In this document: in pieces, positions 1 to 64,000 of the stretch
How positions within the stretch are numbered: position 1 is the first letter of the stretch
Layout: every line of letters begins with the position of its first letter
DNA from: Chiloscyllium plagiosum
Lineage: Eukaryota
Assembly (NCBI RefSeq): GCF_004010195.1
Contig: NC_057717.1
Location: 104,598,937 to 104,662,936, forward strand
Reading direction: 5' to 3'
Length of the DNA: 64,000 bases
Program-made: the position numbers and the translations under genes
The notes under the pieces: generated by a model
The model's database searches: none
What the model was told of the DNA's origin: nothing
The model's input: only the letters and a program-made list of their open reading frames with translations

Positions 1-330
1 TTATAGAGGTTTACAAAATTATGAGAGGCATGGATAGGATAAATAGACAAAGTCTTTTCCCTGGGGTCGGGGAGTCTAGAACTAGAGGGCATAGGCTTAG
101 GGTGAGAGGAGAAAGATATAAAAGTGACCTAAGGGGCAACTTTTACACGCAGAGGGTGGTATGTGTATGGAATGAGCTGCCAGAGGATGGGTATATGAAT
201 AGGAAGGGTTTGGAGGGATATGGGCTGGGTGCTGGCAGGTGGGACTAGATTGGGTTGGGATATCTGGTCGGCATGGACAGGTTGGACCAAAGGGTCTGTT
301 TCCATGCTGTACATCTCTATGACTCTATAA
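1..330 (+). mobile_element. CR1/HER1-type LINE 3' end fragment
   Basis: Encodes IEVYKIMRGMDRINRQSLFPG...RTRGHRLRVRG...FYTQRVV.VWNELP (CR1 ORF2 C-terminus) and has the shared 3' tail gggtctgtttccatgctgtacatctctatgactcta. Confidence 0.9.
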
Positions 331-503
331 GTCCCACTAGCTCTTGAGGTGTGTAACAACATCTTTGAAGAGGTTGATTAGGAAAAATAGGTAAAAATAT
401 CAGGTTCACCAACTCCCTTTTGGGAAGGAAGTCTGCCGTTTTTACCCAACCTGACCTAAACGTGACTCCAGACCTCAAACAGCAATGTGGCTGATTTTTA
501 ACT

Positions 504-713
504 ATGGAGAAAATGAGGACTGCAGATGCTGGAGATCAGAGTTAAGAGTGCAGCTCTGGAAAAGCACAGCAGGTCCGGCAGCATCCGAGGAGCAGGAGAT
601 GTTTGGGCATATGCCCTTCATCAGGAATCAGATTCCTGATGAAGGGCTTATGCCCGAAACATCGATTCTCCTGCTCCTCGGATGCTGCCTTTCCCAGCAC
701 CACACTCACAACT
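504..713. mobile_element. Penelope-like-element-derived fold-back insertion with hammerhead ribozyme motifs
   Basis: Inverted arms centred on 630 (ggaatc-a-gattcc). Plus-strand core CTGATGA-A-GGGC-TTAT-GCCC-GAAA-CATC at 636-663. TSD CTGATTTTTAACT at 491-503 and 714-726. Inserted in an older SINE (~365-815). Confidence 0.85.
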
Positions 714-1999
714 CTGATTTTTAACTGTCCTCTATAGTGGCCGTTCAATTCAAGGCCAATTAGGGATGTGCAACAAATACTGACCTTTGCCAGTGATGCC
801 CACATCTCATGAAATAAGAGGTTTTGATCACCGTTGTAGTTCGATAGGTTTTTGATAACACTGCTGTGAAAAGTATTGGCTGATTTCCTACATAAATACA
901 AATCATTATCTTTATCTCGAATCTCCTTTGTGTTAAATGGAATTTGGGAATTTTTACTGAATTCCACAATACCGTCTATTTGTAAATAGCAGAATGATTT
1001 AAGATAAACTGCCTTTTTATTACTTAGTCTGGAGAAGTTTTCCAAAACTTCACTCTCCTGTTGTTCTATCCACTTCTCCATGAAGACTGTGAAAGATTAG
1101 GTTTTATTCTGGAAATATGATGTAATTTATTTGAAATATAAACTGGAAAATAGAATTTTGGAATACTCTGTTGTAGAGAAGAAAACAATTTTGTTTTACA
1201 GCTCAGTAATAATGGAAAGGGTGTGGTGTTCTCTCACTGATTAGAGAAGAGCATGGAAATCTTAGAAGGAGCTGGCTCCTGGTGCCTTTAGCTTGAAAAA
1301 AGAAGGAATTGGCTTTTGGATGGGTTATGAGTGGCAAGTATTGTCCCAAAACTGAGAGTAAAAGGCATTAGACACCCAGACCTCCCCAATCCTGGAAACC
1401 ATGCCAGATCTCCCTCTCTTTTCCTTCATGAGGGGAGGAAACGCTGTCCCAAAAAGGAAAAAACCTTGTAACTCTCAAGACCTAGGTCCAAATGACCATC
1501 CACCAAACTGAGGATTCTTGGGGGTTAACAACAACAACACAACAACCTTGCCAAAAACCAAAAATAAACCAAAAATCTCTCTTCATTTTACTCTTGCCAT
1601 TTGGAGTCTTCATCCACATTTTTTGTTCCTTTTGTCTATATTTTCCAGCCACAAAATTTCTGCCAAACTTCTTTCCTTATTTGTCTTGCCTGTCCTCTTT
1701 GTAAGAATGTGTGTATGTGCGCTTGGATTTAAAGGGGATATTGTTCATGTGCACGTTAGTCCTTAATAACCTACTTGCTTCCTGCTGAAGGATGTTTGTT
1801 TTTAATAAATAATTTGTTGTTTTCTTGTTTATCGATGAAATCTGGTGAGAGTGGTCACAGTCGGACATTAATCATCCTAGTGATTAACTTGGTCATTTTC
1901 ACATTTGTGACAACCAGTGAAATAGTGAGGCCTGATTTCTGTCTCAGCCTCCTCATCAGGGCTATGTCAGTACAGTTGTCTGATTCAGGGAGGTGATGC

Positions 2000-2345
2000 C
2001 CTAGTCATACTGTCAATCGACTATTAGTTCAGTGAGCCATGTAATGTTCTGGGTTTATATGTACTCATGTTTGAATTCTGCCATGATAGATGCTGGAATT
2101 TGAATTCATTAAAAACGTGGATTTACGAGTCTAATGATGATCATGAATTCAATGTCAATTGTTGGAAAAACCCATCTGGTTCACTAATGTCCTTTAGGAA
2201 GGAAACTGCTGTCCTTACCTGAACTACATGTGACTCCAGACCCACAGCAATGTAGTTGACTCTTAACTGCCCTCTGGGCCATTAGGGATGGGCAACAGAT
2301 ACTGGCTCATCCAGTGTCTCCCTTATCCCATGAATCATTTAAAAA
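2000..2345 (+). mobile_element. SINE with a LINE-derived tail (same family as ~400-815 and ~24900-25040/25620-25835)
   Basis: Shares the blocks ctggttcactaatgtcctttagg-aaggaaactgc...tgactccagacccacagcaatg...ttagggatgggcaac with the other copies. Confidence 0.65.
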
Positions 2346-3473
2346 AATGAGCACAGGCACCAGTTGCTTTATTATGATTACTGGAACAATGAGATGTTCA
2401 ATACCAATATTATGCGTCATCTTTTAGTTTCATTGATGTATTACTAATCATGTTTGAGATGTTAAGAGTTACAGGCAGGTACTGGTTGGAGTGATTCTTT
2501 TTTAAAAAATCTCTGGATATAATTCAAATTTTCAATGGAATTTTCAGCAACCTTTGTCTGACATTAGTATTTTCCCAACGATAACTGATCTCCTGTGCTG
2601 TTAGTTGTTTAAACTCTGGGAGGTTTTAGTTGTCAATCAGCCTTACCTGTCCACCTGTGGGCACAGTTCCAGGTCTCTTCATGGTCAGACAATCCAAACA
2701 ATCTGATCCTGAGGTAAACTATAGCAGTGGCCAATGGGGAAGAGTATGTGACACCCCCCTTACATTTTAAGACCAGGTAACAGTTTGGAAGGACTTCCAT
2801 TTCACTGCCAGATTCCCCACCCCCACCTTTCTGATTGTCAAATCTGAATCGTCCCAGATAAGTGGTTAATAGGGGTCACATTTTTTAATCCTGTTCCTGG
2901 CAAATTAGCCAAGTGTCGTGTTTGACTCATGCCTGGTCCTTAAACCTTGCTTTGCCAGAGTTACAAAAGCTTCTATAGATTGGTGGATGCTTATAAATTC
3001 TGGTTTCTGTTTGTTGGTCAACACATGGGCACTGTTTGACTGGCAGGAGTCAGCAAATACCAGTGAACGCCCCATGATTCAAATGACAATGTTTAAAAAC
3101 TGAAGCCATTCAAAGTAGCTGAACAACGAGCTAATTCTATCTAGAAAATACTGTACCCTAGATTGGTTCGAGAATAAATCGGGTATTCAAGTCCAGGGGA
3201 AAAGCAAGAAATGACATTCCCCATAATCCTGTTCCTGGTAAATTAGCCAAGTGTCTTGTTTGACTGGTTATTAAACTGACCACTAAAGAAAAGATGTTTT
3301 AAACCCTTTTCTGAAGTGGTAGATTAAAAAAAAATTACGGGAGGGGTTCGTAGTTGATTTTCGAGGCGATTGTACCTGTATTTGTTTTAACACCTCTCTC
3401 TCTCTCTCTCTCTCTCTCCTTCCCTCCTTCCGTTGGTGGGAATCATCTCGGTGCTGAGTGTGATAGTTGGCCC

Positions 3474-3872
3474 GGGATTCCCCTTTTAAATCCCGACATC
3501 CTGATAATGCGGAAGACTTTGTGTCAGTTTAGTTCGCTGGGCGTGACTGTCTCTCACGATCACGATCACGATGGCGGGGCGGGGCGGGGCGGGGGGAAGA
3601 GGCCCGGGAGTTTCCAACAAGTTGCCAAATATGGACCCGGAAACTGACAGCTGCCGGTTGCCCACCCCCTGAAAGTGACGGGGCGCCATCCGGCCGGACC
3701 ATATATGGACAGAGAGCGGATTAGAAACAGGAACCAGGCGTGTGGGTGGGGGCCAAAGCGGGGGGGGGGGGGGGGAGGTGTAGAGTGGGCAGGAGTCTGC
3801 CCAGGGAGGGGGGAAGCTGATGTTGGAGAGAGGGCTGGGCGGAGCGCTGGGGCTGAGTCACTCTTTATAAAA
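3474..3872 (+). promoter_or_regulatory. IER2 immediate-early promoter with two serum response elements
   Basis: NF-kB-like GGGATTCCCC 3474-3483 and GGGAGTTTCC 3606-3615; GC boxes ~3573-3594; CArG CCAAATATGG 3625-3634 with ETS CCGGAAAC 3637-3644; half-CRE TGACG 3676-3680; ETS CATCCGG 3687-3693 with CArG CCATATATGG 3699-3708; AP-1 TGAGTCA 3854-3860; TATAAAA 3866-3872. The context is CpG-rich. Confidence 0.85.
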
Positions 3873-4048
3873 GTCTCCAGGAGCAGAGAGCGCGGACTTC
3901 TGCAGCTCCACTGCCCGGAGAGGGAGGCTCTGTGTTCGGATTGTTCTCAAATACCAACTCCTTCCACTGGAAGCATCTCTTCACCCCCCTCCCGACTGAA
4001 TACCACTCCACGACCCGTACACCCTTTACCTATTCCCCCCCCTACCCC

Positions 4049-5000
4049 ATGGATCTGAAGGTGGAAGCGCAGCGGGTGATGGCCGTCGCCCTGGGTAAGA
4101 TGTACAACTCCCGGCTCCAGAGGGGAGGTGTCCGGCTACACAAGAGCCTCTTACTGTCGCTGGTGCTGCGCAGCGCCCGGGACATTTACCTGAACGTCAG
4201 GGCCGAGCAACAGCAGCAGGAGGCTGGACACGCTCAGCAAACAGAGGCCGGGGCCATGGAGGTGGACGTCCGGTGTGAGGAGGGGCAGGGAGGAGCCCGG
4301 CTCGGAGGCAGTCCCCGAGGCGAGGAGTCCAATGTGGCGCCCCGGCAGGGGGAGTGTATCCAGTCCCGGCAGGGGGAGTGTATCCAGCCCCGGGAGTGTA
4401 TCCAGCCCCGGGAGGGAGGAATGTATCCAGCCCCGGGAGTGTATCCAGCCCCGGGAGTGTATCCAGCCCCGGGAGTGTATCCAGCCCCGGGAATGTATCC
4501 AGCCCCGGGAATGTATCCAGCCCCGGGAGGAGGAATGTATCCAGCCCCGGGAGTGTATCCAGCCCCGGGAGTGTATCCAGCCCCGGGAGGAGGAATGTAT
4601 CCAGCCCCGGGAATGTATCCACTGCGGCCGAGACAATGTATCGGATCCGGGACACAGTGGCTCCTCGGTTTGCCCGGCTTCATGCCCCAGCCAGCGGCGT
4701 CTGGGGACAGCAAGCAGCCCCGGGCCGGAGCCGGAGAGGAGCCGAAAGCGGAGGAAAGCCTGGGAACAGAGGGACTGCCCTGACTCCGGGTGCCTGCCCG
4801 TAAAGAGAGCCCGCCTGGAGGACGGGGAGTCCCGGAGGCCGGCGGAATCCACCTCCAGCCTGGTCTGTGCCCTCGGCTCCGGCTTCAGCGGTATCCTCGG
4901 CGATTCCCCCGGGGAGCAGCCGGTGTCCCCGGGTCATATCTGCCGGGACCGGGCGCTCAGTGAGCTGGGCAGCTGGCCCCGAGCCATCGTGGCGTATTGA
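4049..5000 (+). CDS. IER2: Immediate early response 2 (IER family), intronless. About 316 aa after removing one extra G at 4414-4416; as written the CDS is frameshifted.
   Basis: The N-terminus [47 protein letters not shown] (ORF 3932..4783 frame, ATG 4049) is the conserved IER domain. The C-terminal IER motifs ([29 protein letters not shown]) lie in the +1 frame (ORF 4275..5000). IER2 rather than IER5/IER5L is supported by the SRE promoter and by adjacency to the CACNA1A 3' end, as in human. Confidence 0.88.
4341..4621 (+). repeat. Coding minisatellite inside IER2: 14 units of 18/24 bp encoding (E)CIQPR
   Basis: TGTATCCA recurs 14 times (4355 to 4614) with spacings 24,18,25,18,18,18,18,18,24,18,18,24,18. 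Confidence 0.95.
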
Positions 5001-5392
5001 AGCCGGAAGAGAGGGTGAGGACTGCGGAGAGTGAGCGGGGAGGAACACCCCACATCCAGGAGCACGCCTTGGAAACGGGCGGAGAAATCGCCTCTGGATC
5101 CGGCATTGAGAGAGTGTTTTCCGGCTCAGAGAGAGCGGAGCCTGGGCCAAAGCTAATCCGAGAGACAGAGGGAGGGATCCTCTCAGACTGTTGTTTCCTG
5201 AACCTTGGAGCCAAGTTCCAGGCAGTGACGAGGCGGTTTCCATCATTGTTACACAACAGGATCGCAAGTTTCCTGCTTCGATCTATAGACTTGAACTGAA
5301 GCCATCGGGTCAGTAACTGAGCCCATTTCCCCCGGCGGGTGTTATTCAAACCGGGACACCACCAAACACTATATGGATCAACGCTGCTGTCA

Positions 5393-5457
5393 AATAAACT
5401 TTATATGGAAGTTAATGTATTTCTAAATGTTAGAACTTTTTAAAATGAGACAATAAA
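5393..5457 (+). terminator. Candidate IER2 polyadenylation signals
   Basis: AATAAA at 5393-5398 and 5452-5457, in an AT-rich stretch 400-450 nt after the stop, followed by T-rich sequence. Confidence 0.6.
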
Positions 5458-6271
5458 GACCAACTGCATTTATAATTGGTTCTCTTGATGGGACTGAGTA
5501 AAGTTTATAAATTAATGTATATTTACAATCTTTTTATTTCATCTCTTTCTCTGCTAACCCACTTTCTACCCCCCCCCCCCCCCCCCCCCCGCGAGTGATG
5601 TATTGCACCTTTTGTTTTTGAATGGGTTGGAGATCGGGAAAGGCTTAATTTAATCCACTCTGTGATGAAGTTTCTATCCACCTTGGTGGTGGTGGTGTTA
5701 TAGTTTACCGAGTTGCTGTGTTAAGGTTAAGGCACGCTTGAAATCTGTGATAGTCCGCTTTGTTACCGAAATGTGGCTTGGGCAAGAATCTCTCCCACTT
5801 TGGCCAGCGGATTCTCAACAGATTACATGAAATGACAATCCTGCAATTTGACCTGTCTGACTTCACCGGCAATATCCCTCCCTTGGTCATCGAGACCTGA
5901 ATGGGACTCGAATCCGGAACTTGCTGCTCAGGGGCAGGGACCCGCCCACTGCGCCACGTGACCTCATCCGTAGTACCTTCAGACCTCTGAAAGGTTTTTG
6001 AAGTGGGGTGTTTTAGAATGTGGCACTCCTACAGTAATCTTCCACCGTCAGCAATAACCAGATAATCTGTGTTTAATAATTTGGGGATAACTATTGGTCA
6101 GGATGCTGCCCTTCAAATAATGTTCAGAGATTTGTGCAGGAGGGGATTAGCCCCTGCATGTCATCAGAAAGGTTGTACCTCTGACAGTTCAGCACTCCCT
6201 CAGTATTGCTTTTGTATAACGTCGCTTCCTTCCAGTGTTCAAGAGGGCAGAACACTGGACTCTGTATGAAA

Positions 6272-6592
6272 CGGGGTGGCTCAGTGGCTCACATTGCTGC
6301 CTCAGTGTCAGGGACCCGGGTTCAATTCCAGTCTTGGGTGACTGTGGAGATTTTCCCCTGTGTTTGTGTGGGTATCCTCCCACAGTCCAATAATAAAGTC
6401 ATAGAGATGTATAGCATGGAAACAGACCCTTCGGTCCAACCTGTCCATGCCGACCAGATATCCCAACCCAATCTAGTCCCACCTGCCAGCACCCGGCCCA
6501 TATCCCTCCAAACCCTTCCTATTCATATACCCATCCAGATGCCTCTTAAATGTTGCAATTGTACCAGCCTCCACCACATCCTCTGGCAGAAA
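6272..6592. mobile_element. Truncated HE1/V-SINE 5' part (+, 6272-6390) followed by a CR1 3' end (-, 6398-6592)
   Basis: SINE head ggtggctcagtgg...tgctgcctca...gggacccgggttcaattcca. 6398-6592 is the reverse complement of the CR1 tail seen at 170-330. Confidence 0.8.
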
Positions 6593-7089
6593 AAGTGACC
6601 ATGTGGCAAGCACTGTCACCTTCGATCCCAACCCCAACATTTCATCTCATGGTCCCAAGTGGATTCCCAACTCCCCCTCTTTTCCCTGTTCCTTGGTTTC
6701 CCCCCCCCCAAAAAAAAAACCCCCAGCACTTTGGAATCACCTGGCAGCGATAGGCTTCCCATTGGAATTGAAACTCTATCCACCTGCAGAAGCGGAGAAT
6801 ATGAAAGGACATCAGGGTATATTTTGCTAATGTGTGAATGGGAGAGGGACTGAATGTGACTCCCAAACCATTTGTAACTTTGTTCAATTGTTGGAGTTTC
6901 CAGGGTTTTGGAGTGCTCCAGCAGGTCTCAGTCTGACCGGTGTGGTGTGACAATAATTTGTACATGATTCCATCACTGCACAGGCCATTGGCCTAACAGG
7001 TCCTTGCTCATGTTTATGTTACAAATCAGCCTTTTCCTACCCATCTCCCACTCTAATCATGCATCCTGCCATTCCTCTTATTAATTCAT

Positions 7090-7365
7090 CTCAGGCGACT
7101 GTGTAGGTTGCACATTCTCCCCGAGTCTGCATGAGTTCCCACTTGCTGCTCTGGTTTCATTCCGCAGTCCAAAGATGCACAGGTGAAGTGGATTGGCCAT
7201 GGGAAATTGCCCAAAGTGTCTAGGGATGTACAGGTTAGGGTGGATGGCCACAGAAGTGCAGGGTTATGGGAATAGGGATAGGTTAGTCTGGTTGGAATGC
7301 TTTTCAGAGGGTTGATGCAGATTCAATGGGCCAAATGGCCTGCTTTCACACCATAGGGTTCTATG
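7090..7365 (+). mobile_element. HE1/V-SINE, 5'-truncated
   Basis: ttgcacattctcccc...cagtccaaagatg...ggattggccatgggaaattgccc...gggccaaatggcctg, as in the other copies. Confidence 0.75.
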
Positions 7366-7769
7366 TAATGGTGCTAGTTGGAGTGTAATGGTGAGGGTTG
7401 GAGCATAATTGTGAAAGTGGGTTACACTGTGGTGTTGATGGTTAGAATGGTTAATAGGTTAATGGTTGGCATGTAATATGTTACAATCCCAGCCAGGCTG
7501 CCAAATGCATATTAGGTTCTGGCTATGGGCAGTAACATTTATTTTCAAGGAGGTGAATGCAAAATCCTGGCAACTTACTGAGACAATAAAGATACAAGAA
7601 TCCACAGGTTTGAACAAACACCAATAAGCTTGACAGTGCTAGAACAATAATACAATCTACAAAACACAGATAGCTAATTTCTAACACCCCCAAATGAATG
7701 TGGTTCACACTGATTAAAATAGACTGTCACTGAACTGTCCACAGTCTACATCAAATTGGAAATGTAATC

Positions 7770-8185
7770 AGGGCAGAGCCCTCGACCCTCGATGTTGCAT
7801 TGACCTGTGGAACCAATCTGAAACCTATCTGTCCCACGCTATTCCATTTTTATCCATATGTTTATCTAGTGACCATTTAAATGCCGTTAAAGTTGGCGAG
7901 TCTATTACTGTTGCAGGCAGTGGGTTCCACACCCCCACGACTCTCAGAGTAAAGAAACTACCACTGACATCTATCACCCCTCAATTTAAAGCTATGTGCC
8001 CTTGTGCTAGCCATCACCATCCGAGGAAAAAAAGGCTCTCACTGTCCACCCTATCTAACCCTCTGATCATTTTATATGTCTCAATTAAGTCACCTCTCAA
8101 CCTCCTTCTCTCTAATAAAAACAGCCTCAGGTCCTTCAGCCTTTCCTCATAAGACTATCCCTCCACACCAGGCAACATCCTAAAA
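7770..8185 (-). mobile_element. CR1-type LINE 3' fragment
   Basis: The reverse complement matches the 3' part of the CR1 at ~48120-48550 (aggatgttgcctgg...aggttgagaggtgacttaattgagacatata). Confidence 0.8.
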
Positions 8186-9374
8186 TGGCAACACCATGGT
8201 AGCTCATTAAATCTTTTCAAACATCACAAAGTACATTGGGTCTTCACCTTTGTTGATGCAGCCTTGAAACTGCCTAATGAGAGTGACTTGGTACAAGCAC
8301 TGCCCGAACAGCTGCTGCTGTCCTGGTTGGTCAGCTTCCTTTCCTGTCCCTGAAACCAGTATTCATTCATCCACAGACATCCAACAGCTCGCTTCACCAA
8401 GTCAGGCAACTCACAACTGCCACTTTTTGTGGTTATTGTGAAATGGGTTCGTTACAAGGAGTTACACAGAGGAGGATGTCATGTTGTTTCCCTGTTGACT
8501 GTTGGAATTTCTGGTATTGCTCTAACAGATTTCACAAAGGTCTGTCCTTGGCTGGTGGACTCTCAGCAGATTGGTCTGGGCACTGTGCCAAACAATTCTC
8601 AAGGACAGTGTCATAATCAAGTCTGGCGTTTATTCCCACTCTGAAACCACTTGCACAGAACTTCTTGCAGTTGATTATCCACTTGCTAATCTTTCTATTG
8701 ACCTTTAAAATTCAGTGTCATTGTGCAGGGATGGAGCGTGTTTTGCAGTAAGACCAGTTCACGCGAATGCCTAGAGAAACAGTGGGGTTATCTAAGTGGA
8801 ATGGCTGAAGGCATTCGTTTTCCTGATGCTCACGTACACCACCTACTTATCAGAAGCTCCCCAGTTACTGTGAAAGCAGAACCAAAAAGTGGGTTTAACA
8901 GTGGGCAGGCGATAACGGGAACAATATTGGTGTCACATTGCTCAGTGAAGGAGGGGGATTGTTCTATAAAACAAGACATATTGTGTGTGATATGCTATAA
9001 TGTAATATTTTCGATGCACACTATGATTAATGCAGCCTTTGACTTTAAGGCCTCAGTTCCTGATAAATTGACATGTTGAAACTAGTTTGCAGCTAAATAC
9101 ATTTCTTTTCTAATCTTTGGGAATAGTTACTATAAACGGCATAAAATCAAGAAGAAGCATACATGTGTAATGTTACTAAAGTTTTATACTCCAATACTAG
9201 ACTCCCATTATATGCATGCAGCTATTTAATTAAAGATTTCTATTTATATAGCACCTCTCATGACCCAGGATGTAATGGAGTGTGTCATTGTCAGTTAACA
9301 TACTTCAGAAATGCAGTCACTGTTACAATGTAAGAAATCAACATGTTCGTCATGAAGCAGGATTTTTTTTTAAA

Positions 9375-9835
9375 GAAGTTCTTTTGTGAGATGTGGGTGT
9401 TGCTGATGAGGCAAACATTTATTCCCTATCCGTAGTTGTCTTTGAGATGATGGTGGTGAGCTATCGGTTCTGGGGGTGTAATTACATTGACAGTGACATT
9501 AGAGAGGGTTTTCCAGGATTCTGACCCAGTGACACTAAAGGAATGCTGACATATTGCCAAGTCAGGACAGCGAGTAGCTCAGAGGGTTTTGCATATAGGG
9601 TTTTCCATGTATCTGCTGCCTCTGTCCTTCGAGATGGAAGTGGTTGTGGGTTTTAAAGGTGTTGTGTGAGGATCTTGGTTGATTTTCTGCAGTGCATCTT
9701 GTAGATAGTACACACTGCTGCTACTGAGCGTCAGTGGTGGAGGGAGTGGATGCTTGTGGATGTGGTGCCAATCAAGTGGGCTGCTTTGTCGTTGGATGGT
9801 GTTGAGCTTTTTAAGTTTTGTTGGAGCTGTGAGGA
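9375..9835 (-). mobile_element. L2/CR1-clade LINE 3' fragment (family of 62845-64000)
   Basis: The reverse complement resembles 63600-64000 (caacaccatccaacgacaaagcagcccacttgattggcacc...cagcagtgtgtactatctaca). Confidence 0.75.
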
Positions 9836-9949
9836 GTAAGTGAGTATTCCATTACTCTCCAAACTTGTACCTGTTGATTATGTGGAGCCTGATGAAGACA
9901 GAAAGAGGCAGAGCGAAAGAGGAATAGGAGGAAGTCTGACTGCACCCAG

Positions 9950-10965
9950 TGAGTGTCTGAGCTTCATCACATGCCATGAGTTTAGCAACACCTCAGTCCT
10001 GCACAAAGTAGAGAAGACTGTCCACCAGCTTAACAACCAGGCTGCTGGAGCAGACAGTATCCTGCTGAGGTATTGAAGTGCAGAGGCACAGAACTCCCAG
10101 TGCAGCTAGACGCCCTTTTCTGCTTTATCTGGAAGGAGGAGAGCATCCTGGGAGAGCTCTGAGATGCCACAGTCCTGAGCATTTTCAAAAAAAGGGAACA
10201 AGTCCAACTGTGGTAACTACAGAGGAATCTCCCTTCTGTTGATCATTGGAAAATTCATCATCTGTCTCCTTCCTGTGGCTGAGAAACTCCTCCCGGAATC
10301 CCAGTGTGGCTTCCAACCTTGGAGGGACAGAACGGATATGATTGTCACCATGTGACAGCTGCAGGAGAAATGCAGAGGCAAGAACCTCCCCCCTCAGCCT
10401 TGCAAAGGCCTTTGGCACCATCAATCGGGAAGCATTATGAAATGTCCTTCTCTGCTTTGGCTACGCCATGAAATTTGTCCCCATCCTTCGCCTGCTCCAC
10501 GATGACATGGAAGTCATGGCAATGATAAATGGCTCCATCACCAACCCATTCCCTGTTCGGACCAGGGTCAAACACGACTGTGCCATTGCCCCAACACTGT
10601 TCCTGATCTACCTCACTGCAATGCTTCACGTCTCCCCACTGGAGTGGGGCTAACCTCCAGAACCAGCAGGAAATTATTCAATCCCCCACAGTCCCACCTT
10701 CAAACAAAAACCAAACTCACCCCAACCCAGTGTCATCGAGCAGCAGGACATGGATGGGGTTTGTGTGTGTGTGCAATCTCAAAGGACATATTCCCGCCCA
10801 GGGTCAGCACCTTTACAGGGTCATATGAGAGCACGGGTCACACCCTGAACACCCACAAGGTGAAGGCCCTCCACCAACTCTGCCCGGAATTATGGAGCAA
10901 ACCCCTGATCATCAAGGTCCACAGGGTGGCCTTAGAGAATGTGGACCACTTCCAATACCTTCTGC
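9950..10965 (+). mobile_element. Decayed RTE-clade LINE reverse transcriptase fragment
   Basis: Remnant motifs spread over shifted frames: NYRGISLL, LLPESQCGF, DMI...QLQEKC, ILRLLHDDM...PFPVRTRVKHDCAIAPTLFLIY, LENVDHFQYL. Confidence 0.75.
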
Positions 10966-11589
10966 CTCAAATGTACCAGAGCCTGTGGTAACCGCATCGG
11001 TCTGTACAGCCCCCTACAGACTCACCCAGAGAGTGGGAGAGAGTTATCCTCATCTGCTAGGGCCCGTCAATGATGATGATGTTGAGAGCTGGAACGTGGA
11101 TAAACAAGTTGTGACTTCATCCTGAAGCAGACAATGATTCAACTGAGAGCTTGGAGCACTACCCCTCCCCCCCACCCCCCCAGACACTGACACACACACA
11201 TACAGCCCACGCCCTCCCCACACACATACACAGCTCCCCCCCCACACACACACACAGACACACACTTGTCACTGTCTAAGCACTGAAGGCCAATCGCTAG
11301 GATGATGTGGAACTGCAGAGCCACAAACAGCACTCACAGTAAGGATTCGAAAATAGAAAGACAAACACAGAAGGGAGGTGAATCTCCCACTGAAACTGGG
11401 CCCCTGGGGCACCAGTCTCTTGTAGCATTACTTAACTCAAGCCGGATGGTGGTTAGGATGGTTCCCCTGGGCTATCCTGCATTGTCTCCCCACTGACCCC
11501 GTGGACAGCAGAGACACCAAAAACCAAAGACTGACATTTCAACAGGAACCTTTCACCCCCTCAGAGCAAGTCAATGAGATTTAAACCAA

Positions 11590-12020
11590 TAAAGTTGTGG
11601 GTCTGTTGTGGCACATTAATAACAGCTTTACTTTTCAGTCTCTGAGTTCAAATCCCACTTCAGGACCCGAGCAGCACAATTGAGCTGACGGGATGGTGTG
11701 GTAACAGTGAGGCCTGAGAGATGTCTTGAGGAAAGATTAAACTGGGCCCCATCTGCTCTAAAGGATGTGAAAAAGTCCGATGGTCCTATTTGGAAGGGCA
11801 GTGGGCAGTTAGTCCTGACATCCTGGCCAGTACACATCCCTCAGTCACAAAAACAAATTACCTGATCATTCATACCCCGCTACTAATGGGATCTTGCTGT
11901 GCACAGAATTGGCTGCCCTGTTTCCTGAATAGACGCTGCACTTCAAAAGTACATCATTAGCTGTAACGTGCTTAGTGTGGTCGTGAACAGGGCTATATCA
12001 ATGCAGATATTTATTTTGCT
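11590..12020 (+). mobile_element. DeuSINE-like (SacSINE/AmnSINE-related) SINE, decayed
   Basis: tRNA-like head (gagttcaaatcccact) and tail gggatcttgctgtgcacagaattggctgcc...cacttcaaaagtacatcattagctgtaa...gctatatcaatgca. The family name is from recall. Confidence 0.6.
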
Positions 12021-12195
12021 TTTTGTGAGAGATATCGATATTTGTGTTTAGTAAAGGTTTATAACAGACACCACGCTGTGAAGTGAGTCACAGTGAATTT
12101 TCATGATGGCAGGAAATCTGTCAGGACCTGCCCAGCCTGTTCAGAAACTTCCTGTCCACACCCAGCAATCTGGCAGATTTGACAGGATAATCTCC

Positions 12196-12230
12196 GTGTG
12201 TGTGTGTCTGTGTGTGTGTGTGTCTGTGTG

Positions 12231-12268
<38 letters not shown>

Positions 12269-12307
12269 TGTGGGTGTGTGTGTGTCTGTGTGTCTGTGTG
12301 TGTGTGT
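12196..12307. repeat. (TG)n microsatellite, imperfect
   Basis: Seen directly. A second, degenerate TG tract lies at ~13274-13460. Confidence 0.95.
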
Positions 12308-12469
12308 TTTGACACAGAGGTAAATGGAGGCCAAGTTACTGATGTATATAAGAAAGAAATAGATAGGTTCTTGATTAGTAAAGGAGATCAAGGATTATGG
12401 GGAGAAGATAGGGGAATGACATTGAGGAACAATCAGCTGTGATCGAATAGTAGACTCAATGGGTCAAAT

Positions 12470-13233
12470 AGGAGAAAGTGAGGATTGCAGATGCTGGAGA
12501 TCAGAGCTGAAAATGTGTTGCTGGAAAAGTGCAGCAGGTCAGGCAGCATCCAAGGAGCAGGAGAATCGACGTTTCGGGCATGAGCCCTTCTTCAGGAATG
12601 AGGAGAGTGTGCCAAGCAGGCTAAGATAAAAGGAAGGGAGGAGGGACTTGGGGGAGGGGCGTTGGAAATGCGATAGGTGGAAGGAGGTTAAGGTGAGGGT
12701 GATAGGCTGGAGTGGAGGTGGGGGCGGAGAGGTCAGGAAGAAGATTGCAGGTTAGGAAGGTGGTGCTGAGTTCAAGGATTGGGACTGAGACAAGGTGGGG
12801 GGAGGGGAAATGAGGAAACTGGAGAAATCTGAGTTCATCCCTTGTGATTGGAGGGTTCCTAGGCGGAAGATGAGGCGCTCTTCCTCCAGCCGTCGTGTTG
12901 CTATGGTCTGGCGATGGAGGAGTCCAAGGACCTGCATGCCCTTGGTGTAGTGGGAGGGGGAGGGAGGTGTTCTCTGAAACGTTCTGCAAGTAGGCGGCCT
13001 GTCTCCCCAATATAGAGGAGGCCACATCGGGTGCAGCGGATGCAGTAAATGATGTGTGTGGAGGTGCAGGTAAATTTGTGGCGGATATGGAAGGATCCCT
13101 TGGGGCCTTGGAGGGAAGCAAAGGGGCCCTTCTCCTCATTCCTGAAGAAGGGCTCATGCCCAAAACGTCGATTCTCCTACTCCTTGGATGCTGCCTGACT
13201 TGCTGCGCTTTTCCAGCAACACATTTTCAGCTC
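12470..13233 (-). mobile_element. 5'-truncated Penelope-like retroelement: inverted pseudo-LTR, GIY-YIG endonuclease remnant and 3' pseudo-LTR with hammerhead
   Basis: Arms 12505-12605 and 13131-13233 are inverted repeats. The interior minus strand encodes ...MQVLGLLHRQTIATRRLEEERLIFRLGTLQSQGMNSDFSSF, a PLE C-terminus. An intact CTGAAGA...GAAACGTC core lies on minus at ~12568-12595. TSD CTCAATGGGTCAAAT at 12455-12469 and 13231-13245. Confidence 0.9.
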
Positions 13234-13461
13234 AATGGGTCAAATGCCCTATATCTGTTCCTATATCTTATGGTGTCTGTGTGTGGACCTGTATGATCAT
13301 GTGTGTGTGTATGTATGAGGTTGTATGTAACTGTGTGTGTGTCTGTGCTCATGTGTCTATGTGTATCTATGTGCTTGTGTCTGTGTCTATGTGTGGTTCT
13401 GTTTATGTGTGTGCATGTCTGTGCGTGTCCAGCTGTCCTTATGTATGTGTGTGTATCTGGT

Positions 13462-15080
13462 GTTGGAAGATTGGAAATTGGCTAATGTGGTGTCATTTAA
13501 GAAAGGCTGTAAGGAAAAGCCAGAGGGAACTATAGACCAGGTGAGCCTGACATCAGTGTTGGGTAAGTTGTTGGATGGGATCCTGAGGGACAGGATTTAA
13601 ATGTATTTGGAGATAAAGGACTGATTAGGGATGGTTAACATGGCTTCATGCATGGGACATCATGTCTCACTAATTTGATTAAGTATTTTTGAGGAGATGA
13701 CAAAGAATATTGATGAAGGCAGAGTAGTAGATGTTGTCTGTATGGACCTTAGTAAAGCATTTGACATAGTTCCTCATGGAACACCAGTTATTAGGTTAGA
13801 TCAGATGCGATCCAAGGAGAGCTAGCCAATTGGATACAAAACTGGCTTGAAGGTAGGAGACAGAGGGTGGTGGTAGAGGATTGCTTTTTGCACTGAGACC
13901 TGTGAGGAGCAGTGTGCTGCATGGATCGGTGCTGGGTCCACTACTTGTCATGATTTATATAAATGATTTGGATGTGAAAATGGGAGGAATGGTTAGTAAT
14001 TTTGCAGATGACACCAAAATTGGTGGTCAGGGAAGAAGATTATTTCAGAGTACAACAGGTCCTCGATTAAATGGGCCAAGGATTGGTAGATGGAGTTTAA
14101 TTCAGATAAATGTGAGGTGTTGCATTTTGATAAGGCAAATCAGGGCAGGACTTATACACTTCTTTGTAGAGCCCTGGGGAGTGTTACTGAACAAAGAGGT
14201 GCAGGTGCATGGTTCCTTGAAAGTGGAGTCACAGGTAGAGGGGCTGGTGAAGAAGGCATTTGGTATGCTTGTCTTCATTAGTCATAACATGTCCAAAGAT
14301 GTACAGTTTAAGTGGATTGGCCATGCTAAATTGTCCATAGTGTGCAGGTTAGATGGGTTAGCCATGGGAAAGGCTAATACAGGTATAGAATATGTCTGTG
14401 TTGGATGCTCTTTAGAGGATCAGTGTGGACTTGATAGGCTGAATGGCCTGCTACCACACTGTGGGGATTCTATGATTGAGTACAGGAGTTGGGAGGTCAT
14501 GTTGTGGCTGTACTGGACATTGGTTAGGCCACTGTTGGAATATTGCATGCAATTCTGGTCTCCTTTCTATCGGAAAGATGTGAAACTTGAAAGGGTTCAG
14601 AAAAGATTTACGAGGATGTTGCCAGGGTTGGAGGATCTGAGCTATAGGGAGAGGCTGAACAGGCTGGGGCTGTTTTCCCTGGACCATTGGAGGCTGAGGG
14701 GTGACCTTACAGAGGTCTATAAAATCATGAGGGGCATGGATAGGGTAAATAGACAAAGTCTTTTTCCTGGGGTGGTGGAGTCCAGAGCTAGAGGGAATAT
14801 GTTTAGGGTGAGAGGGGAAATATTTAAAGGGACCTAAGGGGTAAGCTTTTCACACAGAGGGGGGTGAGTGTATGGAATGAGCTGTCAGAGGAAGTGGTGG
14901 AGGCTGGTACAATTACAGCATTTAAAAGGCATCTGGGATGAGTATATGAATAGGAAGAGTTGAGAGGGATATAGGCCAAGTGCTGGCAAACGGGACTAGG
15001 TCAGACTGGAATGATTGGTCAGTGCGTATGAGTTGGACTGGCGGGTCTGTTTCCGTGTTGTCTGTCTGTCTGACTCTGTG
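13462..15080 (+). mobile_element. CR1/HER1 LINE RT region and 3' end, decayed, interrupted by an HE1 SINE piece (~14285-14475)
   Basis: Motifs EDWKLANVV, GSVLGPLL..IYINDLD, FADDTKIGG, RPLLEYCMQFWSP, LERVQKRFTRMLPGL, with several frameshifts. Confidence 0.9.
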
Positions 15081-15689
15081 TAGGGCCTCAGTTTGTTGTG
15101 TATATGCTTGTCTGTGTGTGTGTGTGTGTGTGTGTTTATGTATATCCCAGGCTCCTGGGTAAAACCAGCTGGGGACTGATTGACAGCTGAGCTGCAGAGG
15201 GAATGAGTACTTTGTCGTTATGGTAACACTCTGGTTCTCGATTCCCTGGCGGTCTCTGTCTCTGCATTGCCTCGAGGATCAGTGCCATCGATTGAGTGTT
15301 GACACTGTGCCAGATCCACAGACTCCTTCAACTGACTGCTGTCACAGAACTGCTCCATGCCAGCCTCCTTCTCGAATTGTTAGGATTGTGTCTGATGAAA
15401 AATCAGCCCCAGAAGAGATTAACACCGTGCATAGGAGTTGGTATTTAACAAAGGGTCTGCTGCAGTATATAGCACAACAGTAGCAGGTACAAGCTACGTC
15501 ACATATTCCAACCTCAACATAGAATCACTGTCCCGTGTTGTGTCTGGGTCATAATGCTGGGACTCTGCTAGCACATAGACAGTAGTGCCTCAAGACGATA
15601 TTGCACAGACAGCACGCTTTCAGGGACAAACTGGGGCTAGACAGTTAACTGGCTTTGATATGGAGAATGAAGTCAAATTGAAAGATCAT

Positions 15690-15897
15690 GCAGGAGCAAA
15701 TTACTGCAGATGATAGAATCGGAACTGAAAATGACAAATGCTGGAAATCACAGTGGGTCAGGCAGCATCCATGGAGAGAGAGCAAGCTAATGTATGCTCT
15801 GATGAAGAATTATCGGGACTCGAAATGTTAGCTTGCTCGTTCTCCATGGATGCTGCCTGACCCACTGTGATTTCCAGCATTTGTTGTTTTCAGTTCA
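15690..15897. mobile_element. Penelope-derived fold-back element with a degenerate hammerhead core
   Basis: Inverted arms gaactgaaaa...agcaagctaa (15722-15790) and ttagcttgct...ttttcagttc (15828-15896). Central CTGATGA (15799)...CGAAATGTTA. Confidence 0.75.
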
Positions 15898-16872
15898 TTT
15901 AAGGATCACCTTCCCGGCCTTCTCGCTTCCTGCCCTGACCAAGCTGGGATGCTGGTTACAAGGCTGACTGTGGCTGTGTGGACATTGATCAAACCTTTCT
16001 CCCCTCCTTTGGAGTAGGCACCCTGTTACCATGGTGATTCCGAGGCGTTGTCAATTTAGCTCAGGTTATTCCTCAAGGTTCTGTTCTCACGGCGCCATGG
16101 TAATGTCCCTACCTCTGGGACAGGAGAGCCAGGTTCAAAAGTCCCATCTGCTTCAGACATGTATCATGTCTGAATCGGGTTGATTTGAAAGATCTCCATC
16201 ATGATTCCAGCTGATGTTCTGCCTCCAAGGTCAAACAGCCCGGTCTCCACACTGCCATCAATCAAAAGCAAATTGTTAAGTCATTGGAGACACTGCTGGG
16301 TTTCCTAGAACTGTACTCAGAGAAGCTGGGACTGGTGCCTTTAGGGAGCAGATATCATTGAACCAACCCATTCAGATATGTTCTGACACACCTCTGGAGC
16401 AGATGGCCTCCTGTCTCAGAGGTGGGACCACTGCCACCGCAGCATAAGGACCTTTCTTTAGGACTGCAGAGGGGAAGAGGAAAATTAATATAGTTGTTCC
16501 AAATTACACAGCTGTCTCGATACATCAGCTGGTGAGAGGACACACACAGAAGGCGACAGGTTGGAGCTGTGATCGACAGTGAGATGATGCGATCTGGAAT
16601 CCCTCCCAATGGAGCGATGGAAGTCAGTTGCTCTTCAAAAGAAACTGGATAAAGAGCTGATGAAGAACAAAATTGCTGGATTCTGGGGAAAGAACAAGGA
16701 AGGCTGGAGCAAAATTGAATGATGCTCAGGGAGTGAGACAATGGGCTGAATGGCCTTTCTCCGCAAGCTGAAGGAAAGGCAGAATTATTTCATTTCCCCT
16801 CTTCTACCAGGAGACACGTGGAGTTTCAATCCTGTGCTCAGTAGGATTATCTGCAGGGTTCACCTTGTTTTA

Positions 16873-17165
16873 AGTGGCATGGTGGCTCAGTGGTTAGCAC
16901 TTCTGCCTCACAGTGCCAGGGACCCAGGTTCAATTCCAGCATCAGGCAACTGTCTGTGTGGAGTTTGCACATTCTCCCCATGTTTGCTCCAGTTTCCTCC
17001 CACAGTCCAAGGATATGCAGGTCTGGTGAATTGGCCATGCTAAATTGCCCATAGTGTTAGGTGCATTAGTCAGAGGGGAATGGATCTGGGTGGGTTACTC
17101 TTCAGAGGGTCGGCATGGATTTGTTGGGCCGAAGGGCCTGTTTCCACACTGTAGGGGAATCTAAT
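16873..17165 (+). mobile_element. HE1/V-SINE, near full length
   Basis: Head gtggcatggtggctcagtggttagcact (A box), ggttcaattcc (B box), and CR1-derived tail gggcctgtttccacactgtaggg. Confidence 0.85.
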
Positions 17166-17694
17166 CTTAAAACTTTAACCTACCCTGAACCAGGTGAAAC
17201 TGATTCACTTAAAGGGAATGTGAAGTCTGAAGGAGAATGGACTCCTATGGTGTGGAGGTAATGTCCCTACCCCTAGACTAGGAAGCCTGGCTTCTAGTCC
17301 CCCTGCTCCAAGGTTGTGAAATAACCTCTGCAGTGTCCACATTCCCATTAAGCAAATCACTTTCACCTGCTTCAGGGTAAGATGAAGATTAAACCCAGCA
17401 GTCACAGAACCAGCAATGGGACCATGTGTTAACTATTTCATCTCTCACTTTCCATTTTTATAAAATATCTTTGGTTCAGTTAAAGGGGAGACCTGGAGCA
17501 GCTAAAACAGACTAATTAGAAAAACGTGTGAGTAACCTGGTTTAAAATAACTTTGAGACAAATTACACTGAACTGTGTCAGTGGTGTACATTGGTCAGTG
17601 ACTAGGTTTTGATTTTAAATAATTGTTAAAGGTCTCTGTAAGAGCCCATGTCCAATTCAGGGGCTTCCAGCTAAGTCAGCATAATCTTACCTCC

Positions 17695-18441
17695 GGGGAG
17701 CAGATGCACTGTTGCTTGAAACTAGAGCTGCAGGTGGACAGGGTGGTGAAGAAGGTGTTTAGGGCACTTACCTTCATTGGTCAGAGCATTAAGTTTAGGG
17801 GTTGGGATATAAGGTTGCGGCTGTCCAGGGCACTAGTGTTTTTCTCAGTTTTTTACGCCAATCTAAGGTTTATTGTTCCAGAATCAGGCCCCATCCATTA
17901 ACGTAGTCACAGTGTACAATTCTGGTTGCCCTTCTACCGGAAAGGTGTTGTTAAATTTGAGAGGTTGCAGAAAAGATTGACAAGGATGTTGCCAGGGTTG
18001 GAAGGTTTGATCTGTAGGGAGAGGCTGAATAGACTGGGGCTGTTTTCCCCGGAGCATTGGAGGCTGAGGGGTGACCTTATAAACCTGTTCATAAAATCAT
18101 GAGGGGCATGAATAGGGCAGATAGACAAGGTCTTACCCCAGGGTGGGGAAGTCCAGAACGAGAGGGCATTGGTTTAAGGTGAGAGGGGAAAGATTTAAAA
18201 GGGACCTAAGGGGTAACTTCTTTCACACAGAGGGTGGTACACATATAGGACAAGCTGCCAGAGGAAGTGGTGGAGGCTAGTACAATGACAACATTGGATG
18301 GGTATATGAATAGGAAGGGGTTAGAGGAAGATGGGCCAAATGCTGGCAAATGGGACAGGATTAGATTGGGACATTTGGTTGGCGGGGATAAATTGGACTG
18401 AAGGGTCTGTTTCCATGCTACGCAGCTCTACGACTATGACT
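17695..18441 (+). mobile_element. CR1/HER1 LINE 3' fragment containing a 79-bp foreign inverted insertion
   Basis: Colinear with the other CR1 3' copies except for 17836-17914. Confidence 0.85.
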
Positions 18442-18616
18442 CAACGGTTAGACCTGCACTGTGACTACGTTAATGGATGGGGCCTGATTCTGGAACAATA
18501 AACCTTAGATTGGTGTAAAAAACTGAGAAAAACACGTGTGTGAGGGATTCGGAGCAAAAAACAGAACTTACATTCATGTAGTGCCTTCCATGACCTCCAG
18601 ACATCTTAAAGAACTT

Positions 18617-18736
18617 GGGAAAAGTGAGGACTGCAGATGCTGGAAACCAGAGTTCTGATCAGAGTGGTGCTGGAAAAATACAGCAGGTCAGGCAGCGTCC
18701 GAGGGAGCAGGAAAATCGACGTTTCGGGCTAGGTCC
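18617..18736 (-). mobile_element. Single Penelope pseudo-LTR arm, truncated within hammerhead stem II
   Basis: ggaaaagtgaggactgcagatgctgg...aaaatcgacgtttcgggc. TSD TAAAGAACTT at 18607-18616 and 18737-18746. Confidence 0.8.
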
Positions 18737-18962
18737 TAAAGAACTTTACTTTGAAGTCTGATTGCTGTAATACAGGAAACATGTAGCCAATTTGTACACA
18801 GCAAGCTGCGTCAAACAGGAATGTGAAAACAGAGATCTTACTTTTTATTTAGAGGAGTAACTGTTAGTGGGGTCACTGGGAATAATCCCTATGTTCTGTT
18901 TTTCAAAATGGTGCTACATGGCGTTTTGGTGCAATCTTTCCCCCAAAAGACACGGGTTAGGT

Positions 18963-20855
18963 CAGTGCAATGCCCCCTCAGGGTGGGACGGTGCAGCGCC
19001 TCCTCAGGGTGGGACGGAGCAGTACCCCCTCAGGGTGGGACGGTGCAGCGCCTCCTCAGGGTGGGACGGTGCAGCGCCCCCTCAGGGTGGGAGGGTGCAG
19101 CGCCCCCTCAGGGTGGGACGGTGCAGCGCCCCCTCAGGGTGGGAGGGTGCAATGCCCCCTCAGGGTGGGACGGTGCAGCGCCTCCTCAGGGTGGGACGGT
19201 GCAGCGCCTCCTCAGGGTGGGAGGGTGCAGCGCCCCCTCAGGGTGGGACGGTGCAGCGCCTCCTCAGGGTGGGACGGAGCAGTACCCCCTCAGGGTGGGA
19301 CGGAGCAGCACCCCCTCAGGTGTGGGAAGGTGCAGTGCCCCCTCAGGGTGGGAGGGTGCAGCGCCCCCTCAGGGTGGGAGGGTGCAACGTCCCCTCAGGG
19401 TGGGAGGGTGCAGCGCCTCCTCAGGGTGGGACGGAGCAGTACCCCCTCAGGGTGGGACGGTGCAGCGCCCCCTCAGGGTGGGATGGTGCAGCGCCTCCTC
19501 AGGGTGGGACGGTGCAGCGCCTCCTCAGGGTGGGACGGAGCAGTACCCCCTCAGGGTGGGAGGGTGCAACGTCCCCTCAGGGTGGGATGGTGCAGCACCC
19601 CCTCAGGGTGGGAGGGTGCAGCGCCCCCTCAGGGTGGGAGGGTGCAGCGCCCCCTCAGGGTGGGACGGTGCAACGTCCCCTCAGGGTGGGACGGTGCAGC
19701 GCCCCCTCAGGGTGGGAGGGTGCAGCGCCCCCTCAGGGTGGGAGGGTGCAGCACCCCCTCAGGGTGGGAGGGTGCAGCGCCCCCTCAGGGTGGGACGGTG
19801 CAGCGCCCCCTCAGGGTGGGACGGTGCAACGACCTCTCAGGATGGGAGGGTGCAGCGCCCCCTCAGGGTGGGATGGTACAGTGCCCCCTCAGGGTGGGAG
19901 GGTGCAACGCCCCCTCAGGGTGGGATGGTGCAGCGCCCCCTCAGGGTGGGACGGTGCAGCGCCCCCTCAGGGTGGGAGGGTGCAGCGCCCCCTCAGGGTG
20001 GGAGGGTGCAGCGCCCCCTCAGGGTGGGAGGGTGCAGCGCCCCCTCAGGGTGGGAGGGTGCAGCGCCCCCTCAGAGTGGGAGGGTGCAACGCCCCCTCAG
20101 GGTGGGATGGTGCAGCGCCCCCTCAGGGTGGGACGGTGCAGCGCCCCCTCAGGGTGGGAGGGTGCAGCGCCCCCTCAGGGTGGGAGGGTGCAGCGCCCCC
20201 TCAGAGTGGGAGGGTGCAGCGCCCCCTCAGGGTGGGATGGTGCAGCGCCCCCTCATGGTGGAATGGTGCAGCGCCCCCTCATGGTGGAATGGTGCAGTGC
20301 CATCTCAGAGTGGGAGGGTGCAGCGCCCCCTCAGGGTGGGAGGGTGCAGCACCCCCTCAGGGTGGGAGGGTGCAGCACCCCCTCAGGGTGGGTCGGTGCA
20401 GTGCCCCCTCAGGGTGGGATGGAGCAGCGCCCCCTCAGGTGTGGGAACGTGCCGTGGCCCCTCAGGGTGGGAGGGTGTAGCGCCCCCTCCGGGTGGGTCA
20501 GTGCAGCACCCCCTCAGGGTGGGAGGGTGCAGCGCCCCCTCAGGGTGGGACAGTACAGCACTCCCTCAGGGTGGGACGGAGCAGCACCCCCTCAGGTGTG
20601 GGAAGGTGCAGTGGCCCCTCAGGGTGGGAGGGTGCAGCGCCCCCTCAGGGTGGGATGGTGCAGCGCCCCCTCAGGGTGGTACTGTGCAGCGCCCCCTCAG
20701 GGTGGGACTGTGCAGCGCCCCCTCAGGGTGGGATGGTGCAGCGCCCCCTCAGGGTGGGACGGTGCAGTGCCCCCTCAGGGTGGGTCGGTGCAGTGCACCC
20801 TCAGGGTGGGAGATTGCAGCGCCCCCTCAGGGTGGGAGGTTGCAGCGCTCCCTGA
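18963..20855. repeat. GC-rich minisatellite, 26-bp unit GGTGCAGCGCCCCCTCAGGGTGGGA(C/G/T), roughly 70-73 copies
   Basis: Seen directly. The ORF track shows a 26-aa period, equal to 3 units. Confidence 0.97.
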
Positions 20856-21041
20856 GTCTGGGAAAGTCAGCATGGAGTGTTGTGTCTGAAGTTGGACTTG
20901 AAACTGAAACTTTGAGAGTCAGAGGTAAGTGGTACCAATTGAGGCCACTAATGTTGTCCATTCATCCTGATGGCAAAAAGCAAGGCAAATCCTCTTCCCC
21001 ACTGATGTTCCATTTAGAATTCCCTACACTCTTCCAACAAA

Positions 21042-21340
21042 GGTGGCACAGTGGCTCACAGCGCCAGAGACCTGGGTTCAGTTCCCAACTCGGGCAACTA
21101 TCTGTGTGGAGTTTGCACGTATTCCCCGTGTCTGTGTGGGTTCCCTCCTCACTTTCTCCTTTCCTTCTACAGTCCAAAGATGTGCAGGTCAGGTGAATTG
21201 GCCATGCTAAATTGCCCATAGTGTTAGGTGCATCATTCAGGGATGAATGTAGTGGAATGGGTCTGGGTGGGTTGCTCTCTGGAGGGTCGGTGTGACTTGT
21301 TGGGCCGAAGGGTCTGTTTCCACACTGTAGGGAATCTATT
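21042..21340 (+). mobile_element. HE1/V-SINE
   Basis: Same consensus as 16873-17165, with a small deletion in the head. Confidence 0.85.
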
Positions 21341-21479
21341 CAAGTATTGAATTATATTTTGGACTGTTTTTGTATTCTCTTTTTCTAACTTCCCCCCTCA
21401 ATCCTGGTCCAATCCACTCCACCCCCCATTGTTCCAGTATTGTTAATTACTTTGTTAAAAAAGACTTGAACTGGATTAA

Positions 21480-22130
21480 GACAAAGGGACCTTGGAGTAC
21501 AGGTTCATAGTTCCATGAAAGTGGAGTCACAGGTAGACAGGACAGTGATGAAGGTGATTGGTCAGTGCATTGAGTGTAGGAGTTGGGAGGTCATGTTACA
21601 CTGTACAGGACATTGATTAGGCCACTTTTAGAATACTGATCTTCCTGCTATAGGAAAGGTGTTGTTAAACTTTAAAGCATTCAGAGAAGGTTTGCAAGGA
21701 TGTTGCCAGGGTTGGAGGGTTTGAGCTATAGGGAGAGGCTGAATAGACCGGGGCTGTCTTCCCTTGAGCATTGGAGGCTGAGGGGTGACTTAAGAAGTGT
21801 AATATCATGAGGGGCATGGTCAAGGTCTTTTCCCTGGGGTAGGGGAGTCCAGAACTAGAGGGCATAGGTTTAGGGTGAGAAGGGAAAGATATAAAAGGGA
21901 CCTAAGGGGCAGAGGGTGGTACGTGTATGGAATGAGCTGCCAGTGGAAGTAGTGGAGGCTGGTACAATTGCAACATTTAAAAGGCATCTGGATGGGTAAA
22001 TAAATAGGAAGGGTTTAGAGGGATGTGGGCCAAATGCTTGCAACTGAGTCTAGATTAATTTAGGATATCTGGTCGGCATGGATGAGTTGAACTGAAGGGT
22101 CTGTTCCATGCTGTACATCTCTGACTCTTA
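21480..22130 (+). mobile_element. CR1/HER1 LINE 3' fragment
   Basis: Colinear with 14200-15070 and 1-330, with small deletions. Confidence 0.88.
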
Positions 22131-23829
22131 AAAATCAGCACCTTATTAATTCAAGCTTCTGTCAGTCAGGCCCATGCAATCATTAGTATCCACACATGGA
22201 CAGCAATGAAGAACTGTGTCATCAATGTCCCTGCAGGTGCTGGCTCCACAATTCTGTGATCAATTACAGAGTTTCCACATGCTGCTTGTCAATAAATGGA
22301 AGGAGATTGTGTATAGTTTATGGGCAAGTCAGCTGTAGTCGTTCCACCCCCCCCACCCTTCCTCAGCGAGCTGGGTGTTACCTCAAACTTCCTGTTCAGT
22401 TAATGCTTCCCTTATACTGCATGAGGCAGGGCCGGATCTGAAAGCAGACCATGTGGGCAGCTGTGCTTTCACTGCTATGGCTCTTCAATGAAGGGAAACC
22501 AGTGCTTGGGTGTAAGAGAGAGACAGCCCTCTGTATCTGCAGCATCTGCCCTGACCTGGGATGTCCCAAAGCAAGTTACAGCTGATGAAGCACCTTTCTG
22601 CTTTGACGTGGAGTCACTGTTGTTGTGTAGGAACTGTGGTAGTGAACTATTGCAAAGCAGCTCCCCAAAAGGGCTGATTCCCTTAACTCTGAAAGATAGC
22701 ATGTACTTGGCAGCGCAGCACTCACTCACTCCGTCATTAAAGGTGGATTTCTGGGCTCACATTTCTAGAGTGGAATTTTAGCAGACAACCTGCCCCTGAC
22801 GGAGTCACTGCTGTTTACTTGTTCATTGACAGGATGTGGGTGTTGCTGGCTGGGCCCAGCATTTCTTGCTTACTCCTGGCCTGCCCTGGGGAAGGAGAGT
22901 GGGTGAACTGCCTTCTTGAACCGTGGGTGGGCCACGGTTCACGTGTTCCAGAGAGAATCCCAGGATTTCAGTTGAGGTTAAGAGCCGGATATTCACTTCT
23001 TTTTTGAGTTGGAAGTAAACGCTTTCTTTCTGAAATTTGTTTTTCTTTTCTCTCTGTTTAATTTTCGTTCTTATAGCGTTCAGTGAATGAACTGAACACA
23101 ATCAGGAATGACTTTTATTCCTGTTGCAAGAAATCTAGGAAATGCTACGTCAGTCTTCCTTGACTATTGCTCTATATTTACTAAGGCAAAAACATCTTGC
23201 TAGAGAATTGGCACCACGTTTTATTGTGAATATCTTTGTCCCAGGAACTCATATCAATGGGAGTCCTCACTTTTCCTTTACTCCAGCTCTCTGCATCTTC
23301 TCAGCCACTTGCACACTTCGTGGGATCTTACCCTGCAGATATCAGGCATGGACTACAGTGCATTGCACAGAAAACCCTGACTATTGTGATCTGTGGACTG
23401 GAAAATGCACGATCCGTCACAGAGAAGCAGAAAACAGAGATAGTGGGAATTATGACCTTCCTTGCTGTATTCACTCTCAAATGGCAGTCCCTTGGTTTCA
23501 CTGTCCTGGGACCTGACAGTCCTCTGACCTTCTGCCGTGTAAGTGTTAGGCCATTACCTGTGGACTGAGTGTGTTACAGAGCAAAGCTGTATTGATGTAG
23601 AGCTTCTCACAGACAGTACAGTGTAGTCACTGTCATATGTCCAACAACAGCAGCCAAGCCAAAACCTGATAAATTAACTGAGAATTCTGTTCCTGTGGAG
23701 AGAACACATTACTGTATAATGCTGGGACATTGGGTGAAAATCCTTTCCAAAAGTCAAACCAAGGAGTAATGTCCTTTTTAAAAAAAAACTGCTTGGCAAT
23801 CTTTGTATTTCAAATAAGACATCATATTC

Positions 23830-24732
23830 CCTCCAACAGTGCGGCACTCCCTCAGCACTGATCCTCCGACAGTGCGGCACTCCCTCAGCACTGACCCCCA
23901 ACAGTCTGGCGTTCCCTCAGCACTGACCCTCCGACAGTGCGGCGTTCCCTCAGCAGTGACCCTCCGACAGTGCGGCACTCCCTCAGCACTGACCCTCCAA
24001 CAGTGTGGCGCTCCCTCAGCACTGACCCCTCGACAGTGCGGCACTCCCTCAGCACTGACCCTCCGACAGTGCAGCGTTCCCTCAGCAGTGACCCTCCGAC
24101 AGTGTGGTGCTCCCTCAGCACTGACCCTCCGACAGTGTGGCGCTCCCTCAGTACTGACCCCCCAACAGTCTGGCGTTCCCTCAGCAGTGACCCTCCGACA
24201 GTGTGGTGCTCCCTCAGCACTGACCCTCCGACAGTGTGGCACTCCCTCAGTACTGACCCCCCCAACAGTCTGGCATTCCCTCAGCAGTGACCCTCCGACA
24301 GTGTGGTGCTCCCTCAGCACTGACCCTCCGACAGTGCGGCGCTCCCTCAGCACTGACCCCCCAATAGTCTGGCGTTCCCTCAGCAGTGACCTCCCGACAG
24401 TCCGGCGTTCCCTCAGCACTCATCCTCCGAAAGTGCGGCATTCCCTCGGTGCTGACCCTCCGACAGTGCGGCGCTCCCTTGGCGCCGACCCTCTGACAGT
24501 GCGGCACTCCCTCAGCACTGACCCTCCGACAGTGCGGCGTTCCCTTGGCGCTGACCCTATGATAGTGTGGCGCTCCGTTGGCGCTGACCCTCTGACAGTG
24601 CTGCGTTCCCTCGACGCTGACCCTCTGACAGTGCAGCGCTGACCATCTGACGGGACGGCGCTCCCTCGGTGCTGACCCTCTGACAGTACGGCACTCCCTC
24701 GGTGCTGACCCTCTGACAGTACGGCGCTCCCT
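23830..24732. repeat. Minisatellite, 33-bp unit CAGTGCGGCACTCCCTCAGCACTGACCCTCCGA, about 27 copies
   Basis: Seen directly. The ORF track shows an 11-aa period. Confidence 0.97.
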
Positions 24733-25044
24733 ATGGCTTTACCCCATAAGAGGGTTACAGTTGTATCATGGTTACGTGACTGGAGTAATGATTGAATTAT
24801 TGAGAGCAGTTGCAGAAAAAGTCCATTCGGCCCATTGTGTTGGCACTAGTCTGTAAGAGTGACTCAGCCAATCCAGTCCCTGCCTTTCCAGGAGTATCCC
24901 AGAGCCCTAGATTAATGATCATGGTGCCCGGAGTACATTCAATTAAGTTGATTTAATGTGGATTTGAAAGCTAGTCTGAGTGATGGTAGCCATAACAACT
25001 ATAATTGCTTATCATGAAAATCCAATCTGCTTCACTAAGTTCAT

Positions 25045-25617
25045 TTGCGGCTGTACAGGACGTTAGTTAGGCCACTATTGGAATATTGTATGCAATTCTG
25101 GTCTCCCTCTTTTAGGAAGGATGTTGTTAAATTTGAAATGGTTCAGAGAAGATTTACAAGGATGTTGCCAGGGTTGGAAGGTTTAAGCTGCAGGGAGAGG
25201 CTGAATAGGTTGGGGCTGTTTTCCCTGGAGCGTCAGAGGCTGAAGGAGGCTTTACAGAGGTTTATAAAATCATGAGGGGCATGGAAAGGGTAAATAGACA
25301 AGATCTTTTCCCCTGGGATGGGGAATCTAAAATAGCATAGGTGTAAGGTGAGAGGTGATGATCTAAAAGGGACCTAAGGGGCAACTTTTTCGCAGAAGGT
25401 GGTGTCTGGATGGAATGAGCTGCCAGAGGAAGTGGTGGAGGCTCGTACAATTACAACGTTTAAAATGCATCTGGATGGACATATGAGTAGGAAGGGTTTG
25501 GAGGGATATGGGCCGGGTGCTAGCAAATGGGACTAGATTAATTTGGGATATCTGGTTGACATGGAAGAGTTGGACCGAAGGGTCTGTTTCTGTGTGTACA
25601 TCTCTATAACTCTATAA
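25045..25617 (+). mobile_element. CR1/HER1 LINE 3' fragment inserted in a SINE
   Basis: Encodes RLYRTLVRPLLEYCMQFWSP...VQRRFTRMLPGL and has the CR1 tail. The flanks (..ctgcttcactaa / ..agggaaggaaactgcc) rejoin into the SINE seen at 2000-2345. Confidence 0.88.
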
Positions 25618-27489
25618 TGCACTACAGGGAAGGAAACTGCCATCTTTACCTGGTCTGGCCTACACATGACTCCAGACCCACAGCAATGGGATTGTCTCTG
25701 ACCTGCTCTCTGCGATGGTCAGAGAGCCTCGAAGTTGCCCTTAAGCAGATTGCTCACTGCGTCACGTTTCAGGGACATGAGGGATGAGCAGTAAATGCTG
25801 GGTCTGGTCACTCACACCCACATCCTGTGAATTCATAATGAAAAAGGAGGTGCTGCAGGAAGGATGACGATGGGTCTCCAGTCTGTCACCATGTGACTCT
25901 GAACTGCATCTTTCACCACACCTCTCCCAGAATCTATCCCGTTTTGGTGGGAGTTGTTTCGGTTTGGTTTCTCTGACGATTCCTGAGGCTGAAATTGGGA
26001 TCCATCAGAGTGTGTTCCAGAAGGCATCTGAGGGGAGAGAACACGAGCTCCCAGAGGGTGACGGGTGGATTACATTCTCCATTCCTTTTACACTTGAAAC
26101 CGAATGCTAGCCCGGTTTCCACTCGTCATCTTTAAAAAGCACAAATTAATGACAGGACTCCAATTCTCCTGAGTTTGTGTTTCTGAGTGAGGCCCACAAA
26201 CCACCCTTGGCCCGAGCTGGAGGGCGGGGAGAGGAAGTGAGCTGGCTGTCTGGAATGTTGCTGACGTCCCGTTTATATAAAGAAAGAGGAATTCTGGAAG
26301 GACTGAGCAAAGGAATGCTGCTAACACAGCAGGAGCCTTATGTATTCCACCTTTTGGAACTGGGTGGAGGTTGTTTTGTCTAAGGGATGAGGTCTGTGCT
26401 TAAGGACTGGCTAAGATGCTTCAAGCTCTGGAAGGCAGAAGGCCTGTGAGAATCAGCGAGGACACAGCCTCTTCAGTAGCGGTCAAGATCAGCAATTTGC
26501 TTTCTTACCTGAGCAAATGTTTTCATGGCTTCACCGTGAAGGGGGGAGGCAAAGCTGGGGGAAACAAAGTTCCCTCACCCTCAGGGACTCTCACTATTAA
26601 ACACTGTATTTGTGCCTGTGCACTGCACATTTACAGGCAATGATTCACTTTCATCTGGCTTGTATGACTCACGTCAGTACAGTGCATTCTGGACAAAATC
26701 CTACTCATTCTCCCATGCTCTGTTTGTGCATGTCTCACTGTGTACATTGTGGAAAAGCTGAGTTTCACTCAGCCACTGCTGTGTATTTCATACCAGTTCC
26801 CCAAAACCTACCCTAGTGAATCATGTGAGTGTCACACTTGGTTTGAACACACAGCGCAGTATTGAACAGCACGGCTGGCTAGGCCCAGTGTGTTATTCTG
26901 ACAGTTTGAGAGGGGATTACTGTGTCTGTCTGCTGCTGGGGACTGGGATTAGCTTCCACACACAGCCTCCTGCAGAGCGCTCGCCTTATCCAGTAGCATA
27001 GAGCTTTAAGAGGATATCCTTCTGTAAATGAATAACGTAACAGAAACTCTGCTTGAACTGAAATCACCTTAACTTTGGGACTATTGAGACCAAGAAGGAA
27101 TTTGAAAATAATTAATTTAAAGATTAGCTCAGTGTTTGCCTTGGGTTTGGAGCAGAATATGCTAGAGTTTGATTCAGTGCTTTCCCAGGAGGAGGTGGTG
27201 TTGAGGCCCCACCACTTCCCCTTCAATTTTATTTTACTATTTGTAAATGGAGATTAAAAATGAAGGATTTTAGGAGCTTTAGTTCCTGAATACTTCACTG
27301 TGAGTGGTTGCCTACCTGCTTGCTCTGCTTACAATGTATCCCTTTGATGTGTTGCCTGATGTAATCAGCTGGTAGGAGAAGGCGATAGATACGATTCCTG
27401 AGAAATCACCAGGAAGCCTTCTTCCAGGGCAGGAGTGAGCCCCGTTGTTTCATAGACAACATGGAATCCAGGCCACGCCATTCAAATCA

Positions 27490-27903
27490 GGAATGTGGGG
27501 CCTGGGAGATAAATGAGGTTGGGGTGATGGTAATAGGGTGGAATGGATAGGTGTGAAGGAAGATGGACAGGTAGGACAGTTCAAGAGGGAGGTGCTGAGT
27601 TGGAGGGTTGGATTTGGGAATAGGTTGGGGGGAGGGGAGGTGAGGAAACTAGTGAAATCGACGTTGATGCTGCGTGTTGGAGGGTCCCAAGGTGGAAGAT
27701 GAGGTGTTCTTCCTCCGGGCGTCGGGTGGCTAGAATTTGGCAGTGAAGGAGGCCCAGGATTTGCATGTCCTTGGCGGAGTGGGAGGGGGAGTTGAATTGT
27801 TCGGCCTCAGGTCGGTGGGGTTGTTTAGTGCGTGTGTCCCAGAGATATTCTCTGAAACGTTCCGCAAGTTGGCGTCCTGTTTCCCCAATGTAGAGGTGGA
27901 CCA
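27490..27903 (-). mobile_element. Penelope-like element GIY-YIG endonuclease remnant
   Basis: LYIGETGRQLAERFREYLWDTRTKQPHRPEAEQFNSPSHSAKDMQILGLLHCQ...EEEHLIFHLGTLQ, homologous to 12620-13110. Confidence 0.85.
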
Positions 27904-27982
27904 GTTGCTCCTGATGTGGTCTCCCTCGACCTCCCACTGTGGCCATTTATGCTCCCCCTGTGGAGGTCACTGTCAATAATTC

Positions 27983-28320
27983 GGTGGCACGGTGGCTCAG
28001 TGGTTAGCACTGCTGCCTCACAGCGCCAGGAACCCAGGTTCGATTCCAGCCTCGGGCGATTGTCTGTGTGGAGTTTGTACATTCCCCCTGCGTCTGTGTG
28101 GGTTTCCTCCGGGTGCTTCGGTTTCCACCCACAATCCAAAGATGCGCAGGGCAGGTGAACTGACTATGCTTAATTGCCCATAGTGTTCAGGGATGTGTAG
28201 GCTAGGTGCATTAGTCAGGGGTAAATATAGGGCAGGGGAATGGGTTTGGGTGCATTACCCTTTGGAGGGTTGGTGTGGAGTTGTTAGGCTGAAGGGCCTG
28301 TTTCCACACTGTAGAAATTC
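27983..28320 (+). mobile_element. HE1/V-SINE, full length
   Basis: ggtggcacggtggctcagtggttagcactgctgcctcacagcgccagg...ggttcgattcc...gggcctgtttccacactgtag, followed by a short (tctaat)n tail. Confidence 0.88.
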
Positions 28321-28456
28321 TAATTCTAACTCCTATTCCTGCCCACAGACTACCATGTCCTGTGTTGCCATTCTGCATAAAGCTTGAGATAGCAACCCCA
28401 TCACCCCATCTATCCTTATCTCCATCTCTGAAAATGGTACAAGGGAAGATGAAAGT

Positions 28457-29113
28457 TGTGATGATGCTGCTCCTTTAACTAGGTAAGGTTGTCCTTGGGT
28501 TATTTTTCAGAGGGGTTGTAAAGACAGAGGGTCTGTTTTGTCTGCATTTACTTACTTGAAGAAGCTTTTAAGTTTAAAAAAACACACTTGTACAATGAAA
28601 AGATAGGGGCCAGTTCTCCCAGCTCAGCATTTCTCTGGTTTGGTTTGGTTTGTTTTGAGCAGTCTGGCTGTTCACTGAAAGCGAGCAGTCAGTTTTTTGA
28701 GGTTGCTGGTCAAAGAACCATCTCTATGGAAGAAGGTGTTCCACGCTGGATATCTCTGCCATCTCTCTCTCTCTCTCTCTCTCTCTTCTGTAAGATCCTG
28801 TGTCCCTGTGTTTGATTTCTATCTTGTTTGCCAAGGAGTGTTTGTGGGGATTATTGTAGGAATTTGGAACAGCTTCATTAAATTGGGATAATCTGTTGGG
28901 TTTTTGGATAGGTTAAGTTCTGTTATATTCTGTTCTCTGTTGTGTTTCATTCGGTGATCTTGCAAATAAATTCTGTTTTGTTTAAAACTAAGTGGTTGGA
29001 CCAGCTGCATCGCTCCTGGAATATCTACCATACACCTGCTTAAAACAACTAGCAAAGTTAGGGCCCGGGCTACTTTCTGGAAATGTGCTGAGCGGTCTGG
29101 CCTGGTCCATAAC
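28457..29113 (+). mobile_element. Possible solo LTR
   Basis: About 650 bp starting TGTGATG and ending ...TCCATAAC, with an internal (CT)n tract, AATAAA at ~28965 and T-rich sequence. No clean TSD was found. Confidence 0.4.
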
Positions 29114-32100
29114 CATAATAGTTGTGGATGGCACAACTATTGCTGTTGGTGCAGGTGGGGTGGTGGGTGAGTGAGTAGGCAGCACGTAGGGCATGCACAG
29201 GGTTAGTGGTATCACTGGTTGGCATGAGTGAGAGGGGAAGATGTTGCAGCAATAATGAGAGTGGTAGAGTTAAGCCTTGGTGGAAAGTGGCAGACATGGC
29301 AGACTCAAAAAAGTCTTTGACCTTCCTTCACTGCTGGGCGCTCCTCCAGACAGCCAAGATTGTTTTGATCTGCTGGCATGGCCAGAATAGGGGTCTGTAC
29401 TGCTGGTCCTGAGGGAAGAGAAAGCTCTACAGTACAACAGCCTGAACAGCAGGAGATCCAGCTTCCTGTCATGGGACAGTGCAGGACAGCTCCAGACTGA
29501 CAAGGCTTTTAAAGGTGATGAGGGTGCAAGGGATGCCACCAGTGAATTCTGGGAATATGCCAGTAGTGAGGAGTTGTTCTGGGTACAGGGTATGGTAAAG
29601 ATAGGACTGGAACAGGATGTGAGGAGGGGCTGGTGATATGGGGTGAATTTGGTGAGATTCAGCATGAAAACCTGCTCAGCCTTCAGTGAAAGACCCTTGA
29701 AAAAACTCAGTGCAACTTGTACTTAGCCAAAATAATGTAAGATTCAGCCCACACACTCTCTCTTTTAGAAAGTGACCTTTTCAGTTCATATTTAGACACA
29801 GTCTGGTCAGGTTTGTTCAAGAACTGGTCTGGCTAACCCAGAATCCAATGGACATATGTGCTAAATGTGTGATAAAGTCAAACCTGTGATAGACAGATTT
29901 ATTCATAAGTTACTGCTGCTGAATAGTGAAAGTGGAATTGTTCCAGAGCTAGTGTACCCACTTTCTGTTCTCTCTCCTTCTGTCCCTGTCTTCTGAAGGT
30001 GCTGAATTTCTCTGGTTGGACACTTTCCCACAGACACCTATCCATAATTTGCCATTCTTGAGGCTTGAGTTTAAATAGTGATGTGGGATGCATTCCAAGT
30101 TTGTTCTCATCCACATTTTTGCGAGGTTAAATAGAGAGTTAGCAGGGGCAGGTACTTGGCTGATCTTTCCCTTGTCCTGAGGAGAAACATTGCAGTGATC
30201 AGAGGTTGGTTCAGTTCCCTTGCGTATCAGTGTATTATCCAGCAAGGCAAGAGACTCGATGTTCTTTAAAAATGATCCAGTCCCAGGCAAACAGTCTCAG
30301 TGATCCTGGCTGATGCTCTGTGTGTTCCCAAGTTTCTGTGCAACCTTTGTGCATTTGTAAATGATTTCTATAATCTGGAGTGGGCCAAACTGAAGTGAGC
30401 TTCTATGTGTCAAGCAATTAAAATTCTAGCAACTCGTCAATGCCTGAAGCATTCCAGCTTGGAGATTGTTTTGTTTGAGTCCAGTTCTAACCAGCCTTGA
30501 CTGAAACACCAATGCAGCACATGGTGTTCAGGGAGTATCTCCTTATTCTCACATAATCATTATCACTAATTGGATCACGGTACTCAGGCAGTTATATGAA
30601 AATGAAAGAGGAAAACAGTAGGTAGGAACAAAGATGATGACATTTATACACCTTATCACCTTCTCAAAATATCAACAATCCTTCACACAGGACTGGGATT
30701 GCAAGCAGTGAGCACTCAAATTCAGGAAAATTGTAGCTCAACAGCTACAAATGGCCAGCTGATTTGATTTGGTTGATGGAGATCCAGGTAACGAAAACTC
30801 CATACTCTTTCTCACGTCTGACAGGAAGGTAGCCACAATCTTTGCTCACCACCTCATGTAAAAGACAGTAACTGCACTCCTCAAACCCTCACAATAATAT
30901 CTCAGCAGAAATGACCCAAACCAGGCACAGTCCTACAACAAGTTTGCACTCAGGTGAACTGGATGGAACGTAGTTGTGGAGATGTCTCTGGGCAGGGTGG
31001 TATTTAGAGAAATAAAAGCTGTTTGGATGACCACTCTCCAAAAGCTGTGCGAAGTATAAAAAGGTCTGAAACATTCATTTGTTTTTTGCCTTCACAGATA
31101 TATGCTGTCAACACTTTTTCTTTTGCGAGATGAATCAAATACAGATTTGCGAGATCTGTCTGAATTTATAGGCAATGGAAGTGAGTCCAAAAAGCACTGA
31201 TACCTAGGATACAATTTCCCTGTACTATGGTGTGCCTACAGTGGAAGTGATATACTTACAGTACCACCCTATGGTCTGGATGGTTAAATTGGTACGACCA
31301 TAATAGCAGAATGCTGTCACTGACACCGTTAGAGGCATAAAATTAAGAGAGAAAGAAAGAAAGCTGAGTGAAATAATTACACCCATTGCAGACAGTTCAC
31401 ATGTGCATACTCTCTGATTTATTCAGGTTTGGTAAGGAAGGTTCTGTTTGGGATTACAAAATGCACTGGTAGAAACAGCACTGATAGTCCAAAGCCAAAG
31501 TATTATATTATCAGGCAGCTTTATCCTGTCACTGTTTGTTAGACTTTGTTACTCAGGTATATCTGGTGAAGGATTCGACCATCTTGATAACAGCATGTAT
31601 ATAAATATCTCAAACAAACTTCCATTAATTACCAAATTTGTTAAAAATAGAGGAAAGAACACATTGCCCTAAAAACATCTATAATCCTGAAGATGACATT
31701 TACCCATATAGTGGCATGCACATTGCACATGCAGTTTTTTAAAAACTTTTAGTACTCTTGTTAATCCACGGCTCCTACTGTATGTTATGCCTGCACGTTC
31801 TGCAATCGAATGAAGGTGCACTGAGTGCAACAGTGGAGTGGAGCACCAGAGGCCCCTGACTAAAGTGAGTTCAGCCCCAAAGCCTTTAGAGATGCACTTC
31901 AGATACTGAGTGGAGAAAATGAAACAAGAAGCTTAAAATGCATTTTAAAAATCTCATGCATTTTTCAAAGTGTTCGTAAATAATTTTAAAGCTTCATCTA
32001 TTATAGTCTTCTGAATGAAACAGAATATTTGAAAAAAATAATAAATTAAATATTTGGTATATTTCATATATTTGAGCCCTACGTTTTCTGTACTAAACCC

Positions 32101-32975
32101 AAGATGGAATAAAAGCCAAATTTCTGGTCAGTGGTGTATGAACAAGGGCACATTTAAATTTCTTTCCTTGCTGGATGGGGGTGGGGGGAGAAGAAGGGAG
32201 GAGAATGGAATGCACGCATATTCAAGTTTAAGAATTTCACAATTGATATAAAATTTCTTTCTGCAAAGATAAAATAATCAAAAGCTTTGGATGCCACATT
32301 TTGGCAAATGTAAAGATTGCTGGTAAATAATATTTTGTTTTGCTCCTCTTGCCCTCACTCCAATCTCCTGTTCTCAGCAGCAAGGCGGGCATGGGCTAAC
32401 AAAGAGGCATGATGGCTATTCTTTGCTATAAATTAACTGATTTGAATGGATATGTCTCAAAGTCACCACCTAGTTGAGCAATTGCTATTCTTTCAGTAAC
32501 GATGCCTTCACAATTTTGGCAAATTAGCCAGAGTTCCAATTGGGACCTCCCTTTTGTGGCTCTACAGTGACAATTTACAAAGCTGTTACAGAATGAAGCA
32601 AGCACTTAGCCCAACATATCTGACCTTTCTGTAACCGTGCACATTCTTTCTTTACAGAAAGCAGTCTAATTCTGTTTCAAATGTCTCGACTGGACCTGTC
32701 TAGCTTCACCACAATCTCAGATAGTGCATTCCAGATCTTGATTTCTTGCTGTGTAAAAAATGTTTCTCCTCAAATTTTATACTTTAAATCTATGATCTCC
32801 TGCTCTTGCTCCCTTCAGGGGAGGGGGGTACAGTTTTCTTACAATACATACCAGCCAGTGTTCGGGTTTGTCAAAGATAGCTGCATTTGAGGATATTGGT
32901 TGCCTCACAGCACCATATTTAAGAGGTTTTTGATGTGGACAGAACTGAAACCTAAACCATCTGAGACATATTTTG

Positions 32976-33843
32976 GCTTCAAGGAATGAGTTTTAAAAAA
33001 AGCCAAACTTTGAGAGAAAAGGGTTTAGAAAGTGTCCTTCCTCCTGTGGATGTTAAAGTTTGTGGAAATCAAGTGGGTTTTTGATATTCTGAATCTAATT
33101 TGTGGTGGACTGAATCTGCAGAATTAACCACTTAATAGGATTATTCCTAACAATATTACTCTGCTGTTATGGAACAGCCTTTGCACAAATTGAAATGTTA
33201 CAAATATTCAAAAATCTATCATTAAGAAATTTTACGAGAAATTGCGATATGTAGAAATGATCTTTTTAAACAATGACATCTCAGGTCCCTCTTAACTTCA
33301 GTACATCCTACATTGGGCATTTTCATTTAAATATACATTCGGATAGGTTTATTGTCAATACCAGATTTCTATTGACGTCCATAATTCTGGAACAAGTAGG
33401 TGCTAATGAATGAGCAACAATTGGAATCAGCCACAATTTGCTCTTGTACAGTATTCCTCATGTGCATCAAGATGTACCAGATACATTTTTCTTCAGTAAT
33501 GAGGGAAGAAAAACAGTGGGCACTGAGCTTGGTAAAAGGTACAAGGGGAGTGACTGAGTGTTAAAACTCAACCTTTTAATTTCAGCTTCAAGGAATGGGT
33601 TTAAATAAAAGTCAAACTTTGAGAGAAAAGGGTTTAGAAAGTGTCCTTCCTCCTGTGGATGTTAAAGTTTGTGGAAATCAAGTGGGTTTCTGATATTCTG
33701 AATCTAATTTGTGGTGGACTGAATCTGCAGAATTAACCACTTAATAGGATTATTCCTAACAATATTACTCTGCTGTTATGGAACAGCCTTTGCACAAATT
33801 GAGGTGTTATGAATATTCAAAAATCTATCATTAAGAAATTTTA
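32976..33843 (+). repeat. 259-bp direct duplication (32976-33234 and 33585-33843)
   Basis: Near-identical blocks gcttcaaggaatg...attaagaaatttta at an offset of 609 bp. Confidence 0.93.
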
Positions 33844-34055
33844 ATCTGAAGACCTTCAGCAAAGCTGAGCTTTCTGATTCTGTTTTAAACATGATACTTT
33901 TACAAACCTGCAGGGAATTCAGTTTTGAGGATATTATCTAAAAAGGCTAACAAAACATTTTGAGAAGACCATGCCTGCTCTGTTAAATCTTTGTAAACAT
34001 TTCTATCATTGCTTTACCGGTGGATATCCGAGTCCTACAAATGAATAATGAATTA

Positions 34056-34233
34056 AATCCAAAAGAACTGCAGATTCTGTAAATCAGAAACAAAAACAGA
34101 AATTGCTGGAAAAGCTCAGCAGGTTTGGCAGCATCTGAGGAAGGGCCACCGGACCTAAAATATTAACTCTGATCTCTCTCCACAGATGCTGCCTGACCTG
34201 CTAAGCTTTTCCAGCAATTTCTGTTTTTGTTTC
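34056..34233. mobile_element. Penelope-derived fold-back element with a degenerate hammerhead
   Basis: Arms gaaacaaaaacagaaattgctggaaaagctcagcagg / cctgctaagcttttccagcaatttctgtttttgtttc. CTGAGGA at 34135. TSD CAAATGA(A/G)TAATGAA at 34038-34052 and 34233-34247. Confidence 0.78.
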
Positions 34234-37200
34234 AAATGAGTAATGAAATTGCCCAGACCATTGAGTGACAGCAAATAATGGAAGGACGTAGTACCGGCAT
34301 TTGTAGTATTATGAGTGTAGGTCAGATCCTTGTCCAGAAAGGAAGCAGGGATATGAGAAGGGGCCACTTGCAGAGCTGTAGACAGCCTCAATAGGGAGAG
34401 TGGGAGGTGCAAGGTGCAACCCAGGGAGCAAACTCAAGCAAAGGATCATCTTTTCAAATGTTACTGAGTATTTGTAGTTCTAAACTAGATTTGTTAATGA
34501 TATTTCTAAAAGAATGATGAACTGATAAAGAGCCAGGGTAGCAAACATAAAAATGACATAATCTATTTTCTTTTCATGTCAGTCACAACTGTGTATGGTG
34601 TTGGGAACATCTTTAATGATAGTTGTGATGTGTGTAGCCTAGACTGGCCTGATTTATAAATAATAATAAATAACAAGGGGCAGGCTGAGAAGGAGTAGAC
34701 AATGAAGAGGGAAACATAGAAATGACCCATTACATTTCTAATAACAGTTGGACAGCATCTGAATAAAGAATCTCTTTTATTCTTCTGACCTCACAGATTA
34801 ACCTTTTCTTCCTAGAACATCATTAACATGATGATATTTGCGATGGAGTTCCCCTATTACATTGGGTCTAGTTTTAACTCATACTGTTATCTAATTTATT
34901 TTTGTCTTAAACTGGCTGGCATGTGTGGGAATCAATTACACAGACTCTGGCAACTAGTGTCTCATTCTGAAAGCTATTCTTATTGCTACAAATTTTGTGC
35001 TTATCATAGTGAAGAATATTTGCCCTTTTGGAACTGAACACATTCCATTATGGTCAGTCAGGCAAAATCAGGCCATGTTTGATTTATGTTTGACCCTGGA
35101 CAGTGAGTATCAACATCATGACAGATGAACATATTCTTCACCTATTCTGATCTCTGGTTCTGCATGCCTCACAGCTTAAATCAATGGTCATGCTCAGAAC
35201 CCCTCTGGTTTTCTCTGTTGGTAGGCCAGGCACAGTTGAATGAGTTTATAGTTAGATTTGTTGTCCAAGCTATGTTCAGGCTCTTTACTACATTAGTTGG
35301 CAATTGAATGTTTGAGAAAAACAGGTTCAACATTTTAAGTATGTCACTGTTTATAAGAGTGGCTAAGTTGATTTTCTGTAACTTTCCTAAATGGTTCAAA
35401 GTAATTATATAAATATGCAGTTAAGATATTAGCTCCATCTGGATTTCAGATTGCTGATACAATTTTCATAATTGGGAAGAATGGTGGGAATGGGAATATG
35501 GGTACAGGATTATTGCTGCAAGGAACGTTTGAAAAGCTATACTGACATTTTGTGTGGTCTTTTCCAAAGAGTTGATGTGGGTGAGGGAATCAAGTCACAT
35601 TCCATTACTGGGACCAGGCCCTTCCTGACTATGCAGTTTCTTTTGCTGGCTTCTTGGATATTTTCCTGTCAGCCTCTGGGATTTTTCCTGAGGTACCTAA
35701 TGAGCAATTGGGAAAAAAATACTAGAGAGAGTGAAAAGGGATCTTGTCAAGAGCAAAGTAATGCAAAAGGGGAGCAGCCTTTTCATTTGTGTTTGCATTC
35801 AATCTCCTTCCCTCTAAGTCCCAGAATTTGCCCTGAAGCCCCACTCTCACTGTTACAACTGTGCTCCATGGGGGCGGGGTGGGTGAAGTTGGTCTTTGGA
35901 AATACAAGAGAGGATGCAGTGCCAGCTGGTTTTACACTTTGTTAGTTGAAAACAAAGTGGTAGAAAGGACATAAGCAGTGGTTTGTCTCACCCAAGATCA
36001 ACTTCAACATCAAAACATGAGGTTCTCAGTCTGACTATGACTCTGCACTTTACTAATATCATAAACTTGCATTTTATTCACAGTTATCACACAAAGTGGA
36101 TCTAAGGGACTATGCATTCAAGAAAAAGCTAAGCGATTTAAATAGAAAACGTTACTGTGCCCTGATCACCAAACCATGCATTTCCTGTTTCAATATTAAA
36201 TACTGAGTTTTTTTTAGTGGACAAGACATTGAGTTGAAAGGTATATTAAGGAATTAAGTCTAAGCGTGGTGTTAGGTTCAAACTGCTGAATAAACACATA
36301 TCTCTAGGTATGCTGCGGGCCTCACTTTGAATAATGAACTGTTGAAAAATATTTAAAGTGCAAATAAACATAATTAAAATTAGGTTAGAGCTACCATTTA
36401 TAATCAGCATGTTAGTGGTTCAATGGATTTTCTGAAGCAGCCATTACCTGCTTACATAACCCTCACTTTCTCCAGAATTATGATAAACCTGGATTTTGGA
36501 TTCCCCTCCCCCTATCCCAGCTTTACTGAATATGCTTGCTCTTTTCTGAGGTCTCACTCAGCATCCAGTATCTCACCCAAATGGTGCCAGTTAATAAGTT
36601 CAACATTCTATTACTCCATGGAGAGTATCACTGACACCCAATTTCAGTCCCTATTCAGAGCATTTTTACTTCATTCAGAGCATGCTAATGGTTTTTTGAT
36701 CTTTGCATCCCTCAGCGCTCATTGACTGATGTTGGAGCATGCTGTCTAAATTTGAGCACTCTGAGGGATCTGGATCTTTTTATCCTTGGGATTTTTGAAA
36801 GTAATAGTGTGTTGGAAGAGTGAGCTAATGGGCTGGGACATGTTATTCTGATAGGGAGTCAGTACCCAGTAGAACTTCAGAAAGAAGGAACAAAGCCCTG
36901 AAGTAGGAGAATCAGTAGCTTAGGTTTTGATATCACATACAGAATAATTCAAGGATTTGGAAAGGTCCAAATGTCTCTTTAAAATACCAGGAGTTAATTT
37001 AAATGCTTACAGTGCAGATGCTAGAAATAAAGGTTGATTTTTGTCACCTGGTATATGTACATACAAATTAGGCTAACTTTATTCTAACAGGCATCCAGCA
37101 GTGAATATCTCGCAATGCTGCAAATTAATTAATTTAATTACCTTTTCAATTTAAAGTTTCATCCAATTGGCTGTCATTTTAGAAATGTGTTTAATTTCTC

Positions 37201-40200
37201 AGTGGCAGACAGCTAGCATATCATTTATTCATTCACCACTGACCAGCATCCCTATTGAGAGAGAAGAGAGAAAGCTATACTGGCTTCAGGTTGTACCCAG
37301 TTGCAGACTGTAAGAAACATAAAAATTGGGTAGAGGAAACAGCAAAGAGGGAGGGCAGTGCCCGAAGCCATGCTACTACACGCCATGCAGTATACAGACA
37401 TCACTATTCCAAAGTTGCCTCTTTCATTTGCAGAGTTGTGCACCTTTGTAACCTCTGCTTCAATACAAGCAAATACTGTTGGATAAATACCAGGGGAGGA
37501 ATGGCAGTTTATGGAATTGCATAGTCCACTGGATGTGTTCCCAGTTTTTTTTGTGGGTTGTTTATCACTGAAGTAATACTGATCTGTTAGAAACAAAACA
37601 TGCACATAACAAGCGACTGGAAACAACTCTAAACTTCCAGCAAACGTCAGGTACAACAAGTTTCATTGAACAGCACTGAAAACCTGACAATGAGTCTCCA
37701 ACTGACACACATATTTGTTCATTAGACTGGTCTCCATTTGAGCAGGTCCATGACTGCGCCACCTGGGGTTTCCTGTGGGGAATGGTTCATCAATTTATCA
37801 ATAATCCAGTTTTATTTCAGTGGGGTGGCACACCCATGTTGCCATAAAATTTAGTCATAAGTAACTCCCCTTTATAAATAAAATTACATTTTGGTTACAA
37901 TAATTTGCTCCTTATATATTTAAGGACATCACAAATGTGCATAAAGTTGTCACTTATAAATGGGAGGATAGGGTAAAATTTGGATCTCTGTTTGATTTTG
38001 GAAGGAAGAGGAAAAAGCAAATAGGTATTCCAAATTACAAATTTAAAATTGATAACTGAATAAAGGCAAAACAAAAAGGTAATGCTAAACCATATTGACA
38101 TTGTCCTGGACATTTTTGAAAAACCAGTGACTTGTAAAATGTGAGTTCTTTGCTGATATTGCAGCCACAATTTACTGATTCACAATGATTCTAGATAGCC
38201 TCTTGCTGTAAACTATTAAAGACAAGATATCACCAGTCTGCAGGATCCAGGCAGCAACATCACTCCCTTGCTCTTAAAATCAACATACTTTATACACTGA
38301 AACAACAGTTGGTAGTCAGATCAAACTAACAGCTACTGGTAGTTTCACATCAACACGCTGTGCCCAGACAGAATTTGTCATGCTGGAATTCACTTTGATA
38401 GAAGTTACCATTATATATTTAACAAGACAGTATTCCCTTTCCCAGCTTCCAAGAATACATAAAAGACAAGGATATTTTCATTGATTATATCACCCTTTCC
38501 TAGTGTTTGTTTTTACATAATATATAACCTGAGTACTCATACAAACTTTATACCAGAAGCTGCAAATGACCGAAAATAATTGCTCTCAAATTTTGCACTT
38601 ACATGAAAATAGGAGGATGTAGTTGAGGGGATAAGGATCACTTTCAATTATTCAATGTCCACCTCTTTCAGCTCTCAACAAAAAAAAAGCACCAAACAGA
38701 ACCCATCCTACTGCTAGATTCCTAATGAATACTAGTCCATTCTCAGTCTAATTCAGTTGCAAGGACCCAAATCCAGGGATCCAGATCCGAAAGCCAAATC
38801 ACAGAGCAAGTTGCCAGAATGTTCAGTGAACAAGTTGGTCACCAAATTCTGCCACCTTAACAAATATATTGCATTTCATTAACCAAAGTTTGTTTCCATT
38901 AGTTATAGTGACACAGTAAGCATATCAATTTGAAGATTGTCTGAGTATCTGTATGTAAAACTAAAATTAAGAAAAATCATTACAAAGTGATTAGCAGATC
39001 AACCATGGTATTGCTCACAGATAGTGTGAAATCTGGAGCAAGGAGTCAACACTTAGTTACAAAGCTGGAATCACATGATCAATCTGGTCTTTCTCTAAAA
39101 GGCCACAGTTCAGCTACCTGCTAGATGAGAGCAGTCTAACAGAAGGCAGAGGCAAATTATTACAAGAAACTTTACTACACTGGTAATTGTTCATAAAATA
39201 TCCCATGCTTAGCTTTGGGGAGAGGCCAAATTAACAAAGTCTGAAAAGCCAGATTTAAAGATTGATATTCCTTTTATTTCCAAATAAATTTGATTTTGTG
39301 AATCAGTTTATGATGGGTATAGTAACTGCTTCTTCAAGAAGAATCTTCACAAGACTGAATGGATGTCAGAATTCAATTTCAACAACATCATGACTAAAGA
39401 AATTCAGATTACGGTAAGACAAATGATCCTGTGAGCTAGGAAAGAGAATACCAAGTCCCACATAAATAATTTTCCTGAGAAGCCTGTGTATTTGCAGAGG
39501 GTGGAGCAGAGACATGGAGCATTGAGATAAATAGGAAGAAGAAAGGTAGGCAAAGCTTCTTTTTAATAATAACATGGGGCTAAAATAAAAACACTTTGAT
39601 ACATTTAGATTTTACTTTAGCCTAGGAACCAGAGATTTACTGATTTTACTGATCTTCACCCACAGGCTTCTCCTGCCTCGTTGTATAGTGTATTCATCCA
39701 GTAACTAAGAGCTAACTATTGAGAAGCTTACAGCCTTTTACACTAAATTATATTCCATTAAATTTATTCTCTTCCTGTGCTGAAAGTGCCAATTCATATT
39801 ATCATTTAGTTCCACTGACACTGGCAGTTTAATTATATTCTTCACCAAGTAATTAGTTTTCACAGAATTTAGTCTACAGTGAGTGGGAATAGACTAGGGT
39901 TCAGAGAGGTTTGCACAGCTGATCTTGAACAGTGATTTCACTATACATCTATACACACACACAAACTACAGCTGGATAACTATCAAGAACTGAACTGCAG
40001 CTGATTTATTTTTGCTGTCTTTCAGCCAGGGATCCAATGGTTTCACACCTACCATACTGCCCACTGCTTGGGTCAGCTAACTGAGGGAAGATTGAGGAGA
40101 GACTAGTTTCATTTTGGTCTGGACATTGTATTAATTCATCAATCTACCCTGGCCTCTATCAAATCTGCTTTGTCATGACTGAAGTTACAGTACAAGGTCA

Positions 40201-43200
40201 CTGTGTACTCACTATTCTACATAGAGATGGGTAACTGATAAAATAATTAGTGCAACCGTCTCTGTCAGCATATAGTCTACATGGGTAGTGATACATGGAT
40301 GGTGTTGCAGATACCCACCACCTCATGCCACAGCAATGGGAAATCCTTCAATTACTCCAGGTGATTGGCCTTGTTGCCCAGGTAAGACCAGGCAGTTCAG
40401 GAAATTGTGTATCGACGCAGCATTGCACGGAATCATAGGGCACAGGATTGTTGTTCGGAGAAGTTGAAAAATAGATGACTGGACAGAGCACTTTGCAGCA
40501 GCCTATTTATACTAAACTATACTCTATTCCAATTCTTCAATTTACTGCCAAAGAGAATGTCTGAGATTAAAATAAATATTCTTCCCCTTTAATTAACAGA
40601 ATTAATAAATCAGAATGGACATTTATTAATGTAGCGTCACCACAATAAGAACTGGTTAATTAAGTGGGACTTTTCAATGAGGGTACGCATTAAACACCAT
40701 CACTTCAGCAAACGGTATTCACAGTTTAGGATTATGTAGCCTGTAAAACAGGTGCTATCCAATGGTGAATTAAAAGCTGCATGCATGAAATCTTATGGCC
40801 TCAAGGTCATCTCACTCAGATAGGCTAATGCAAATCAAAATGTGTGACAGAAGCACAAGGAACATGGTCCTGTATTATTCCTGTAACCCACACAAACATC
40901 TGTCATCGAGAATCTTACAGCTCTGTTTGTAAATATGTAGCAAGATTGATCTTATCTATGATCATCACTTAATTGGTACAGCAGTAATGAAACTGATGTT
41001 GTCAACAGTTTGATTTTTCTTCTCCAGTAATGTGTCCTCAAACAGAAGAATTTCAAGGGTGGGGGAAATGTTTATTTAAAAAAAAAATCTTACAGGGGAA
41101 GGATGAAAATGCATTGACTTCTGACTGTGCCAATTGTCATATCTCTGCTGCTCGACTGAAGGAACTGACTGCTGGTTTAAGACTCAGTGGAATGCCAGTC
41201 ACCTTGAGTAATCCAAGTGGTGCTGCAGGCTATCTGATTGTGGGACTTGTCAGACCAGAGCACAATCCTCTCCTCACCTTCAGGAATTAGTGTCTGCCAT
41301 AGTGATCAGGTATGTAATCTGAGTTAGATTACCCTTTCTTCAACCATGGACCATAAGGCCAAGTATAACATCTCAGCTGCCAGCCAGAGTAATTGTATAG
41401 CTCAGTATGCACCAGTGTATTGAACCTGATACTGTTCTGCAGTAAGGTGCAACTCCTCACTGAGTCTCCAGCAAGTCATCAGACATACTGAATAACCTCA
41501 CTTATTCAGACTGTGGGAAGAAATAACAGTACATATAAAATTTGGGCTCAGTGTCACATTCTCTGGACTCACAAAATTGCATAATTATTCTAAACTGCCT
41601 AAACTCACTGCGGTACCTGACCTACCTTTATTTATTGTTTGGTGATATCATGTTAAGATAGCAAAAATAAAAGATAATCCTGGAATATTACACTTGAAAT
41701 TAAATAATGATGCGTTGAAAAGAGGTTACTCCATTGGTGAACTGGAGTTAATACAAGAGGTGAGACCACAAATTACATCCATCAGACAAGAATTAGCTCC
41801 TTTAATGTCGTTTTAACATTTCTGTGCTGTTTGAGGTAAGGGATATTTGCACTAAAGACAGATAAGGACACTCCTGAACTTTTCAGTCATTGTCAATATC
41901 AAGTAAATCCAGTTTAATGCACACGAGATGCAGAATAATAACTAAGGAAGAGTGTTGCTGCTTGCATCAGTTTGATTCTTTTTGGTTTTGTATACTGGTA
42001 ACCAATATGATCTCTGAATAGGATTATAATGATTACATAATATTAGACAATTATATCTTTAATAGTGAGAAATTTAGTTCAAACTTTCTGCAAATTTCAA
42101 TTTACTGAGCAGATTAAGGAGACTTTTAACCACTTAGACTAGGCTACATTTAGTCTTTGGTCCCAGAGGTTAAATAGCACTGTTCTGAATGACTGCTGGG
42201 TGTGCCACTCAATCTAGCAAAGTGACCGTTGGGTATCACAGCATAATTTAGTGTATAAGGCAGCCACTCAGCAGTGTAACAGTTTGTGAAGCATCACTGA
42301 GGATACATATAGCAGGGAGCCTGTACTTAAACCATGGTTCAATCCTGAACCTTTTTTGACTTATTAAACCATTTACACAGTCAGCATTCAGATTTTCTCT
42401 AACAACAACATTCTACAGTGACAAATAGTTAGACGCTACCTTCATTAACACAAATAATATTTAAAATGAGAGACTGTGAAAAGAGTAGCACACAAGAACC
42501 CTCAGTACAATCACAGTTCTTTATAACAGCAGAATCTGTTGCCTTTGTTGATTCCATTCTCCAGCTGAAATTCATTTTCACCAAGAATACTGCTGATGTT
42601 ATTATGTGTTTGCGATGCCAATATCAGATGATTGTAGGGTTGGCATTGAGAGTCAGGAGAGAGCTTATAAACACTTCTTCATTGACTTACAGAAAACATT
42701 GGAGGAAAACATGAGTGAAAAACCTTTATAGTTAATGGAGGTGCAGCAGTGAATGCATGCAGGGAAGTAATAGCAAAACACTACAAGCTTGGATTGGCCT
42801 AACCACCTGTTGGCAAAACAGGTCATTTAAAGTCTTCCACTTCAGCAAAACACATGTTCATCCACTGGTACTCAAAGACAGAATATGTGAATTATATTTC
42901 ATCACAATACACTTATATGACACATGTAACTATTCCATATTTGCATATTAGGCTTGCAACAATCCCTAGCATTACTTTTCAGTCACTGCATCATGTATTC
43001 CAGCCACATTTGTCAGCATTCATTAGGTGTCACATTACTGAAAATGCAATTAGATGTTTTGACATAAATGTATTAGTATTTCCAATCAATTTAAAAGTGT
43101 TAAAAATATATCAATGTTCCACGCCACTGAGATACTCACACAAGACACTATTGCTAATTTTTCATTTGGACGCAGTCTATCTAGAACAATGCCTGTGATA

Positions 43201-44309
43201 TGATGCATTGACATAGAATAAAATAATTTCAATGTATAAATCTAGTACTGACTTGGTGTATCAGCAAACACTTAACACACTCACATGACATTATTTTAAA
43301 CAAGTTAACACGATTATCAAAATATTGGCAGGGAAGGTCACATGAAAGCATTAGGTGCTTTGATAGCAATATCATCATTAGTCATTTCCAGATTGTTTAC
43401 GAAACAGTCCCTCAATGCATCAGACATAGTGTTACAAAGAATGCCCTCTTATCTTAGGAATACATTCTTCCCCTTCTTTCTTCAGCAGTTGAGCAGAGAG
43501 ATGACAGACAGAGATCAATGAAAATGTTATCAAATAACAAAAGACATATTTTTGAAACGCACCCTCCTTTGTCTCAACTCCAAAGATGTGCTCCAGCCTT
43601 TTGAAAAGTTTGATTGATAATGCCCCTCAGAGACAATGCTACCTAAAACCTTACTAACAGTTACAGTCACATATTACTCTACATTAATCAAAGTTTGGTC
43701 AATTATGAAATCAAATAGTAATTTGAAAACCTTGCAATATGCTTGAGCAGGACAGAACATCATCCTGCCTTAAATTCTTTGACTTAGAAAAGGGACTAAT
43801 TTTGAGTGTTGCCCTTGCCTCGATATTGCTACAGTTTGTGTGTCACTGGATTGCTATTTGTTGCTTGTGGTTAACTGCCGGTGATAAGGTCTGCAAAGTG
43901 ATTTTAAATTTGTAAAATAGCATCAACAGTTATGTAAATATATATTCATTTAAATACAGTTCATTTCACAGCTCTAATTTACTGGATTCACTCCCCTGGT
44001 CAATCATGATCTTTCTCAATGTGAAGTTAGGAGTTTGACACAAATTCAATGTGTTTCTTTCTCCCAAGGTACAATTCATTTGGGAACATTTGTTTTAACT
44101 ACATCATCCATATTTCTAGATGATTGGGGGGTTCCAAAAGAACAGCATTAACTTCCTTGTGTGTAGGGAAACCCATGGTTGATTTCTATGGGTTGGGAAG
44201 GGACATGCTCGAGGGTAATGGGCCAAATTCTCAATATTATATCAAGTGTTCACCAGAGCTAAATTCTGATTGTTTCTGTACTGTCAGTATATGATGCAAG
44301 TTAGACAGA

Positions 44310-44505
44310 ATAAAACCAAAATACTGCGGATGCTGGAAATCTAATATAAACACAGAAAATGCTGGAGAAACTCAGTAGGTCAGGCAGTATCTGTGGAGAG
44401 AGAAACAGAGTTAACATTTCAAGTCCAAAGATTCTTCTTTGGAACTTTCTTTAACTCTGTTTCTCTCTGCACGCTGCTGAGTTTTCCCAATGCTTTTTCT
44501 TTTTA
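44310..44505. mobile_element. Old Penelope-derived fold-back element
   Basis: actgcggatgctgg...gctggagaaactcag...gagagagaaacagagttaa and the inverted ttaactctgtttctctc...ctgagttttccca. Confidence 0.65.
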
Positions 44506-45007
44506 ATATCAGCTGTAAGAAACTTGGCTGTGACTGGACAAATTTATTTAACATCTGGGCCCTACCAGTTTGCAGATAGATGAGACATCCATTACTTCAA
44601 TCTGAACAGAGAAAGGGCTCAGAGGAGAAAAGTTTTTTTTCCTGACCCATATCAGCTAGTGTCCACACATGGCTGATATATACTTGGGGCTTTTTGCTGA
44701 GTGTGCAGTATAAACACTCATTTGTGCAGTTTTAAGTTTGATCTTTACTTAGGTATTCACTTAACACGCCTGACACATTTATGTTTGCAAGAAAAAATAA
44801 CAACTTGAAGCACATGTCTACAGGATGAGCAGGTAAAAGCCAAAGCAGCTCAGTGGATTCAACACATCAGTACAAGGCATAGGACTTCCTCAGACATCCT
44901 CCTACGACTGTCTTTATGACCAGCTATCCCACACCACAGTGCCTGAATCTCTCTCCCATTACTGGCAGAAACTACAAAAGTTTTTAAATTGCATTGCTAG
45001 TTTTGAT

Positions 45008-45098
45008 TCCTGATGAAGGGCTTTTGCCCGAAACGTCGATTTTACTGCTCCTCGGTTGCTGTCTGAACTGCTGTGCTCTTCCAGCACCACTAATCCAG
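45008..45098 (+). mobile_element. Minimal Penelope pseudo-LTR insertion beginning at an intact hammerhead core
   Basis: CTGATGA(45010)-A-GGGC-TTTT-GCCC-GAAA-CGTC(45037). TSD TTGCT(A/G)GTTTTGAT at 44994-45007 and 45099-45112. Confidence 0.85.
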
Positions 45099-45256
45099 TT
45101 GCTGGTTTTGATCTCAACTGTGTTTATTTATGGGTGCAATTTGACACATTACACATGGTAGAGTACAGAGAAAGATAATCTTCATTGGAGAAAAAGATGA
45201 ACAGAGCTTGGGAGGACAATTTGGTTAGTGTCCCTTAGCTCCTCATTCACTTAACA

Positions 45257-48200
45257 TTGACTAATTTAAGGCAGAAATTCAAGGAGCTAGGGTGGAAGCT
45301 TAGAGCTAGGACAAACACAGTTGCTGTCTCTGGTTTGTTGCCCGTGTCATGTGCTAGCGAGGCAAGGAATAGGGACAGAGAGGAGCCGAACACATGGCTA
45401 CAGGGATGGTGCAGGATGGAGGGTTTTGGATTCCTGGATAATTGGGGCTCTTTTTGGGGCAGGTGAGACCTCTACAAACAGGATGGTCTTCGCCTGAACC
45501 AGAGGGGTACCAATACCCTGGGGTGGAAATTTGCTAATGCTCTTCGGGAGGGTTTAAACTAATTCAGCAGGGGGGTGGGAACCCAATTTGTAGTTCAAGT
45601 ATATAGGAGGTTGAGAGTAGTGAGATCCAAAATAAGGTTTCAAGGTCGCAAGACGGCACTGGCAAGCAAGAAGTTGGCTTGAAGAGCGTCTACTTCAATG
45701 CCAGGAGCATCTGGAATAAGATGGGTGAACTTGCAGCATGGGTTTGTACATGGGATTTCTATGTTGTGGCCATTTTGGAGACATGGATAGAGCAGGGACA
45801 GGAATGGTTGTTGCAGGTTCGGGATTTAGATGCTTCAGTAAGAACAGACAAAATGGTAAAGAGGTGGGGTGTGGCATTATTAGTCATGGATAGTATTGCA
45901 GCTGCAGAAAGAATGGTGAGGACTCGTCTATGAAGGTAGTATGGGCTGAGGTTAGATACAGGAAAGGAGAGGTCACCCTTTTGGGAGTCTTCTATCGGCC
46001 TCCGAACAGTTCCAGAGATGTACAGGAAAGGATTCTGGATAGGAGCGAGAGTGACAAGGTAATTGTTATGGAGAACTTTAACTTTCCAAATATTGACTGG
46101 GAATACTATAGTTCAAGCACTTTAGATGGGCCAGTTTTTATGCAATGTGTGCAGGAGGTTTTCCTGACACAGTATATAGACAGGCCAACAAGAGGCAAGG
46201 CCATGATCATATTGAATGGCGGTGCAGGCTCGAAGGGCTGAATGGCCTACTCCTGCACCTATTGTCTATTGTCTATTACATTTGGTATTGGGTAATGAAC
46301 CCGGCCAGGTGTTAGATTTGGTTATATCGACCACAATTTGGTTATGTTTATTTTAGCAATGGAAAGGGACAGGTATATACCGCAGAGCAAGCCTTATAGC
46401 TGGGGGAAAAGCAATTATGATGCGATTAGGCAGGATTTAGGATGAATTGGATGGGGAAGGAAACTGAGGGGATGGGCACAATTGAAATGTGGAGCTTATT
46501 CAAGAAACAGCTACTGTGGGTCCTTGATAAGTATGTACCTGTCAGGCAGAGAGGAAATTGTCGAGTGTGGGAGTGGTGGTTTACTAAGGAAGTTGAATTT
46601 TTTGTCAAGAGGAAGAAGAAGGCTTATGTTAGGATGGGATGTGATGGTTCAGTTAGGGCGCTTGAGAGTTACAAGTTAGTCAGGAAAAACCTGAAGAAAG
46701 AGTTAAGAAAAGCCAGGAGAGGACATGAGATGTCATTGGCAGATAGGATCAAGGAAAACCCTAGGGCTTTCTATTGGTATCTCAGGAATAAAAGAATGAT
46801 TAGAGTAAGGTTAGGGCCAATCAAGGACAGTAGTGCAAATTTGTGCGTGGAGTCAGAGGAGATGGGGGAAGCACTAAATGAATATTTTTTGTCAGTATTC
46901 ACACAAGAAAAAGTCAATGTTGTCGAGGAGAATACTGAGATACAGGCTACTAGACTAGATGGGTTTGAAGTTCACAAGGAGGAGGTGTTAACAATTCTAG
47001 TAAATGTAAAAATAAGTAAGTCCCCTGGGCTGGATGGGATTTATCCTAGGATTCTCTGGGAAGCCAGGGAGGAGATTGTTGAGCCTTTGGCTTTGAACTT
47101 TATGTCGTCATTGTCTACAGGAGTAGTGCCAGAAGACTGGAGGATTGCAAATGTTGTCCCCTTGTTCAAGAAGGGGATTAGAGACAACCCTGGTAATTAT
47201 AGACCAGTGAGCTTTACTTCAGTTGTGGGAACAGTGTTGGAAAGGATTATAAGAGATAGGATTTGTAATAATCTAGAAAGGAATAAGTTGATTAGGGAGA
47301 GTCAACACGGTTTTGTGAAGGGTAGGTCATGTCTCACAAACCTTATTGAGTTCTTTCAGAAGGTGACCAAACAGGTGGATGAAGGTAAAGCGGTTGATGT
47401 GGTGGTATATGGATTTCAGTAAGGAGGTTGATAAGGTTCCCCACAGTAGGTTATTGCAGAAAATACAGAGGCATGGGATTGAGGGTGATTTAGCGGTTTG
47501 GATCAGAAATTGGCTAGCTGAAAGAAGACCGAGGGTAGTGGTTGATGGGAAATGTTCATTCTGGAGTTCAGTTACTCGTGATGTACCACAAGGATCTGTT
47601 TTGGGGCCACTGCTGTTTGTCATTTTTATAAATGACCTAGGTAAGGGTACAGAAGGATGGGTTAGTAAATTTGCGGATGACTCTCAAGTCAGTAGGGTTG
47701 TGGATAGTGCAGAAAGATGTTGTAGGTTACAGAGGGACATAGATAAGCTGCAGAGCTGGGCTAAGGGGTGACAAATGGAGTTTAATGTGGAAAAATGTGA
47801 GGTGATTCACTTTGGAAGGAGTAAAAGGAATGTAGAGTATTGGGCTAAGGTAAGATTCTTGATAGGGTAGATGAGCAGAGAGATCTCGGTGTCCATGTAC
47901 ATAGATCCCTGAAAGTTGCCACCCAGGTTGATAGGGTTGTTAACAATCCATACAATATATTAGCTTTTATTAGTAGAGGGATTAAGTTTCGGAGCCATGA
48001 GGTCATGCTACAGCTGTACAAAACTCTCGTGTGACCACATTTGGAGTATTGTGTACAGTTCTGGTCACTGCATTATAGGAAGGGTGTGGAAGCTTTGGAA
48101 AGAAACCAGAGGAGATTTACTAGGATGTTGCCTGGTATGGAGGGAAGGTGTTATGATGAAAGGCTGAAGGACTTGTGGCTGTTTTCCTTGGAGAGTAGAA

Positions 48201-48553
48201 GGTTGAGAGGTGACTTAATTGAGACATATAAGATAATCAGAGGGTTAGATAGGTGGACAGTGAGAACCTTTTTCCTCTGATGGTAATGTCTAGCATGAGG
48301 GGACATAACTTTAAATTGAGGGGTGATAAATATAGGACAGATGTTAGCGGTTGTTTCTTTACTCAGAGGACTGTGTGGACTGCATTGCCTGCAACAGTAG
48401 TAGACTCGCCAACTTTAAGGGCATTTAAATGGTCATTGGATAAACATATGGATGAAAATGGAATAGTATAGGTTAGACGGGCTTCAGATTGTTTCCACAG
48501 GTCGGCGCACCATCAAGGGCTGAAGGGCCTATACTGCGCTGTAATGTTCTATG
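45257..48553 (+). mobile_element. Near-complete but disabled CR1 LINE (ORF1 esterase-like tail, ORF2 endonuclease and RT, 3' UTR)
   Basis: ORF1 end (SGLLPV...WLQGWCR..GFGFLDNW...LYKQDGLRLN), APE motifs (YFNARSI.NK, GVFYRPPN, NFNFPNIDW) and RT motifs (KSPGLDGIYPRIL, GNYRPVS, QHGF, PQGSVLGP, FADD). Multiple stops and frameshifts. Another LINE tail is inserted at ~46201-46277. Confidence 0.93.
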
Positions 48554-48864
48554 AACAATAAAAAACAGCATTAGGAGAAGTCAGCTAATAATTAGGAGGA
48601 TTAGTACATGACATGAAGAGCAGAGTTAAAAAAAAACAGGTCTGGGGCCATATTTGTGATTGAAAATATTCTGGGGAAATTGATGGTTCTATTCATAACT
48701 ATTCATAATGTGCAATCAGAATATTTGATTTCCCAGTTTTTAAAAATCTTTGTGTAATAATCTCAATTCACTTGGACTTGATCAAGTCAAATTACTTTGT
48801 ACTATTTCCTCTGAGTATGCTTATTAATGGCAACATGACAAATAGTTAAAAAATATTTGTTAAA

Positions 48865-50160
48865 TGTGTATTCACGATAGAAGGCTATGACTAGTGAAAT
48901 GCTACAAGTGTGTTTACAATCTACATTAATTAATTAGACAATCAGACAGAATAATCAATCTAAGTTTGTCGACAATACCAGGTTAGGCGGAATGCTACAT
49001 AGCGTCTACAATAAGACACAGACAGGTTAAGTGAGCTGGGAACAAGATGACAGACACAGTATAATGCAGGGAAGTGCAAGGACACTTAATTTGGTTGTTG
49101 GAGTAAAAAAGCAAACTTTTGACCAGTGTGAAATTTGTAAATGTTAATGTTCAGAGAAAGTTGAGTATACTCATACAAGGACCGTGGAAAGTTAGAACAC
49201 AGGCACAGCAGGGGATTAGGAAAGCAAGTGGCATGTTGGCTTTTATTGCAAGGGGATTGGAAGATAAGAATAAAAGAATACTAGATTTACTGGACTGATT
49301 CTGAGGATGGTGAGACTGACTATGAGAACAGATTGATTAGGTTAGGACCATTTTCACTGGAGTTCAGATGAGTGAGGGGGGACACTCATAGAGACTTATA
49401 AAATTCTAGATGTGAAGAGGATTTTCCCGATGGTGGGTGCATCCAGAACCAGGGGTCACACTCTGAGGATTCAGGTTAGACCATTTAGGACGGAGATGAG
49501 GAGACATTTCTTTACCCAAAGAGTAGTGGGCCTGTGGAATTCATTACCACAGGAAGCAGGTGATGCCAAAACATTGGATGTATTCAAGGAGCAGCTAGAT
49601 AGAGTACTTGGGGTGAATGGGATCAAAGATTATGGGAGAAAGCAGGGTTAGGCTATTGGGTTGGACAGTCAACCATGACCGTGATGATTGGCAGAGCAGG
49701 CTCGAAGGGCCGAATGGCCTGCTCCTATCTTCTATGTTTCAATGGAGGGTAATAGGAGAGTCCTATGATGAGGTGTGGCATAAATTGGATTCATATTCCA
49801 TGGAGTTTAGAAGAATGAGAGTTAATATCATTGAAACATTCAAGATTATAAAGGGGGCTTGACAGGATGGATGCTGAGAGCTGTTCCCTCTCCTGGGGAA
49901 CCTCAAACAAATGGGCACAGTTGAGAATAAGAAATCGAGCATTTAGAACTGATGAGAAATTTCTTCACTCAAATGCTTGTGAATCTTTGGAGCTCTCTAC
50001 ACCAGAGGTTTTTGGATAAGCCATCACATACTTAGCACCAAAGTAAACAGAAGTTTGGTCTTTCGGGGTATCATGAAATATGGGGAGCAGGCGTGAAGTG
50101 TAGTTGTTCAAGTGCAATTGTGACCAGTCTCAATTGTTTAGAATGGCAGGTTCAATGGCT
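48865..50160 (+). mobile_element. Nested, highly decayed CR1/L2 fragments
   Basis: RTRGHTLRIQ...RRHFFTQRVVGLWNSLP at 49412-49651, plus a second C-terminal remnant at 49760-50150. Confidence 0.75.
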
Positions 50161-50199
50161 AAATATTCTACGTATTTATCAAAATGGTGTAATCCCACT

Positions 50200-53100
50200 A
50201 CACCATTATTGAAAGTCCTAAAATACACCATTTCAATGGGTTTATAAAGGCATTTGCAGACTTACTTCTCCACTAGTAAGTGATATATAAATTATTTATT
50301 CATAATATTGAAATATTATTCATCTTTCCTTTCCCCAGAAAGCTGGGGTCTTCATTTCCTGAACAGTTGGTGCAAGCTTTCTTGTCAGCAGTTCACTTGG
50401 TTGCAGCAAAGTCTGTTGTGCTGGGCAATTCATGGAGCAAGCTCACATTCCAATTTAAAATGCAGGTGTATCCTGAATCAACCACACCTGCAGAAAAGTT
50501 CCATGTGACACGTTGATAATCTTCAAATGAAAACTACAACCAATGTTTATCTATTGTCGATCTTCGATTTGTGTTTAGGCCTTAACTAAATGATAATTAC
50601 TTCAAAATCTCAGCCAGTTTTTCCAAGTTATGTCTGATGTTAATGGCCTTTTGCTATTTAAAATAAAATGCTTATTTTCAGTGTACCTCAAGCTATGAGT
50701 TGCTGTGCATGTCTGTTATTTTCATTGGTTGTGGCTGGCCAGGTTTTCAAAGAAAAGATTTTGAAACATTGACAGCAGTAATAAGCTTCAGGTAGTTTCG
50801 CATCTGTGGCAATTTAGTCACTGCATTTAGCTTAGTCAATGGTCAGATGTTTGACCATCATAAGAGGAGATATGGTAGTGTGTAACAGTGTTTGTTTGGA
50901 AGCATATATTGAGATTGGAAGAATTTATGAAGAATGGAGTTTGGATTGTGCTGCCATTTACATTTTCAGATAAACCCATCATGAGAAGACACTAAACAGA
51001 AGATGGGTTCCTCCTTGTTTAGGGGTACAGGAGAATTTAAATCAAAGTCTTTACTGCTTTACTACACCTCCAGGACAGTCACAACACCGCAATGGCAGAC
51101 TCTATAAATAAATTCTGCCTTTATTTAGTTTGTCTGAGAAGCAGCATGTGATAGATACTTCAGAGAAGGAGGAGGAGAGGAAATATAAAATAACTTTCTC
51201 AGAGGGGAAAATAAATTAAATCAGGACTGAATCTTACTGTCAGTGAAATGGTCACTGAGATATATTTAATTCATAGCAGATATATACATTTTTGTACTGT
51301 ATATGTTCTGGAGCATGAGTGCCAATGAGAGAAATTAAGTAGGCTGAAGCATCTTCTGTCTGGCAACATCCCGTTCAACAAAATATATTCCCCTCACCGT
51401 GAAAGCTCATTATGATAAATATTGTCAAGCAACCTAGACCTTAGGTAGGAATTTGTTGCAAGTCTAATTGCATCCATACAATAACATCCATTAAATATTG
51501 GCAAAATAATACAAGAAATATATATCAAAATAAAAACAGAAGACAATATTCATCAATCTCTGACGAACTAACCCATTGTCCAAAAATACATTTAACCCTG
51601 GGAATATAAGCACATGTCCATTAAGCTGACAGTTTCCATGAAAACAATAAGACTTAAAGCTTTTTTTTTGTGTAAAGTTTACTTTTGTTGCCATTGTACC
51701 TGTGTCTAGATAGATAATTGGAATAAGTTTCAAGATGGCAGCAAGATGTATGGGTGAATCAATTTTCTGTTCTTGATATGGGACTGAACTACATAACTAA
51801 TTTTACAGCACATCTTTCAAAATTCTTTTCTTAAATGATGGAAAGGTACATTTATTAGTATGCCGCACCCATCCCACCATGTAAACTCCCCCATTTGAGA
51901 GAACGAAAGCTGAACCAAAATAAAGAGATGGAAAGCCCGATTATAAAACAATTATAAAACAATTAAAATCTCAGTTCAACACTTGGTTTGAAGTCTGATG
52001 TTCTGTCAGATAGTTGGAAAACAATGATCATTCATTTTCAACTACTTGATTTGGAAATATTTTCCTCTTTTAGTTGTATTAGAGTTTTAAAAGTAATTTG
52101 TGATTAGTTAGCCTTTTGCATCATTCACATGACTGAGTTTTTTGTGATGGCTTATTATTAAAATAGTTGTGATAAAAATATAAAAATAAGATTGCTCATT
52201 GTAGTTGTCACCACCAGACCTCACTAAATTTGTTACTGACCAAAGATATTTTTCCTTTTACTTTCCTCACATTGTAATCAGGATATTCCTAATTAGCTCC
52301 CACAGCACTGGAATATTTTATGGACGATATTCTCAGCTGTGATTCCTGCTGAAGGCATTGGAAGGTGTCTCATAGTGTACCTGTCCTTCCTAGGCAATCA
52401 AACCAGAAGTTGGTAGCTGGTTGGTACAGGTCTGGTTGGTACATCTTTTGAGCACACCATCCTTCAGAAAATTGCTCCACACAGGAGAGATTCATGAGCT
52501 AACCAGCTGCATCAAACCCCAACAAGAACATTTACATCCATTCTTTCACTCAAGTATATAAACAACAAAACTTTACACAAAAAGGTTAGGACACGATCTG
52601 GCAGCCAAGTGGATCAGATTGACAATGATGTCACAGCCGAAGCTGGAGAACAGAATGCAGTCAAAACTTTACGAGATCACCTCCATTTCAATTTGACATT
52701 TGGATGTTTTGTAATTCTCTTTTTCCTGTTGTACCCCTTTCATGTCTCAGGTGACAGTAACATAACAGTTTGTCCCTGCAGTGTCTGACAAGGTGTTTTA
52801 TATTAATAAAATTCTTCATACATAAATATATGTATCTATATATTTATATATTTCCCAGAAATTTATAAGCTCTATCTTTTGGAACTATATTAATTATAAA
52901 TTCACATCATTATCTTATTCTAAGAGAACCATTAAAGTATTTACAATAAGGAGGATGCATAGCCTTAGCAAACACATGTACACAAAAATGTGTTCATTAT
53001 TATCTTGTTGCTGTTTAAATGGTCCTGCATTCACATATTAGAAGTTTTCCCAGTATTTTCCTGCTCTTTCAGACATGCTGAGAACATGCTGATATTTTAC

Positions 53101-55859
53101 AAGGTGCTGGAGAGTTTAGGAGATGTGATACCCTTCATTGTATGTGGACTCCGTGGACAACACACCTGCACATAGCATCACAGAAATCAAAGTGACTTAA
53201 GACCTCTGCTTTACTCCATCTTTGACAGACACATTTGGCTAGTGCACATTTCTGTTGTCCCCACAGTTAGTGCTTTTGTATATTTTAAGGCTTGCACATT
53301 TTGAAAATGCTCATCTGAGGGCAGTATTGCACTGGGGATGGGTGCTGAAGGAGCTATGTGGGCTCTATATCATAGACCGTCATTTGCTATATTCTGGAGC
53401 CACACCTTCAGTATGTTTCCACGCTCCCCCCCTTCCCCCCTCACCCAGTGTTGGAAACATGCAATAGAATCCATGTTATAAAAAGACTCATGGATCAGTT
53501 CAAATGTACTGACTGACTGACAATGGATCAGGCAAGAAATATGAACCAGTGCAAGTATTTAGGCATGCTTCATAAGCCTAATTCTCCTTGTTTGTTTGCC
53601 TTCCACCTCTATCCTCTCTACTTGTCTAATATCTTGGAAGCTTAGTCAACATGAATCAGGCTCCATAGCAAAGTAAAACTAATCCTGATCTTCCAGGCTT
53701 AATGGGGAAAATAAACTGGAAAGTAAACTGAAGCCAAAACTCCAGAAAATCCAGCCTGTGCACATGGGATGTAGACAGTGATGGATACCATCTCAGTACT
53801 ACCAATTCAGTACACTAGCAAACTAGCTGCATACATATGAATTCTGATAGGGGAAAGTGAGGTTCTGATTGTACCTGTTCGGTTCCTTTTTACATCTTTT
53901 TCATGTTTATTGCATTTTGCATCAGATTCCTCCTTCGAATATTTGCCAGACCCAACCACATGCTGTGTGATTACAAGAGAATATCTTTCACAAAGTTCAC
54001 TGACAGGTCCAACATCTGGGGGTGAGGAAGGGGCAAATGGCTTTTCTCTTCAGAGACAGGTTTTTGAAAAGAAACTGCAACTGGAATGTACAATTTGAAG
54101 TTTCATGCACATTATCCCACACCCTTTTTCTCCTTTCCGTATACCTTACTGTTGTGAAACAAGAAACTTTGCTACTTTAACTCACCAAGACTCTCAAAGA
54201 ATGTCAAATTTCTCATCATCCTCAGTCTTTTCTTTGCTGTTATAATTTACAAGTTCTTAAAATGTAACCCCAATAAATCTCGCCTTGACTCCTATGCTAC
54301 CAATGTATGCAGCATCTTGGACAGATCATTTATGTCTGCAGTTGAGGGCAACACAATTAATCTGTTGCTATCTGATGAGGATAACCAGCAACTTTAAACA
54401 CAACGTCAACATGTCCTGGGCAGATGGACAATCAGGGTAAGTGAATGAAGGAAATCAAAGGATTGTACAATCTACCTGGTTGCTGGATGTTGCAATGTAT
54501 TCAGTACTGGGTAGTGATTAACAGCATTCAAGCTTATTGAAATTGGACCCCAATGCAAGATTTAAGCTAATTCAAAACCCAGACACTTGCTTGTTGTTAA
54601 AATTGTGTCCTTTAAGTTGGTTAAATAGAACTTAACCTTTTAAAGAGAAGCATGCTATTACCCAAAATTGCTTTAAAGAGGCATTAATAAATATGCAGCT
54701 TTTAATTAACCTGCAGAAAACTTGCATAACCATTTCCCCACCTCCCCATCACACTGTGCCTGCTAAGATTTAGCAAATTTGGAGATGCTAGACTGAGCTG
54801 AGTAAAGCAGGCACAATCTGCACAATCCTTAATTAAGGAGGAAATGCAGGGAAGGAAATTTTGAAAAATTTACAAACAATCCTAATGGATTGAATCACAA
54901 AGACACAGGAGATAGTGTTTCACATAAAGCATGCACTCCGTTTTGTGCTGGGCTGGTATATTTTACTTGCTCCCATGTTCATTGTAATTGCCTTACACAA
55001 AATGATTCACCTTCCTCTGATCTTCTCATCAACCAAGAGCCCCTGGTGAGGAGGAAATTATATCCAAACTTGTTCAATTGACAGGCTTGAAAAAGCAGAA
55101 TTACAAATTAAATGGAAATGATCTCACAATAGTTAAAAAAATTAACTATTATCTGGCAACTTCCTCCATCTTACATGCCCCTCCCCTCCGCGCACAATCC
55201 CTCCCCCCTCCCCTGTACGTACGCAAAATCAAAGTGCTCTTGAATGGGGCATGCTCTTTCCATAGCGTGAGAGCTTCATGAGGATTCCATGCTGTGATAG
55301 GCTGTTCTGATGAGGCAAGAAGGCACACAACAGAACTTTCAAGCTGGTAGATGGATTTCTTATTTTTCTCTTCTCATTTGTCATTGCTTAGAGCCCACAC
55401 CTCAGAAATGACAGTAATATCGCAGGCATTCAGATGAATTTATGTGATTGAACATGTTGTGCACTGGATAACCTTCATTCCCCCATACAATATCAATATA
55501 TATTAACAGGTAACAGATGATAAAACTCATCAATGAAACCCAACAGTTTCCAAAAGTCCTTTTAGGATTTTGTTTACTTCTTTTTTCCTCTCCTTATTTA
55601 TGTTAGAGACAACTAAACCTGTTATAGGGACCCACATGAGTCGTAGTTTCTTGCAATGTCCCCATTTTGATTTATTTTTACACATGCTCCAAACCCCCAC
55701 CCAATAAAGATTAGTTTAAAATTTTTTTCAGTTTTTTTTCCTTTCTCCCATTTTTTGTTTTTTTTTCAAACTTTTTTTTAGAAGGCTAGAGCTTCTCAGG
55801 TCCTAAGAGGCCCAGAGAGTCCCCCTGACGTGCTTGGCAATGTAAGATGAATGTTAGGG
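50200..55859 (-). other. Probable long CACNA1A 3' UTR (3' end undefined)
   Basis: Follows the stop codon and has no recognisable transposon for ~5.6 kb. Candidate minus-strand AATAAA signals (TTTATT on plus) lie at 55671, 53906, 51851, ~51119 and ~50295. Confidence 0.5.
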
Positions 55860-56480
55860 CTAGCACCAGTCATCCTCATCAGTTTCACTGTAGGGTTCAT
55901 GCATTCCTTTTCTTGTGCCAGGTCCTTTTGTTTTCATCGCCCCGAGATTGTGATAGTACCCATTTGGTACTCGTCGCCCATGCCGTGAAGGGGACACAGA
56001 GGATGACGTCACCCGAGAAGTCCTGGGCGACCTTCCGGAACTTGTTGCTATGGCAGCCTCGAAGGTCAGAGTTTCCTCGCTTGGCACATCATAGTCAGGG
56101 CTGCAGTAATAGTTATCATTGTGAGATCCCAGGTAAGGCTCAGATACGTGGGAGCTGGGAGTGGACCAGCGGCTGCTGCTTTGGCGATTTAGTCGTGGGG
56201 ACTCGTTACGGGGGATGGTGCTTCTCTCCATAGCGGGAGACCTGCTGCTGCTCTGCCGCTCCCCCCTCTGATGCTCCGGGGGCGGTGGTGAGTACCTGCG
56301 TGGCACGGGGGTTGGTATCCTGCCCTGCTGTGATGTATTCATGGCTTTTCGCACCACAGGGGAGTAGGTGACATGCGGCCTAGGTGTGGAGGGAGTCTGG
56401 GGAAGTTGCCTGCGTCCGCGCCTTGGTGTGCTGGTGCCAGAAGTGGAAGGTACTGGACTCCCACTCACAGAACTACTGCC
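55860..56480 (-). CDS. CACNA1A: Terminal coding exon (equivalent to human exon 47, long C-terminus) of the P/Q-type calcium channel alpha-1A subunit Cav2.1. Upstream exons were not recognised in this window.
   Basis: Translation from the acceptor reads [46 protein letters not shown]...RRVPNGYY...[17 protein letters not shown]. This matches the Cav2.1 tail, including the RQLPQTP SH3-ligand and DDWC PDZ-ligand motifs. A polypyrimidine tract and ttttcatgtag acceptor precede it on the minus strand. Confidence 0.93.
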
Positions 56481-56640
56481 CTACATGAAAATTGAAACAA
56501 AGCAAATCAAAAAATAAAAAACCAGGAGAAAAAACACAGACAGAAAAACATTGAAGAAAGCAAAGAGATAACAAAAGGAAAAAGGGGAAGCAACGATCAC
56601 AGAACAAAAAGTCAAAAGAAAGTAAAAAGAGAAAGTGACG
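56473..56640 (-). promoter_or_regulatory. Tandem splice acceptor tag|GGCAG|TAG with a long polypyrimidine tract (CACNA1A last intron)
   Basis: The minus strand reads ...ttgctttgtttcaattttcatgtag GGCAG TAG TTCTGTG. AG dinucleotides end at 56481, 56476 and 56473. About 150 nt of T/C-rich sequence lie upstream. Confidence 0.88.
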
Positions 56641-57849
56641 TCTGTAAGTCAAGGGGTTAAAGAGAGCAGACATGTCCTTTTAGTTTACAAGGGTTTAAAA
56701 CCATATTGTTAGGCCATACACATTAAACAGTTCGGAATCTATCAAGAAAAAATGGGAAATACTATGAATGTTGGAAATCCAAAATCTAAGCAGGAAAACT
56801 GATGCTATGGATATGTTTGTAGCTGAAAGAAAAGATGGATTAATTTTTTTGGGGAGATTGGAGACCTGACCCAGGTTGAAACTGGAAACATCTGATGTTC
56901 TTCCCTTCACCTTTGGACTTGTGTATGTCAGGCCCTTAAAAATGAGTAAACCAACCTAACTGGGGAGGACCCATTCCTCCTGGAAAAGCTAACTTAGTGA
57001 CCCTTTCAGATGCTGACCGAGCCACTGTGCATTTCTAGCATTTTTTTTCAACCAAATTTTGCTAGGGAAAATTTTGCTAGGTATGTTTCCTGATGTAGAG
57101 AATATCAGAATGTAAAAGAAGTCATTTATAATAACAAAGCTATTGTACAGGTTATTTTACAGTTACATGCTCTAACCTATCTGAATCTCTGACATTGACC
57201 CCATCTAGTGCACCCACCTAAGACCCAACAAAGTCTCCCTAGTCAATCCAAATCCACTTTAGACAAATCCAAGGTGCTTCCACTCACTATTCAAGATTAT
57301 TTTGTTCCTGAACCAGGCAAACTTCATTTGATATCAATTCTATAAGAAAACTGCATTCTTTCATGACAGGTAGAGTGGAGCTGTCTTCTAGGTTAATTAA
57401 TGATATTTTCACTAATTTTAACCACCTATAAACATGCATGAGTATTACAGTCAATTTTACCCCAAATACAATGGACAAAATAAATGAGAATCTCAAAATA
57501 AAAAATATAAAATTTAGGAAAAGATAAAATTAGGTACAAATATAAAAGGACTTGGCGATATAGTCTGAGCAACTGATGGAAGAATCTTATTAGATGTAGT
57601 TTTAATTGCCTACTGTGCAAAGAATAGGAATTTTCATCTCTTCCTCACATTCAAATCTTCTCCAATACTTTGAATCCATTCCTACTATGTGTGCTTTAGC
57701 TGTTGGACTGCTGTATTTTTTATCAGTGTTTTCTCTCTCTTTCACGATGGTGCTTCCTAGCATACAGCTTCCTCGAGGACCTCAGCCCATTGAATCCTCA
57801 TTCTTCACATCTGAGAGTGAACAGTGAGCCTAGGCAGGCTGTTTGATGT

Positions 57850-58990
57850 CATAAGGCCGTAAAATATAGGAGCAGAATTAGGTAATTTGGCTCAACATGT
57901 CTGCATGGCCATTCGACCATGGCAAATGTTTCTCAACCCCATTCTCCTGCTTTCTCCCTGTAACCTTTGAGCTCCATTCTAATTAAGAACTTATCTACCT
58001 CTGTCTTAAATACACTTAATAATTTGTTTTCCACAGACTTCTATGGTAATGAGTTCCAAAGATTCACAGTCTCTGGCTGGAGAAATTCTTCCTCATCTCT
58101 GTTCTAAAGGGTCCTCTCTTCACTCTGAGGCTGTGCCCTCATGTTGTAGTCTCTCCTATTGTGGAAACACCTTCTCCACATCCACTCTCTTCAGGCCTCT
58201 CAGTATTCTGTAAGTTTCAATAAGATCCTCCTCATTCGTTTAAAGTCCATTGACTACAGACCCAGAGTGCTCAACCAATCCTCATATAACAAGCTTTTCA
58301 TCCCTGGGATTATTCTTGTGAGCCTCTTCTGGACTCTCTCCAAGGCCAGGACATCCTTCCTTAGAAATGGGGTCCAAACTGCTCACAATATTCCAAATGT
58401 AGTCTGACCAGAGCCTTAGACAGTCTCTGCAGTATATCCCTGCTCTTGTATTCTAGTCCTTTCAACCTGAGTGTTAACATTACATTTGCCTTCCTAACTG
58501 CCAACTGAACCTGTATGTTAACCTTAAGAGAGTCCAGAATTAGGATGCCCATGACCCTTTGTGCTTCAGATTTTGGAAGCCTTTCCCCATTTAGAAAATA
58601 GTCTATGCCTCTATTTTTCCTACCAAAGTGCATAACTTCACACTTCCACATATTGTATTCCGACTGCCACTTCTTTGTCCTATCCTAGCCTAAGTTCTTT
58701 TGCAGCCTCCCTGTGTTCTCAACATTATCTTTCTCTCCACTATCTTCATGTAATTTGCAAACTTAGCAACATTTCCCTCTGTTCCTTTGTCCAGATCATT
58801 AATATATAATGTGAATAGTTGTGGTCCCAGTGCCACCCCTGCGGAACTCTACTCATCACTAGCTGTCATCCTGCAAAAGACCCTTTTATCTCCACTCCCT
58901 GCCTTCTGCCAGTCAGCCAGTCCTCTATTCCTGCCATTACCTTGCTGCTAACATCATAGGCACTGCCTTATTTAGCAGCCTAAGTAGGCA
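57850..58990 (-). mobile_element. CR1-type LINE RT/3' fragment in the last CACNA1A intron
   Basis: Minus strand encodes KCEVMHFGRKN...YFLNGERL...AVRKAN.ML...LEYKSRD...LVRLHLEYCEQF, with the 3' tail at ~57850-57960. Confidence 0.88.
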
Positions 58991-61186
58991 CCCCATGGAG
59001 CATTCAGCTGAAGAAAATTCTATCCTCATGTAGTGTGTACTTACACATATACATTTTACGATGGGAGGCTTTTGGATAACGATTACCTGTAGTATGCCCT
59101 AGATGTTTCCTCCACTCCCTAGCACAGGAGAGCTGAAATGGATTGTAGCTCTCTCCTGTTACCTGATCTTTGATTTGTTGTTTTACATAGATGAGGGACA
59201 TTAAACTGAAATTATTTTAACGAATCGTCCTCTGGATACTCAGATATAGCTTCAGATGTAGCACCAATCTAGAGCTCTAGTAATATAGCATGGAGGTGTT
59301 TTCTTTGCTTGCAGAGTTTTGGAAGCTGTAGATCAATAGTTTTGATTTTCTAAGCATTGTGACTCTATTAGATTGAAGAATGTAAAGTAATGGACAATAC
59401 AGAAAACATAAACCTCAAACTTCAAATTAAATTGATAGAACAGGAGAAGTGGACAGAGTTTGAAAAGTATAAAACTAATCTCGAAGTTCTTCACATAAAA
59501 ATGAAATGGGCTTCTAGGCAGTGTAATGGAGATGGAAATTGTTTAAGGATGTACAGACGATATGATGGCAAACAATAGGCTTGTTTTGAGTGATGCACTA
59601 AAATGGTCCAAAATGATTTCAATACCTGTGCCTTACATTATGTCTCAGGTGAGGAGCAGTGATAAGAGGAGGCAAAAGGCAAAAACTAAGGGAGGGAGGA
59701 AACAATGAAGTTTTACTGTTCTACAATACTCCTAATTCAGGTGTGATCTTCAGAAGGCACCAAATAAACACCAACCTCTTATTTGAGAGTTCTCACAAAG
59801 CCGGAAATAGCTCTTATGTACTGGTTATTGGGATTCCTTGGCCCAGGAACGTGTGCTGTGATTAGTTATAGAATTGAAAGAAAATAAAGTAGATTATGGG
59901 ATTTCTTTAATTGTGAGAGTCAATGCTGGGAAGCAAGATTTATGAGATTTTTGTAATAATGTGTTAGCTCCAAACACTAACAAGTCAAGTTCCAAAGGGA
60001 CAAGAGAACCTGGGGGAGAGCAGTGTAATCAGAAGAATGGATTGTACTCATATACAGCTGGTTGGTCCCAAAATGCTTGCAACCTCCAAACCTAGCATAG
60101 TAGATGAAAATCCTTTCAGGTCAAGAACATAAAACAAACACCCAGTGTCACACCATGTCAAGAGGATTAAAACTAATAATAGTTACTGCCTTTTAATCCA
60201 CTACTCAACCAATTCAGACTCATGCATATGTCTGTGGATTATTTCAATTTTTCTCAGTTTTTGAACATTTTCAATATCTTGACTATGATAACCCCTACAC
60301 GGTTCATGGGGAATAACTAATTAATCAGTCAATGGAGCTTGTTGAGTACGAGATCCCTTGGTCATAAGCATCAGTTAGCTGAGCTGGAATTCCAGCATTT
60401 TGTGTTTATCTTTCAGATTTTCCACACCTTAGAATCATAGAAACTCTGTATTGCAAACTTTGTTTGGATTTTTCTTAATTTAAAATCCATACCAGAGAAC
60501 AATTAAATGATAAGTATGCAGTTTACTGTCATTGTCACAAAAGACAGACCTGTCTCTTAGATGTCCAAGTTATCTGATCTCAGCCAAGATGTTGTTGAGA
60601 ATTGACCTCAGTGTCTCCTGGGTTAATGAAAGGAATAAATTATTCCAATCTGTTGTTCCTGATCACGATGTTGGAATATATTTTGTATGAATAGATAGCC
60701 GGCAAAAGATGAACAATGCTTGATCATTGAATAGCCTTCACATTTCTAGAGGGGAAGCTAAAGAAATGTTAGCACTAAAAAGGGAGACAATGAGGAAGGA
60801 AATTTATTTTTTCTGACAAGTGACCTGGTCTACATCAGGAAGTGAAACCACCACCACAGTATAAATATTGCAATGTCAGCAACTGAAAGCTACATAAGAA
60901 TGGCAGCTACTGAGCATATGTCCATCCCCCATAAAGGGTATATAAGCACTGCATGGTGCCATGTGTTTGGATGTGTATTCAATGTGTATGTGGGCTCCTT
61001 CAAAGCTGAAGTGGTCTAGTGTGGAGGAAGGTAGTCACCTTTCTGGTCTAACTGGAAATGTATTGTTGAGTAAACAATATGACGGTTATTGCATTACTGC
61101 AACTAATGATGATTACATAGATGTGACCTTGTTACTCCAAAGAATGTTAGAAGCAAGTCAGCCCCATCCCCGTCTCCTAACAGCAA

Positions 61187-61383
61187 AGTTAAAAATCACA
61201 CAACACCAGGTTAGAGTCCAACAGCTTTACTTCAAAGCACTAGCTTTCAGAGTGCTGATCCCACAACCACCTGATGAAGGAGCGGCGCTCCGAAAGCTAG
61301 TGCTTCCAAATAAACCTGTTGGACTATAACCTGGTGTTGTGTGAGTTTTATTTTGTACACCCCAGTCCAACACCTCCAAATCA
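61187..61383 (+). mobile_element. Second Penelope family: fold-back element with an intact minimal hammerhead ribozyme
   Basis: Inverted arms tcacacaacaccaggtta...aagcactagctttc and gaaagctagtgctt...taacctggtgttgtgtga. Core CAC-CTGATGA(61271)-A-GGAGC-GGC-GCTCC-GAAA-GCTA-GTG. TSD TCCTA(A/C)CAGCAA at 61175-61186 and 61384-61395. Confidence 0.87.
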
Positions 61384-62591
61384 TCCTACCAGCAACATCT
61401 TGACTCTGACCAAGTCCCTTCGACATCGTCACGGTGGATGGTGCTTATTGCAGTCAATCAAATATTAATCTTTTCAGATTCAAATACAATACCTACCTCT
61501 ACATTCATTATTAGCATTCCGCCCAAAATGTTTGACTTTACAAATTCCAGCCAACTCTCAGGTTTCATTGTTCTCCCTGAAAGTGGTTCAATTTAGACTT
61601 GGAAGAATGGTAGTTTGTTGGACAGCAGATAGTTGACTCAGACTGTTTTCCTAATGGCCTGAGGTCTGTAGTTCTCTATTGCACTGGAGGATCTATAATC
61701 TCTTGTATACATTAATGATGTATCCCTATTCTTTATAGTTGTTGGTATGGCCCTTGCTATATGTGGTAGTTTTTTCTTCTTTCTTGAATGTTTGCTTGCT
61801 TTTATATCTTTTAAATGGTATCTTCCTGGAGTTTATGCACCAAATTTGCATCAGTAGAATTTGGTCCTCATTCCATCTGAAGGTTTGTCCCACAGTGTGT
61901 AGACATTATTACTTCAACTTCTTGAGCTTTCTCGTTCCCTGACAGTAGTTGAATTATTGGTGAAACTAGATTGTTTACTTCCTCAATTCTTTACCTGGAA
62001 AGGCATTCTTGCTTGATGCTGTTATGTGTCGTACTATCGTTGGGAATTCTTCTTTGGAAGGTGAGGGTGGACATTTTGCTTGACCTGATTTTTTTCTTAA
62101 ACAACTCCGCCCCTAAAGCTAGTCTTGAATTTAGAATATATCTGTTCATTTAGACAATCTGATTTAATTAAATTGCAGATGCTGTCTGTGTTTAACTTCA
62201 CACCTCTCAAATAGTGGAGATATTGCCTCTTTGCATGCACTTCACTTTGAACTTACTTCAGTTTTGATAGCAGTGGAAAAAAAATTCAGCCAAACCACTT
62301 TAGTCAAAACTTTCCATTCTCAGTTACAACATGAAATTTTTCTTTTATTCCATTATCATTGACCTCTGGAGATTTGTTTTTTTTAAACTTTTAATCTCTT
62401 TATGAGATTATAATGCTCACTAAAATTTTCTACTGCTTTTCCTTAGCTTTTGTTGGTTAATCTCTTTCTCCTTTTAAATGTGATTGACATCAATATATAC
62501 CTGTCTACTTGGTTGTGAATTATATATTTTTTTCAGCATTTTATGTCCCTGATGTTGGAGAGGTGCTTGTAGCATACCTTTAACATTAATG

Positions 62592-62827
62592 GGGAGAAAG
62601 TGAGGACTGCAGATGCTGGAGATCAGAGTCGAGAGTGAGGTGCTAGGAAAGCACAGCAGGTCAGGCAGCATCTGAGGAGCATGAGGATCGACGTTTCGGG
62701 CATAAGCCCTTCATCAGGAATTCTTCTCTTTACAATTCTTGATGAAGGGCTTATGCCCAAAATGTCGATTCTCCTGCTTCTCGGATGCTGCCTGACATGC
62801 TTTGCTTTTCCACCACCATATCTCTAT
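62592..62827. mobile_element. Penelope-derived fold-back element with hammerheads (family of 504-713)
   Basis: The minus-strand core is intact at ~62689-62717; the plus copy is mutated (TTGATGA...AAAA). TSD TTTAACATTAATG at 62579-62591 and 62828-62840. Confidence 0.87.
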
Positions 62828-62844
62828 TTTAACATTAATGACCA

Positions 62845-64000
62845 ATTTCGGTTCTGACAGGGCCACTCAGCTCCTGACTTCATTACAGCCTTGGTTCAAA
62901 CATGGACAAAAGAGCTGAATTCCAGAGATGAGGCGAGAGGGACAGCCCTTGACATCAAGGCTGCATTCGGCCAAGTGTGGCACCAAGAAACCCTAGTAAA
63001 ACTGGAGTTAGTGGGTATCGGGGGCAAACTCTCTGCTGGTTGGAGTCATTCCTGACACATAGGAAGATGTTTGTTGTTGTTGTTGGAGGTCAGTCATCTC
63101 TGCTCCAGGACATTTCTGCAGGAATTCCTCAGGGTAGTGTGCTAGGCCCAACCACCTTCAGCTGCTTCATCAATGACCTTCCCTCCATTGTAAGGTCAGA
63201 ATGGGGATGTTCATCGATGATTGCACAGCGTTCAGCAACATTCATGACTCCTCAGATACTGAAGCTGTCCGTGGCTTAGGCTGACGAGTGGCAAGTAATA
63301 TTTGTTCCACTCAAATGCCAGACTATGTCTCTTGTTGGTGATGGTCAATCTAACCACTGCCCCTTAATTTTCAATTGGGTTACCATCACTGAATCCCCCA
63401 CTATCAATATCCTGGGGTTGCCATTGATCAGAAACTCAACTGAACTCACCACATAAACACAACGGCTACAAGAGCAGGCCAGAGGCTAGGAATATTGTGG
63501 CAAGTAACTTATCTCCTGACTCCCAAAAGCCTGGCCACTATCGACAATGCACAGTCAGGAGTGTGATGGAATACTCCCCACTTGTCTGGATGGATGCAGC
63601 CCCAACAATACTCAAGAAGCTTGACACCATCCAGGACAAAGCAACCTGCTTGATTGGCACTATATCCACAAGCACCCACTCCCTCCACCACTGATGCTCA
63701 GTATCAGCAGTGTGTACTATCTACATTTGCACTGCATCAACTCACTAAGGATCCTCAGACAACACCTTCCAAACCCACGACCACTTCCATCTAGAAGGGC
63801 AGCACTTATATGGGAACACCACCACCTTCAAGTTCCCTTCCAAGCCACTCACCATTCTGACTCAAATATATGGCTGTTCCTTCACTGTCGCTGGGTCAAA
63901 ATCCTGGAATTTCCTCTCTAATTGCATTGTGGGTCAACTGACAACAGGTGGACTGCAGCGGTTCAAGAAGGCAGCTCACCACCACCTCCTCAAGGGCAAC
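62845..64000 (+). mobile_element. L2/CR1-clade LINE RT fragment, decayed, running off the window end
   Basis: Motifs ALDIKAAF..VWH, WLESFLTHRKM.VVVGG, IPQGSVLGPTTFSCFINDL, VRSVMEYSPLVW...LKKLDTIQDKA. Confidence 0.85.

Follow-up and report, generated by a model that had tools for sequence, protein, structure and literature searches.

The window, a 64,000-nt stretch of Chiloscyllium plagiosum contig NC_057717.1, carries on its minus strand the 3′ splice site of exon 47, the final one of CACNA1A (the Cav2.1 gene), from a bamboo/epaulette-type shark. Read along that strand, a polypyrimidine tract is followed by TAG, GGCAG and a second TAG, and then by TTCTGTG, an arrangement that places three AG acceptors at offsets 0, +5 and +8 (Table 1). 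Joining at the upstream AG opens a frame of 206 codons from position 56480, which is the DDWC-ending tail that a preliminary description of this DNA had read from the letters; in the frame from 56475, TAG is the first codon. Downstream of CACNA1A, on the opposite strand, lies a single-exon gene of the IER family (4049–5000, plus strand; Pfam PF05760 in two frames), which contains an internal 18-base tandem repeat coding E-C-I-Q-P-R (4374–4621) and a one-base frame shift near 4413 that probably stems from a sequence error within a run of Gs; in human, IER2 lies next to CACNA1A. The window also holds GC-rich minisatellites at 18965–20853 (26 bases × 72) and 23829–24640 (33 bases × 25) with long spurious open frames, and broken frames at 13857–14837, 46430–47771, 58254–58848 and 62858–63694, which we presume to be LINE reverse-transcriptase remnants.

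Table 1. Positions of acceptors, coding features and intronic elements around CACNA1A exon 47 (numbered from the first letter of the window)
Feature	Position	Strand	Form, role or basis
Acceptor 1 (TAG)	56481..56483	-	Exon starts 56480; long form (+47, MPI-like); join in run X3 contig
GGCAG pentanucleotide	56476..56480	-	Sequence read
Acceptor 2 (CAG, last three bases of GGCAG)	56478-56476	-	Exon starts 56475; short form (delta-47, MPc-like); join in run X2 contig
TAG, short-form stop codon and candidate acceptor 3	56473..56475	-	Exon would start 56472, MPII-like; human offset +8 (PMC10078293)
30-residue frame plus stop, opened if acceptor 3 is used	56380..56472	-	Translation
Coding part of exon 47 in the long form (206 residues; stop 55862-55860), no polyQ	55860..56480	-	
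RQLPQTP, residues 24-30	56391..56411	-	RxLPxxP-type SH3 ligand for RIM-binding protein, binding in shark predicted; motif class PMC10657410
DDWC C-terminus	55863..55874	-	PDZ ligand for RIM and Mint1, binding in shark predicted; role PMC10657410
AG-free zone, 159 bases, 80% pyrimidine	56483..56641	-	3′ end of intron 46
Branch-point-like words, far	A at 56623, 56612; 56645 just upstream of zone	-	
Branch-point-like words, near	A at 56515, 56507 (-35 and -27)	-	

The identity of the gene was established from the tail. Its 206 residues were all identical to those of Hemiscyllium ocellatum XP_060710925.1, and identity remained at 205/206 with two Chiloscyllium punctatum models and 197/206 with Scyliorhinus; the full-length shark and ray models were drawn from 120 listed of 918, plus a second listing. 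A search with the tail retrieved 193 proteins among 5682 candidates, and the best named of the 120 matches listed were P/Q-type channels, with lungfish at 69% identity; identity to bamboo-shark CACNA1B was 46%. When 22 selected tails were placed in a tree, the shark sequence fell outside both the 1B group (100/100) and the 1E group (100/99), assigning it with CACNA1A and not with CACNA1B or CACNA1E, and thereby bearing out the gene named in the preliminary description. The tail itself matched no Pfam family. One sawfish model that seemed to miss the first 12 tail residues was traced to an alignment edge effect.

Taken by itself, the motif stays within what chance allows: the window has 4 matches to YAGNNYAGTAG where 1.73 are expected, and 11 of 100 shuffles reach 4. 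We judge the site to be real because it stands at the start of an exon whose 206-residue product is shared in full with a shark CACNA1A, and because spliced contigs join at two of its three AGs. Exon 46 was not found in the window, with no matching frame in 57000–64000; since it lies outside, outside data were needed to settle the intron phase.

These data came from 4 of 24 listed public runs (X1–X4), whose contigs were compared with positions 55850–56580; two raw single-cell runs labelled with the window's species were left out. The runs are presumed to be RNA, and X2 and X3 show by their own joins that they are spliced. If exon 46 ends in codons for R-Q, a transcript joined at 56475 is predicted to depart from the genome at 56478 and one joined at 56480 at 56482. 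A 726-base contig of run X2 (99% alike, depth 7.6) matched from 56194 to 56478 and then departed, and a contig of run X3, from another shark that is about 94% alike overall, matched to 56482 before departing; both agreed with the predictions, including the first loose letters. Translated by hand, the loose ends of X2 and X3 give E-C-V/L-P-H-R, with which exon 46 closes in shark models, and those models join HRQ to GSS. The intron is therefore in phase 0, X2 represents the short form, in which Q is followed by TAG, and X3 represents the long form. The second acceptor is thus used in X2 and the first in X3, and the earlier proposal that the downstream AG ends the protein at once in phase 0 holds.

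The X3 contig differs from the window at 9 positions in all, none of them in the motif. Each run yielded one join, the short and long joins coming from different runs with different organism labels. The sole residue difference of X2, Y63N, is the allele of the two long-form C. punctatum models, which makes it likely, as far as a shared allele can tell, that both forms occur in one species. Contigs show presence only, at a depth of about 7, and so give no ratio of short to long. The preliminary description had asked for brain RNA-seq junctions from exon 46 to 56480 as against 56475 (and 56472); joins at 56480 (X3) and 56475 (X2) were found, and no join at 56472, that of acceptor 3, was seen in the contigs of the 4 runs. 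An X1 contig starts without a loose end at 56474, where an acceptor-3 join would branch, and in this one run we treat the start as a lead only. The X4 contig stops at 56464 and carries no word on the join, and no contig of the 4 runs covers the intron.

Synonymous changes made up 26 of 30 listed substitutions in X3 and 18 of 23 in X4 against 24.5% expected, and this excess indicates that the long tail is under purifying selection. DDWC and RxLPxxP ligands are described for the Cav2.1 tail (PMC10657410), and by analogy with mammals, where the binding is known, the shark long tail would bind RIM-BP, RIM and Mint1 through its predicted ligands and the short tail would not. In turtles and gull the long CACNA1A tail closes with DDCC instead of DDWC, so that the PDZ ligand is altered in these sauropsids. 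Behind the shark stop codon, an AT-rich region (about 52800–55860, minus strand) is likely a long 3′ UTR, and an A-rich stretch within it (55720–55780) could prime oligo-dT internally.

The mechanism is already known from mammals. A GGCAG insertion at the intron 46/exon 47 boundary yields the +47 and delta-47 forms (PMC2841749, PMC11580629), and three human intron ends, 13,208,054, 049 and 046, are given for MPI, MPII and MPc (PMC10078293). We read these ends as offsets 0, +5 and +8, with MPc at +5 and MPII at +8. MPI together with MPc accounts for 99% of human transcripts, and in yeast RIMBP2 and BZRAP1 bind MPI only (PMC3016911). Truncation of the tail alters trafficking, scaffold binding and short-term plasticity, and mice restricted to the short form show seizures and incoordination/ataxia (PMC8205089); acceptor choice also sets the amount of polyQ protein in SCA6 (PMC10078293). 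The shark site shares with human and mouse exon 47 the phase-0 start after H-R-Q, the GGCAG, the acceptors at 0, +5 and +8 and the immediate TAG, and RQLPQTP and DDWC are present in both the shark and the human/mouse tails. Unlike the human tail, the shark tail has no CAG/polyQ tract, its longest Q run being 2.

Of 390 proteins screened, 233 contain the end of CACNA1A exon 46. In 196 of them G-S-S comes next, 17 stop at RQ, 10 go on with V, 10 have other continuations and 0 are in the third-acceptor frame; as two of the three protein searches favoured the long tail, these counts are not frequencies. Models ending at RQ come from skate (XP_078285394.1, ending HRQ), goldfish, chum salmon, swamp eel, newt, three turtles and primates. 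Swamp eel isoform X5 is short and X1–X4 are long, and newt and the three turtles likewise have both forms; the RefSeq short isoforms are predictions. Among the shark-cluster members listed (15 of 26), the short form was absent (0/15). The H-R-Q-V endings (10/233, both Stegostoma models included) were read as intron read-through and not counted as isoforms. Axolotl X11 has a different ending after HRQ, apparently from an alternative last exon.

A short isoform is thus already in RefSeq for skate and bony vertebrates, and the age of the switch is the new part. Short-form models in skate and bony vertebrates support an origin before the cartilaginous/bony split; with both joins also present among sharks, the date put forward in the preliminary description is supported. 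PMC4527484, PMC7018710, PMC10676324 and PMC12149502 added nothing on the age of the switch, and among the matches listed in a keyword literature search, whose scope excluded most subscription papers, no paper dealt with the switch in cartilaginous fish. Short tails have been called common in Cav2.1 and Cav2.2 (PMC5958201). According to the same source, a chick Cav2.1 clone has a different ending and the long form was not found, so that some lineages may depart from this scheme.

Only two sites of the motif, the C of GGC and the T of AGT, are free to change synonymously. One alternative is that the tandem acceptor is passive. On this account the tail has to start G-S-S with both serines confined to AGY codons, which cannot drift to TCN, so that the AGs at +5 and +8 would be retained even if splicing were under no selection; the short message would be leakage with no regulated role in the shark. 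The G-S-S start in 196 of 211 CACNA1A-type proteins fits this account, as do the chance-level count of the bare pattern and contigs that give presence but no ratio or tissue figures. The X2 assembly speaks against it, having recovered the short join and not the long one at an exon-wide depth of 7.6, unlike a rare leak, and so does the codon use of the exon itself, from which GGY-AGT-AGY has a chance of about 1%, a figure calculated post hoc. Models of the short form also recur across lineages, and an RQ end reached by the +5 route would need the T of AGT, free to become C, to have been kept in every short-form lineage; the human share of MPI plus MPc cited above is a further point against leakage. 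The X2 short join, the implied retention of the T and the codon-use odds together favour selection over passive upkeep of the motif, and we consider passive persistence unlikely.

It is also conceivable that each shark lineage uses one acceptor, short in the X2 organism and long in that of X3, with no switch within a species. The single join per run is what such fixed usage would give, but contigs drop variants, the X2 tail frame is open and conserved and carries an allele shared with long-form models, and both forms are annotated within single bony vertebrates. We regard fixed usage as highly improbable.

Very probably, the tandem acceptor at CACNA1A intron 46/exon 47 has its shark ortholog in this site, which was inherited from the last common ancestor of jawed vertebrates and kept by selection. 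Exon 46 ends on a whole codon (H-R-Q). A join at the first AG keeps GGCAG and reads G-S-S into the 206-residue tail with its RIM-BP and PDZ ligands, and a join five bases on places TAG first, so that the channel ends at Q; both joins are seen in sharks. With no exon following exon 47, the short transcript is expected to avoid nonsense-mediated decay and to yield protein. CAG ranks above TAG as an acceptor triplet, and the downstream CAG is probably the stronger of the two. A single branch point and tract probably serve both AGs, which would compete at the second splicing step; AGs under 12 bases apart are known to compete (PMC1431707). As in mammals, the outcome would be anchored channels alongside tail-less ones, and regulation or function of the switch in the shark is suggested by that analogy.

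The AG-free zone at the 3′ end of the intron is the joint second longest AG-free run in the window (8770 AG positions, both strands) and exceeds the threshold of at least 150 bases for distant-branch-point exons with long AG-exclusion zones. A zone that reaches 150 bases occurs in 165 of 67,334 human introns, and large AG-free zones show no excess of acceptor isoforms (PMC1431707). The sequence of the zone is compatible with scanning that sets out from a far-off branch point, but near candidates are present too; compared with other long AG-exclusion-zone exons, the distant branch point here is only a candidate. The human intron measures about 0.7 kb (PMC10078293), and that of the shark exceeds 7.5 kb. 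With tandem 3′ acceptors in general (NAGNAG and other short-distance pairs) the site shares AGs less than 12 bases apart that compete after one tract, but here a 5-base spacing changes the reading frame, with the loss of an entire domain.

The switch may be older still. CACNA1B (Cav2.2) shares the position of the last intron, with RQ followed by G-S-G-S; its last exon starts G-S-G-S in 48 of 65 proteins, and that of CACNA1E starts G-N, G-T or G-M in 38 of 57, starts that cannot hold an AG at +5. A pigeon Cacna1b isoform B model (KAK2535094.1) ends H-R-Q-W-F-S-stop, as expected when the last exon of CACNA1B is read in the +5 frame; this is one CACNA1B model among 50 classified. When drops of 1 to 9 bases were tried, only 5 reproduced the pigeon end, and the residues allow an AG ahead of the cut; such drops could yield a random end of 3 residues 5.6% of the time. 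Unlike the immediate stop of CACNA1A, a +5 join in CACNA1B leads to a short frameshifted end. Lu and Dunlap reportedly described a 5-base Cav2.2 variant in chick in 1999. As one CACNA1B model fits a +5 join, the preliminary date may be too young: we hold the chances to be even that the 5-base switch predates Cav2.1, with an AG at +5 in the ancestral Cav2 gene kept in CACNA1A and CACNA1B and lost in CACNA1E. Convergence through the shared AGY serine is a possible source of the likeness between CACNA1B and CACNA1A.

To a specialist, the conservation of this site will be pleasing rather than surprising. That sharks use the same acceptors speaks for a tail-less channel that is ancient and favoured by selection and not a mammalian accident, and the shark exon offers a polyQ-free, repeat-free version in which to study what sets the ratio of the two forms. 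If the 5-base switch does predate Cav2.1, a single switch, working in shark CACNA1A perhaps by scanning from a distant branch point, would have adjusted channel anchoring at vertebrate synapses from a time that preceded the genome duplications.
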